Source: Clostridia bacterium | GTDB taxonomy: Bacteria > Bacillota > Clostridia > Christensenellales > CAG-917 | NCBI GenBank assembly: GCA_900754695.1 | Contig: CAAEDU010000054.1 | Span: 1-52,616 of the forward strand | DNA: 52,616 nt | Reading direction: 5' to 3' | Shown here: in pieces, positions 1 through 52,616 of the stretch | Layout of the letters: each line of letters starts with the position of its first letter | Numbering within the stretch: position 1 is the first letter of the stretch | Translations under genes and position numbers: made by a program | Notes under the pieces: generated by a model | Databases searched by the model: none | Told to the model about the DNA's origin: nothing | Seen by the model: the letters and a program-made list of their open reading frames with translations, nothing else

Positions 1-118
1 GATTTTGCTTCGGGGTCCCCGCAAAGCGGCGCAGCGCGGAATCCTCGCCGAAAGATTTCTGGCGAGGTTATAGCGAGCACGATTTGTGAGGGAAAGGAAC
101 CGCAGGCTTTGATGCGGG

Positions 119-140
119 CACCTTGCATATGTGCAAGGTG
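119..140. repeat. perfect 9-bp inverted repeat CACCTTGCA-tatg-TGCAAGGTG
   Basis: Read directly from the sequence. It has no flanking U-tract, so it is not a terminator. It lies about 170 nt upstream of the first CDS. Confidence 0.6.
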
Positions 141-207
141 TCGCGAACTTTGCCTTGCGGCGACGCAACGCAGGCAATAGTTTACATATTGTCAAGTTTC
201 GGCTGTT

Positions 208-263
208 CAAAAGCGCCGAAAAGAATTGCTCCGAGGCCGGTTCGTATTATTCCGGTCTGGCAT
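208..263. repeat. copy A of a dispersed intergenic repeat (partner at 5750-5805)
   Basis: An ungapped hand alignment to 5750-5805 gives 45/56 identical positions. The shared core is CAAAAGCGCCGAAAAGrATyGCTCyGAGGC...TTCCGG.C.GGCAT. The artefactual ORFs 123..338 and 5629..5832 translate alike for this reason. Confidence 0.6.
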
Positions 264-310
264 ACACCGCGGGTAGGAATAAACAGCGGCGGGAGGGGAA
301 TGATGAGAGT

Positions 311-1702
311 ATGGAATATGCGATCGCGGGAGGAGTGACGGCACTCTTCCTCATCCTCTACATCCTCACGCGCAAGCGCCCGCGCGAAACATTCACCTCC
401 GCGCTCGACGAGGAGAGTTTCGCTGCGTGCGCGCGTGAGTACGCCGAAGCCCTCGGCATGCCCTCGGACGGCGGCAAAGAACCGAACACGGCGCCCATGA
501 AAAGGGTGGTGCTCCGAGCACTCGCACACTCCGAAGCAAAACATGACGACCCCGAACTCGACCGCCTCTTCCTCATGCTGAACGAGCGCAAAGAGGACTT
601 GAAAAAGCTCGCAAAAGAGGATTTTTCTCTCCTTGGCGACCTGCCTTCGGCAAAGGGAGAGGCGAGGGCTGTCGCCGTCGCGAGAGTGACGCTCGCGCAT
701 TCCCGCTACATCTTCTGCGCGGACAGGACGGAGAGCGCCGTAGGGGCGTTCAACGCCGTCCGCACCCTGACGTTTTCGGAGACGGAGGGGATGCCCGCGG
801 CGTTCCGCTTCGTGCTGCTCGAAAAGCTCGCGTTCCTCTCCGACCGCATCCTGAAACTCGAAAAGTCGGTGAAAGCGGCGCGCCGCACCGCAAAGCACCC
901 AAAAACGGCGGCGTTTTCGCGGATGGCAAAGGCGGCGAGGGGAGTGACCTTCTCCCGCGTCTGCGCAGGGGAGCTCGGCTACGACACCGCAAAATTCGAC
1001 GAGAGATATCTATCCCTTACGGATGAGACGGCGTTTTATCTCGGCAATGTGATCGACGCGGCGGACAACGTCGCCATCTTCGACTTCTCTTGCCTTTACG
1101 CTCCCGCGGAACTGCTTGCGCGCTACGACGCTTACGTCACCGCGCCGCCCGAGACCAGGCGAGCGTTCATGCAAAAGCTCGGGAAGCTCAGCGACAAGGA
1201 GAACTTGGACGAATATGCCTACGCTCTCCGCCTCACCGCTTACGACGGCTACGGCATGCTGCCGCCCCTTCCCGTAAAACGCTTCTCTCTCTTCGGCATG
1301 AACCTTTCCTTTGTGCGGGCGGAGGACGACCTCACGATGCTTGCCCGCGCACTTTCATCCAAGGAGACCATGCAGCTCCTCTTCGGGGGAGAGGGGAAAA
1401 GTATTATCAAAAACGCAAAAATCAAGAGTAGTTTCATGCCCAAAACGAGAGTTGTACTCGCCGATTTCGGGGTGAAGGTGGAAGGGGACGCCCTCTCCGT
1501 CACGCGGTCTCTCCCCGCGGGCATCCTCTCTTCCGAGTGCGTCATACTGCACAAAGGGGTGGAGCACAGGGTGGAGATAAGACGAGGGGAACGCTCCCTT
1601 AATGTCAACGGCACCGAGATGCGCGGGGTGAGTTCCGTCACCCTCGGCGCCACACCCGTCAATGCCGTCTTCACCGTGCCAGACGAAAAGGAAGGACATT
1701 AG
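311..1702 (+). CDS. hypothetical membrane-anchored protein (N-terminal TM helix, about 463 aa)
   Basis: Long ORF 131..1702. I chose the in-frame ATG at 311 because it is followed at once by the hydrophobic AIAGGVTALFLILYIL and preceded by the GGGAGGGG purine tract. I recognise no catalytic motif. Confidence 0.55.
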   Translation: MEYAIAGGVTALFLILYILTRKRPRETFTSALDEESFAACAREYAEALGMPSDGGKEPNTAPMKRVVLRALAHSEAKHDDPELDRLFLMLNERKEDLKKLAKEDFSLLGDLPSAKGEARAVAVARVTLAHSRYIFCADRTESAVGAFNAVRTLTFSETEGMPAAFRFVLLEKLAFLSDRILKLEKSVKAARRTAKHPKTAAFSRMAKAARGVTFSRVCAGELGYDTAKFDERYLSLTDETAFYLGNVIDAADNVAIFDFSCLYAPAELLARYDAYVTAPPETRRAFMQKLGKLSDKENLDEYAYALRLTAYDGYGMLPPLPVKRFSLFGMNLSFVRAEDDLTMLARALSSKETMQLLFGGEGKSIIKNAKIKSSFMPKTRVVLADFGVKVEGDALSVTRSLPAGILSSECVILHKGVEHRVEIRRGERSLNVNGTEMRGVSSVTLGATPVNAVFTVPDEKEGH

Positions 1703-2026
1703 CGCAGGATAAGGGCGGCTGCAAGTAAGGCTAAGACGAAATTCTAAAAAAGATGGAACCTAACATAGAAAAAAGGGAAGTTAACACAGGATAAGCGCAG
1801 CGAAGCAGACCGGGAGCCGACAAAAAGGCAGACATCGGTGCGGATACCGTACTGGAATAAGGCGGCAGAAAGGAGGACGCGAGGCGACAAACGGGTCATG
1901 TCGGCGCACCGCACATATGATGCCGCATTAGCAAAGCTCGCCCGATGCGCATGCTATGCGGAGCCCCGGACTTTACCGATCAAAGCCGAAAATCATCTTT
2001 TTTGCGCGCATACGGCGGGCGTTTTC

Positions 2027-2055
2027 TTTACAATGCGGCGCTATTTTGCTATCAT
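2027..2055 (+). promoter_or_regulatory. sigma-A-like promoter for the ABC operon
   Basis: TTTACA, 17 nt spacer, TATCAT, with TGc immediately upstream giving an extended -10. Confidence 0.45.
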
Positions 2056-2154
2056 TTGCGTAGTGCGGTCGGGAAAGAGCTTCATGCAAAAGGCACGTCC
2101 CACGCGCATATTAACGCAGTTAGCCGCGAAACGGCACGGAGCGTAACGACCCCT

Positions 2155-3018
2155 ATGCTGAACATCCACAGACTGACCAAGACCTATCCCGGCAACCTCC
2201 GCCCCTCGGTGGAGGAGCTCTCCCTCGACATCCGCGAAGGGGAGATCTTCGGCTTCATAGGGCCCAACGGCGCGGGTAAATCCACCACGATAAAGTGCAT
2301 CACCGGCATCGTCGGCTTCGAGAGCGGTTCCGTGACCGTTTGCGGAGTCAATCTCAAAGACGATCCGCTCGCCGCCAAGCGGCTCATCGGCTACGTCTCG
2401 GACGATCACATCCTCTATGAAGGGCTGACGGGAACGGAATTCCTCGATTTCATCTGCGATGTCTTTGCAGTCCCGCCCGCAGAACGCAAGGCGAGGATGG
2501 AGAAGTATCTCGCCCTCTTTTCCCTCGAAGACGCCGTCAACAAGCAGATCAAGTCCTATTCGCACGGGATGAAGCAGAAGCTCAACATCATCGGCGCGCT
2601 CATCCACGAGCCCAGGGTGTGGATCCTGGACGAGCCCATGACGGGGCTGGACCCCAAGTCCTCCTACAACCTCAAAAAGCTGATGCGGGAACACGCGGAC
2701 AAGGGCAACTGCGTCTTTTTCAGCTCCCACGTGCTCGATGTCGTGGAGAAAGTATGCGACCGCGTGGGCATCATCGACGGAGGCAAACTGCTTGCGGACA
2801 GCACCATAAGCGACCTGCGCACCACGGGGCTCAACGAGTCCCTCGAAGAGCTCTTCCTGAAACTCACCGACGATGAGGAGCACGCGGCGGCAGAACGGGA
2901 AAATGCCGGCGACGGGGAGCACTCGGCTGCCGGCAGGGATGATACCGACGACGTGGCGCAGAGCGTCGCAAACGGCTCCGTAAACGCCGCAAAAGGGGAG
3001 GGGAAAGGCGCGGAATGA
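2155..3018 (+). CDS. ABC transporter ATP-binding protein with acidic low-complexity C-terminal tail
   Basis: Walker A GPNGAGKST, signature-like YSHGMKQK, Walker B VWILDEPMTGLD, H-loop SSHVL. The start is set at MLNIHRLTKTY, the usual N-terminus for this family. Confidence 0.9.
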   Translation: MLNIHRLTKTYPGNLRPSVEELSLDIREGEIFGFIGPNGAGKSTTIKCITGIVGFESGSVTVCGVNLKDDPLAAKRLIGYVSDDHILYEGLTGTEFLDFICDVFAVPPAERKARMEKYLALFSLEDAVNKQIKSYSHGMKQKLNIIGALIHEPRVWILDEPMTGLDPKSSYNLKKLMREHADKGNCVFFSSHVLDVVEKVCDRVGIIDGGKLLADSTISDLRTTGLNESLEELFLKLTDDEEHAAAERENAGDGEHSAAGRDDTDDVAQSVANGSVNAAKGEGKGAE

Positions 3019-4742
3019 AAGATTTCATTTTGGTGTTCCGCGTGCTTTACCGCAACCGCAGCGCGGTGGCTAAGGAGAGCAACGGCGGCAAACGCAAACT
3101 GACCTCGCAGACGGTCATGATGCTCTCGCTGCTGCCGATGGTGGCGGTCATATGCGTGATGTTGGGCTTTGTCGCGGCGGAGCTCACTACGCGCTATTCC
3201 GCGATGACTCTCCTCAACGCCATCCTTTCCGCGGTGCAGCTCTTCATCCTCTTCATGACACTTCCCACGGTGCTCGGCACTCTCTATTCCTCGGAGGACG
3301 CGGCATTCCTTGCCGCGCTGCCGCTGAGACCCGTCTCCGTGTTTTTCGCAAAACTCCTGGTGGTGTACATCACGACGCTGAAGATCGCGGCGGTGCTGCT
3401 CATCCCGTCCATGCTGACGGTGTCGGTGACTTATTCCGCATTCGGCAACCCGATGTTCTACGGGTTTTTCCCGCTCATCGCGGTGATAGTGCTCGCGGCG
3501 CCACTTCTGCCTCTCTTCATCGTGGTGTTATTCTCCATGCCCGTGGTGTGGATAGGCTCCCGTCTGAAGGGCAGAGCGGTCATAAAGACGGTGCTCTCGC
3601 TCGTCTTTTACATCTTGCTGATGGCGGCATATATGGTGCTGGTATTCTTCATCAACACGGAGGGCTTCGGACAGAACGGGACGGTGGTCTCGGACACCGC
3701 TCTCGAAGGGCTGAGACTGCTCTCCGATGTGATGTATCCCAACTCCGTGCTCATCTCGATGTGCCTCGGGATGGACGCGGCGGTGAACTTCGGCATAGGG
3801 CTCGCGATATGGTCGGGCATCACGGCTCTCACGGTGCTTTTCGCGCTGCTGTTCTACAAAAAGATCTCCTCGAGCCGCGCGGAATCCCCCGCGGAAGAGA
3901 GCTCTCCGCGCAGGCAAAGGAAGCCGCTCGGGATGACCGCAGCCCTCATAAAAAAGGATCTCCTCTCCGTCATGCGCGATCCGTCCGCGGCGATGGGGAT
4001 GTTCTCCAACGTCGTGCTGGCGCCCATAGTCATGGCGGTGATGTTCTTCTTCATGCAGGGTGACGGTGACAGGACTATGAGCGAATTCGCCGGCGATATG
4101 ATGATGCGTGGGATTGTGCTCCTTTACCCCATCGTCTTCCTCTCCGGCACGAACATGGTGGCGATGACGGCATATTCGAGGGAGGGAGAGTCCTTCTTCA
4201 TCTCCAAATTCCTGCCCATCCCGCCCAAGACCTCGGTGAGGGCGAAACTGCTTTTCTCCCTCATGGTCGCGGGAGCGGCGCTCGCGGTCATCTTCGTCCT
4301 CGCGGCGACGCTTTACGGGATAGACATCGGCTCCGCGGTCGCGATCGTGGTCGTCTCTCTGCTGTTCATAACGGGGACGAGCGCGCTGCACATCTATTTC
4401 GACATCAAAAAGGGCAACGTGCATTGGAAGGCGCAGGCGGATATGAGAGCCGGAGCGGGCGGCGGCATCGCCGCGCTCATACCCATGATGATGAGCATAG
4501 TCCCGGCGGTCGGGTTCGTCATCGCGGGAGTCTTCATGGCGGGGCTCGAGGACTCTCTCGGCCGCAGCGGCGTACTTGCCGTCTACTGGTGTCTCATCCT
4601 CGCAGTGGCGGCTGCCGTGGCGGTGAGCGGGCTGTATATCCTCCGCGAGAAGGGCATCCCGCTGTATGATAAGATAGGGGAGAACAGGGCAGTCTCCCGC
4701 CAAAGACCGCTCAATACGGACAAAAACGGATTTTTGAGATAA
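3015..4742 (+). CDS. polytopic membrane protein, putative ABC exporter permease
   Basis: 575 aa with many hydrophobic segments. Its ATG overlaps the ATPase stop codon (ATGA), consistent with translational coupling. Confidence 0.7.
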   Translation: MKDFILVFRVLYRNRSAVAKESNGGKRKLTSQTVMMLSLLPMVAVICVMLGFVAAELTTRYSAMTLLNAILSAVQLFILFMTLPTVLGTLYSSEDAAFLAALPLRPVSVFFAKLLVVYITTLKIAAVLLIPSMLTVSVTYSAFGNPMFYGFFPLIAVIVLAAPLLPLFIVVLFSMPVVWIGSRLKGRAVIKTVLSLVFYILLMAAYMVLVFFINTEGFGQNGTVVSDTALEGLRLLSDVMYPNSVLISMCLGMDAAVNFGIGLAIWSGITALTVLFALLFYKKISSSRAESPAEESSPRRQRKPLGMTAALIKKDLLSVMRDPSAAMGMFSNVVLAPIVMAVMFFFMQGDGDRTMSEFAGDMMMRGIVLLYPIVFLSGTNMVAMTAYSREGESFFISKFLPIPPKTSVRAKLLFSLMVAGAALAVIFVLAATLYGIDIGSAVAIVVVSLLFITGTSALHIYFDIKKGNVHWKAQADMRAGAGGGIAALIPMMMSIVPAVGFVIAGVFMAGLEDSLGRSGVLAVYWCLILAVAAAVAVSGLYILREKGIPLYDKIGENRAVSRQRPLNTDKNGFLR

Positions 4743-4809
4743 ACGCGGACGAGACGGCGCAACACGCTCCTGTGCCGTGCCGCACCGAACGCACCTTCAA
4801 GGAGGTCTT

Positions 4810-5241
4810 ATGCAGAAAAGAAAGATCGGGCTCGACGTCGGCGATGTGAGGATAGGCGTCGCGGTGAGCGACCTCATGGGCATCTGCGCCAATCCCCGCG
4901 AAACGTACGTCCGCAAAAAGGACGACTTCGACGCGGACATCGCTTATTTCACCGAATACGCAAAGCGGGAGGACGCGGACGCTTTCGTCGTGGGTCTCCC
5001 GATGAACATGGACGGCACGGAGGGTCACCGTGCGGAGCTCACGCGCGCTTTCGGCGAGGCGCTTCACGAGAAGAGCGGGATCGAAGTCGTCTATATGGAT
5101 GAGAGGCTGACCACAGTCTCCGCGGAACGGATGCTCATCGGCGCGGACGTCAGGCGGGAAAAGCGCAAAAAGGTCATAGACAAGGTCGCCGCGACGATAA
5201 TTTTGCAATCCTACCTTGACGGCGGCGGCAGGAGAGGTTAA
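4810..5241 (+). CDS. ruvX: Holliday junction resolvase-like protein RuvX/YqgF
   Basis: MQKRKIGLDVGDVRIGVAVSD and GLPMNMDGTEG are typical YqgF motifs. An AGGAGG lies 5 nt upstream of the ATG at 4810. Confidence 0.85.
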   Translation: MQKRKIGLDVGDVRIGVAVSDLMGICANPRETYVRKKDDFDADIAYFTEYAKREDADAFVVGLPMNMDGTEGHRAELTRAFGEALHEKSGIEVVYMDERLTTVSAERMLIGADVRREKRKKVIDKVAATIILQSYLDGGGRRG

Positions 5242-5285
5242 AATCAAATCACGAAACGAGGGCGCAAGCCCGAAAAGGAGCAGTC

Positions 5286-5603
5286 ATGGCAGACTTTTTT
5301 GAAGACCAGAACAATATGGACGAAGACGACGACATCATAACCCTCTACAACGAGGAACGCGACGTCGACGAAGACTTTTATCACCTCGCCACGCTGGATG
5401 TCGACGACAAGTGGTTCGTCGTGCTCAAACCCGTGGAAAAACTCCCCGACATCGAAGAGGACGAAGTGCTCATCTACGAGGTGCAAGAAGGCGACGACGG
5501 CGACATTTTCGTTGCCATCGAGGACGAAGATCTTCTGCAAAAGGTGTTCGACGAGTTCATGAAGGAAATGGAAGCTCTCGACGACGAAACGGAAGAGAAC
5601 TGA
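5286..5603 (+). CDS. DUF1292 (YrzB-like) acidic small protein
   Basis: Very acidic 105 aa protein with the pattern ITLYNEE...EDFYHLATLDVDDKWFVVLKP. It sits in the usual position after ruvX. Confidence 0.8.
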   Translation: MADFFEDQNNMDEDDDIITLYNEERDVDEDFYHLATLDVDDKWFVVLKPVEKLPDIEEDEVLIYEVQEGDDGDIFVAIEDEDLLQKVFDEFMKEMEALDDETEEN

Positions 5604-5619
5604 CCCCGCACAAGACAGG

Positions 5620-5647
5620 CGCGCCCCTTTGGGGCGCGTTTTATTTT
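5620..5647 (+). terminator. intrinsic terminator
   Basis: CGCGCCCC-ttt-GGGGCGCG followed by TTTTATTTT. Confidence 0.8.
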
Positions 5648-5749
5648 GCGCCGATAGCGGCAATGGCGCTATCATCCGAAAACAGGTCGGCGCGGAACAT
5701 AGTCCGTATTGTCCGGATCCGGCACAGATACCGGCAAATCACGGTCGAG

Positions 5750-5805
5750 CAAAAGCGCCGAAAAGGATCGCTCTGAGGCATGTCCGCATCCTTCCGGCCC
5801 GGCAT
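5750..5805. repeat. copy B of the dispersed intergenic repeat (partner at 208-263)
   Basis: See copy A. This copy lies between the DUF1292 terminator and the rpsB promoter. Confidence 0.6.
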
Positions 5806-5861
5806 CTCCGCGCACCCCGCACAAAATTTTGAAAAGGGGGGCGGAATTTCATTCCAAAGGC

Positions 5862-5890
5862 TTGCAAAAAAAATCTTTATATAATATAAT
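5862..5890 (+). promoter_or_regulatory. sigma-A-like promoter of rpsB
   Basis: TTGCAA, 17 nt spacer, TATAAT. This leaves a GC-rich leader of about 90 nt before the rpsB ATG. Confidence 0.6.
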
Positions 5891-5988
5891 CCCAAATGCA
5901 CCGCACACCCCGGCGGAGCGGCGGTCGTTCCGCAAGGTAGCCGCAGCGACGATGTCGGGGGAGGTAAAAACAAAAAAGGAGGACTGAT

Positions 5989-6849
5989 ATGGCAGTCACA
6001 ACAATGAAAGCCCTGCTGGAAGCAGGCGTGCATTTCGGTCACCAGACTAAGCGCTGGAACCCCAAGATGGCAAAGTACATCTACGCGACGAGGAACGATA
6101 TTCACATCATCGACCTCCAGATCTCCGTCGACCATGTCGAAGCGGCGTACCAGTTCGTCAAGAACATCTCCGCGGAAGGGAAGTCCGTGCTCTTCGTCGG
6201 CACCAAGAAGCAGGCTCAGGAGGCGATCAAAGCCGAAGCCGAGCGCTGCGACATGTACTACATCAATCAGAGATGGCTGGGCGGCACTCTCACCAACTTC
6301 AAGACCATCCGCACCCGCATCGACAGACTGAACAAGATCAACCAGATGGAGCTCATCGGTGAGTTCGAGCTGCTCCCCAAGAAGGAAGTGCTCAAACTCA
6401 AAGCCGAGCGCGACAAGCTGGAGCAGAACCTGGGCGGCATCAAGAATATGCGCAGCCTCCCCGGATGCCTCTTCGTCGTCGACCTCAAGCGTGAGGAAAA
6501 CGCGGTGAGAGAAGCGCGCAAACTCAACATCCCCATCGTCGCCGTCGTGGACACCAACTGCGATCCCGACCTCGTCGATTACGTCATTCCCGGCAACGAT
6601 GACGCCATCCGCGCCATCCAGCTCTTCGCCTCCATCATCGCGGACGCGGTGATCGAAGGTCGTCAGGGCGAGTCCTTCGGCGGCATGAAGGAAGCCGCTC
6701 CCGCTGCGGAAGCAGAGGCTGTCCAAGCGGAAGAAGTGAAGGAAGAGGAGCCCGCAGCGGCTGCCGAGCCCGTCGTCGAGGAGAAGGCGCTCACCCCCGA
6801 GGAAGCCCTCGAGAGAGCCATCGCCGAGAAAGAGAAAGAGGAAGCGTAA
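5989..6849 (+). CDS. rpsB: 30S ribosomal protein S2
   Basis: [27 protein letters not shown], plus an E/A-rich C-terminal tail. Confidence 0.97.
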
Positions 6850-6857
6850 TGTGTTGC

Positions 6858-6880
6858 GGCGTGCGCCTCATGCGCACGCC
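6858..6880 (+). promoter_or_regulatory. GC-rich hairpin between rpsB and tsf (possible attenuator)
   Basis: GGCGTGCGC-ctcat-GCGCACGCC. The downstream ACTTTCAAAA is only a weak U-tract. Confidence 0.4.
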
Positions 6881-6916
6881 ACTTTCAAAACGAACGGAAT
6901 TTTCAGGAGATAAATT

Positions 6917-7579
6917 ATGGCATTTACCAGCAAAGACGTTATGGAACTCCGTCAGCGCACCGGCGTTGGCATGATGGACTGCAAGAAGGCGCTCGTCGAG
7001 ACGGACGGCGACATGGAGAAAGCGATCGACTATCTCCGCGAGAAAGGCATTGCCTCCGCCGCGAAGAAGCAGGGCAGGATCGCCTCCCAGGGCATCGTGG
7101 ACAGCTACATCCACATGAATGGCAAGATCGGCGTGCTGCTCGAAGTCAACTGCGAGACCGACTTTGTCGCGATGAGCCCCGTCTTTAAGGAGCTCGTGCA
7201 CAACATCGCGATGCACATCGCCGCTGCCGCTCCCACCTACGTCACCAAAGAAGAAGTCCCCGCCGCCGAGCTCGAGAAGGAGAGAGAGATCCTCATCGCC
7301 CAGGCGAAGAACGAGCCCAATCCCAAACCCGACGCCATCATCCACAAAATGGTGGACGGCAGGATCCAGAAATACTACAAGGACGTCTGCCTCATGGAGC
7401 AGGTGTACGTCCGCGACTCCTCCAAGACCATCAGCCAGCTCGTGACCGAAGCCATCGCCTCCATCGGCGAGAAGATCACGGTGAGACGCTTCGTGCGTTA
7501 TCAGATGGGCGAAGGACTGCAGAAGCGCGAGGACAACTTCGCAGAAGAAGTCATGGCGCAGGCGGGCCTCAACAAGTAA
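6917..7579 (+). CDS. tsf: elongation factor Ts
   Basis: [19 protein letters not shown] and the [10 protein letters not shown] motif. Confidence 0.95.
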
Positions 7580-7586
7580 GACCGAA

Positions 7587-7613
7587 AAGGGACGCGCAAG
7601 CGTTCCTTTTTTT
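7587..7613 (+). terminator. intrinsic terminator after tsf
   Basis: AAGGGACGC-gcaa-GCGTTCCTT followed by TTTTT. Confidence 0.7.
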
Positions 7614-7640
7614 CCCGCCCGGAGGCGGAAAGGGTGTTTT

Positions 7641-8354
7641 ATGGCACAACTCAAATTCAAAAGAGTCATCATCAAGATCTCGGGCGAAGCGCTCGCCTGC
7701 GAGAACGGAGCGGGCATCGACCACAACAAGCTCGCCAAAGTCTCCGAGCAGATCGTGGAAGTGAAGAACATGGGCGCGCAGGTGGGCGTGGTCATCGGCG
7801 GCGGCAACTTCTGGAGAGGTAGACAAGCCGACGAGGAGATGAACCGCAGCACCGCCGACCACATGGGCATGCTCGCGACCATCATCAACGCGCTCGCGTT
7901 GCAGGACTGCATCGAAAGAAAAGGCGCGGAGGTGAGAGTGCAGACGGCGCTCACCATCACCAAGGTCGCGGAGCCGTATATCCTGCGAAAGGCGTTGCGC
8001 CACCTCGAAAAGGGGAGGATCGTCATCTTCGCGTGCGGCACCGGCAACCCCTATTTCTCCACGGATACGGGCGCGGCGCTGAGAGCTGCGGAGATAGGCG
8101 CGGACGCGCTGTTGCTCGCAAAGAACGTGGACGGCGTCTACGACAGCGACCCCAAGCTGAACCCCGACGCGGTGAAGTTCGATTCGCTCACCTACATGCA
8201 GGTCATTTCAAAAGGGCTGAAAGCCATGGACACCACCGCCATCACGATGTGCATGGACAACTCCATCCCCATCATCGCGTTCAGCCTCAACGAAGAGGGA
8301 AGCATCAAGCGCGCCATCACGGGGGAGAAGATCGGCACCTACATCGGCAAGTGA
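7641..8354 (+). CDS. pyrH: UMP kinase
   Basis: KRVIIKISGEAL and GGGNFWRG motifs. Confidence 0.95.
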   Translation: MAQLKFKRVIIKISGEALACENGAGIDHNKLAKVSEQIVEVKNMGAQVGVVIGGGNFWRGRQADEEMNRSTADHMGMLATIINALALQDCIERKGAEVRVQTALTITKVAEPYILRKALRHLEKGRIVIFACGTGNPYFSTDTGAALRAAEIGADALLLAKNVDGVYDSDPKLNPDAVKFDSLTYMQVISKGLKAMDTTAITMCMDNSIPIIAFSLNEEGSIKRAITGEKIGTYIGK

Positions 8355-8419
8355 GTTTGACGAGCGCTTTGCGCTCCGCGGAACTCAAACCGTGTCGAAA
8401 TGACATGAAAATGACTTTT

Positions 8420-8452
8420 GAACGCACCTTTGAGGTGCGTTCATTCATTTTT
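8420..8452 (+). terminator. intrinsic terminator after pyrH
   Basis: GAACGCACC-tttga-GGTGCGTTC followed by ATTCATTTTT. Confidence 0.75.
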
Positions 8453-8456
8453 CGTC

Positions 8457-8485
8457 TTGCTTTATGCGCGCGCATTTGGTATAAT
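8457..8485 (+). promoter_or_regulatory. sigma-A-like promoter of frr
   Basis: TTGCTT, 17 nt spacer, TATAAT, with TGg immediately upstream. Confidence 0.6.
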
Positions 8486-8512
8486 CATAAAAAAAGTGTC
8501 AGGAGGCATTTT

Positions 8513-9088
8513 ATGGCATACGGGATCGATTCCGTCGACCTCATCTTCGAGGAGATGAAGGAGAAATTCACCAAGACGGTGCACAACTTCTCCACCGAAA
8601 TGAAGAGCATGCGCGCGGGCCGCGCCAACCCCCACATCCTTGACAAAGTCATGGTGGACTACTACGGCACCCCCACGCCCATCAATAATATGGCGAACAT
8701 CACCGTCCCCGAGGCGAGGCTCCTCGTCATCTCCGTGTGGGACAAGAGCGCGCTCAAAAACGTGGAAAAAGCCATCCTCGCCGCCAACATCGGCATCACC
8801 CCCAACAACGACGGCAACGTCATCCGCCTCATCTTCCCCGAGCTCACAGAGGAGCGCAGAAAAGCCCTCGTCAAGGAGCTCAAGACCAATGCGGAGAACA
8901 CCAAAGTCGTCCTGAGGAACGCTCGCCGCGACGCCATCGACGCGCTCAAAAAGCTGGAGAAGGACTCCGAGATCACGGAAGACGACCTCAAGGACTTCAC
9001 CGCCGACGTGGACAAAGCCCTCTCCTCCGAGATAGAGGACGTGGACAAGCTCACCAAGGACAAGGAGCAGGAGATCCTCGCCGTCTGA
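8513..9088 (+). CDS. frr: ribosome recycling factor
   Basis: An internal ATG preceded by AGGAGG. Motifs MKSMRAGRANPHILDKVMVDYYG and LTEERRK. Confidence 0.95.
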   Translation: MAYGIDSVDLIFEEMKEKFTKTVHNFSTEMKSMRAGRANPHILDKVMVDYYGTPTPINNMANITVPEARLLVISVWDKSALKNVEKAILAANIGITPNNDGNVIRLIFPELTEERRKALVKELKTNAENTKVVLRNARRDAIDALKKLEKDSEITEDDLKDFTADVDKALSSEIEDVDKLTKDKEQEILAV

Positions 9089-9741
9089 TGACGCCCCGCC
9101 ATGTCGCCTACATCATGGACGGCAACGGCAGGTGGGCGGAAAAGCGCTCGCTTCCGCGCACGGCGGGGTATGCCGAGGGGCTGAAAGCCATGCTCCGGGT
9201 GCTTCGCCGCACGGAGGAACTCGGTGCCGACACAGCCACCGTCTACGCCTTTTCAGCGGAGAACTTCGCGCGTCCCGCGGAGGAGACCGCCGCCATCCTC
9301 GATGTCGTAAGGCGCTGGAACGACGATTACGCGGGGGAGTGGAGAGTGAGCTATATCGGCGATCTCTCCCGCTTTCCCGCACCTTTATGCGAGAGCATTG
9401 AGCGGGTGACGGAACGCACGGCGGCAAACCGCGGTCTGCATCTCGTCATCGCGCTCGGCTACGGCGGCAGAGAGGATATAGTCAATGCGGCGCGCGTCGC
9501 CGCGAAACAGGGGAAGATCGACAAAGAACACTTCGAGGAGGCTCTCTCCTCCCACGGGCTGCCCCCGCTCGACCTCATCGTGAGGAGCGGCGGAGAGCGG
9601 AGACTTTCGGGTTTCATGCTCTATGAGGCGGCTTATGCCGAGCTTCTCTTCCTCGACAAACTCTGGCCTGATATGACGGCGGAGGATGTCGATGCCGCGT
9701 TCGGCGATTTCGCCGCGCGCACGCGCAAATTCGGCGCATAA
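9088..9741 (+). CDS. uppS: undecaprenyl diphosphate synthase
   Basis: HVAYIMDGNGRWA, AFSAENFARP and RSGGERRLSGF. The start overlaps the frr stop (TGATG). Confidence 0.9.
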   Translation: MTPRHVAYIMDGNGRWAEKRSLPRTAGYAEGLKAMLRVLRRTEELGADTATVYAFSAENFARPAEETAAILDVVRRWNDDYAGEWRVSYIGDLSRFPAPLCESIERVTERTAANRGLHLVIALGYGGREDIVNAARVAAKQGKIDKEHFEEALSSHGLPPLDLIVRSGGERRLSGFMLYEAAYAELLFLDKLWPDMTAEDVDAAFGDFAARTRKFGA

Positions 9742-9750
9742 CGTTCGCTT

Positions 9751-10647
9751 ATGCTCAAACGCACCATCACGGCGGTATGCCTCATCGCTCTGCTCATCGG
9801 GCTCTTCGCCCTGAGCTATTTTGTCGAGCACGGCAACATCTTTCTCGATCTCTTCATCTGGATCCTCCTCACGGGGGCGGTGAGAGAGATGTATTTCTGT
9901 ATGCAGGAGGCGGGGTTCAAGCTCTTCCGCATGCCGCTTGCCGTCTTCCTCGTCACATCCTATCCCGTGATGTATCTCATGGAGCATTTTACGGGGCAGG
10001 GGTTCCTCGGGCTGGTGCTGTGCTTTGCGGCGGGCGTCTTTGCTGCACTCGTCGTCTTCACATTCGCAGACCCCGAGCGCAACCATGCCAAAGACCTCTT
10101 CGCGACGGTGTTCGTGATGGTCTATCCGGGCTTCCTCATCTCGCTTGCCTGGATGCTCGTGCAGCGCTATTCCGCGGTGTACGCCATCCCGTTCGCCATC
10201 TTCCTGCCCGTGGGCGCCGACACCTTCGCCTATTGGTTCGGCAGCATGATAGGCGGCAAAAAACTGTGCCCCTCCATCAGTCCCAAAAAGACGGTCGCCG
10301 GCTTTGTCGGCGGTCTCTTCGGCGGGATGCTGGTGGCGGTCATAATGTTCCTGCTGTTCGAGCAGTTCGCGCTCTTCCCGGAGTCGGGCTACGTCCCCTT
10401 CACGGACGCGAAGTGGAAGTCCGCACTCATCTATCTCGCCATCGGTCTCGTCGGCGCCCTCGCGGGACAGCTCGGCGACCTCGCCGCTTCCCGCATCAAA
10501 CGCGCGCTCGGCATCAAGGACTTCGGCAAGATATTCCCGGGACACGGCGGCATCATGGACCGTTTCGACAGTATCATCGCAGGCATCATAGTGTTGCTCG
10601 TCTCCTTCTCGATCGTGTACGGGGCGCAGGGGATGCTCGCACTCTGA
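9751..10647 (+). CDS. cdsA: phosphatidate cytidylyltransferase
   Basis: Polytopic protein. The C-terminal signature is SRIKRALGIKDFGKIFPGHGGIMDRFDS. Confidence 0.9.
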   Translation: MLKRTITAVCLIALLIGLFALSYFVEHGNIFLDLFIWILLTGAVREMYFCMQEAGFKLFRMPLAVFLVTSYPVMYLMEHFTGQGFLGLVLCFAAGVFAALVVFTFADPERNHAKDLFATVFVMVYPGFLISLAWMLVQRYSAVYAIPFAIFLPVGADTFAYWFGSMIGGKKLCPSISPKKTVAGFVGGLFGGMLVAVIMFLLFEQFALFPESGYVPFTDAKWKSALIYLAIGLVGALAGQLGDLAASRIKRALGIKDFGKIFPGHGGIMDRFDSIIAGIIVLLVSFSIVYGAQGMLAL

Positions 10648-10765
10648 GCCGCCGCAGGACGCAGCAACAAAGACATCCGACCCGCCGAACGCGCGGGCGC
10701 GACACGAAAACAACGCCGCACACCGCGGCTCCGCACTTTGGGATGAGACCCGTCCCGGGAGAGAT

Positions 10766-11932
10766 ATGAGCGAAAAGAAACACGTCACGCTGACCGTGCT
10801 CGGCAGCACGGGGTCCGTAGGCAGGCAGGTGCTTGCCGCAGTCGACCGTCACCCCGACCGCTTCAAAGTGGTGGGGCTTTCCGCATTCACCAACGAAAAA
10901 CTGCTGAGGGAGCAGATCGACAAATACGCCCCCAAACACTACTATTATCCCGCGGGCGGAGTGGAGATCCAGAGCAGTCTGTTCGATTTCCTCGACGACG
11001 CCAAGTTCGCGGCAAAGTGCCTCGGGAGCCTCGAGGAGCTGGCGGACTATCCCGCCGACATCACCGTGTCCGCCGTGAGCGGCATCGCGGGGCTGTGGGC
11101 GGCGGTCGCGGTGCTGAAACGCGGCGGCACTCTCGCCATCGCAAACAAGGAGACCATCGTCTGCGCGGGCAGGCACCTCAAAGCCCTCGAAAAGAAGTAC
11201 GGCGGCAAAATACTTCCTCTCGACACCGAGCATTCCGCCATCATGGAGTGCCTGAAAGGGGAGGATCCGAAGAGCGTAAAGAGCGTCATCCTCACCGCGA
11301 GCGGCGGGGCTCTTCGCGACCTGCCTCTCGAAAGGCTCCCCAAGGTCACCGCGCGGGAGGCACTCAACCATCCCGTATGGAGCATGGGCAAAAAGGTCAC
11401 CATAGACTCGGCGACCCTCTTCAACAAGGGGCTGGAAGTCATCGAGGCGATGAAACTCTTCTCGCTGGACGCGGACAAAGTGAAGGTGCTCATGCACCGC
11501 GAGAGCATAATACACGGGCTTGCGGAGTTCAATGACGGCAGCGTCAAGGCGCTCATGAGCGTCCCCGACATGGCGCTCGCCATCGAGACCGCACTCTTTT
11601 ATCCCGTCCGACCCTCGGGCACTCTTCCCGAGCTCGATCTTGCGAAGATCGCCACCCTCGAGTTCGACGCGCCCGACTTTGAGCGCTATCCATGCCTCGG
11701 CGTCGCCATGCGCGCGGCAAAAGCGGGCGAGGGTGCCTGCATCGCGATCTCTGCCGCCGACGAAGTGCTCGTGGACGCTTTCCTTGCAGGAACGATAAAA
11801 TTCACGGACATAGCGACGGTGCTGGACAAAGTGGAACGCAAGTTCGCAAAAGTCGGCGACGTCTCCCTCGAAGACATCATCGGCATAGACGCGGAAGCTC
11901 GCAAATACACTTATTCCGTAGGAGTTAAATGA
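10766..11932 (+). CDS. dxr: 1-deoxy-D-xylulose 5-phosphate reductoisomerase
   Basis: VLGSTGSVGRQ, LANKE, and HPVWSMGKKVTIDSATLFNKGLEVIEA. Confidence 0.95.
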   Translation: MSEKKHVTLTVLGSTGSVGRQVLAAVDRHPDRFKVVGLSAFTNEKLLREQIDKYAPKHYYYPAGGVEIQSSLFDFLDDAKFAAKCLGSLEELADYPADITVSAVSGIAGLWAAVAVLKRGGTLAIANKETIVCAGRHLKALEKKYGGKILPLDTEHSAIMECLKGEDPKSVKSVILTASGGALRDLPLERLPKVTAREALNHPVWSMGKKVTIDSATLFNKGLEVIEAMKLFSLDADKVKVLMHRESIIHGLAEFNDGSVKALMSVPDMALAIETALFYPVRPSGTLPELDLAKIATLEFDAPDFERYPCLGVAMRAAKAGEGACIAISAADEVLVDAFLAGTIKFTDIATVLDKVERKFAKVGDVSLEDIIGIDAEARKYTYSVGVK

Positions 11933-11933
11933 A

Positions 11934-13160
11934 GTGCTGCTCACGCTGACTTCCGCAAGTGCGGGTGAGGTTTTCACCTATATAGGCTACATCCTGCTGG
12001 CATTGGTCGCCCTGATGTTCATGATCGTCGTTCATGAGTCGGGGCACTATCTTGCGGGCAAGATGCTCGGCTTCACCATCGACGAGTTCGGCATAGGCTT
12101 CGGTCCGCCGATCATAAAAAAACGCAACAAAAAGACGGGGGAGCTCTTCACCGTACGCATACTGCCGCTCGGAGGGTTCTGCGCCTTCCGCGGCGAGGAC
12201 GACCTTGACACCGGCCTCAGCGAAAACGACCTCAACCTCGTCTACACACGCGGCGGCGAAGCGGCGGCGCCTTTCCCCGAGGTCGCGGAGGGCGGGACAA
12301 GGTCGGACGGGAAGGAAAAAGCGGCTGACGCCGCCGAAACGCGGGCAGTCGGCATCCCGTTCAACCGTCAGAAACCCTGGAAACGGCTCATCGTGATGTT
12401 CGCGGGAGCGCTGTTCAACTTCCTCAGCGCCATCTTCATCATCACGATATATTTCACCGCATACGGACAGATCCTCCCCGTGGTGAGCGAGGTCTACGAC
12501 GTCAACGGCGAGACCAACGTCTTCCTCCCCGGCGACATCATCCTCGCAAAGGACGGACTGCAGGTCAACATTATGACGCAGGACGACGTGACGAGCGCCT
12601 TTGAGGACGTCAAAACGGGCACTGAGTATAAGATCCTGCGCGACGGCAAAGCCATGACCGTCACCGCGACGGTGGGCAGCTATACACTCGGCGAGGAGCA
12701 CCTTGACGAGGGTGAGTCGGCGGAGCGCACGGGCGTGGGCATCGTCTACGGTGTGGAGAACGTCAAACTCGGCTTTTTCCGCTCCCTGGGGCGGTCGTTC
12801 GGGTTCAGCTTCTTCATCGTGTTCAAGATCCTCGCCTCGCTCGGCGCGCTGCTCACGGGACAGATAGGGCTGGAAGCGGCGGGCGGCACCATCACCGTCA
12901 TCACGACCATCGCGAACCTGAGCTCCTCGGGACTGGGCTCATTCCTGTATGTGGTGGCGATCATCTCGGCAAACCTCGCCGTGATGAACCTGCTGCCCAT
13001 CCCGTCTCTGGACGGATCCAGGATGCTGTTCACGCTGATAGAGATGATCTTCCGCAAACCCGTGCCGCGCAAGGTGGAGGCGGTGATCCACACCGTGGGG
13101 ATGATCCTCATCCTCGTGCTCGCCGTCTTTTTGGACATCTTCCACCTGGTGCACAACTGA
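11934..13160 (+). CDS. rseP: RIP metalloprotease RseP/RasP (site-2 protease)
   Basis: GTG start. HESGHY zinc motif in the first TM helix. The C-terminal LNLLPIPSLDG motif is present. Confidence 0.9.
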   Translation: MLLTLTSASAGEVFTYIGYILLALVALMFMIVVHESGHYLAGKMLGFTIDEFGIGFGPPIIKKRNKKTGELFTVRILPLGGFCAFRGEDDLDTGLSENDLNLVYTRGGEAAAPFPEVAEGGTRSDGKEKAADAAETRAVGIPFNRQKPWKRLIVMFAGALFNFLSAIFIITIYFTAYGQILPVVSEVYDVNGETNVFLPGDIILAKDGLQVNIMTQDDVTSAFEDVKTGTEYKILRDGKAMTVTATVGSYTLGEEHLDEGESAERTGVGIVYGVENVKLGFFRSLGRSFGFSFFIVFKILASLGALLTGQIGLEAAGGTITVITTIANLSSSGLGSFLYVVAIISANLAVMNLLPIPSLDGSRMLFTLIEMIFRKPVPRKVEAVIHTVGMILILVLAVFLDIFHLVHN

Positions 13161-13391
13161 GACGGAGAGCCCGGTCGTGAGATAGTTTCCGCGCCGATGC
13201 CGCGATAAGACGGAGGAGCGGTAAAAGGGCAAGGCGGCAAGACGGCGGCAAGACTGCCGGGACAAACACCGCGCAAACACGACACGAGAAAAACGCTTGC
13301 TTCTCAAGACGGCGGATCGCAAATGAGCCGCACGACGCAAGCAAACAAGGAATAAAAACGGGCGGAGAAAAGCTCCTCCCGATGAAGAGTT

Positions 13392-14456
13392 ATGGAAAGA
13401 AGAAAGACGCGACAGGTGAAAGTGGGCAGGGTGAAGATAGGCGGCGGCGCGCCCGTCACGGTGCAGTCCATGCTGAACACCCGCACCACGGATGTGGAAG
13501 GGAGCCTTGCTCAGATCGCGGAGCTCGCGGACGCGGACTGCGACCTCATCCGCCTCGCCGTCCCCGACGAGGAGTCCGCGGCGGCGTTCGGCGTCATTGC
13601 AAAAAGGTGCGGACTGCCGCTCATCGCGGACATACATTATAGCTACAAACTCGCGCACCTCGCGCTGGACGCGGGCGCGAAAAAGATCCGCATGAATCCC
13701 GGCAATATGCGGGATTTTGCCGAAATAAAGGAACTTGCGCGCAGGATGACCGACGCGGGCGTGCCCGTGCGTGTCGGCGTGAACGGCGGCTCCCTCGACC
13801 CAAAATTCGACGGCATGAAGGAGAGCGAAGCGCTGAAAGAGAGCGCGCTGGAATGCGCCGATGTCTTTGAAAGCTGCGGGATGCGGGACATCGTCATCGC
13901 CATCAAAGCCTCGGATGTCCGCACAATGACGGAAGCCAACAGGTCTCTCGCCGCCGCGTGCGACTATCCTTTGCACCTTGGCGTGACGGAGGCGGGCACG
14001 CTCAGGAGCGGGCTCGTGAAGTCCGCGCTCGGCATAGGCAGTCTGCTTCAAGAGGGGATCGGCGACACCGTCCGCGTCTCCCTCTCGGCGCCGCCCGTCG
14101 AGGAAGTGCTTGCGGGAAAAACTCTGCTCAAAGCGCTCGGACTGAAAGAGGACTGCGTCGAAGTGGTGTCCTGTCCCACCTGCGCCCGCACGGAGATAGA
14201 CGTCGAAGGGCTTGCTTCCGCGGTGGAGAGGGCGACGGCACATGTCAGGCTGCCGCTGAAGATCGCGGTCATGGGCTGTCCACTGAACGGCATAGGCGAG
14301 GGCAGACACGCCCACCTCGGCATCGCGGGCGGCAAAGAGAAGTCGGTCATCATGTGTGACGGCGAGATAGTGGCGACGGTGAGGAGCGATATGCTGATGC
14401 CTTACTTCATGGCGCTCCTCGACGACTACATCACAGAGTATTCTAAAAATTGTTGA
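13392..14456 (+). CDS. ispG: 4-hydroxy-3-methylbut-2-enyl diphosphate synthase
   Basis: RRKTRQVKVGRVKIGGGAPVTVQSM, plus the SCPTCAR and GCPLNG cluster ligand motifs. Confidence 0.95.
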   Translation: MERRKTRQVKVGRVKIGGGAPVTVQSMLNTRTTDVEGSLAQIAELADADCDLIRLAVPDEESAAAFGVIAKRCGLPLIADIHYSYKLAHLALDAGAKKIRMNPGNMRDFAEIKELARRMTDAGVPVRVGVNGGSLDPKFDGMKESEALKESALECADVFESCGMRDIVIAIKASDVRTMTEANRSLAAACDYPLHLGVTEAGTLRSGLVKSALGIGSLLQEGIGDTVRVSLSAPPVEEVLAGKTLLKALGLKEDCVEVVSCPTCARTEIDVEGLASAVERATAHVRLPLKIAVMGCPLNGIGEGRHAHLGIAGGKEKSVIMCDGEIVATVRSDMLMPYFMALLDDYITEYSKNC

Positions 14457-14594
14457 ATTGTAGAATAGTTTGCGCGCAAAACGAGAGAGGTTGCCCTGTC
14501 CGACGGGGCGAGATGCGGCTCGAAAAGCAAGCAAACAGCGGCAAAATGCGTGCCCGGACGCAAAAGCGGCGCGGGCCGCAAACGGAGGGACAAA

Positions 14595-16178
14595 GTGCAC
14601 AACAAATTCACGGAAGAGTTCGATTCGGTGACAAACGGGGCGTTCCCCATGCTCAAATTCAAGTCCGCCACCTTTCAGCGGGATCTGAACGCGCTGACGG
14701 TGCGCTTCCTCATCTCGGCGTATTCCGCAAGGGCGTTCGGCGACGACGAGAAAAAGAGGGTGGACGAGGCGCTGAAGGACATCTTTCCGGGCGTCGACGC
14801 GCACGCGGAGTACATAAGGACTTACGCCGACGACAGCACGGTGCGCAACAAGGTGTCGGAATATTTCAACTCTCACAATCTTCTCGTCTTCCGCGCGCTT
14901 TCTCCCGAAACATTGCTCATCGGCGTGACCGAGACGGACATTTCCGTCACTTTGGCGCTCGAAAACGCGCTCTTTCTCATGTTGCAGGGCTCAAACGTCC
15001 CGAAGGAACTTGCGGAATTCCTGGACGGCAATTTCAATCAGAACGTCTCAGTCAGTCTCAAAGACACGGGGGAGTCCGCCGCGCCGCTTGCGGAGGACGT
15101 CTCGGACAGCGTGGTGGTGCGGGACTCTCTTGCGCGTCTCATTTCCGCGGAGGCGGGGAAGAAGATCTATGCGAGGGGGAAGATCGCGGGCATCGCGAAG
15201 ATGCCGGGCTACATCGCGGACATCAAGGGCGCGGCGGACAACGTCGTGCTGTGCGGCAGGGTCTCCGGGCTCACGAAACGCACTTATAAGAACAAAAAGT
15301 ACACTCCCGACGACCCGAAAAACGGTCCCGAGGAGCTCCCGCTCGTCAGGTTTTTCCTGGACGACACCACGGGGAGGATGGACTGCGTGTGCTTCCCCCG
15401 TCCCGAAGAGGCGGAGGCGTTCGACGCCGTGAACGAGAAGGACGAAGTCGTCTGCGCGGGCAAGGTGACCATCTCGTCATACAACGGCGCGCCGAGCTTT
15501 GCCGTCAACGCGATGTTCAGGGCTGAGATAGACTTTTCCTCCATCCAGGCGGCGCCCTCCAAGCCCGTCCCCAAGAGCTATTCCGTCATAAGACCGCAGC
15601 CTTTCAAGGAGCAGAACGCGCAGAAGGACCTCTTCGAGTCGGGTGCGGAAAAGCCCGTGCCCGCGTTCTTAAAAGGCAAGACCTTCGTCGTCTTCGATTT
15701 CGAGGCTACGGGGCTGGACATCCCGACCATCGAGCCCATCGAGATAGGCGCCGCGAAACTCACGGACGGCAAGGTCACGGAGACTTTCTCCACGCTGCTC
15801 GACCCGAAGTGCCACATCCCCGAAGAAGTTGCGGAAAAGACCAACATCAACGACGCAATGGTGCACGGCATGCCCACTTTTGCGGAAGTGCTGCCCGATT
15901 TTTTCAAGTTCACGCGCGGCGCGGTGCTCGTCGGACACAACATCTCCACCTACGATTTCCCCCTCCTCAACAAGTATGCGCAGGCGGCGGGTTACGTCTT
16001 CGACAACGAGCTTGAGGACACCATCATCCTCGCGCGCAAATATATCCCGGAGTCCCGCCATTTCGGCTTGGAAGCGCTCACCAAAGCCTTCGGCATCACG
16101 CACGTCGAAGCGCACCGCGCGATGGGCGACGTCTTCGCCACCGTGGAGCTGCTGCGCCTCATCGCGGAGAGGGTATAG
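14595..16178 (+). CDS. PolC-N-terminal-like / OB-fold / DEDDh 3'-5' exonuclease protein without a polymerase domain
   Basis: Exo motifs FVVFDFEATGLD, VGHNISTYDFPLL and HRAMGDVFAT in the C-terminal third. An OB-like block (VRFFLDDTTGRMDCVCFP...VVCAGKV) precedes them. The GTG at 14595 has GGAGGG 5 nt upstream. Confidence 0.8.
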   Translation: MHNKFTEEFDSVTNGAFPMLKFKSATFQRDLNALTVRFLISAYSARAFGDDEKKRVDEALKDIFPGVDAHAEYIRTYADDSTVRNKVSEYFNSHNLLVFRALSPETLLIGVTETDISVTLALENALFLMLQGSNVPKELAEFLDGNFNQNVSVSLKDTGESAAPLAEDVSDSVVVRDSLARLISAEAGKKIYARGKIAGIAKMPGYIADIKGAADNVVLCGRVSGLTKRTYKNKKYTPDDPKNGPEELPLVRFFLDDTTGRMDCVCFPRPEEAEAFDAVNEKDEVVCAGKVTISSYNGAPSFAVNAMFRAEIDFSSIQAAPSKPVPKSYSVIRPQPFKEQNAQKDLFESGAEKPVPAFLKGKTFVVFDFEATGLDIPTIEPIEIGAAKLTDGKVTETFSTLLDPKCHIPEEVAEKTNINDAMVHGMPTFAEVLPDFFKFTRGAVLVGHNISTYDFPLLNKYAQAAGYVFDNELEDTIILARKYIPESRHFGLEALTKAFGITHVEAHRAMGDVFATVELLRLIAERV

Positions 16179-16258
16179 CGGCATCGGGACGCAGCGCGGG
16201 AAAACGGCAGAAAAAACAAAAATACGCGCAAAAATCTCCGAAAACGGGGTCAAAACGC

Positions 16259-16287
16259 TTGCGCGCGTGGTTTTTATGTGATATTTT
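16259..16287 (+). promoter_or_regulatory. candidate promoter of the rimP-nusA-infB operon
   Basis: TTGCGC, 17 nt spacer, TATTTT, with TGa immediately upstream. Confidence 0.4.
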
Positions 16288-16313
16288 ATATATGCTTTAA
16301 GTAGATTCTACTG

Positions 16314-16342
16314 AGAGTGAGCAGCCGCTCACTCTTTGTTTT
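16314..16342 (+). terminator. leader intrinsic terminator/attenuator directly upstream of rimP
   Basis: AGAGTGAGC-agcc-GCTCACTCT followed by TTGTTTT. It abuts the rimP RBS AGGAGAAGG. Confidence 0.65.
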
Positions 16343-16353
16343 AGGAGAAGGAT

Positions 16354-16839
16354 ATGGCAAAAGACGCCCGCTCCGCGCTGTCCGAGGACGCGCGCGGAAG
16401 CATCGAAAAACTCATCGCAGGCGCCGTGGACGCGCTGGACGCGGGATATGAGATCGTCGAGGTGCGCTACACCAAGGAATACGGCAAGTTCAACCTGACC
16501 GTGTTCATCTGGCACGCCGACGAAGTCACCCTCGATGACTGCGAAAAGGTGCACAACGCGGTGTCCGACGCGCTGGACGCCGCGGAGGATCTTTTCCCCG
16601 CGGACTACATCCTCAACGTCTCGTCCTCGGGGCTGGACCGTCCCATCGTCACCGACGACGATTTCCGCCGCGCTCTCGGCACCGAGATCGAGGCGATCAC
16701 GCCCGCCGAGACCGTGCGCGGCACGCTGACGGGCTATACTGCGGAGACTTTCACCGTCCTCACCGGCGGCAAGTACGAAAAAGAAAAAACCATAAACCGA
16801 AATAACAAAACCAAGGTGCAACCGTACATCGGGTTTTAG
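16354..16839 (+). CDS. rimP: ribosome maturation factor RimP
   Basis: Position upstream of nusA. The block LNVSSSGLDRPI is typical of RimP. Confidence 0.9.
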   Translation: MAKDARSALSEDARGSIEKLIAGAVDALDAGYEIVEVRYTKEYGKFNLTVFIWHADEVTLDDCEKVHNAVSDALDAAEDLFPADYILNVSSSGLDRPIVTDDDFRRALGTEIEAITPAETVRGTLTGYTAETFTVLTGGKYEKEKTINRNNKTKVQPYIGF

Positions 16840-16848
16840 GAGGAAACC

Positions 16849-17934
16849 ATGATCAACAGAGAATTCTTTCAGGCGCTCGAAGAGTTCGCCAAAGAGAAAA
16901 TAATCTCCAGAGAAGTGCTCGTCGACGCGCTTGAATCCGGCATCGCCGCCGCCTATAAGAAGGAGAACGGCGAGAGCAAGCCCATCGCAGTCCGTTTCAA
17001 CGAGGAGAAGCAGACCGTCAACGTCTACGCTCACCGCATCGTCGTGGAAGAGGTGGACGACCCCGATCAGCAGATCTCTCTCGAAGAGGCGCACGAGATC
17101 AAACCCTCGTATAAAGTGGGCGACATCGTCATCGAAGACATCACTCCCAAGGAGTTTTCGAGGATCGCGGCGCAGACTGCAAAGCAGGTCATCATGCAGA
17201 AGCTCAACGACGCCAAGAAAGAGTTCGTCCGCAACGAGATGACCGAGCGCCAGGGTGAGCTCGTCAACGCCGTAGTGCGCCGCAAGGAAGGTCCCACCGT
17301 GTATGTCGAGATCATCGGCTCCCAGATGGAAGGCGTGATGACCCAGAGCGATCAGATCCCCACCGAGACCTACAATGTCGGCGACGTCATCAAGGTGTTC
17401 ATCAAGAAGATCCGCGAGGGCAAGAACGGTCCCCAGGTGGTGGTGTCCAGAAGCTCCGCGGGCTTTGTGCGCAAGCTCTTCGAGATGGAAGTGCCCGAGA
17501 TCAAGGCGGGTCTTGTCAAGATCGCCGGCATCGTCAGAGAGGGCGGTTTCCGCACCAAACTCGCGGTCTATTCCGAAGACCCCAACGTGGACGCCGTGGG
17601 CGCCTGCATCGGCAACAAGGGCGTCAGAGTCAACGCCGTCGTGAGCGAGCTCGCGGGTGAGAAAGTGGACGTCATCGAGTGGTGCGCCGACGCCATCGAG
17701 TATATTGCAAGGGCATTGAGCCCCGCGCAGGTGCTCATGGTCTCCATCAACGAAGAAGAGAAGACTGCTCGCGTCGTCGTCCCCGACGAGAAACTCAGCC
17801 TCGCCATCGGCAGGAACGGTCAGAACGCGCGTCTTGCGGCGAAACTCACCGGGTGGAAGATAGACGTCAAGCCCTATTCCTCCGTGATGGCAGCCGAGAC
17901 CGCGTCCGAAGAGGAGGCGGCAGATGCCGAGTAA
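16849..17934 (+). CDS. nusA: transcription termination/antitermination factor NusA
   Basis: S1 and KH blocks are recognisable, including ACIGNKGVRVNAV and SLAIGRNGQNARLA. Confidence 0.97.
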   Translation: MINREFFQALEEFAKEKIISREVLVDALESGIAAAYKKENGESKPIAVRFNEEKQTVNVYAHRIVVEEVDDPDQQISLEEAHEIKPSYKVGDIVIEDITPKEFSRIAAQTAKQVIMQKLNDAKKEFVRNEMTERQGELVNAVVRRKEGPTVYVEIIGSQMEGVMTQSDQIPTETYNVGDVIKVFIKKIREGKNGPQVVVSRSSAGFVRKLFEMEVPEIKAGLVKIAGIVREGGFRTKLAVYSEDPNVDAVGACIGNKGVRVNAVVSELAGEKVDVIEWCADAIEYIARALSPAQVLMVSINEEEKTARVVVPDEKLSLAIGRNGQNARLAAKLTGWKIDVKPYSSVMAAETASEEEAADAE

Positions 17935-18181
17935 TCCTCCCGGAGTGCGCAGGTGCGCCGCCTGCCGCGGGCACGCCGAAAAGTCAGGGATGATCCGCGT
18001 CTGCCGCGCAAAGGACGGCAGGATATTCGTGGATCCGAGCGGCAAGGCGAACGGCAGAGGAGTGTGGCTGCACCGCACCAAGGAGTGTATAGCGCTCGCC
18101 GAAAAGAAAAAGGCGCTCAATGCGGCATTCCGATGCGCCGTGCCGGTCGAAGTCATGGAGGCTCTCCGTGAAAGCGTCTGA
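17924..18181 (+). CDS. ylxR: YlxR/DUF448 RNA-binding protein
   Basis: RRCAACRG...GRGVWLH pattern. Canonical position after nusA. Confidence 0.85.
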   Translation: MPSNPPGVRRCAACRGHAEKSGMIRVCRAKDGRIFVDPSGKANGRGVWLHRTKECIALAEKKKALNAAFRCAVPVEVMEALRESV

Positions 18182-18449
18182 CATCGCCCCGTATGTGGGA
18201 TTTGCACAGCGCAAAGGCTCGGTGCTCTACGGCGCCGACCGCATTGCGGAAAAGCGCGCAAAGGCGCTCGTCGTCCTCGCGGACTCGGGCGCACCCGAAA
18301 AGTTCCTGAGGGAACTCAAACGGATCTGCGGCGACATCCCGCTCTTCGAGGTCGAAGACCTCGCTGCGGCGACTCACCGCGACAACGTCAAAGCCATAGC
18401 CGTCACGGACAGTTCGCTCGCGACGGCGATCATAAACCTTACGAGGTAG
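18168..18449 (+). CDS. ylxQ: L7Ae-family protein YlxQ
   Basis: Small ORF between ylxR and infB. The start is set at GTG 18168; the exact start is uncertain. Confidence 0.7.
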   Translation: MKASDIAPYVGFAQRKGSVLYGADRIAEKRAKALVVLADSGAPEKFLRELKRICGDIPLFEVEDLAAATHRDNVKAIAVTDSSLATAIINLTR

Positions 18450-18451
18450 CT

Positions 18452-21202
18452 ATGAGCGAAACAAAAAAAGACATCACGCAAGACGCCGTCAAAAATCTCG
18501 GCGCATACAGGACGGGCAAACTCACCGAGCTGATGACCCTCATTTCCGCGGAAAAGGCGAAAGCCGCGGCGCTTCTTGCCGCGGTCAGGACGCGCAGAGC
18601 GACGCTCTTTGCCGAGGAAGAGGCGAAGAGGCTGGAGGCTGAACGCAGAGCGGAAGCGGAAGAGGCGGCGGCGGAGAAAGCCGCAAAAGCCGAAGCTCCC
18701 AAGGAAGCGCCCGCGGAAGAAGCTGCTCCCGCCAAAGAGGAAGCGCCCGTCGAAACGCCGGAAGAGGCTCCCGTCCCCGTAGCGGAAGAGACTCCCGCGG
18801 CAGCCGAAGAGCAGGCTAAGGAAGCTCCCGCACCCGAAGAGAAGGCGAGCGAGGAGTCCGAAGAGGCACCCGCCGAGAGCGAAAGACCCGCCGAAAAGGC
18901 TCAGGAGAAACCCGCCAAAAAGAAGCCTGCCGCGGACAAGGAGGAGAAAAAGGAGGAGAAGCCCGAAAGGAAGATCGTCCCCACCTCCAACCCCAACATC
19001 GTGCAGGAGATCCTCCCCAACGGAGAGGTGAGACGCATTTTCGTACAGCCCTCCGCAGCCAAACCCGGCATAAAGACGAGAGTGTTCGAGGGCGGTTATA
19101 CGGGCGGCAGGTCTCCGCGTCCTCAGGGCGGCGCTCCGGGCACCCGTCCCGCAGGCGGCGCAGGCGGTTTCCGCCGCGATACGACCGCCGTCAATCTGCA
19201 AAAGGCGGCGAACATGCCCTCCGGCAAGCCTTCCACGCAAAAGAACAAGAATGCGGGCAAGACCTCGGGCGGGCAGCGTTTCGACGACCGCGGCAGCATG
19301 AACAAGCGCGCCCTCATGAAGAAAGGCTACATCGTCGACGACAGCAAGATGATGCTCGACGACGAGGATCCGAGAGTGCGCGTCTTCAAGTCCAAGTCCA
19401 AAGCCTCAGGCGGCGGACAGGCAACCGTCATCGACCATGCGGTCATCACCACCGATCCCGTGCCCATCAAGGTGCTGAGCGAAAAGACGGGCATCCCCGC
19501 CTCCGAGCTCATCAAGACCCTCTTCATGCTGGGCATCATCAAGACCATCAACGAGAGCGTGGATTTCTCCACGGCGGAACTCGTGGTGAGCGAGATCACC
19601 AAAAACGCGCCCATCACCCTCGAGCTCAAGCCGGAAGTCACCCTCGAAGAGACGCTTTCCGCCAAACTCGTCATCGACGACGAGGACACGGCGAAACTCA
19701 AGCCCCGACCTCCCGTGGTCACCATCATGGGTCACGTCGACCACGGCAAGACATCCCTGCTCGACTACATCCGCAAGGCGAACGTCGCGGGCGGCGAGGC
19801 GGGCGGCATCACCCAGCACATCGGCGCTTACACCGTGTCGCTAAAAGGCTCGCCCATCACCTTCCTCGACACCCCCGGTCACGAGGCGTTCACATCCATG
19901 AGAGCGCGCGGCGCGCAGGTGACGGACATAGCGGTGCTGGTGGTCGCGGCGGACGACGGCATCATGCCTCAGACCATCGAGGCTATCAACCACGCCAAGC
20001 AGGCGGAAGTGCCCATCATCGTCGCCATCAACAAGATAGACAAGCAGGGCGCCAACCCCGACCAGGTGTTGCAGCAGCTCACCAACTATGAGCTCCTTCC
20101 CGAGGAATGGGGCGGCGAGACTCCCGTGGTGCGCGTCTCCGCAAAGACGGGCGAGGGCGTCGAGAGCCTCCTGGAAAACATCCTCATCATGGCGGAGATC
20201 CGCGAGCTCAAAGCCAATCCCGACCGTCCCGCACGCGGCACCATCATCGAAGCGCGCCTGGATAAGGGCGTGGGCAAGGTGGCGACCATCCTCGTGCAGA
20301 CGGGCACTCTGAAGATCGGCGACAACGTCGTCGCGGGCACCTCTACGGGCAAGATCCGCGCCATGACGGACGACAAGGGCAGAAAGGTGAAGAAGGCAGG
20401 TCCTTCCACCCCCGTCTCCGTCACGGGCTGGGACGAAGTGCCGGAAGCGGGCGACATCATCGACGTGGTCGCGGACGAGAAGTTCGCAAGAGAACTCGCG
20501 GAGGAGCGCCGCCTGAGACTCGCGGCACAGAACGAAGAGTCCGGCTCGGTGTCTTTGAACGACCTCTTCGACAAGATCAAGAAGGGCGAGCTCAAGTCCG
20601 TCAAACTCATCATCAAGGCGGACGTCCAGGGCTCTCTCGAAGCGGTCAAGCAGTCCCTCTCCAAGCTCGGCAACGAGGAAGTGGACATCGACATCATCCA
20701 CGGCGCTGTCGGCGCCATCAAGGAGAGCGACGTCACTCTCGCGGACACCGCGAAAGCCATCATCATCGGCTTCAACGTCCGTCCCGACGCCAACGCCAAG
20801 GCGCTCGCCGCGCAGAAACACATCGACATCCGCTTCTACGACATCATCTACAACGCCATCGAGGACATCGAAAAGGCGGTCAAGGGTCTTCTTGAGCCCA
20901 AGTTCCGCGAGAACGTCCTGGGCAGCGCAGAGGTCAGAGAGCTGTTCAAGATCACGGGAGTCGGCATCATCGCGGGCTGCCACGTCACGGACGGCAAGAT
21001 CGTGCGCGGCGCGAAGGCGAGACTGCTCAGAAACGGCGCCGTGCAAGCCAACACCGAGATCGCGTCCCTCCGTCACGAGAAGGACGACGTCAAGGAGATG
21101 GCAAAGAACTTCGACTGCGGCATCATGCTCCTGAACTATCAGGACATCAAGGTGGGCGACGTCATCGAAGCCTACGTCATGGAGCAGATCAATGAAGATT
21201 AG
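18452..21202 (+). CDS. infB: translation initiation factor IF-2
   Basis: [20 protein letters not shown] and NKID G-motifs. The N-terminal region is low-complexity and rich in E, A, K and P. Confidence 0.97.
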
Positions 21203-21563
21203 GATGGAGCGCGTCAATTCCGAACTGCAGAAGCAGATCGCGGCGGTCATCGCGCATGACGTCAAGGATCCGCGCCTGAGTAAGGGCATCGTCAGCGTGA
21301 CCAAGGTCACCACGACGCCCGACCTGAAGTTCGCAAAAGTGTGGCTCTCCGTCTACGCCGAAAACGAGGAAGCGAGGAGGGAAGTGCTGGAGACGGTGCG
21401 CCGCTCCAAGCACTTCATCCGCAACAGGCTGAAGGATCTCGTCGAGATCCGCCTCCTCCCCGACCTCGACTTCAAGTTGGACACCAGCGTGGACTACGGG
21501 ATGAAGATAGACAAGCTGCTCAGCACCATCGACATCCCGGAGGAAACCGAAGAGGAAAAATGA
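21192..21563 (+). CDS. rbfA: ribosome-binding factor A
   Basis: RVNSELQKQIAAVI...DPRL and VT.VTTTPDLKFAKVW patterns. Confidence 0.92.
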   Translation: MKIRMERVNSELQKQIAAVIAHDVKDPRLSKGIVSVTKVTTTPDLKFAKVWLSVYAENEEARREVLETVRRSKHFIRNRLKDLVEIRLLPDLDFKLDTSVDYGMKIDKLLSTIDIPEETEEEK

Positions 21564-22513
21564 AGGACAGGCTGCAAAACATCGCAGATATGCTGAAAGG
21601 CGCAAAGGACATCGCCGTCATCGCGCACACCAACCCCGACGGCGACGCGATCTCCTGCGCGCTTGCGGTGTGCCGTGCTCTTCGGTCTCTCGGCAAGAAC
21701 GCCGTCCCGGTGTGCGACTCCGCCGTGCCCGAAAAATATCTCTTCATGGAGGGCGCGGAGAGTTTCGTGCTCCCCGATAAGACTGTGCACGAGGCGGCGC
21801 TCGCGGTGGATTGCAGCGATCTTTCCCGCCTCGGCGGCGCGGGGAAAATGTTCCTATCCGCCAAAAAACGCGCGGCGATCGACCACCACAAGTCTCACGA
21901 AAACTTCGCGCAGACGGACTATGTCGAGGCAGATTCCGCGGCTTGTGCGGAGATAATTTATCTCCTCCTCGACGGAATGGGTCTCGTAGATAAGACGGTC
22001 GCGGAGCTCGTCTTTGCGGGCATCGTCGCGGACTCGGGATGCTTTCAATATCCTTCCACCACCGAGCGCACACACGACATCGCGCGCAAGCTGATGGCTT
22101 TCGGCATCGACTCCGCAGACATCATCTACCGCGTGGTGAGGCGGGTCACTCCCTCCGTTTTCGCGCTCAAAAACCGTGTGCTTTCAAAGTGCAGGTTCTT
22201 TGACGGCGGCAGCATCGCGGTCATCACCTTCACCGCGAAAGACTTTGAGGAGACCGGCACCTCCCTCGACAACACGGAAGGCATCATCACCTCCGCCATC
22301 GACGTGGACGGGGTGGAAGTCGCGTTCGCGGTCTCGGAAGCCTCCGAAAAGAGTTTCAAGGTCAGCATCCGCACCAAGGAGAGGGCGGACGCAAGCGACA
22401 TCGCGTCGGCATTCGGCGGCGGCGGGCACTCCCGTGCCGCGGGATGCAGGGTGAACGGCTTTTATGAGGACGTCATCGACAAGCTCCTGAAAGCCGCAAG
22501 GGACAGGATGTAA
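21560..22513 (+). CDS. nrnA: DHH/DHHA1 phosphoesterase (NrnA-like oligoribonuclease/pAp phosphatase)
   Basis: IAHTNPDGDAISCA, DHHKSH and GGGGHSRAAG motifs. The ATG overlaps the rbfA stop (ATGA). Confidence 0.85.
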   Translation: MKDRLQNIADMLKGAKDIAVIAHTNPDGDAISCALAVCRALRSLGKNAVPVCDSAVPEKYLFMEGAESFVLPDKTVHEAALAVDCSDLSRLGGAGKMFLSAKKRAAIDHHKSHENFAQTDYVEADSAACAEIIYLLLDGMGLVDKTVAELVFAGIVADSGCFQYPSTTERTHDIARKLMAFGIDSADIIYRVVRRVTPSVFALKNRVLSKCRFFDGGSIAVITFTAKDFEETGTSLDNTEGIITSAIDVDGVEVAFAVSEASEKSFKVSIRTKERADASDIASAFGGGGHSRAAGCRVNGFYEDVIDKLLKAARDRM

Positions 22514-22514
22514 A

Positions 22515-23405
22515 ATGCCTCGCAGTTCTTCGCCGCTTTCGGTCACGGGGTTTGTCAACATCGCAAAACCCGCCGACATGACATCCTCGGACGCCGTGTG
22601 CATCGTGCGCGGCGTTTTGTCTCGCAGGATAGGCGGACGGCAGAAGACCGGGCACCTCGGCACCCTCGACCCGCTTGCGGAAGGCGTACTCCCCATCGCT
22701 CTCGGCAAAGCCACCGCGCTTTTCGACTTTCTCGCATTCAAGACAAAAGAATATATCGCGCGCTTCACCTTCGGGCGCACCACCGACACCCTCGACCGAG
22801 GAGGCGTTTTTCTCGCGGATGAGGGCAGAGTCCCGACAGAGGATGAACTGAAAGCGGCGCTCCCGTGCTTTTTCGGCGACGTCATGCAGGTGCCGCCCGC
22901 ATATTCCGCGAAATCCGTGGACGGCAAACGCGCCTACGACCTCGCGCGGAAGGGCGTCATGCCGGAGCTTGCCGCGCGCCCCGTGCACATCGAAAGCATA
23001 GAGCTGCTTGCTTCAAACGGCGCGGAGTTCACGCTCCGCATCGTCTGCGGCGGCGGCACATATATCCGAGCCCTCGCGCGGGACATCGCGGCGGCACTCG
23101 GCACGGTCGCGTTCATGTCCGCGCTCACGCGCACCCGCTCCGGGATGTTCACCCTCGAGGACGCGGTGACGATGGACGATTTCAGGGCGGCGCCGGAGGA
23201 GCACATCATCCCCGCAGGTCGCGCCCTCGAAGGGCTTCCCCGCCTCGTCCTCGACCATAAAAAGGAGAGGATGATCGCAAACGGAGTCCCCGTGCCTTCC
23301 GCATACGCCGCGGGCGAGAGTGCAGCCGTATTCTCCGCGGACGGAGGGCTGCTCGGGCTGGGACAGGCGGATGAGCGTGGTATGCGCCTTAGGGTGAGAC
23401 TATGA
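22515..23405 (+). CDS. truB: tRNA pseudouridine-55 synthase
   Basis: KPADMTSSD and GHLGTLDPLAEGVLPIALGKAT. Confidence 0.92.
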   Translation: MPRSSSPLSVTGFVNIAKPADMTSSDAVCIVRGVLSRRIGGRQKTGHLGTLDPLAEGVLPIALGKATALFDFLAFKTKEYIARFTFGRTTDTLDRGGVFLADEGRVPTEDELKAALPCFFGDVMQVPPAYSAKSVDGKRAYDLARKGVMPELAARPVHIESIELLASNGAEFTLRIVCGGGTYIRALARDIAAALGTVAFMSALTRTRSGMFTLEDAVTMDDFRAAPEEHIIPAGRALEGLPRLVLDHKKERMIANGVPVPSAYAAGESAAVFSADGGLLGLGQADERGMRLRVRL

Positions 23406-24328
23406 ATAAGATAAATTTCGGCGAAAAATATGATGCACCGCTCGCGCTCGCGCTCGGTTTTTTCGACTGCGTGCACCGGGGTCACGCCGCGGTCATCTCA
23501 TCGGCGAGGGAATACGCCGCAGCCCACGGCTGCGAGTGCGCCGTCTTCACCTTTTCCAACGACCCCGGCGCATTCGTCGGCAAGCGCGCCCGCATCTACA
23601 CCTTTGAGGAGAGGGCGGAAGCACTCCGCGGACTCGGCGCCGACGTCATCGTCGCGGCAGAGTTCGACAGCCGCTTCGCCGCGCTCTCGCGGGAACACTT
23701 TGCCAAGGTTCTCCGCGACACGCTCGACCTTCGCGCCATACGCGCGGGAGAGGATTATACATACGGTGCGCAGAGGGCGGGGGATGCCTCGACACTTGAT
23801 GAAGACTTCGGCGCCTACGGCGTAGACATCGGGGTGCTGCCCCTCATCCGCATCGCGGGCGAGGAGGAAAAGATCTCCTCAACGGCGGTCAAAGAGGCGC
23901 TTTCGGCAGGGGACATCGCGCGCGCAAACGCTCTGCTTTCCGAGCCCTATTTCATGCTCGGCAGAGTATCGCACGCCCACGGCAGAGGGGGCACTTTCGG
24001 GTTCCCCACCGCCAACATCCCCTTTGACAGCAGCCGTCTTGCGCCCGCACCCGGGGTGTACGCCACCAAAGTCACCGTAGGAGGCAAAGTTTTCCTCGGC
24101 GGCACCAATGTCGGCACAAAACCCACTTTCGGGGACGAAAAGCCTTCGGTGGAGACCTTCATCCTGGACTTCGACGGCGACATATACGGCAAAAATATTA
24201 AGCTCGCGTTCTACCAAAGACTGCGCGGGATAAGCGACTTCGGTTCGGCGGAAGGGCTTGCCGCCCAACTCGAGCGGGATGTCGCGCACATAAGAGAAAT
24301 TTTTGCGGAGGCAAACGATGAAAAATAA
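23402..24328 (+). CDS. ribF: bifunctional riboflavin kinase/FMN adenylyltransferase
   Basis: LGFFDCVHRGH, SSTAVKEAL and GFPTANI motifs. Confidence 0.92.
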   Translation: MNKINFGEKYDAPLALALGFFDCVHRGHAAVISSAREYAAAHGCECAVFTFSNDPGAFVGKRARIYTFEERAEALRGLGADVIVAAEFDSRFAALSREHFAKVLRDTLDLRAIRAGEDYTYGAQRAGDASTLDEDFGAYGVDIGVLPLIRIAGEEEKISSTAVKEALSAGDIARANALLSEPYFMLGRVSHAHGRGGTFGFPTANIPFDSSRLAPAPGVYATKVTVGGKVFLGGTNVGTKPTFGDEKPSVETFILDFDGDIYGKNIKLAFYQRLRGISDFGSAEGLAAQLERDVAHIREIFAEANDEK

Positions 24329-25199
24329 GTTTTCGGGCGTCCGTCCGCTCTTCGGACCGTCCGGTCACGCAGAGAGTTTCGCGGCGGAAGGGCACACCGC
24401 CACCGCCGATATGCCGGAATGGCTCGCCGCAAAGGGGCTGGACATTTTCGAGTATTCCTTCGGGAGGGGAGTGCGCGTCTCCACCGCGACCGCGGCGTCC
24501 ATAGGCGCCGTGTGCGACGGTTACGGGATTGAGATGAGCGTCCACGCGCCCTATTTCATCAACTTTGCCTCTCCGGAGCCCGAAAAAGCGGAGAATTCCG
24601 TCAATTATCTGCTTTCCTCCCTCAAAGTGCTGAAAAGTTTCGGCGGCGAGCGCTGCGTGTTCCACGCCGGCGCGCAGGGAAAGGACACCCGCGAGGCGGC
24701 GTTCACCCGCACCAAGGAGGCGTTCGGGCGCGCGCTCGAACTCATCGCGGAAGAGCCCGACTACGCAGACCTCATCGTGTGTCCCGAAACCATGGGCAAA
24801 CAGGCGCAGATCGGCACCGTGGAAGAGGTGATAGAGCTTTGCAAAATGGGGCGGAACGTCTATCCCTGCGTGGACTTCGGGCACATCAACGCCCTCTACG
24901 GCGGCAGCCTCAAAGCGGCGGAGGATTTCGAGCTCATCGTCAAAAAGCTTCTTGACGGCATCGGCGAAGAAAAGACGAAGAATATGCAGGTGCATTTTTC
25001 AAAGATACAATACGGCGCGAAAGGGGAGATCAGGCACCTCACGTTTGCGGACGACGTTTACGGTCCCGAGTTCGAGCCCTTTGCCGAAGTCATCGTAAAA
25101 TACGGGCTCACGCCGCACATCCTCTCGGAGTCCGCGGGGACGCAGGCGGAGGACGCCGTCGAGATGCGCGACATCTGGGCGGCTGCAGCAGCCCGCTGA
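24318..25199 (+). CDS. TIM-barrel AP endonuclease family 2 (endonuclease IV-like) protein
   Basis: Metal-ligand pattern SVHAPYFINFAS, CVFHAG, CPETMGK and CVDFGHINA. A GGAGG lies 7 nt upstream of the ATG at 24318. Confidence 0.72.
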   Translation: MKNKFSGVRPLFGPSGHAESFAAEGHTATADMPEWLAAKGLDIFEYSFGRGVRVSTATAASIGAVCDGYGIEMSVHAPYFINFASPEPEKAENSVNYLLSSLKVLKSFGGERCVFHAGAQGKDTREAAFTRTKEAFGRALELIAEEPDYADLIVCPETMGKQAQIGTVEEVIELCKMGRNVYPCVDFGHINALYGGSLKAAEDFELIVKKLLDGIGEEKTKNMQVHFSKIQYGAKGEIRHLTFADDVYGPEFEPFAEVIVKYGLTPHILSESAGTQAEDAVEMRDIWAAAAAR

Positions 25200-25351
25200 C
25201 GGCGCATATACAGGCGCGGCAGTCCGGAAATGCGCGGAACGCACGCGGCAAATGCGAAAAAGCGAAAGATCGGGCAGGGCGCAACGCAGCCGCACACGCG
25301 AAAGTTCGCGGCACAGAACGCTCGCACTACAAATGAAAACGCCAAAAGACG

Positions 25352-25378
25352 AAAATAACGGCTCCGAGCCGTTATTTT
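25352..25378. terminator. bidirectional terminator hairpin between convergent genes
   Basis: AAAATAACGGC-tccga-GCCGTTATTTT, with A/T runs on both sides. Confidence 0.7.
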
Positions 25379-25418
25379 CTTATGTATTCATGGGTCCATT
25401 CGGTGCGGAAAGGGGGCT

Positions 25419-25682
25419 TCAAGGCTTGTCCTCGCCGTAGCGCTCCAGAGCCTGCGGCTGGACGCGCACGCGCCCGCCCGCCTCGTCCTCGATGCCGAGC
25501 AGATAGTCCGCAGAGACATCCAATGCGAGCGCGAGCCGCGCGATATAACTCGCCTTAGGTTCGTTGACATCGTTTTCCCAAAGCGAGACCGCACTCGTAT
25601 TCACGCCGATCTTTTCGGCAAGCTGCGCCTGCGACAGCGCACTGAGCGTACGTAGTTCCTTGATCCTTGCCCCTAAACTCAT
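25419..25682 (-). CDS. XRE-family helix-turn-helix transcriptional regulator (87 aa)
   Basis: LGARIKELRTLSALSQAQLAEKIGVNTSAVSLWENDVNEP is a textbook Cro/C1 HTH. The start is set at MSLG. Confidence 0.8.
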   Translation of the reverse strand: MSLGARIKELRTLSALSQAQLAEKIGVNTSAVSLWENDVNEPKASYIARLALALDVSADYLLGIEDEAGGRVRVQPQALERYGEDKP

Positions 25683-25688
25683 ATAAAG

Positions 25689-25718
25689 ATTATAACTCAA
25701 ACATGCGGGCAATGTAAA
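25689..25718 (-). promoter_or_regulatory. sigma-A-like promoter giving a leaderless XRE mRNA
   Basis: On the minus strand: TTTACA, 18 nt spacer, TATAAT, then ctttat and ATG. The A of the ATG is 7 nt past the -10, and there is no SD sequence. Confidence 0.5.
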
Positions 25719-25800
25719 GATGCAGTTGCCGACATTTCGCAAAATCGCGCTCCCGCTCATCAAGCCCCCGGGATCTTGCGTGTTTCCGCGCCCGAAATGA

Positions 25801-25824
25801 GAGAAAAGGGGAGTTTTCTCCCCC
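25801..25824 (-). terminator. intrinsic terminator (minus strand)
   Basis: GGGGAG-aaaa-CTCCCC followed by TTTTCTCTCATTT. It lies between sRNA copy 1 and the XRE promoter. Confidence 0.65.
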
Positions 25825-25897
25825 TACACGGAAAACCCGAGAAATCGAAGCTTTTCACGGCGCCATAACAAAGCAATGTGACGTCTCGGAGCAAAGG

Positions 25898-26008
25898 AAA
25901 ACCGCCCGTAGTGACGAGCGGTTTAGTGGGGGGCCTACCCTGAAAGCCTTGAGTTCCACCCCTGTCCACGCGCATCTGCCGTGGCTTCCCCTTTAGGGGG
26001 CTGATGGC
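25898..26008 (-). ncRNA. structured sRNA, paralogue 1 (family not recognised)
   Basis: Minus strand: TTGACT (26042-26037), 16 nt spacer, TATAAT (26020-26015), with G at +7. A conserved core follows. The terminator is AAACCGCUCG-ucacua-CGGGCGGUUU followed by U-rich sequence. Confidence 0.6.
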
Positions 26009-26072
26009 AAAATGATTATAGCAAAACGACGCGAAAAGTCAATAGCGATCTTGATTTTTTTAAACCGAAAAG

Positions 26073-26179
26073 AAAAACCGCCCATAAAAGGGCGGTTTGT
26101 GGGGGGCCTACACTAAAAGCCAGGTGTTCCACCCCTGTCCACGCGCATCTGCCGTGGCTTCCCGTTCCCGGGTGATGGC
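26073..26179 (-). ncRNA. structured sRNA, paralogue 2
   Basis: Minus strand: TTGACA (26214-26209), 17 nt spacer, TATATT (26191-26186), with G at +7. The core is nearly identical to copy 1. The terminator is AAACCGCCC-uuuuau-GGGCGGUUU followed by UU. Confidence 0.65.
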
Positions 26180-26340
26180 TTAATAAATATAGCAGAGCGG
26201 CGGCGTGATGTCAAGCCCGGATCTTCCGCAAAATCAGACCGTCTATGACCGAGAAACGCAGACTTCCGGCTTTTTTTCGGCAAAAGGGGAGCATCCGCTC
26301 AAAAATGATAGCGCGCCCCCGCAAAAAACCCGCTCATAAG

Positions 26341-26450
26341 AAAACCGCCCGTAAAAGGGCGGTTTGCGGGAAGTCTACGCACGAAGACCAAACGTTCTTC
26401 CCTGTCCACGCGAGATTCCCTCCGTGGCTACCCCCTACGGGGCGGTGGTC
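26341..26450 (-). ncRNA. structured sRNA, paralogue 3 (diverged)
   Basis: Minus strand: TTGACA (26485-26480), 17 nt spacer, TACCAT (26462-26457), with G at +7. The architecture is the same, with compensatory changes. The terminator is AAACCGCCC-uuuuac-GGGCGGUUU followed by UCUU. Confidence 0.55.
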
Positions 26451-26728
26451 AAATTTATGGTAACAATCTATCGCATTTGTGTCAAGTATAAATTTACGTA
26501 TCATATAAAACGACAAACGGAAGTGCAGAGCGCATACGAACGGCTTTTGAAAATATACAACTTCAAAAAGATGGTGTATAAAAAACGCAGGATCCCATAA
26601 TACTCCGCTGAAACATTGAGGATCCGCAAGACACTCTACGAAGATGATCCGAGCGCTCCAAAGACGATCACTACGCTTCCCGAGGCGATCGAGACATTCT
26701 GCGAGGACAAATCGGACATTCCATCCCG

Positions 26729-26759
26729 AAAAATTTTTGAAAATTTTTCAAAAAATTTG
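26729..26759. other. phased A/T tract GAAAAATTTTTGAAAATTTTTCAAAAAATTTGA
   Basis: Read directly from the sequence. A-runs and T-runs alternate with a period of about 10 nt, and the near-palindrome TTGAAAATTTTTCAA is embedded. Confidence 0.6.
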
Positions 26760-26780
26760 AGGGCAGAGAGCCTGCTAATC

Positions 26781-26808
26781 TATTCGCAAAACACAGCTTT
26801 TGCGAATA
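26781..26808. repeat. perfect 11-bp-arm inverted repeat TATTCGCAAAA-cacagc-TTTTGCGAATA
   Basis: Read directly from the sequence. There is no U-tract on either strand, so it looks like an operator rather than a terminator. Confidence 0.75.
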
Positions 26809-26898
26809 GAAAGTGCAAAAAAGCCGCTTTTCCGGTAGGATGAGAAGTTTTTAGGAAAATCTGCGGCCATTCGCAATTATTTGCGTTTTACGGAGACT

Positions 26899-27105
26899 TG
26901 TGTTGTTTTGCGTAGTTTTTCGTTCGGCTTATTAGCACCGACCGATCCGTGATGCCAGCGATCTTATTGTATTGCTTTGCGTTGTTTTTCGACCGGCTCT
27001 TTCTTCCTCTTGTTCTCAGGTGTAAGCGGTTCCGCGTGTATTGCTTAGCATTGGTTCGCGGTCGGTTTATTCATTCGGTCCGAGTTTCCGTGTAAAGCCC
27101 GTTGT
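26899..27105 (+). repeat. three degenerate tandem direct repeats with an exact 69-bp period
   Basis: TGTGTTG, TGTATTG and TGTATTG start at 26899, 26968 and 27037. Over the first 35 nt, unit 1 vs unit 2 is 28/35 identical and unit 2 vs unit 3 is 24/35, ungapped. The unit tails also resemble each other (CCGTG..GCC.GCG). Confidence 0.7.
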
Positions 27106-27883
27106 GCAAGTTTCCTCAGAAAAATTTCCACAATTCAAGTGTTTTGCGGCGATTTTGTCATCCGAAACTTTCTAAGGATCGTGCTATTTTCTTTTTTTAT
27201 TGCGATCCGCTTCATTTTGTCGCAATTTTATTGCATTCCGCATTCAGGGTTCATCATGGCGTTTGTAGCGGCAGTCAGGCAGGCGGTTCGGCGCCGATGT
27301 TGACGATGAACCGCGGTGCGCGCATACCTCGCCGTCCGCCTTCTTTTGCCGTTTCCGTTAAAAAATGCCCCGCAGAGGTCGGAAACGGCAATTACCGTCG
27401 CACGGACCGATCAACTTACGCTCGAGTCGATTAACTTAAATTATAAGACGGGATCGCGAACGATTTGCCGACGGATCCCGGATGTTGCGCGGACATTCGC
27501 GCATGAGATCGGACCTGCGCGCAATGCCGAGATCCGCGGGACGGAACTCGTGATCTGCCGAAGTGTGAGCGTCGGGCGTTTTTCGCGTTTCATTTGTGAT
27601 TTTTGCCGTGAAAACGGCGTTTGAACCGTCAATTTACATTAAAACCGCCGTTTTGGGCGCGTTATGATGAGGTTTTACGTAAAAACATTGAATGCAGCAC
27701 CGAAACAACGAAGCAGCTCGGCATGCACTGATATCACGCGCGGTCACTTCTCGCGGACGGCATGATTTTGCCAAAAATGCGGTTCGGATCAAATGCCTTT
27801 TGCGGCAGCACCTCGACAATGCGTGCGTGAAAACTCGCACGATGAGGCATGCCGGACCGGAATAATGGCACGATTTCCTGAAA

Positions 27884-29128
27884 TCAGTCCGCGATGACGC
27901 GCATGAGGGTCTCACGGACGGCGATCCGCGCGTGCTCGAAGGTCAAAGCGCCTTGCACATAGACGATGTACGGCTCTTTTATGGGCGCGTCAGCGCTGAG
28001 CTCGATGGAGGAACCCTGCACAAAGGCGCCTGCCGCCATTATGACGTCGTGCTGATAGCCCGGCATCGCCCACGGCACGGGTACGACGTTGCTGTCCACG
28101 GGAGAAACGCTTTGCACCGCCTCGCAGAAATCGGTGAGCTGTTTTGCGCCGTGCATACGGATGCTCGTGACGATGTCATAGGCGCGCATCCCGGCTTTCG
28201 GGAGCGTGTCAAACCCGAGTTTTTCGTAGGCTTTGGCGAACAAAAAGGCACTTTTAAGTGCGTTTTCGGTGACTTGCGGCGCCAGGAAGAGCCCTTGATA
28301 GAACCTGGTGTATCCCGCGTCGTAAGAGCCCACTTCGGTGCCGAGCGAAGGTGCGGTGAGCCGCTTTCCGACCAACTCGACGAGCTCCTTTTTGCCCGCG
28401 ATGTAGCCGCCGGTGGGCGCGATGCCGCCGCCGATATTTTTGATGAGAGAGCCCGCGATGAGATCAGCACCGACGTCGGTGGGCTCGATTTTTTCCACGA
28501 ACTCGCCGTAGCAGTTGTCCACCAAGATCAGCGTTTCGGGGCTTAGCCGCTTGACAAACGCGATCATTTCGCCGATCTGTTCCACCGAGACGGCGCTGCG
28601 CCATTCATAGCCGCGGCTGCGTCCCGCAAAAACCGCCTTGACCTTGCGCGTCGTGAGCAACTTTTCGATGGCATCGAAGTCGAAAACGGGGGTCAGACCG
28701 TCTTCTTTCAGACCGATCATGTCAAAATCCACCCCGAATTCCTTCAAAGAGCCGCAGTTTTCACCCGAAATGACGTCGGAGAGCGTGTCGTAGGGCTTGC
28801 CCGTGACGGAGACGAAGAGGTCGCCGGGGCGCAGTACGCCGAAAAGCATGAGGGTGAGCGCCTGCGTGCCTGCCGTGATCATGGGCGAGACGACGGCGCT
28901 TTCGGCGCCGAGTGCGTCCGCAAAGACCTGCGAGAGGGTGTCCCGTCCCGCGTCGTCATAGCCGTAGCCCGTGCTTCCCGCAAAATGGCGCGCCTGAACG
29001 GCGTTTTTGCGGAAGGCGTCGAGCACCTTCTCCTGGTTGCGGAGCGCGATGTCCGCGATGTTGTCAAACTCGGCTTTCAGCTCTCGTATGCAGTCGTTGA
29101 CAAGTTTTTCGGCAGTTTCCTTTCTCAT
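27884..29128 (-). CDS. YnbB-like PLP-dependent enzyme (aluminium-resistance / Cys-Met-metabolism fold)
   Basis: GSTGYGYDDAGRD and GSLIKNIGGGIAPTGGYIAGKKELV (PLP lysine) match the YnbB family as I remember it. Confidence 0.82.
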   Translation of the reverse strand: MRKETAEKLVNDCIRELKAEFDNIADIALRNQEKVLDAFRKNAVQARHFAGSTGYGYDDAGRDTLSQVFADALGAESAVVSPMITAGTQALTLMLFGVLRPGDLFVSVTGKPYDTLSDVISGENCGSLKEFGVDFDMIGLKEDGLTPVFDFDAIEKLLTTRKVKAVFAGRSRGYEWRSAVSVEQIGEMIAFVKRLSPETLILVDNCYGEFVEKIEPTDVGADLIAGSLIKNIGGGIAPTGGYIAGKKELVELVGKRLTAPSLGTEVGSYDAGYTRFYQGLFLAPQVTENALKSAFLFAKAYEKLGFDTLPKAGMRAYDIVTSIRMHGAKQLTDFCEAVQSVSPVDSNVVPVPWAMPGYQHDVIMAAGAFVQGSSIELSADAPIKEPYIVYVQGALTFEHARIAVRETLMRVIAD

Positions 29129-29352
29129 ATATTCACCGAACTATTCTAAATTTCCCGTTTTTATATAATTCTTGCCCGGGCAAAATTAACTTTTGTTTGG
29201 GCAATATTTGCCTTACTCGGCGCGCACGAGCTTGTATGACGCCTGTCCGACATCCCGGCCTCACAAGTCCGAGCGCATCGTCGTTATGCTTGCGGCATAC
29301 CGTCTTCACGCGCCGCGTCGTCCTCACATATCGTCCGTTTGGCTCCGCACGC

Positions 29353-30351
29353 TTAGTTCGCTTGTCCGCTTCGCACGCCGTCGTTCCGCCCGCATTCTTC
29401 GAGGCGCTTTGCGACATATCTTTCGGCGGCGTCAAAGTCGCCGACGTCGAAACTCGCGGCAAATGCGTAGCGGCGGAACCATGTCAGTTGGCGCTTGGCG
29501 TAATTGCGGGTGTGTTTTTTGATGAGCTCGGAGACCGCGGCAAGTTCCTCCGCGGTCATGGGCATTTTGCCGTCAGAGATGCGCCCGAGATAGGGCGCGA
29601 ACTCCTTGTAGCCTATCGCCTGCATGCTCTGCCATGCGGGATCGGGCGCGAGTGCGGCGATCTCTTCCGCAAGTCCCGACTCGATCATCTCGTCCACGCG
29701 GGCGTCGATGCGGCCGTAGAGCGCCTTTCTGTCCGCGGGCTCGAATTTCACCGCGATGACATCGGGTGCTTCCGTCTTCATCTCCGCGCCGTGTGCGGCG
29801 GCGCCGGACAACGCGATCTCAAGCGCGCGGATGACGCGCTTCGTATCGTTGGGGTGCAGTTTCGCCGCTGCCGCCGCGTCCGCTGCCGCAAGTTTCCGGT
29901 GCATGGCTTCCGCACCCTCGCGTGAGAGTTCCTCCTCAAGCTCCCGCCTGAGAATCGGGTCCTTCATCGCGCTGCCGAAACTGAGCGGATAGAACAAGCT
30001 CTCGAAGTAAAGCCCCGTGCCGCCGACAAATATGGGCAGTCTTCCTTCCGCGAGCGCCTTTTTTCCCGCGGCGGTCGCCTCGTCACGAAAACGCGCGACG
30101 GAATATTCTTCATCGGGCGCTATGACGTCGATCAGGGAATGCGGCACTGCCTCTCGGCGGGACGGGGGCTCCTTGGCGGTGCCGATGTCCATGCCGCGAT
30201 AAATCTGCATACTGTCCGCGGACACGATCTCGCCGCCGAAACGCTTGGCGAGACGGAAGGCGAACTCCGACTTCCCGGAAGCGGTGGGCCCCATCACGAA
30301 CACCGCGTCAGGCGCTGCGAAGGGGTTTTTCACTGTCATGGTGGCGCTCAT
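29353..30351 (-). CDS. miaA: tRNA dimethylallyltransferase
   Basis: P-loop GPTASGKS, then IVSADSMQIYRGMDIGTAK. Confidence 0.93.
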   Translation of the reverse strand: MSATMTVKNPFAAPDAVFVMGPTASGKSEFAFRLAKRFGGEIVSADSMQIYRGMDIGTAKEPPSRREAVPHSLIDVIAPDEEYSVARFRDEATAAGKKALAEGRLPIFVGGTGLYFESLFYPLSFGSAMKDPILRRELEEELSREGAEAMHRKLAAADAAAAAKLHPNDTKRVIRALEIALSGAAAHGAEMKTEAPDVIAVKFEPADRKALYGRIDARVDEMIESGLAEEIAALAPDPAWQSMQAIGYKEFAPYLGRISDGKMPMTAEELAAVSELIKKHTRNYAKRQLTWFRRYAFAASFDVGDFDAAERYVAKRLEECGRNDGVRSGQAN

Positions 30352-32184
30352 ACGATCCTCAGGAACATCTTCTCGAAGTCACGCCTCGTGAGCGCGACCA
30401 CAGCAGGACGTCCGTGCGGACACTTTTGCGGCAGCTCTCCCTTGTCGTTCAGGAAATTGGCGAGGACCTGTTCGATCTGCCGTTTGGTGAGATGCTCGCC
30501 GCCCTTGATCGCGGCGCGGCAGGCGTCGCGGCAGACGGTCTCTTTCATGAGGTCGGAGAGTTTGAGCTCGCCGTCGTCCAGCATGTGCGAGAAGAGCTCC
30601 GAGAGGAAATGCTCGAAGTCCATCCTGACGACGGGCTCGGGCAGCGCGTAGACGATGAAACTGTTGGGCTTCTGTTCGATGACGAAACCCATCGCGTTGA
30701 GCGCGGGCATGATCTTCTCGAAATATTCCCTTTCCTCCCCGGAGAGGCGGAGCTTGTGCGGGATGAGAAGAGTCTGCGCATATTCTGGCTTGAGCTCGGC
30801 GGTGAGTTTGTCGTAGAGGATGCGCTCGTGGGCGGCGTGCTGATCGATGATGTAGACGACATTGGCGCGTTCCACGATGAGATAGGTGTCAAAGACCTGT
30901 CCGACGACGGTGCCGTCGAAGAGACGGAACTTGTTGTTCAAACTATTCGCTAAATCCTCATCGGTATCCTGCGACATCGCGTTGATGAACGCATCTTCGC
31001 GCGAACCATAGCCGTATGTCCCGCGATAAGGAAAAACGGAGCTGTCCGACGCGCTGCGCGCGAAACCCGCCCGCACGGACCCCGCCATTCTCAGCGACGA
31101 GATGTCCAAAGGCGTTTCGGCGCCTTGGGCGGCGACGCCCGCGTCGGCGCTCACGGTGCCGTACGGCGAAACGCTGCCTACCTCGTCGTAAAGCGAAGCG
31201 GTGTCGATGGCGGTCTGTTCGTAGGACGCGGTCTTAGCACGGGAAAAGGCATGATGCACGCCGTATTCCTCCGTCTCGTCGGTCTCTGCGGCGGGTGCGA
31301 ATCCGTGCTCACGCTCGGCAAAAGAGCTCTTCAAAGCGTCTTCGACCGCTCTGAAAACGGCGCCGAAAACGGCGTTTTTGTTGCGGAAACGCACCTCGGT
31401 CTTGGCGGGATGGACATTGACATCCACCTCCTCGAAAGGCACGACTATGTCGAGGACGTACATGGGATAGGTGCGCTTGACGAGATAGTCGCGGTAGGCT
31501 TTGTCGACCGCCGCGGAGACGGTGTCCACCGTGACGGATCTGCCGTTGACGATGACGGTCTGGCGGGAGCGTGTGGGCGCGGTATAGTCCACTTCCGAGA
31601 TATATCCGCGCACTCTGATCCCGCTCGACGCCTCGCGCTCCACCGCGATGAAACGCCCCATGTCGAGGTTCGGGTAGACAGCCGCCATCGCGGAGGCGAG
31701 GTCGCCGCCGGCATGCTCGATGAGCACCCCCTTTTCGTTGCTCAGCGAGAAGCGGAGCGCGGGGTTTGAAAGCACGATCTTCTCCGCCGCGTCGACGATA
31801 TAGCCCTGTTCCACGGAAGGTTTTTTCAGGAATTTGAGGCGCGCGGGAGACCATCGTCACCTCGCTCACGGACGCGATGCTCGCAAGCGCCTCACCGCGG
31901 AACCCCAGCGTGGAGATGGTGTCGAGGTCGGTGATCTCACTCAGTTTGCTGGTGGCGTGCGGGAGGAACGCCGCTCTCATGTCCTCTTTCAGGACGCCCG
32001 TGCCGTCGTCGCTGACGCAGATGCGGCGTATGCCTCCCTCTTCGATCGTCACCGAGATCTCGGTCGCGCCCGCGTCGATGCTGTTTTCGACGAGTTCCTT
32101 GACGACGGAGGCGGGACGTTCCACCACCTCGCCCGCCGAGATCATATTGAAAACTCCCGGTTGAAGGACGTTTATCTTGCCCAT
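30348..32184 (-). pseudogene. mutL: DNA mismatch repair protein MutL, disrupted by an out-of-frame internal deletion near 31846
   Basis: The N-terminal frame gives [24 protein letters not shown]...[20 protein letters not shown] and then nonsense. The conserved continuation [17 protein letters not shown]... is in the +1 frame. About 40 residues, including motif IV, are absent. Confidence 0.7.
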
Positions 32185-32187
32185 AGC

Positions 32188-34827
32188 TTAGCCTTCCGAT
32201 TTCTTTTTGAGGTCGTTGAGAACGGTGAGCGCCTGCAAAGGCGTGAGGTTCTCGACGTCGATGTCTCTGAGTTCCTTTTCCACTTCGGACTCCTCGCGGT
32301 CGAAGAGGCTGGTCTGCTGCACGGCGCGGGTGCCCGAGGACGTCGCGAGCAACATACTGTTGGAGTCGCGGTCGGCGGCGCGGCGCTCGAGCTCGGACAT
32401 TATGCCGCGCGCGCGGTCGATGACGCTCTTTTTGACGCCCGCAAGTGACGCGACTTCCACGCCGAAACTCCTGGACGCGCTCCCCCGCGCGATCTTGTGC
32501 AGGAAGACGATCCTGTCCTTTGTCTCGCCGACGAGGACGCGGTAGTTCTTCACTCCGCCGAAACTCTCCGCGTCCGTGAGCTCGTGGAAATGAGTGGCAA
32601 AGAGGGTCTTGGCGCGGATCTCGGACGTGATGTATTCCAGCACCGCCCACGCGATGCTGAGCCCGTCATACGTGGACGTGCCCCGCCCTATCTCGTCGAG
32701 GATGAGGAGGGAGGAGGAAGTGGCGTAGTTCAGGATGGTGGCGACTTCGATCATCTCCACCATGAAGGTGGACTGACCGCCCGAAAGGTCGTCGCTTGCA
32801 CCTATGCGGGTGAAGATCCTGTCCGTCAAAGTTATCTCCGCGCTCTTTGCGGGCACGAAGCAGCCGATGTGCGCCATCAGCGTGATGAGCGCGACCTGGC
32901 GCATATAGGTGCTCTTCCCCGCCATATTGGGACCCGTGAGGATGATGGTGCGGTTGTCTCCGCCGTCGAGAAGGGTGTCGTTGGGGACGTATGCGCCGTG
33001 CTCGAGCAAAGTCTCCACGACGGGATGTCTGCCGTCCTTGATGTCGATGGCTTTCACCTTGGAACCGATGACGGGACGCACGTAATTCCCGCGCACCGCG
33101 ACCACGGCAAAGGAACACAGCACATCCAGCACCGCGAGCGCGCGCGCCGTCTTTTGCAGGGCGCCAAGTTCCGCCAAAGTCCTGGCTTTGAGGTCGTCGA
33201 AGAGCTTATTTTCCAGCGCCGCCGCCTCTTCGTGCGCGGTGAGGATGCGGGTCTCGAGCTCCTTCAGTTCGTCGGTGATGAAGCGCTCGCCGCCCACCAG
33301 CGTCTGTTTGCGCTGATAGCGGTAAGGCACCTTGTCGAGGAAGGAGTTGGACACCTCGATATAATAGCCGAACACCTTGTTATATTTGACTTTGAGGTTG
33401 CGGATCCCGGTGGCTTCGCGCTCCCGCGCTTCGAGATTGACGACCCACTCCTGCGCGGTGGACTTAATGTCGCGGAGGGAATCCAGCGTCTTATCGTATC
33501 CGCGCGCGATGATGAAACCTCCTCCGCCGTCCTTTTCCAGCTTGCGTGCGGTGCGCTCCAGCGCCCTGCCGAGCAGGGACGCGAGCTCGGGAAGCAGACA
33601 GATGTCCGCGTGGATGCGTTTGATGAGCGGGTCCTTCACTCCCGCGATCGCCTTCTTTATCTCGGGCAGTACATCGAGGGTGTCCGAGACGGAAAGCAGC
33701 ACGGACGGAGTCGCGGAGCCGTATGCCACACGCCCCGCCAGCCTTTCAAGGTCGCGGACGGAAGAGAGACTCTCGCCGACGCTCTCCCGCACACCCTTTT
33801 CGCGGACGAGGGTCTCCACCGCGTTCAGGCGGGCGTTGATCGCTTTTTCGTCTCTCAGAGGTCTTTCGAGCCACGCTCTTAACGTGCGTGCGCCCATCGC
33901 AGTATGCGTGCGGTCGAGCACGCCGATGAGGGACCCCGTCTTTTTGCCGTCTCTGGCGCGGGCGGTGAGCTCGAGGTTGCGCCTTGTCGCCGCGTCGAGG
34001 AGCATGAAGGACTTGTCGTAAAGATAGGTCACGCCGCTGAGCTGCGCGAGGGTGCGCTTCTGCGTCTGCGCGAGATATTCGACGAGCCCTCCCGCCGCGG
34101 ACACGGCGTACTTTTTGTCCTCCACCTCGAAAGCCGCGAGCGAGGACACGCGGAGGGCGTCGCAAAGTTTCTTCTCCGCGGTGCGGAAATTATAAGCAAA
34201 CTCATGCCAACAGCGGGGTTTTATGTCCGCGGAAGAGAAATAAGGCACGATGCGCCAGGCGCTTTCAAACTCCTCGTTGCACACGAACTCGGCGGGATGC
34301 GCCGAGGACAGAACGTCCGAAAGGCGGGTCGCCCAGTCCTCCCCCTTATATTCGTAGAGCCAGAACTCCCCCGTGCTGATGTCCGCCCACGCGAGCCCGA
34401 ATGCGTCGCCGTCGAGGCAGACGGAAGCGAGATAGTTGGTGACTTTCTCGTCCAGGATCTCCTCCTCCATCACGGTGCCCGGGGTGACCACTCTCACGAC
34501 GTCGCGCTCCAACATGCCTTTCGAGGTCGCGGGGTCGGTGAGCTGCTCGCATATCGCGACGCGGAAACCCGCGTCGATGAGACGGCGGATATAGTTGTCC
34601 ACCGCGTGATAAGGCACTCCGCACATGGGGGCGCGCCTGTCCTTCAAGCCGCAGTCCCGTCCCGTGAGGGTGAGATCGAGCACCCGCGACGCGGTCTCCG
34701 CGTCGTCGAAAAACATCTCGTAAAAGTCCCCGAGCCTGAAAAAGAGCAGGCAATCGGGATAATTGGCTTTGATCTGGAAATATCTCTTCATCATCGGAGA
34801 GAGTTCGTCAATGTTTATCTCCATCAT
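32188..34827 (-). CDS. mutS: DNA mismatch repair protein MutS
   Basis: PMMKRYFQIKANYPDCLLFFRLGDFYEMF, Walker A GPNMAGKST, and DEIGRGTSTYDG. The ATG overlaps the miaB stop (ATGA). Confidence 0.95.
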   Translation of the reverse strand: MMEINIDELSPMMKRYFQIKANYPDCLLFFRLGDFYEMFFDDAETASRVLDLTLTGRDCGLKDRRAPMCGVPYHAVDNYIRRLIDAGFRVAICEQLTDPATSKGMLERDVVRVVTPGTVMEEEILDEKVTNYLASVCLDGDAFGLAWADISTGEFWLYEYKGEDWATRLSDVLSSAHPAEFVCNEEFESAWRIVPYFSSADIKPRCWHEFAYNFRTAEKKLCDALRVSSLAAFEVEDKKYAVSAAGGLVEYLAQTQKRTLAQLSGVTYLYDKSFMLLDAATRRNLELTARARDGKKTGSLIGVLDRTHTAMGARTLRAWLERPLRDEKAINARLNAVETLVREKGVRESVGESLSSVRDLERLAGRVAYGSATPSVLLSVSDTLDVLPEIKKAIAGVKDPLIKRIHADICLLPELASLLGRALERTARKLEKDGGGGFIIARGYDKTLDSLRDIKSTAQEWVVNLEAREREATGIRNLKVKYNKVFGYYIEVSNSFLDKVPYRYQRKQTLVGGERFITDELKELETRILTAHEEAAALENKLFDDLKARTLAELGALQKTARALAVLDVLCSFAVVAVRGNYVRPVIGSKVKAIDIKDGRHPVVETLLEHGAYVPNDTLLDGGDNRTIILTGPNMAGKSTYMRQVALITLMAHIGCFVPAKSAEITLTDRIFTRIGASDDLSGGQSTFMVEMIEVATILNYATSSSLLILDEIGRGTSTYDGLSIAWAVLEYITSEIRAKTLFATHFHELTDAESFGGVKNYRVLVGETKDRIVFLHKIARGSASRSFGVEVASLAGVKKSVIDRARGIMSELERRAADRDSNSMLLATSSGTRAVQQTSLFDREESEVEKELRDIDVENLTPLQALTVLNDLKKKSEG

Positions 34828-36173
34828 TCCTCCGCCTTGCCGAAAAGGGACGCCGAGCGCGCCTCGTTTATCCTGACACGGAAAAACTCGCCCACTCCGC
34901 CCGCGTCGCCGGGGAATGTGACCAGCCTGCCGCTCGCGGTCCTGCCGCACAGCATCCCGGGATGTTTGGGCGCGACGTCCTCTGCGAGCACTTCATACAC
35001 GCCGCCGACGTAGTCTTCCGAAAGTTCCTTCGTGATAGAATTCTGCAGTTTGATGAGCTCCCCGATCCTCGCCCGCTTGACGGGGTAAGGGATCTGGGTC
35101 ATCTTCGCCGCGGGAGTGCCCTTCCTCGGCGAATATATGAACGTGAACGCATTGGAGAAGCGCACTCTTCCGACAAGGTCCATGGTGTCAAGAAAGTCCT
35201 CCTCCGTCTCCGTCGGGAAGCCCACCATGACGTCCGTCGTGATGCCGATGTCGGGCATCGCCGCGCGCAGTTTCCCGATGAGGGAGAAATAGCGCTCGCG
35301 GGTGTAGCGTCGGTTCATGTCGCGGAGGACTTTGTCGGAGCCCGATTGCACGGGCAGATGGATGTTGTGGGGGACCTTGGTGCTCTCCGCCATCGCCGCG
35401 ATGACGCCGTCCGTGAGATCCTTCGGGTGCGAGGTCATGAACCGCACGCGGAACTTGCCGTCTATCTTCTCCAACTCGCGCAGCAGCCTCTCGAAACTCT
35501 CTCCGGAGGAGAGGTCGTGCCCGTAGGAGTTGACGTTCTGTCCGAGCAGGGTTATCTCGCGATAGCCCTCGTCCACCGCGCGCCGCACCTCGTCGAGCAC
35601 CGCGGGCATGGGGCGCGAGAGTTCCCGCCCTCTCACATACGGCACTATGCAATAGGTGCAGAAATTGTTGCATCCGTAGATGATGTTCACCCACGCATTG
35701 GGGAAACTCGTGCGCGTGACGGGAGCACGCTCGTCGAGGGAGAGATAGTCCTCCGCGTCCTCCGTATCAAATGCGCGGTAACGCTTGTCGGAGCGCTTTT
35801 TCATCGCCGCGCGCGCCGCGAGCACCTTGTTTATCTCCTCCGGCAGCGCGAAAACATTGCGGGTGCCGAGGACGATGTCCACATACGGATAGCGTTCTTT
35901 GATGAGCTCGGGCATGCCGCTTTGCTTCGCCATGCACCCCACGACCGCGATGACGAGAGCGGGGTTTTTCTTCTTCTCCCCTTTCACTACGCCGATGTTG
36001 CCGAGGGCGCGGCGCTCCGCGTTGTCCCGGATGCAGCAGGTGTTGAAAACGACGACGTCCGCGCTCTCCTCCTCGCCGCAGGGCACTCCGCCCATGCCTT
36101 CGAGGAGCCCCGCGATCTTTTCGGACTCGTGCACGTTCATCTGACAGCCGTATGTGACGATCTTATACTTCAT
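34824..36173 (-). CDS. miaB: tRNA 2-methylthio-N6-isopentenyladenosine synthase (radical SAM MiaB)
   Basis: YGCQMN, the CNNFCTYCIVPYVRG radical-SAM motif, and a C-terminal TRAM-like region. The start is set at MKYKIVTYGCQ. Confidence 0.92.
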   Translation of the reverse strand: MKYKIVTYGCQMNVHESEKIAGLLEGMGGVPCGEEESADVVVFNTCCIRDNAERRALGNIGVVKGEKKKNPALVIAVVGCMAKQSGMPELIKERYPYVDIVLGTRNVFALPEEINKVLAARAAMKKRSDKRYRAFDTEDAEDYLSLDERAPVTRTSFPNAWVNIIYGCNNFCTYCIVPYVRGRELSRPMPAVLDEVRRAVDEGYREITLLGQNVNSYGHDLSSGESFERLLRELEKIDGKFRVRFMTSHPKDLTDGVIAAMAESTKVPHNIHLPVQSGSDKVLRDMNRRYTRERYFSLIGKLRAAMPDIGITTDVMVGFPTETEEDFLDTMDLVGRVRFSNAFTFIYSPRKGTPAAKMTQIPYPVKRARIGELIKLQNSITKELSEDYVGGVYEVLAEDVAPKHPGMLCGRTASGRLVTFPGDAGGVGEFFRVRINEARSASLFGKAEE

Positions 36174-36312
36174 CTTGCTTTTATCCTCTGCCGCAGGCGG
36201 AGACTTCCTCCCGCGCCCGTGCGCGCACGAGACACGCATATATGCGCATGCGTGATTTTCTCGGTCAGATAATTATACATAAAAAACGGCGAAAACACAA
36301 TAATAAATCACG

Positions 36313-38754
36313 ATGAAAAACCGAGAGCGTGAAAAGCAGCCCCTCACCGCAGGGGACAAGCGTCGGAAAGTTTTGAAAAAAGCCGCGGCAGGCGTCCTCA
36401 TCGCCCTCGCCGTCCTCACCGTGCTCTGCGGCGCGGCGCTGTTCGGCGGTTGGCTGTGGTTCAGAGAAAGCGTTGAAAAGGCGGAGTTCGACCCCGCCCT
36501 GCTCCCCACAGCGATCGCTCTCCCCGTCGTCCTCGACCGTCACGGCAACGAACTTGCGTACGCCGCGGACAATTTCATCGAACCGGGCTCTCTGCCGAGG
36601 CGGGTCACAGACGCTTTCGTCGCGCTCGAAGACAAGCGCTTCTATTCCCACAAAGGTTACGACCCCAAAGGAATGCTGCGCGCCGTCATCAAGAACATCG
36701 GCGCGGGACGCACCGTCGAGGGGGCTTCCACCATCACCCAGCAGCTCGTCAAAAACACGCACCTCAGCGCGGAGCGCACCCTGGAGCGCAAATTGAAGGA
36801 GATCGCCATCGCCGCGAAGATAGAGCAAAACTATTCCAAGGACGAGATCCTCTCCATGTACCTCTCCGTCATCTACTTCGGCTCGGGCGCCTACGGCATA
36901 AAGGAAGCGAGCAGAGTCTATTTCGGATGCGCGCCCGAAGAGCTCACCGTGGCACAAGCGGCGACGCTTGCAGGCATCCTCAAAAATCCCGCGGAGTATT
37001 CCCCGAAAAACCACCCGGAAAACGCCGTCGCGCGGAGGGACCTCGTCCTCGACGTGATGTACCGCGAGGGGTGTCTCACGGCGGCGGAGCGCGACGAAGC
37101 AAAGGCGGAAGAGCTCGTCCTTGCGGAGACCCCGGAGGAGCGCGATCCCGCGGCGCGCTATGTCGCGGAGGCGGTCAGAGAGGCGTGCGGAGCGCTCGGC
37201 ATCACGGAATACGAACTCGGCAACTCCGGTCTCACCGTCCTCACCGCTTACGACCCGTCCGCGCAGTCCGCGCTCGTCCGTGAGACGGAAAACGCCGCTG
37301 TCTACTCCTCTCCCGAAGTGGACGGAGAGGCGGTGCTCATCGACAACGCCACGGGAGAGATCGTCGCCTACCACAACACCACGGGCTACGAAGTGCGCCG
37401 TCAGGCGGGCTCGGCGATGAAACCGCTCGCGGTCTACGCGCCCGCGCTGGACGCGGGAGTCATCACCCTCGCCACTCCCGTGCGCGACGAGCTGACGGAC
37501 TTCGGCGGATGGCAGCCCCAAAACTTCGGCGGGAACCATCTCGGCGACATCACTCCCCGCGAGGCGTTGAAACGCTCCGTCAACACCGTCGCGGTCAAAG
37601 TGCTCTCTTATCTCGGCGCGGGACGAGCCGCGGAGAAGTGCCGCATGCTCGGGTTGCCGCTGACCTCGGAGGACGAAAACCTCGCCCTCGCGCTCGGCTC
37701 CACCCAAAAGGGGGTGAGCCCCGTGGAACTTGCGGGAGCGTATTCCGCCCTCGCGCGGGAAGGCAATTTCATCGAGCCGCATTTCGTGCGCGCCGTGGTG
37801 AAGGACGGGGCGCGCGTCGCGGCGCACCCCAACACCGCAACAAGAGTGTTCTCCCCCGATGCTTCGGCACTCGTCACGGACTGCCTTGTCGACACCGTGC
37901 GAGACGGCACCGCCCGCACGCTCTCCTCTCTCCCCTTCGAGGTCGCGGCAAAGACGGGCACCGTGGAGCGCTCCGACGGCGTCAACACGGACGCTTGGAG
38001 CGTGAGTTACACCACGGAAGCCACCCTCGCGGTCTGGCACGGCGGCACGGACATGACAGAGCTCGGCGGCGGACATCCCACCAGGCACGCCGCGAACATC
38101 TGGAAAACTATCTGCAGCGAGGAAATACCCGCGCCCTTCGCTCTCCCGCGCACCGTCGTAAAAAAGCGGGTGGACGCCTTCTCCACCTTCTCGAGCGGGA
38201 AGACGGTGCTCGCCCTCCCGGACACCCCGGAAAAGTACGTCTTTGAGGAACTCTTCGCCTCCTCCCGCCTGCCCGACGCCGAGGGGTCGCGCTTCCTCTC
38301 CGCCCTTCCCGAGTTCACGCTCGCCGCAGACGGAGGGAGCGCCGTCCTCACCCTCACCTCGGAAGAGCCCTTCCTCTATGCGATATACTGCGCCGACGCT
38401 CTCGGCGAGCGGTGCGTCGCGCTCCTGGACGGCGAAAAGGGCGCGCTCCTCTACGGATACACCGAGGCGGCATCACGGGAAAACCCGACCTCAAACGGCA
38501 TCTTTTTCGGACAAATGCCGCGCTCCGCGCCTGCGAGCACACGCGAAGTCTCCGTCTTGGAGACGGAGAAAGTGCGGGAGACGAGCCGTTTCCCCGCCCT
38601 CTCCGTCACGCTCTCGCACACTCCCTTCTCTTTCGGCGACAAGGTGACCTACACCGTGGAAGTGTTATCGAAAGAGAGCAGGAAACCGCTCGGCAGTGCG
38701 GAAAAGAGCTGTTTCCCGTCCGCATTCCTGCCTTTCCGATCCCGGGCGCAATGA
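36313..38754 (+). CDS. class A penicillin-binding protein (glycosyltransferase plus transpeptidase) with a long C-terminal extension
   Basis: GT51 motifs ALEDKRFYSHKGYD and EGASTITQQLVKN. Transpeptidase motifs SAMKP, SVN and KTGT. Confidence 0.9.
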   Translation: MKNREREKQPLTAGDKRRKVLKKAAAGVLIALAVLTVLCGAALFGGWLWFRESVEKAEFDPALLPTAIALPVVLDRHGNELAYAADNFIEPGSLPRRVTDAFVALEDKRFYSHKGYDPKGMLRAVIKNIGAGRTVEGASTITQQLVKNTHLSAERTLERKLKEIAIAAKIEQNYSKDEILSMYLSVIYFGSGAYGIKEASRVYFGCAPEELTVAQAATLAGILKNPAEYSPKNHPENAVARRDLVLDVMYREGCLTAAERDEAKAEELVLAETPEERDPAARYVAEAVREACGALGITEYELGNSGLTVLTAYDPSAQSALVRETENAAVYSSPEVDGEAVLIDNATGEIVAYHNTTGYEVRRQAGSAMKPLAVYAPALDAGVITLATPVRDELTDFGGWQPQNFGGNHLGDITPREALKRSVNTVAVKVLSYLGAGRAAEKCRMLGLPLTSEDENLALALGSTQKGVSPVELAGAYSALAREGNFIEPHFVRAVVKDGARVAAHPNTATRVFSPDASALVTDCLVDTVRDGTARTLSSLPFEVAAKTGTVERSDGVNTDAWSVSYTTEATLAVWHGGTDMTELGGGHPTRHAANIWKTICSEEIPAPFALPRTVVKKRVDAFSTFSSGKTVLALPDTPEKYVFEELFASSRLPDAEGSRFLSALPEFTLAADGGSAVLTLTSEEPFLYAIYCADALGERCVALLDGEKGALLYGYTEAASRENPTSNGIFFGQMPRSAPASTREVSVLETEKVRETSRFPALSVTLSHTPFSFGDKVTYTVEVLSKESRKPLGSAEKSCFPSAFLPFRSRAQ

Positions 38755-38756
38755 CA

Positions 38757-38782
38757 AGAACGACCGCTCATGCGGTCGTTCT
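38757..38782. terminator. hairpin between the convergent PBP and thiI genes
   Basis: AGAACGACCGC-tcat-GCGGTCGTTCT (11 bp). The U-tracts are weak on both strands. Confidence 0.55.
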
Positions 38783-38829
38783 GTCTCACTTAAAACAATA
38801 TCGGATCAAAGATGTCCGTATGGGCGATA

Positions 38830-40005
38830 TCAAAACTCCTCTACGGCGGCGAGGGCTTGCTCCACGAGCGCGTCGACGTCGAGGGCTGCTTCCGCCTTGC
38901 GCACCGCTTCGAGAGAGGGGTGGATGACGGGAGACTTGGGCAAAAACACCGTGCAGCAGTCCTCATAGGGCTGTATGGATGTCTCGAATGTGTCGATCTT
39001 TTTGGCGACGGCGACGATCTCGTCCTTGTCCATCCCGATGAGGGGGCGGAAGATGGGCAGAGTCGCGGTGTCGCCCGTGCAGGTCATGCTCTCCACCGTC
39101 TGGGAAGCGACCTGCCCAAGGCTCTCGCCCGTGACCAAAGCTCCGCACTCGAACTTCTCCGCGATGCGGCAGGCGATGCGCATCATGAAGCGGCGCATGA
39201 TCGTGATCATGAAATTGGCGGGACACTCCTTGTGGATGGCGAGCTGTATCTCGGTGAAAGGCACCACGAAGAGGCGCATCCTGCCCGTATAGCCCGAGAC
39301 GATGTTTCTCAGTTCCACCACCTTTTCCCTCGCCTTTTCCGAGGTATAAGGCGGCGACGCAAAGTGCACGGCGAAGAGCTTCATCCCGCGTTTTGCCATC
39401 ATATAAGCCGCCACGGGAGAGTCGATGCCGCCGGAAAGGAGCAGCACTCCCCGCCCGGAACAGCCGACGGGCAGCCCGCCCGCCCCTTGGATGACGTCGG
39501 TGTAGACCAGCGCGCACCCGTTCTCGCGGATGTCCACCCTGAAGTCGCAGTCGTATTCGGTGAGGTCCACTCTGAATCTGCCGAGAGAAAGCACCGTGCC
39601 GCCGAGTGCGGCGGCGATCTCGGCAGAAGTCATGGGGATGCGCTTATCCGCGCGCTTCACCGTGACGCGGAAGCGGATCTTGCCCTCTCTTTCCTCCGCG
39701 GCGCGCCCCGCTGCGGCGGCAAGAGAGGCGCGGATCTCCGGGAAATCCTCATCCGCACGCACCGCCACCTTGTCCGCGACGGACAGAGAGTGTATGCCGA
39801 AGACCTTTTTCAGGCGGTCGATGAGCTCCGCCTCGTCCTCTTCCGAGAAGTTTTCCACGAAATATCTGCCCTGGGAGCGCTCAAAGGTGTGCTCCACGCC
39901 GCTCAGCGCCCATTTGATGTTGCGCACGAGCATGGACTCGAAATAATCACGGTTCTTGCCCTTCAAAAAGAGCTCGCCGAAGCGTATCACAATAACTCTT
40001 TCCAT
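38830..40005 (-). CDS. thiI: tRNA 4-thiouridine synthase ThiI (no rhodanese domain)
   Basis: IVIRFGELFLKGKNR and the PP-loop LLLSGGIDSPVAAY. The start is set at MERVIVIRFGE. Confidence 0.9.
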   Translation of the reverse strand: MERVIVIRFGELFLKGKNRDYFESMLVRNIKWALSGVEHTFERSQGRYFVENFSEEDEAELIDRLKKVFGIHSLSVADKVAVRADEDFPEIRASLAAAAGRAAEEREGKIRFRVTVKRADKRIPMTSAEIAAALGGTVLSLGRFRVDLTEYDCDFRVDIRENGCALVYTDVIQGAGGLPVGCSGRGVLLLSGGIDSPVAAYMMAKRGMKLFAVHFASPPYTSEKAREKVVELRNIVSGYTGRMRLFVVPFTEIQLAIHKECPANFMITIMRRFMMRIACRIAEKFECGALVTGESLGQVASQTVESMTCTGDTATLPIFRPLIGMDKDEIVAVAKKIDTFETSIQPYEDCCTVFLPKSPVIHPSLEAVRKAEAALDVDALVEQALAAVEEF

Positions 40006-40082
40006 AATATCTCCGCATTCACGGCGCACTTGCGGCACGCGCCGCGCGACGCACTCCGCATTAAAATGCCGCCCACGCGCAT

Positions 40083-41219
40083 TCATCTGCGCGCAAATTT
40101 TCTCAGTTTCTCAGTCTCTTCCTTCAACGCCTGCACGACTACGGGTACTTCGTCAATGTCGTTCCTTTCCGACACGCTGAACCGCACGATGCCGTCGCGG
40201 TGCTCCTCGTCAAGTCCCAGAAGGGACTTGAACCTGCTCTCGTGGTGGGAGGAACAGGCGGAACCCACTCCCACCATTATGCCGCGCGCGTCGAGGGCGT
40301 GCAGCAGCACCTCGCCTCGCACTCCCGCAAATGCGACCGTGAGGATGTGCGGCGCCGAGCGCTCCCTGTCCGTGATAAACACCGTGTCGGGGGCGGCGTC
40401 GGCGATGCCCTTTGCCAAGTGTTCTATATAATCGCGTTTTTTAGAACAGTTCGCGGAAAGATCGCGCACCGCTGTCTCCGCCGCGACGGCGAACGCCTCG
40501 ATGGCGGGTCCGTTCTCGGTGCCGGAGCGGAAGCCCTTCTCCTGCCCTCCGCCGTAGACGAGAGGACGGACGGGAGCCCCCTTTGCGACATAGAGCGCGC
40601 CTATGCCCTTGGGTGCGCCTATCTTGTGCCCGGAGACGGTGTAAAGATCGACGCCGAGAGCGCGCAGATCCACCTTCACTTTGCCGAAAGCCTGCACTCC
40701 GTCGCTGTGGAAAACCGCCTTGGGAGAGGCTTTTTTGGTCATTCTGACGAGTTTCGCGATGTCGTTCACCGCTCCCGTCTCGTTGCTCACGTGCATGACG
40801 GAGACCAAAGAGACGTCGGGCGTGAGCAGCTCCGCGAATTTCTCCTCGTCCACGCCGCCATCCGGCTTGATGGGCGCGAAGACGACGTCAAAACCCTGTT
40901 CTTTGAGCAACTTTGCGGGGTTGATGACCGCGTCGTGCTCCCCTTCGCCGACGATGACGCGGCTGCCCCTGGGTTTGCGGGTGCAAAGGAGCGCGGTGTT
41001 GTCCGCTTCCGTGCCGCCGGAAAGGAAGTATAACTCCCCGCCCCCGGCGCGGAGCGCAGCGGAAAGGGCTTCCCTCGCCTCTCTTATCCGTCTGCTCTCC
41101 TCGCTCGCCTCTTTATAGAGCGCGGATGCGTTGAACCATCTCTCCTCGTTTGCTTCTTTGAGCACGCGGAGAGACCCTTCCGTCATTTTAGTGGTCGCTG
41201 CGTTGTCCAGATAGATCAT
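40083..41219 (-). CDS. cysteine desulfurase (NifS/IscS/NifZ family)
   Basis: IYLDNAATT, SGHKIGAPKGIGALY (PLP lysine), and the GSACSS active-site Cys. Confidence 0.92.
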   Translation of the reverse strand: MIYLDNAATTKMTEGSLRVLKEANEERWFNASALYKEASEESRRIREAREALSAALRAGGGELYFLSGGTEADNTALLCTRKPRGSRVIVGEGEHDAVINPAKLLKEQGFDVVFAPIKPDGGVDEEKFAELLTPDVSLVSVMHVSNETGAVNDIAKLVRMTKKASPKAVFHSDGVQAFGKVKVDLRALGVDLYTVSGHKIGAPKGIGALYVAKGAPVRPLVYGGGQEKGFRSGTENGPAIEAFAVAAETAVRDLSANCSKKRDYIEHLAKGIADAAPDTVFITDRERSAPHILTVAFAGVRGEVLLHALDARGIMVGVGSACSSHHESRFKSLLGLDEEHRDGIVRFSVSERNDIDEVPVVVQALKEETEKLRKFARR

Positions 41220-41719
41220 TGCGCCTCCGCATTTCGTCCCGCGCCTTTGAGTTTTTCGTTGAGCAGCGTGACGAGATAGACGTCGGGAGCGAACAGCAGA
41301 CGGTGTTCTCTGCCGCCCGCAGAAAAGACGAGGGCTTTGACGTCCTCGGTGTGCGTGCTCTCGGCGGCGATGATGTCGCCCGGCATCACCATGTCATAAA
41401 ACCCTTCAAAGGAGCGGATGTCCGCAAGGGCTATCTCCGCCATCCTTCTGCCCCGCCCGAGGATGTTCGCGCGAGAGATGACGAGCCTGCTGCCGCCGAA
41501 GGCATATTCGTACTCTTTGGGAGAGGAATAGAACTTCTGCATGAGCCACACCCCGAATGCGAACGCGACCGCCGCTGCCGCAAACACCCAATAGTTCACA
41601 TAGATGGCAACGGGAATGAGCCCCAGCCCCATGAGCTCGAGCACTATGCCGAGGATCTGGTCGCGCCTGGCGCCCTTCCTCAGCTCCACATCCACCTTTT
41701 GCACATATCTTTCCGTCAT
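41216..41719 (-). CDS. hypothetical two-TM membrane protein
   Basis: 167 aa ORF with two adjacent hydrophobic helices. It overlaps the neighbouring genes at both ends. I recognise no motif. Confidence 0.55.
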   Translation of the reverse strand: MTERYVQKVDVELRKGARRDQILGIVLELMGLGLIPVAIYVNYWVFAAAAVAFAFGVWLMQKFYSSPKEYEYAFGGSRLVISRANILGRGRRMAEIALADIRSFEGFYDMVMPGDIIAAESTHTEDVKALVFSAGGREHRLLFAPDVYLVTLLNEKLKGAGRNAEAQ

Positions 41720-43764
41720 TTCACTTTATAATAGTCGCCGTTTTTCACTTTGACGGCGAGTTTGCCGAACTGCACTTCCGCCTCTCCGCGCGCGTTTATG
41801 CCTTTGAGCCGCCCGCGCTTTGCGAGAGATCTCACCCACACGTCGTCGCCGACGCGCAAGGGAGTGGGGTCGGGAGCGTCTTCCACCACGCTCTCGGTGT
41901 CGTATTTTGCCGAAAGGTTCTCAAGCTTGCGTTTGAGCGCCCTCGCCTCGAAGACGTCCTTGTCCTCCACGGTCTCCTTGTTGGCGAGCTCCTTCAGCCT
42001 GTCCAGGATCTCGTCCGCCTCTTCGACGGAGTCCTCGATGAGTTTCTTGGTCTCGCGGCGGATGCTCTCGTCCAGCTTTTCCCGCTTTTCGACGATGATG
42101 CGCTTCTCCTGTTCCGCCTCTCGGAGAGCGCTCGCCGCCCTTTCGCGGTCGAGGGAGGCATCCGAGACGAGCTGTTCCGCGCGGCGTCTTGTCTGTTCCG
42201 CCGCGGAAAGCACGCTGTCGAACTGCCTCTTTTCGGCGGATATGCGTCCTCTCGCCCTTTCGACGATGCCGGGGTCCAGCCCGAGTGTGGTCGCAATATC
42301 GAGCGCGTTGGACGTGCCGATGGCGCCCATCACCAGCTTGAAGGTGGGACGGAAAGTCGCGGTGTCGAACTCCATGGACGCCGCCACCACGCCGGGGGTG
42401 GTGAGAGCGTACTCTTTGAGGTCGTTGAAGTGGGAGGTCACCAGAAACTTCGCGCCCGTGGACATCACGTAGTCCGAGATGCTGACCGCGAGCGCCGCGC
42501 CCTCGCCGGGATCCGTACCTGCGCCGAGCTCGTCGAAGAGCACGAGGGAATGCGGGGTGATCTTCCCGAGGATGCCGATGATGTTTTTGATGTGCGCCGA
42601 GAAGGTGGAGAGGCTCTGCTCTATGCTCTGCTCATCGCCGATGTCGCTGTAAACTCCGTCGAAAACTGGCACTTTCGCGCTCTTTGCGGGGAGATAAAGC
42701 CCGGAGAGCGCCATGCACACGAAAAGACCCGTCATCTTGAGGGTGACGGTCTTGCCGCCCGTGTTCGGACCCGTGATGAGCAGCATATGCTCATCCGCGC
42801 GCAGCGCGAGGGTGAGCGGGACGACCTTCTTCGCGTCGATGAGGGGATGTCTGCCCTCTTTGACGGCGAGCTCTCCCGCCTCGTTGAGGTCGGGGCGCAC
42901 CGCCTTCATCTCGTGCGCGAGCTGAGCGCGCGCGAAGATCGCGTCCATCTCCACGATGGAGGCGTAACTGGCTTTGAGCCTGTCCGCATGGGCGCTGATC
43001 ATGGTGGAGAAATTGCGCAGGATGCGCTCGATCTCCGCCTGTTCGTTGAGTTTTTCGGTTTTCAGCTCGTTGTTGAGCTCCACGATCTGCATGGGCTCTA
43101 TGTAGAGGGTCGCGCCGGAGGCGGACTGATCGTGGACAAGCCCGCTTATCGCGCCCTTGAACTCGCTCTTGACGGGGATGACATATCTGTCGCTGCGCAC
43201 GGTGACGATGCTGTCCTGCAAATATTTGTGATAGGTGGGCGAAGTGACGAAAAGCTGCAGCTTGGTCTTGACTCCGTCGCCGAGCTTCCTTATGCGCAGC
43301 CTTATCGCGCGGAGCTCGGGAGTCGCGTTGTCCGCCACTTCGGTGTCCGAGATGAAGGAGTCGAAGATGTCCTTCTCCAGCTTGTCATCCGAAAACAGGG
43401 TGCCGAGCATGGCTTTGAGTCCGGGCACCCCGAGGACGGGCGTGACCGCTTTGACCAGCCTGCGCGCGACGCGGAGCGCTCTGCCCACCCTCAGGATCTC
43501 CGGGATGGAGAGCACAGCTCCCTTTTCGGACTTGACCACCGTCTCCTCGATGTCGTCCACCGCAAAGGACGGCGACACGGAGAACTCAAAAAGCGTCCTG
43601 TCCGCCTCCGCCGTCATGTCGAGGGCGAGAGAAGCCTCCCCCGCCGTAGTTGCGGGGCGCAACGCAAGACAAAGGGCTTTGCCGCCCTCCGACTGTGCGT
43701 GGGCGGCAAGCAGACTCAATATCTTGCCGTATTCGAGCGTATTCAGACTCTTTTCGTCAAACAT
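41716..43764 (-). CDS. mutS2: MutS2 (endonuclease MutS2/RqcU family), Smr domain absent
   Basis: Walker A GPNTGGKT, Walker B LVLFDELGAGTDP, and a coiled-coil region. The protein ends just after the KOW-like VGDDVWVRSLAKRGRL...KVKNGDYYKVK. Confidence 0.88.
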   Translation of the reverse strand: MFDEKSLNTLEYGKILSLLAAHAQSEGGKALCLALRPATTAGEASLALDMTAEADRTLFEFSVSPSFAVDDIEETVVKSEKGAVLSIPEILRVGRALRVARRLVKAVTPVLGVPGLKAMLGTLFSDDKLEKDIFDSFISDTEVADNATPELRAIRLRIRKLGDGVKTKLQLFVTSPTYHKYLQDSIVTVRSDRYVIPVKSEFKGAISGLVHDQSASGATLYIEPMQIVELNNELKTEKLNEQAEIERILRNFSTMISAHADRLKASYASIVEMDAIFARAQLAHEMKAVRPDLNEAGELAVKEGRHPLIDAKKVVPLTLALRADEHMLLITGPNTGGKTVTLKMTGLFVCMALSGLYLPAKSAKVPVFDGVYSDIGDEQSIEQSLSTFSAHIKNIIGILGKITPHSLVLFDELGAGTDPGEGAALAVSISDYVMSTGAKFLVTSHFNDLKEYALTTPGVVAASMEFDTATFRPTFKLVMGAIGTSNALDIATTLGLDPGIVERARGRISAEKRQFDSVLSAAEQTRRRAEQLVSDASLDRERAASALREAEQEKRIIVEKREKLDESIRRETKKLIEDSVEEADEILDRLKELANKETVEDKDVFEARALKRKLENLSAKYDTESVVEDAPDPTPLRVGDDVWVRSLAKRGRLKGINARGEAEVQFGKLAVKVKNGDYYKVK

Positions 43765-43891
43765 GCCAACTTTTCGTTGCGTCTCGTTCCGAGGTTTCGC
43801 TTGTCATCCGCGCGCGTTCGCGCACCTTCCCGCGCGGGCGCAAGGCGTTATCGCGGTCACGTGTGGCAACAGCAGGATGCCGTGCTCTCCC

Positions 43892-46285
43892 TCAGGCGCG
43901 GATCTTTGCGTCGAACGCCTTTTCGAGAGCGGCGAGGATGAGCGCCATCTCGGCGGCTATCTCCTCATCCGTCAGAGTGCGTTCCACGGAAGAGAAGGTG
44001 AAGTTCATCGCGACGCTCTTCAGCCCTTCGCCGATCTGCGCACCGCGGTAGACGTCGAAGACTTCTGCGTCGGCGAGATGCGCCGCGCCCGCCTTCCTGA
44101 CCGCTTTCACCATATCCCCGGCTGCGACTCCGTCCGCCACCACGACGGCGAGGTCGCGCTCCACGGAAGGATAGCGCGAAAACTCCTTGAACCCGACCAC
44201 GCCCGCGCACTCGGGGGCGAGAGCGTCGAGGTCGAGCTCCGCCGCGTAAAGCCTGACGTCCGCGCCGTATTCTTCCGCAACATCCGGATGGATCTCGCCG
44301 AGATAGCCGATCATTTTGCCGTTCACGGTGATGTCCGCGCCTCTTCCCGGATGCAGGAACGGGAGCGCGGAGCGGCTGTACTCGGGAGCCGCGTGGAGCG
44401 CCTCAAAGAGCGCGTCGACGACGCCTTTCAGAGTGAAATAGTCCGCGCCGCCGCCATACATGCCGATGACGAGTTTTTCTCTCTCTTCGGGGAGTTCCGT
44501 GAGAGGCAGGGACTTGGGATGATAGGTCTTTGCGATCTCGAAAAGAGCCGCGCTCTTGTTGAAGTGCGCCGCGTTGTAGGCGAGCACTTCAAGCATGCTG
44601 TGCGTGAGCACCGTGCGCATGACGCTGAGCGCCTCTCCGAGAGGATTGACCAGCTCCACCCACCGTCTCAGAGCGCTGTCCGCAGGGATGCGCAGCTTGT
44701 CCGCAAACGAGGGCGAAGTGAAGGAATAGGTGATGCACTCGTTGAGACCGAGGGCGGCGAGCTCCTGCTTTGCGCGGTTGCGGAAAGCGATGTCCGCGGG
44801 CACTCCGCCCTGCGTCAGCCCGGAATGCGCGAACAGCGTGGGCTTGACGTGGGAGTAGCCGTACACTCTGACGAACTCCTCCGCAAGGTCGTTGACGCCG
44901 TCGATGTCCGAGCGCGCGTCCGGGACGTGCGCGACAAGCTCCCCGCCCTTCTTTTTGTCCACGGGGATACCGAGGCGGGAGAGGATGGCGACAAGCTCCT
45001 TTTCGGGCACTTCGCAGCCGAGGATGCGCTCGATCTTCTCCACCGTGAAGGGGATGTCTCTGACCTTTTCGTAGTCGACCTTGACATCTATGACGCCCTT
45101 GCCGATGACGCCGCTGCCCGTCTGATAGACGAGGGTGAGCGCGCGTTCGAGACCGTACTCCTGAGATGCGAAATCTATGCCTTTCTCAAAGCGCGCGGAG
45201 CTGTCCGAACGCAGGTTGAGGGCGCGGGAAGTCCGTCTCACGCTGTCGCGCGCGAACTTGGCGGACTCGAATATGATGGTGGAAGTGTCCGGCTGTATGC
45301 CGCTGTACTCCCCTCCCATGATGCCGGCGACCGCGACGGGCTTTTCCGCGTCGCAGATGGCGAGCATTGAGGAAGTCATCGTGTTGTCCTTGCCGTCGAG
45401 GGTGACGATGTGCTCCCCCTCCGCGGCGTTGCGCACCACGATCTTGCCGCCCGCAAGATATCTCAGATCGAAGGCGTGCATGGGCTGCCCTATCTCGATG
45501 AGGACGTAGTTGGTGATGTCCACGATGTTGTTGATGGGACGGATGCCCACCGCCCTCAGGCGCATGCGCATCTTTGCGGGGGACGGGAAGATCTTCACGT
45601 CTCTCACGCAAGCCGCCATATACCTCGGGCAAAGCTCGCGGTTCTTCACCTCGACGCTCACCGCCTCGCCGACATCCGCGCCCGTCGCTTCATAGCCGAT
45701 CTCCGGCTCGCGGCACTCCTTGCCGAGCGCGACGGCGACTTCCTTTGCGAGTTTATAGATGCTGTTGCAGTCGGGGCGGTTGGCGGTGACTGAGACATCC
45801 AGCACCACATCGTCGAGTCCGAGCGCGACCGCAGCGTCCACACCCAAGGGCGTCCCCTCCGGGAAGCGCAGGATGTCGCCCTCTTTCTGTCCTTCGATGT
45901 CGGCGGCGGAGAAACCTATCTCCTCCGCTCCGCAGAGCATCCCTTCCGAGGTCACGCCGCGGAGAGCGCCCTTTTTGATCTCGTGTCCGTCGGCGAGTTT
46001 GGCTCCGTCAAGAGCCACCGCGGTCAGTTCGCCGCCCTCGACGGGGACGTTGGTGACCACCTGTATGGTGCTGCCGCCGATGTCGACCTCAGCCACGCGC
46101 AGCCTGTCCGCCGCGGGGTGCTTCGTGACGGAGACTATCCTGCACGTCTTGACGAGGGTCGCCTTCTTCGCCTGATATTCAATGCCCTCCACTTCGAAGC
46201 CTATCGCCACGAGACGGGCGGCGAGCTCCTCGGGAGTGACGTCGATGTCCACATAATCTTTGAGCCAGGAAATCGGTGCAAGCAT
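43892..46285 (-). CDS. pheT: phenylalanine--tRNA ligase beta subunit
   Basis: MLAPISWLKDYVDIDV start. 797 aa. Directly follows pheS with a TAATG overlap. Confidence 0.96.
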   Translation of the reverse strand: MLAPISWLKDYVDIDVTPEELAARLVAIGFEVEGIEYQAKKATLVKTCRIVSVTKHPAADRLRVAEVDIGGSTIQVVTNVPVEGGELTAVALDGAKLADGHEIKKGALRGVTSEGMLCGAEEIGFSAADIEGQKEGDILRFPEGTPLGVDAAVALGLDDVVLDVSVTANRPDCNSIYKLAKEVAVALGKECREPEIGYEATGADVGEAVSVEVKNRELCPRYMAACVRDVKIFPSPAKMRMRLRAVGIRPINNIVDITNYVLIEIGQPMHAFDLRYLAGGKIVVRNAAEGEHIVTLDGKDNTMTSSMLAICDAEKPVAVAGIMGGEYSGIQPDTSTIIFESAKFARDSVRRTSRALNLRSDSSARFEKGIDFASQEYGLERALTLVYQTGSGVIGKGVIDVKVDYEKVRDIPFTVEKIERILGCEVPEKELVAILSRLGIPVDKKKGGELVAHVPDARSDIDGVNDLAEEFVRVYGYSHVKPTLFAHSGLTQGGVPADIAFRNRAKQELAALGLNECITYSFTSPSFADKLRIPADSALRRWVELVNPLGEALSVMRTVLTHSMLEVLAYNAAHFNKSAALFEIAKTYHPKSLPLTELPEEREKLVIGMYGGGADYFTLKGVVDALFEALHAAPEYSRSALPFLHPGRGADITVNGKMIGYLGEIHPDVAEEYGADVRLYAAELDLDALAPECAGVVGFKEFSRYPSVERDLAVVVADGVAAGDMVKAVRKAGAAHLADAEVFDVYRGAQIGEGLKSVAMNFTFSSVERTLTDEEIAAEMALILAALEKAFDAKIRA

Positions 46286-47319
46286 TATTTTTCCACCTCC
46301 CCGTTGAATTGTTTTAAGAACCTGACATCGTTCTCATAGAAGAGTTTGATGTTGGGGATGCCGTATTTTATCATCGCGATGCGCTCAAGCCCCAGCCCGA
46401 ATGCGAAACCGCTGTATTCCTTGCTGTCGATGCCGCACATCTCGAGCACGGCTGGGTTCACGATGCCCGCGCCGAGGATCTCCACCCAGCCCGTGCCTTT
46501 GCACACTCTGCAGCCCTTGCCGCCGCATATCGCGCAGGTGACGTCCACTTCGACGGAAGGCTCCGTGAAGGGGAAGTAGGAGGGGCGCAGACGGATCTCC
46601 GTGTCCTTGGAGAACATCTGCTGCGCAAACGCCGTGAGGCAGCCTTCGAGGTCGCCCATGGTGATGTACTTGTCCACCGCAAGCCCCTCTATCTGGTGGA
46701 AGATGGGACTGTGCGAAGCGTCGTCGTCCGAGCGATAGACCCTGCCCGGGATGACGACGCGGATAGGGGGCTTTTTCGTAGTCATCATGCGCGCCTGCAT
46801 GGGAGAAGTGTGCGTGCGCAGCACGAATGAATCGTTGACGTAAAAGGTGTCCTGCATGTCGCGTGCGGGATGATCCTTGGGGACGTTGAGGAGCTGGAAG
46901 TTGTAAAGGTCGCTCTCGATCTCGGGACCTTCCGCCACCTCGAACCCCATGCCGAGGAAGACGCGCACGATGTCCTCCCTCACCTGCGTGATGGGATGCA
47001 GCGTGCCGCACGCGGGACGCTTGCCGGGAAGAGTGACGTCCACCGCTTCCGCACTGAGGCGCGCCTGTTTCTCGCGCTCTTCCGCAGCAGCAAGTTTTTG
47101 TTCGAGAGCCGCCTCTATCTCCGTGCGGGCGATGTTGAGCACCTTGCCCATCTCGGGACGCTCCTCTTTGGAGAGCGCGCCCAAACCTTTCATGAGAGAG
47201 GTCAGCTCGCCGCTCTTTCCGAGGAAGCGCACTCTGACTTCTCCGAGCTGCTGCACGCTGTCCGCCGCGTCTATCGCGGCGAGTGCAGCCTGTTTGACAC
47301 TTTCGATCTCTGCTTTCAT
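46285..47319 (-). CDS. pheS: phenylalanine--tRNA ligase alpha subunit
   Basis: HPARDMQDTFY, FPFTEPS and GFAFGLGLERIAM. The start at 47319 has GGAG 6 nt upstream. Confidence 0.95.
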   Translation of the reverse strand: MKAEIESVKQAALAAIDAADSVQQLGEVRVRFLGKSGELTSLMKGLGALSKEERPEMGKVLNIARTEIEAALEQKLAAAEEREKQARLSAEAVDVTLPGKRPACGTLHPITQVREDIVRVFLGMGFEVAEGPEIESDLYNFQLLNVPKDHPARDMQDTFYVNDSFVLRTHTSPMQARMMTTKKPPIRVVIPGRVYRSDDDASHSPIFHQIEGLAVDKYITMGDLEGCLTAFAQQMFSKDTEIRLRPSYFPFTEPSVEVDVTCAICGGKGCRVCKGTGWVEILGAGIVNPAVLEMCGIDSKEYSGFAFGLGLERIAMIKYGIPNIKLFYENDVRFLKQFNGEVEK

Positions 47320-47371
47320 TTGAACTCCGTGCATATGCGTGCGCAGCGCGCACACGAAATATAACTTGATA

Positions 47372-47400
47372 ATCATATCAATTTTCCGCGCGACAGTCAA
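47372..47400 (-). promoter_or_regulatory. sigma-A-like promoter of pheST
   Basis: Minus strand: TTGACT, 17 nt spacer, TATGAT. This leaves a leader of only about 45 nt. Confidence 0.55.
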
Positions 47401-47455
47401 CAAAAGTAAGCGTATGATGCCGCATTTGCGGCAACTTTTTCATATAATACAGAGC

Positions 47456-48127
47456 ATGAAAGAGGTGCACGGAAGGCTGAGACCGGGGATATTCCGCATC
47501 GGAGTGGCGCTGACGCTGTTTGTGGCGGCGTTCATCTTCTGCACCGTCTATTTCCGCAGCAACATCGTCCCCACCGTCATGGGGAGCGCCGTGGCAGAGG
47601 TCAGAGCCATGTGCACCGAGACGATAAACTCTGCCGTCACCGCCGTGGTCGGAGGCGGGGTGGAATATGACGACCTCTTCTCCGTCGTGCGCGACGACGC
47701 GGGCAACATCGAGATGGTGCAGGCAAATTCGCCGGAGATAAACATGGTGGCAAGAGAGATCGCCGGGCTCGCCCAAGCCAACCTCGACGCGCTGGACCTG
47801 AAAGAGATCTCCATCCCCATCGGCACATTCACGGGACTCGCGCTCCTCACGGGTCTCGGACCCGACGTCACGATAAGCGTCATGCCGATAGGCTCCGCAC
47901 TTTGCGACTTCGTGAGCTATTTCATCGCCGCGGGCATCAACCAGACCCTGCACAAGATCTACATCGACGTTCATGCGGAGATCAACATCATCACTCCCCT
48001 CGACGAGCCCACCATAACCGTGAAAGCGGAAGTGTTGGTCGCGGAAAATCTAATCGTGGGCGAAGTGCCGGAGTTCTACTTCGGAGGCTCCATGCTGAAC
48101 GGCGGCTATCTCGACCTCACGCCCTGA
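47456..48127 (+). CDS. yunB: sporulation protein YunB
   Basis: An N-terminal TM helix, then IPIGTFTGLALLTGLGPDVTISV and GEVPEFYFGG, resembling B. subtilis YunB. The start is uncertain: no SD, and the ATG lies 8 nt after CATATAAT. Confidence 0.78.
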   Translation: MKEVHGRLRPGIFRIGVALTLFVAAFIFCTVYFRSNIVPTVMGSAVAEVRAMCTETINSAVTAVVGGGVEYDDLFSVVRDDAGNIEMVQANSPEINMVAREIAGLAQANLDALDLKEISIPIGTFTGLALLTGLGPDVTISVMPIGSALCDFVSYFIAAGINQTLHKIYIDVHAEINIITPLDEPTITVKAEVLVAENLIVGEVPEFYFGGSMLNGGYLDLTP

Positions 48128-48291
48128 CCCGCCCCGCAAGGTCGTACAACACCGGATCGGAATGACACGAACCGACCTCGAAGCAATTTTTTCCGGCACA
48201 TTGGAACAGGCGAAACTTGCCGAAAATGTGCGGTCAAACGGGTCGCATCGATCGCACATTCTCGGCAAAAATACAAAAGCATATGCAAAAT

Positions 48292-48308
48292 AAACACCAA
48301 AGGTGTTT
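48292..48308. terminator. short hairpin between the convergent yunB and spoVAE genes
   Basis: AAACACC-aaa-GGTGTTT, with A/T-rich flanks. Confidence 0.5.
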
Positions 48309-48344
48309 AACTTCGAAGAGTGAAGAGAAAAAAGCGACATGCGG

Positions 48345-48716
48345 TCAGGTCTTTTTGCTGTGAGAGCGGAACACGAGAGAGAAAAGGAAGCCGAAGAGTA
48401 TGACCGCGGAGATGCCGGGGGCAGCGGCTTTCAGCCCTCCCGCGACGGCGCCGAGCACTCCGCCCTCTTTCGCGCCCTTTATGGCGCCCTTTGCAAGACT
48501 GCTCCCGAACCCCGTGATGGGCACCGTGACGCCCGCGGCGGCAAAATCCTTCATATAGCCGAACACTCCGACGGCTTCCAGCACCAGCCCGAGCAGCATG
48601 AAAGTGACGAGTATACGCGCGGAAGACATCTCCGTCTTGTTGATGAGCAGTTGACCGAGCGCGCAGAGAGCTCCGCCCACCGCAAAAACTTTAAGATAAG
48701 TCAAAAATACTTCCAT
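48345..48716 (-). CDS. spoVAE: stage V sporulation protein AE (SpoVAEB-like)
   Basis: FAVGGALCALGQLL and VPITGFGSSLAKGA resemble SpoVAEB. Confidence 0.88.
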   Translation of the reverse strand: MEVFLTYLKVFAVGGALCALGQLLINKTEMSSARILVTFMLLGLVLEAVGVFGYMKDFAAAGVTVPITGFGSSLAKGAIKGAKEGGVLGAVAGGLKAAAPGISAVILFGFLFSLVFRSHSKKT

Positions 48717-48951
48717 TTCCTCACTTCCCTCGGCTCATTTAGCGGTGCACACGCCTCTTGCCGCGGTACTTTTCGGCAACTCGGTCCGCGGGGATGCCGC
48801 CACGGGCACTACAGGGCTTTGCGCCGACTGCGTTTGCACCTGCTTTGCGACCGCAGGGGCTCAGCCGCGGCATATGCGCAAAACGCCGAAACTATTCTCA
48901 TTATCGCCGTTTAGTATAATACTTTTGGGCGTTTTCGAGAGTACTCCCCTT

Positions 48952-50175
48952 TTACATCGGCTCACTTTCGGCGACAAATGCGTGGCTCACGGCGGGAATA
49001 GTCTCCTTTTGCAGAGGGGTATCCTTGTTGAGCAGGGCGCCCGTCGCAAGCACGAGCACGCGCCGCATGCTTCCTTTTTCGAGTTCCTTTGCGATCATCG
49101 CGTTGAACACCGTGTTCACGCACCCCGCACCCGAACCGCCCTGAAAGGTCTTCTGACGCGGCAGATAAAACTCCGCGCCGCAGTCCCGATGCTTGTCGCC
49201 GAGGGACACGCCCTCCCGCGAAAGCAGTTGATCGAACGCTTCTTTGCCGAACCTGCCGAGGTCTCCCGTGAATATGGCGTCGTAGTCGGAGGGCGAGGTG
49301 CCCGTATCCTCGAAATGCGCGATGAGGGTGTCTGCCGCAGCCGGCGCCATCGCTCCGCCCATGTTGCTCTCGTCGTCGATGCCGAAGTCCACCACTTTCC
49401 CGAACGTCCCGCCGGAGATCCTTATCACGTGCGTGCGGCGGTAATTTTCGTCCGCGACGGGCTCTTGCAGCGTTTGGGGGCGGAATTTTGCCTTGATCCT
49501 GCGCGCAAATCCGGAAAAAACGCCGTTTTTGCAGAACGGGTCGCATTTGCCGTCCCCTTCGCCCTCTCTTTTCAGGCACTCCTCCCGCATATTCCTCATC
49601 CGTTCGGCAAAATCCCGCCTGTTGCGCGCGTCCTCCTCCGCGGTCGGGCGTCTCGCCCCGAGCACGGTGCAGCCCGCTCCCGTCACCGTCCATTGCGAAG
49701 TGGGCGTACGCTGATTGCCGAGCTCCAGCGGATAGCGGTACTGCCTCTCGGCAGAGGCAAAATGGCTGGATGTCGAACAAGCCACGGTGTCCGCCGCGCC
49801 GCCGCTTATCAGCGCCGTACCGATGAGCATCCCTTCACTGAACGTGGAACAGGCGTTGTATAGCCCCGCGAACGGCACTTTGAAATATCGCATCGCGAAC
49901 CCCGACGCACTGAGTTCGTTCAGAAGGTCGCCCGCAAACATGAGATCGACGCCGTCACGCTCCTCGCCCGCGAGGCACATCGCGCCCCTCACCGCTTCGC
50001 GGTGCATCTTGCTCTCCGCCTTTTCGTAGGAGCGCTCCCCCCACAGGTCGTCCGAAAGCACGGTGTCGAAGAGCGCGCCGAAAGCGCCGTCCCCCTCTTT
50101 GGGTCCCACTACGGTGTAGGACGAGCGCACATAGACCGGTCTTTCCGCCCTGAAACTCTGCCGTCCCGTCTTCAT
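48952..50175 (-). CDS. spoVAD: stage V sporulation protein AD with a lineage-specific insertion of about 72 aa
   Basis: GPKEGDG, AGDLLN, ACSTFSEG, NMGGAMAPAAADT and GGSGAGC match SpoVAD. The start at 50175 has GAGGG upstream. Confidence 0.9.
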   Translation of the reverse strand: MKTGRQSFRAERPVYVRSSYTVVGPKEGDGAFGALFDTVLSDDLWGERSYEKAESKMHREAVRGAMCLAGEERDGVDLMFAGDLLNELSASGFAMRYFKVPFAGLYNACSTFSEGMLIGTALISGGAADTVACSTSSHFASAERQYRYPLELGNQRTPTSQWTVTGAGCTVLGARRPTAEEDARNRRDFAERMRNMREECLKREGEGDGKCDPFCKNGVFSGFARRIKAKFRPQTLQEPVADENYRRTHVIRISGGTFGKVVDFGIDDESNMGGAMAPAAADTLIAHFEDTGTSPSDYDAIFTGDLGRFGKEAFDQLLSREGVSLGDKHRDCGAEFYLPRQKTFQGGSGAGCVNTVFNAMIAKELEKGSMRRVLVLATGALLNKDTPLQKETIPAVSHAFVAESEPM

Positions 50176-50182
50176 ACCGCCC

Positions 50183-50620
50183 TCACACGAAAAGGTGGAT
50201 GACGCCCACGACCACCCCGGAGACCACTCCGAACACGATGATGGGCCCCGCGATGACGAACATCTTCGCGCATACGCCGAAGAACACGCCTTCGCGGTTG
50301 AACTCGAGCGCGGGCGACACCACGGAGTTGGCAAACCCCGTGATCGGGATGATGGAACCTCCTCCCGCGACTCGTCCCAGCCTGTCGTACACCCCGAGAG
50401 CGGTGAAAAAGGCGCCGAGAAAGATCATGATGACCGTCGTCCAACTGCCGATCTCCTCCTCGGTGAGCGCGGGGAACAGCGCTTCCACGCCGTCGTGCAC
50501 CCCCTGTCCGACGCAGCAGATGAGCCCGCCCACGGCGAATGCGGCGATGAGCGAGCGCCACATCGGGGATTTGGGCGCATTCTTTTTGACATACTCGCGG
50601 TATTCCGCCTTATCCGTCAT
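50183..50620 (-). CDS. spoVAC: stage V sporulation protein AC
   Basis: YVKKNAPKSPMWRSLIAAFAVGGLICCVGQ and IPITGFANS. Confidence 0.9.
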   Translation of the reverse strand: MTDKAEYREYVKKNAPKSPMWRSLIAAFAVGGLICCVGQGVHDGVEALFPALTEEEIGSWTTVIMIFLGAFFTALGVYDRLGRVAGGGSIIPITGFANSVVSPALEFNREGVFFGVCAKMFVIAGPIIVFGVVSGVVVGVIHLFV

Positions 50621-50702
50621 TTCTTTCCCTGCCTTCGGGACGCACCGCCTCCTCCTGCGTCTCCGCCGCGAAGAAGATCTCGCTCGTCTCGGGATTTTCC
50701 GT

Positions 50703-50732
50703 AAAAAAAACGTCCACGACCTAAGTGTGGAC
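50703..50732 (-). terminator. strong intrinsic terminator between sigF and spoVAC
   Basis: Minus strand: GTCCAC-acttaggtc-GTGGAC, then G followed by eight T. Confidence 0.75.
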
Positions 50733-50807
50733 ATAATCGCGGATAATATTCCATCCCGCTCCCGCGCCTAAATGCGCCGCTTGCAAAAACGGCGCCGCAC
50801 GGCGGCG

Positions 50808-51518
50808 TCACTCCATCTTTTCCCGCATTTTGGCGAGGATCTTGCTCTCCAGCCTGCTCACCTGCACCTGCGATACGCCGAGTTCCGCCGCGACTTCGCT
50901 CTGCGTCTTGTCGCGGAAATAGCGCAAAATGATGAGCTTGCGCTCCCTTTCGGGAAGTGCGCGGATGTTGTCGCGGAGCATCAGCCCGTCGATGTCCTCT
51001 TCGGGGGCTCGTGCGCCGACAAGCCTGTCTCCGAGAGGGGTGCCGTCCTCCTCGCCCGTCTCGTTCAGCGACACGACGAACCGTCCCGTGTCCAGCGCGA
51101 ACACAACGTCGCCCGTATCGCAGCCGAATTTTTCGGCGAGCTCCTCTACGGTGGGCTCGGGAAGGTTCTTTTTCAGCCTGTCGTCGGTGTATGCCGCGAT
51201 CTTTCCCGCCAGCGCCTTCGCCCATCTCGAGACCTTCACCGCGCCGTCGTCGCGCAGAAAACGCTTGATCTCGCCCATGATCATGGGCACCGCATAGGTC
51301 GAAAAGCGCACCCCGTACGCCTCGTCAAACCCCGCGACCGCCTTCAGAAAACCCATCGCGCCGAGCTGCATCAGATCGTCGTATTCCAGCCTGCCCTTAA
51401 AGCGCTTGACGACGGAGCGGATGAGAGGCAGGTTTTCCTCCACAAGGCGTTCTTTTGCGCTCTCTTCGCCCTCCTGCGCCCGCTTTATGAGCCCGAGCGT
51501 CTCCTCATGACCGAGCAT
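50808..51518 (-). CDS. sigF: sporulation sigma factor SigF
   Basis: Region 2 is YDDLMQLGAMGFLKAVAGFD...FSTYAVPMIMGEIKRFLRD. Region 4 is QSEVAAELGVSQVQVSRLE. It sits in spoIIA operon context. Confidence 0.93.
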   Translation of the reverse strand: MLGHEETLGLIKRAQEGEESAKERLVEENLPLIRSVVKRFKGRLEYDDLMQLGAMGFLKAVAGFDEAYGVRFSTYAVPMIMGEIKRFLRDDGAVKVSRWAKALAGKIAAYTDDRLKKNLPEPTVEELAEKFGCDTGDVVFALDTGRFVVSLNETGEEDGTPLGDRLVGARAPEEDIDGLMLRDNIRALPERERKLIILRYFRDKTQSEVAAELGVSQVQVSRLESKILAKMREKME

Positions 51519-51951
51519 TCCCGCCCATCCTCTTCCGCATCACGACGGTGGTGCCGCGCCCGGGTTCGGACTCCACCTTCATGTCGTCCATAAACGTCTC
51601 GATGACGGTGAAACCCATGCCGCTGCGCTCGTCGTCGGGCTTGGTGGTGAAAAAGGGTTCGAGCGCGCGCGGGACGTCCTCGATGCCCTTGCCGAAGTCG
51701 CGTACGCTCACGGTGAGCGTCCCGCCGTCGTCGATGTCGGCGCAGATCTCGATGAGATTCTCCTCTCTCTCCTCGTCGTAGGCATGCACGACGGCATTCG
51801 TCACCGCTTCGCTCACGGCGGTCTTGATGTCGCTGAGCTCGCTCAAAGTCGGCTCGCACTCCACCGCGAACCCCGCAACGGCGTTACGCGCGAAACTCTC
51901 GTTTTTCCCGTAGGCGGGGATCTGCATCTTCATATGGTTTCCCGTCATCAT
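51505..51951 (-). CDS. spoIIAB: anti-sigma F factor (serine kinase SpoIIAB)
   Basis: NESFARNAVAGFA, SEAVTNAVVHAY, and FTTKPDDERSGMGFTVIETFMDD. Confidence 0.93.
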   Translation of the reverse strand: MMTGNHMKMQIPAYGKNESFARNAVAGFAVECEPTLSELSDIKTAVSEAVTNAVVHAYDEEREENLIEICADIDDGGTLTVSVRDFGKGIEDVPRALEPFFTTKPDDERSGMGFTVIETFMDDMKVESEPGRGTTVVMRKRMGGNARS

Positions 51952-52256
51952 CTCACCTTCTCCACAACGGTATATACGCCGCTCATCCTGAACACCCTGT
52001 CCACCTGCGGCGGCACGTCTTTGAGGCGCAATACGCCGCCCGACGCGCTCAGTTTTTTGTATCGCCCGAGAATGAGCCCGAGCCCCGTACTGTCCACAAA
52101 CGAAACATCTTTGAGGTCAAAGACCACCTCGCGGGGCTTCTCTCTTTCCATCTCGGCGTCCAGCTCCGTCCTCAGCGTGCGGCAGGCGAACTCGTCGATG
52201 TCGCCCTTGAAAAACACGGTCAGCCGACCGCGCTCGTGTCTGCATTCGATGCTCAT
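51948..52256 (-). CDS. spoIIAA: anti-sigma F factor antagonist (STAS, SpoIIAA)
   Basis: The phospho-serine context DLKDVSFVDSTGLGLILG. 102 aa, at the head of the operon. Confidence 0.9.
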   Translation of the reverse strand: MSIECRHERGRLTVFFKGDIDEFACRTLRTELDAEMEREKPREVVFDLKDVSFVDSTGLGLILGRYKKLSASGGVLRLKDVPPQVDRVFRMSGVYTVVEKVR

Positions 52257-52375
52257 ATGTCCTCCAAGCGCATACTACACCATCCCGAAACGCGCATTTT
52301 GAGAGCTTTCGCCGCTTTTCTTCCCTCGGGGGCGCAAATTGTCAATAAATTCTCGCAAAATCCCTCGCAAAAAAG

Positions 52376-52404
52376 TTGACATTCTTCCGCCCGTATTGTA
52401 TATT
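52376..52404 (+). promoter_or_regulatory. sigma-A-like promoter for the tRNA genes
   Basis: TTGACA, 17 nt spacer, TATATT, 29 nt upstream of tRNA-Pro. Confidence 0.55.
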
Positions 52405-52432
52405 GTCATAGTCACGAATTGATCCCGGCTCA

Positions 52433-52509
52433 CGGGGTGTGGCGCAGCTTGGTAGCGCACATGGTTTGGGACCATGGGGTCGGAAGTTCGAATCTTCTCA
52501 CCCCGACCA
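52433..52509 (+). tRNA. tRNA-Pro (anticodon TGG), CCA encoded
   Basis: Acceptor CGGGGTG/CACCCCG, anticodon stem-loop CATGG-TTTGGGA-CCATG, T-arm GGTTCGAATCT-like, 3' ACCA. Confidence 0.93.
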
Positions 52510-52540
52510 AAACTCGTGACGATGGGATACACCCGGATGA

Positions 52541-52616
52541 GGGCCTTTAGCTCAGTTGGTTAGAGCGGTCGGCTCATAACCGATTGGTCCGCGGTTCGAG
52601 TCCGTGAAGGCCCACC
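52541..52616 (+). tRNA. tRNA with CAT anticodon (Met, or lysidine-type Ile2), truncated by 1 nt at the window edge
   Basis: Acceptor GGGCCTT/AAGGCCC, anticodon loop CTCATAA, T-loop GGTTCGAGTCC. The body resembles Ile tRNAs. Confidence 0.85.

Follow-up and report, generated by a model that had tools for sequence, protein, structure and literature searches.

A putative pseudoknotted RNA family linked to small integrative elements of gut Clostridia, as met in three tandem small RNA genes of one locus

On the minus strand of one Clostridia contig, three short, paralogous and apparently structured RNA genes stand one behind the other. The question that they raise is what such genes are, to which family they belong and why a chromosome should carry them side by side. 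They lie in a window of 52,616 nucleotides, by which we designate the whole stretch of DNA analysed. A first-pass annotation, made from the letters alone, had described them as independently promoted and terminated RNAs of an unrecognised family and had compared their C-rich tracts with the seeds of known small RNAs.

Three separately promoted and terminated units

The minus-strand promoters read in that annotation are present with the hexamers and spacers it gave, and all three possess in addition an extended -10 TG (Table 1). They score 10-11 of 12, and a consensus scan returned five promoter-like sites in 2.5 kb, compared with 1.7 expected. The G situated 7 nt past the -10 box, a candidate transcription start site (TSS) that had also been noticed, occurs in 3/3 units. 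The predicted terminators were likewise found at every unit, where they are intact and follow a common plan, an AAACCGC.../...GCGGUUU hairpin with a U-run; the scan called the AAACCGCCC/GGGCGGUUU hairpin and its U-run fully in copy 2 and in part in copy 1, and direct reading of the sequence reveals the same hairpin in copy 3. The core pattern AGCCACGG-N(5-15)-CGCGTGGACAGGG gave three matches in the window and none in 100 shuffles, and a covariance model search of the window recovered exactly three copies, unit 1 scoring 126 bits. The reported closeness of copies 1 and 2 corresponds to 90% identity over 71 nt, unit 3 being more diverged; the MFE fold of the latter is the fold proposed below (z = -2.66).

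No open reading frame lies downstream of any copy within the same transcription unit, as had been observed: each unit is closed by its terminator and succeeded by another promoter, and the next gene, which encodes an XRE-family helix-turn-helix (HTH) protein, has a promoter of its own. The downstream regulated gene by which a riboswitch or a cis-acting leader is recognised is consequently missing. An AUG is found within the core of the A-type units only, and the RNA accordingly contains no conserved ORF. The arrangement is that of a sibling array, in which tandem paralogues each have their own promoter and terminator. The initial description of independently promoted and terminated paralogous RNAs is supported by these scans and by the homologues described below, and the presence of three tandem small RNA genes in the window is confirmed at the level of sequence.

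Table 1. Positions of the RNA units and of neighbouring features in the window
Feature	Position	Strand	Remarks
HTH gene, XRE/cI-type, leaderless, with promoter	25419..25718	minus	87 aa; ATG at 25682; coding 25419-25682
HTH promoter	25718-25689	minus	TTTACA-18-TATAAT
Unit 1 (A-type), whole unit	25898..26042	minus	
Unit 1 -35	26042-26037	minus	TTGACT; 16-nt spacer to -10
Unit 1 -10	26020-26015	minus	TATAAT; extended -10 TG
Unit 1 TSS	26008	minus	G
Unit 1 core	26008-25925	minus	
Unit 1 terminator hairpin	25924-25899	minus	then U-run
Unit 2 (A-type), whole unit	26070..26214	minus	P1 inner pair flipped, GGAA loop
Unit 2 -35	26214-26209	minus	TTGACA; 17-nt spacer to -10
Unit 2 -10	26191-26186	minus	TATATT; extended -10 TG
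Unit 2 TSS	26179	minus	G
Unit 2 core	26179-26099	minus	
Unit 2 terminator	26098-26075	minus	then U-run
Unit 3 (B-type), whole unit	26339..26485	minus	
Unit 3 -35	26485-26480	minus	TTGACA; 17-nt spacer to -10
Unit 3 -10	26462-26457	minus	TACCAT; extended -10 TG
Unit 3 TSS	26450	minus	G
Unit 3 core	26450-26366	minus	
Unit 3 terminator	26365-26342	minus	then U-run
95-nt element with two palindromes	26729..26823		conserved in all relatives; fold z = -4.06

Homologues and a covarying fold

The search for a known family was negative at every level. With Rfam 15, the whole window at gathering score yielded two tRNAs and nothing else, and positions 25700-26700 at E up to 10 gave terminator-driven noise only, among which RsaE, RoxS and 6C were absent. 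The same database returned only tRNAs and chance matches for 14 related loci, and no family match at E up to 0.01 for the five loci with the most divergent copies; its riboswitch, ribozyme and phi29 pRNA models matched neither the units nor the divergent copies. No published description of this RNA was found in the literature. The family that the first-pass annotation could not recognise has therefore passed the Rfam check without a match, and a covariance model search of homologues establishes that it extends beyond a single assembly. When one genome per species was scanned for the exact pattern, two true loci were detected, in an uncultured Clostridia MAG (two copies) and in Candidatus Limadaptatus stercoravium, together with four chance matches. 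A pattern scan of metagenomes added 14 further true loci, two of its other hits (L021 and L026) being rejected as chance matches. Contigs reached through homologues of the HTH protein proved syntenic (mutL-miaA-mgl-(variable region)-HTH-AP endonuclease-ribF-truB-nrnA), and the RNA is present in some of them and absent from others. With two covariance models, R1 and R2, around 50 copies representing 28 distinct sequences were recovered from >40 contigs of gut metagenomes and MAGs. A blastn search of two units against phage and plasmid records gave no match; in IMG/VR, the core pattern had 0 matches and a protein scan with p105, a protein introduced below, found one contig. Among the genuine copies with upstream DNA, 48/50 have, at a fixed distance, a sigma-70-like promoter that scores 9 or more of 12, and the -10 is extended in 42 of these 50; a hairpin with a U-run terminates all copies.

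The predicted RNA measures ~113 nt, with a core of ~85 nt, and consists of helices P1, P2, P3 and P3b, a pseudoknot between the 5' end and the P3b loop, and the intrinsic terminator. The 27 distinct sequences used to evaluate this fold were aligned by hand, because MAFFT and the covariance model placed the B-type copies one column off in P3b, and N padding was passed through the aligner to hold the register. In this alignment, which was fitted by the analyst to this structure and in which many sequences are closely related, standard pairs occupy 98.5% of 965 cells, a proportion that drops to 27-49% on sliding the partners, and to 31-49% for slides of the 3' partners by 1-3 columns. Changes on both sides affect 15/38 pairs (80 cells), and the observed covariation score was reached in 0/500 shuffles; an earlier set of 20 sequences gave the same picture. 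The terminator helix pairs in 98.7% of cells. The turnover is visible in P3, which exists as GGGG(U)GG/CCCCCC, GGGAAG/CUUCCC, GAGAAG/CUUCUC, GAAAAG/CUUUUC, GUGAAG/CUUCAC and GGAAAG/CUUUCC, and in the lower stem of P2, which exists as CCACG/CGUGG, CAACG/CGUUG, CGUCG/CGACG and CUGCG/CGCAG. The pseudoknot takes the forms G-CCA/UGG-C, GACCA/UGGUC (a compensatory insertion on both sides), GGUCA/UGACC and GUAAC/GUUAC, the last originating from the IMG/VR contig. The helices drawn by eye in the window (P1 as CCCC/GGGG or CCCG/CGGG, P3 and the inner hairpin) are all present and find confirmation in the covariation among homologues, as does the 5'-end/loop pseudoknot in their compensatory changes. The GCCACGG/CGUGGAC stem, which had been called invariant, is so in the window and its close relatives but covaries in the wider family.

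At a number of unpaired positions, the sequence varies little or not at all. These comprise the A that precedes P2, the two bulged bases of P2 (G and A), the CUU in the loop of P3b, the A that comes directly after P3 within GAAC and, past P3b, the unpaired AG(R) of GUAG(R), whose GU is paired. The invariant unpaired runs are confined to junction bases of 1-3 nt and this CUU, none of them of seed length. In-silico folding attributed equal stability to the sense and antisense strands; single-sequence folding being blind to strand, the count of G·U against A·C cells was used. The alignment contains 43 G·U cells versus 4 A·C cells, which argues for selection on the strand bearing the promoter and the terminator. 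Twister and HDV-like ribozyme topologies were ruled out by the helix order and the absence of Rfam matches. A likeness of the A-type P2 loop to E. coli 4.5S RNA was considered and dropped: the loop is variable, and SRP models gave no match. Taken together, it is a well-supported proposition that the three units belong to an undescribed, predicted pseudoknotted RNA family absent from Rfam.

Element-borne copies and chromosomal orphans

From its sequence context, the RNA is a fixed component of an uncharacterised family of integrative elements of ~10-13 kb in gut Clostridia. Their genes were called by codon-position GC; the long ORFs adjoining the RNA were discarded as spurious antisense ORFs of high-GC DNA, with no Pfam matches. 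The elements encode a tyrosine integrase, a cI-like HTH protein and either Rep_OBD + SF3 helicase or SSB, and are otherwise unannotated. Apart from the tyrosine integrase and the XRE HTH, the lower-GC genes beside many copies had no Pfam or PHROG match; Pfam, PHROGs and PADLOC were almost entirely empty for ~35 element proteins, and no DNA polymerase B was seen among the element proteins, where Pfam matches were almost nil. The integrase adjoins a tRNA in L028, L031 and L049. The protein that we name p105, a conserved basic protein of 105 aa, has 539 homologue clusters at 90% identity, all unnamed or labelled only "hypothetical protein"; it has no Pfam or PDB-sequence match, and its AlphaFold model (pLDDT 72) has no significant Foldseek PDB match. 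Contigs from six of these clusters provided the order of the element. It starts with the integrase and/or the cI-like HTH gene, divergent from an early operon composed of the Rep_OBD + SF3-helicase Rep, or SSB, or unannotated genes, and then of a small basic protein (p87, p100 or p108). Next is the RNA on the opposite strand, then p105 and finally another six to eight genes that lack annotation, among whose products are predicted membrane proteins, lipoproteins and proteins of 480-750 aa. Several variants are devoid of a Rep match. In L046, L047 and L052, the cI-like HTH is accompanied by a 243-aa protein, which in L046 matches PADLOC families containing a PD-(D/E)xK nuclease.

The position of the RNA relative to p105 is constant. 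It lies directly upstream and in divergent orientation in 33/33 p105 loci with enough upstream DNA, three of these RNA copies being cut by the contig end. The -35 box overlaps the p105 start codon, as read directly in L037 (-35 TTGACA at 5007-5002, ATG at 5001-5003, -10 TACAAT at 4984-4979, TSS at 4972) and likewise in the other elements whose upstream sequence was read, such that the hexamer of L037 is the reverse complement of ATGTCA(A). The Shine-Dalgarno sequence of p105 sits inside the spacer of the RNA promoter, and, in the elements read through the promoter, the TSS is placed 29 nt ahead of the ATG. A palindrome-like CTGTAATTTACAG upstream of many -35 boxes corresponds to p105 codons 2-6, and the conserved codons Met-Ser-Thr of p105 impose part of the -35 conservation observed in element copies. 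At the other end, the terminator reaches or runs over the stop codon of the convergent gene before it, the RNA overlapping the 3' end of that gene by ~18 nt; the gene for the very basic protein of 87-108 aa always ends at this terminator. A crude consensus scan, which could miss a p105 promoter, detected none on the plus strand in the interval from that gene to p105, and L046 has a consensus early promoter 1.6 kb upstream of p105. Given this geometry and the lack of a detected intervening promoter, an early-operon mRNA reaching p105 would carry the full complement of the RNA. This complement would end ~13 nt before the p105 Shine-Dalgarno; as the RNA covers neither that sequence nor the AUG, a translational block by pairing is not obvious. 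With promoters in 48/50 copies and a paired terminator, the RNA has the form of a short discrete gene, as expected of an antisense RNA, and is located between co-oriented genes of the other strand; the window copies have no cis target.

In the window, tblastn found none of p105, p87 and p108. The remaining HTH gene is homologous to the terminal, divergently oriented, repressor-like gene of the intact elements L046, L047 and L052, and it is leaderless as in those elements. Homology between the window and its element-bearing relatives breaks at ~26803, inside the 95-nt element, which is a candidate attachment site or element boundary. Gene fragments of the element adjoin the chromosomal RNA copy in L006, L009-L011, L020 and L034: the C-terminal 42-43 codons of p108 in each, and codons 1-26 of p105 in several. 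In L046, the position equivalent to the locus of the window, next to the genes for the HTH protein and the AP endonuclease, is occupied by an intact element. L024, with 97.6% identity to the window over 2.6 kb, has an intact element starting at the equivalent of ~26803, next to near-identical orphan RNA copies, which implies that any immunity is not exclusion of integration. On this evidence, the window copies are orphans within a decayed element whose protein genes were lost and whose RNA promoters were kept; the HTH gene is the only one co-retained with orphan copies.

The orphans are nevertheless well preserved. Unit 1 is 96.5% identical to an element-borne copy (L049:3860-3972), unit 3 is 96.5% identical to another (L046:4860-4972), and unit 2 is 93.7% identical to a syntenic copy (L001:3406-3516). 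The B-then-A tandem is syntenic in L001, where the RNA bodies are 94-96% identical and the spacer 53%, the flanking housekeeping genes being only 78-83% identical to those of the window. Such an excess of the bodies over the spacer speaks for purifying selection or repeated conversion from circulating elements and against neutral decay. Since they are conserved far better than their spacers, the window copies are probably retained immunity remnants.

Proposed role and relation to known systems

We propose, with a confidence that falls a little short of even, that the RNA is a countertranscript gating early-to-late read-through, and that the window orphans act together with the repressor as immunity in trans. 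A transcript reading through from the early genes into p105 and the downstream, putatively late genes would bear the exact complement of the RNA in its leader, and its synthesis would have to cross the strong convergent RNA promoter. Transcriptional interference, combined with antisense pairing just upstream of the ribosome-binding site, could keep p105 and the late operon off. In the window, where only the repressor-like HTH gene and the three RNA genes would survive from a decayed element, the orphan RNAs, near-identical to circulating element types, may act on incoming or resident relatives and hence provide immunity alongside the repressor.

The invariant junction and bulge bases, and a pseudoknot that locks the 5' end, exceed the needs of simple antisense and hint at a protein or tertiary function. 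It can therefore be asked whether the RNA acts through its three-dimensional fold, as partner, scaffold or decoy for a protein (for example the adjacent small basic protein or p105, element-encoded or host) or as a ligand-binding or catalytic molecule, its antisense position reflecting linkage only. This alternative is unlikely in our estimation, though it deserves serious attention: unpaired positions hardly vary alongside covarying helices, the pseudoknot persists even where its sequence has been entirely replaced, the fold is strand-specific, orphans are kept without a cis target, and the very basic protein gene invariably ends at the RNA terminator. However, p105 has no Pfam, PDB-sequence or Foldseek PDB match and no candidate partner protein was identified, the HTH gene alone is co-retained with orphans, and no Rfam riboswitch or ribozyme corresponds. 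That the window copies are neutral relics of decayed elements, without present function in this genome, appears improbable. They do occupy a low-GC, gene-poor stretch at an element insertion hotspot; in relatives, such copies are surrounded by fragmentary element genes, a 220-bp MITE-like insertion interrupts the promoter of one L007 copy whose P3 contains mismatches, and the RNA is absent at the same locus in L008 and L014-L019. Against this stand the promoter scores and intact terminators of the window units, helices that are all intact with compensatory differences between copies, and the L001 tandem, whose bodies are so much better conserved than its spacer.

Other rivals carry less weight. 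A type I toxin-antitoxin-like system, with the RNA as antitoxin to a toxic product (the convergent basic protein or p105) and the chromosomal orphans in an anti-addiction role, is decidedly improbable; the RNA is antisense to the p105 5' leader and overlaps the 3' end of the convergent gene, a geometry resembling that of hok/Sok, tisB/IstR-1 or bsrG/SR4, but p105 and p87/p108 are soluble and highly basic rather than short hydrophobic peptides, p105 is the first gene of a long co-oriented operon, and neither PADLOC nor Pfam returned a toxin match. It is very improbable that the fold acts as DNA, for instance as the single-strand origin or packaging signal of a rolling-circle element, with no stable RNA. 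Some elements encode an HUH (Rep_OBD) + SF3-helicase Rep, or SSB, and folded ssDNA would tolerate G·T pairs too; however, promoters of the double-strand type and intrinsic terminators stand at a fixed register in 48/50 copies, including orphans whose -35 is free of the p105 codon constraint, and several element variants have no Rep match. Least probable of all is a trans-acting base-pairing sRNA of the RoxS/RsaE, 6C or LhrC type, blocking host Shine-Dalgarno sequences through its C-rich tracts, an idea to which the sibling copies with their own promoters and terminators and the C-rich stretches of the window copies had given rise. The exposed seeds suggested by the first-pass annotation did not survive the alignment: the C-rich tract forms the 3' strand of P3, where 98.8% of cells pair and 4/6 pairs have changed on both sides, and it occurs as CCCCCC, CUUCCC, CUUCUC, CUUUUC, CUUCAC and CUUUCC. 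A tract that is paired and turns over by compensation is the opposite of a conserved single-stranded seed. RsaE, RoxS and 6C gave no Rfam match even at E = 10, and the family moves with a mobile element, not with a host regulon.

A more far-reaching proposition, which is also unlikely in our view, is that the fold itself is what acts in a novel immunity device, built on a ribonucleoprotein or on RNA, and that the pseudoknotted RNA determines the specificity with which this element family silences its late genes. Bacteria would then retain orphan arrays of different specificity types (A, B and hybrids) and the repressor gene as a heritable, RNA-based superinfection defence against related elements, and immunity groups would be set by the compensatory changes in P2, P3 and the pseudoknot. 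Whichever role applies, the analysis adds a structured RNA family, including a pseudoknot, that is absent from Rfam and is tied to widespread, almost wholly unannotated small integrative elements of gut Clostridia. The fixed overlap of the RNA promoter with the p105 start codon offers a concrete and testable candidate switch for this element family, and the RNA could serve as a marker for such elements and their remnants. The conservation of orphan copies far above their surroundings suggests that hosts possibly keep the regulatory RNAs of elements as immunity.

Among known systems, the countertranscript reading is closest to the sar RNA of phage P22 and OOP of lambda, which are also short, constitutively promoted, terminator-ended RNA genes inside a temperate element and opposite one of its operons, with a promoter embedded in the start region of the facing gene and an expected limiting effect on that gene. 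The P22 sar RNA covers the ant ribosome-binding site, whereas the RNA described here stops ~13 nt short of the Shine-Dalgarno; it has no sequence or Rfam relationship with sar or OOP, folds into several covarying helices with a pseudoknot and with junction bases that do not vary, and also exists in chromosomal orphan arrays. The convergent promoters of pCF10 (prgQ/prgX-Anti-Q) and of phage 186 (pR/pL) provide a parallel for a gate made of interference and a small antisense RNA, as proposed here. In those systems, the sense and antisense products of two regulated promoters overlap, and the small RNA results from the processing of a longer one; in the present family, it has a discrete terminated gene. 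LhrC1-5, Qrr and PrrF are likewise encoded by several tandem paralogues of ~110 nt that are individually promoted and terminated, a likeness that is not homology. Such sRNAs act with conserved single-stranded seeds (UCCC in LhrC) on host mRNAs and serve host regulons, whereas here the C-rich tract is paired and covarying and the family is element-borne. Variable arrays of structure-conserved, sequence-diverse pseudoknotted ncRNA units in prophage regions of gut bacteria have also been described for UG27 reverse transcriptases (RTs), where units of ~135-167 nt form one long hairpin with an asymmetric internal loop and the arrays adjoin RT, sORF and bORF in prophages (bioRxiv 10.64898/2026.09.22.753630). 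The units here are ~113 nt in length, with three hairpins and a promoter and terminator each; no RT domain was found among the window neighbours or the called genes of 30 element loci, and this absence, together with the different unit architecture, indicates that they are not a UG27-type ncRNA array. The kind to which the RNA would belong, an element-encoded antisense or immunity RNA, is already known; what is new is its predicted fold, the overlap of its promoter with a start codon and its retention as chromosomal orphan arrays.

Integrative elements and a candidate attachment site

The integrative elements that carry the RNA measure 10-13 kb and are widespread among gut Clostridia, and IMG/VR contains a single relative, L060. 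Their variants encode a Rep composed of Rep_OBD and an SF3 helicase, or else an SSB. Searches of the downstream ("late") genes in Pfam, PHROG and PADLOC gave no match; p105, the 105-aa basic protein encoded first in this operon, is represented by 539 homologue clusters, and its AlphaFold model (pLDDT 72) has no Foldseek match in the PDB. The 243-aa protein of L046, the intact element at the window's own locus, matches PADLOC families with PD-(D/E)xK nucleases, PDC-S69 (E = 6e-19) and HEAT_CxxC_PD-DEXK; it may be the product of a defence cargo gene. One element variant, L057, exhibited a match to the c-di-GMP-I-GGC riboswitch aptamer that lies below threshold (E = 3e-4, 33.5 bits versus a gathering score of 59).

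The conserved 95-nt element of the window (fold z = -4.06) is found in all related genomes and represents a candidate attachment site for the integrative element. Homology between the window and the element-bearing contigs L024 and L020 ends inside it, at ~26803. Upstream of the RNAs, where genes are sparse, lie three imperfect 36-nt matches with a 69-nt spacing and 61-100% identity to the reference copy; they are not called by Tandem Repeats Finder.

Coordinates of the features in the window and at related loci (L handles)
Feature	Location	Strand	Remarks
Whole integrative elements	L022, L028, L036-L059
243-aa protein	L046:2325-3056	-	neighbour of element's HTH; PADLOC match
c-di-GMP-I-GGC match	L057:2090-2224	-
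95-nt element	window 26729-26823		palindromes CTATTCGCAAAA...TTTTGCGAATAG and TTTTGAAAAATTTTCAAAA
36-nt matches	window 26899-27072
MITE-like insertion, ~220 bp	L007:3236-3457		19-bp terminal inverted repeats, GCCAGACAGGAATAATACG
Main-RNA copy	L027:9995-10109	-	between spo0A (convergent) and spoIVB
Second small RNA candidate	L009:3705-3795	+	inverted copy at L009:2492-2575
Further copies	L001 ~3016-3100; L008 ~3253; L010-L012; L020 9358-9433; L034/L035
Further copy	L006 ~5005-4925	-
XRE HTH promoter and start	window 25682-25718	-

RNA copies at other loci and a second small RNA candidate

The copy in L027 occupies a chromosomal site other than the mgl-HTH hotspot. In L007, the MITE-like insertion separates the -35 from the -10 box of one copy, which has mismatches in helix P3 too. 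A second small RNA candidate of ~85 nt adjoins chromosomal copies of the main RNA, with a promoter of its own (TTGACT-17-TATAAT) and a long closing stem, AAAUAGACGGG/CCCGUCUAUUU, as well as a U-run (fold z = -3.15). It has no copy in the window or within intact elements, and no match in Rfam.

Leaderless start of the XRE HTH gene

The ATG of the repressor-like XRE HTH gene begins 7 nt past a TATAAT box, and the same leaderless arrangement is present in L006 and L046. In this respect the window's gene resembles lambda cI transcribed from PRM.
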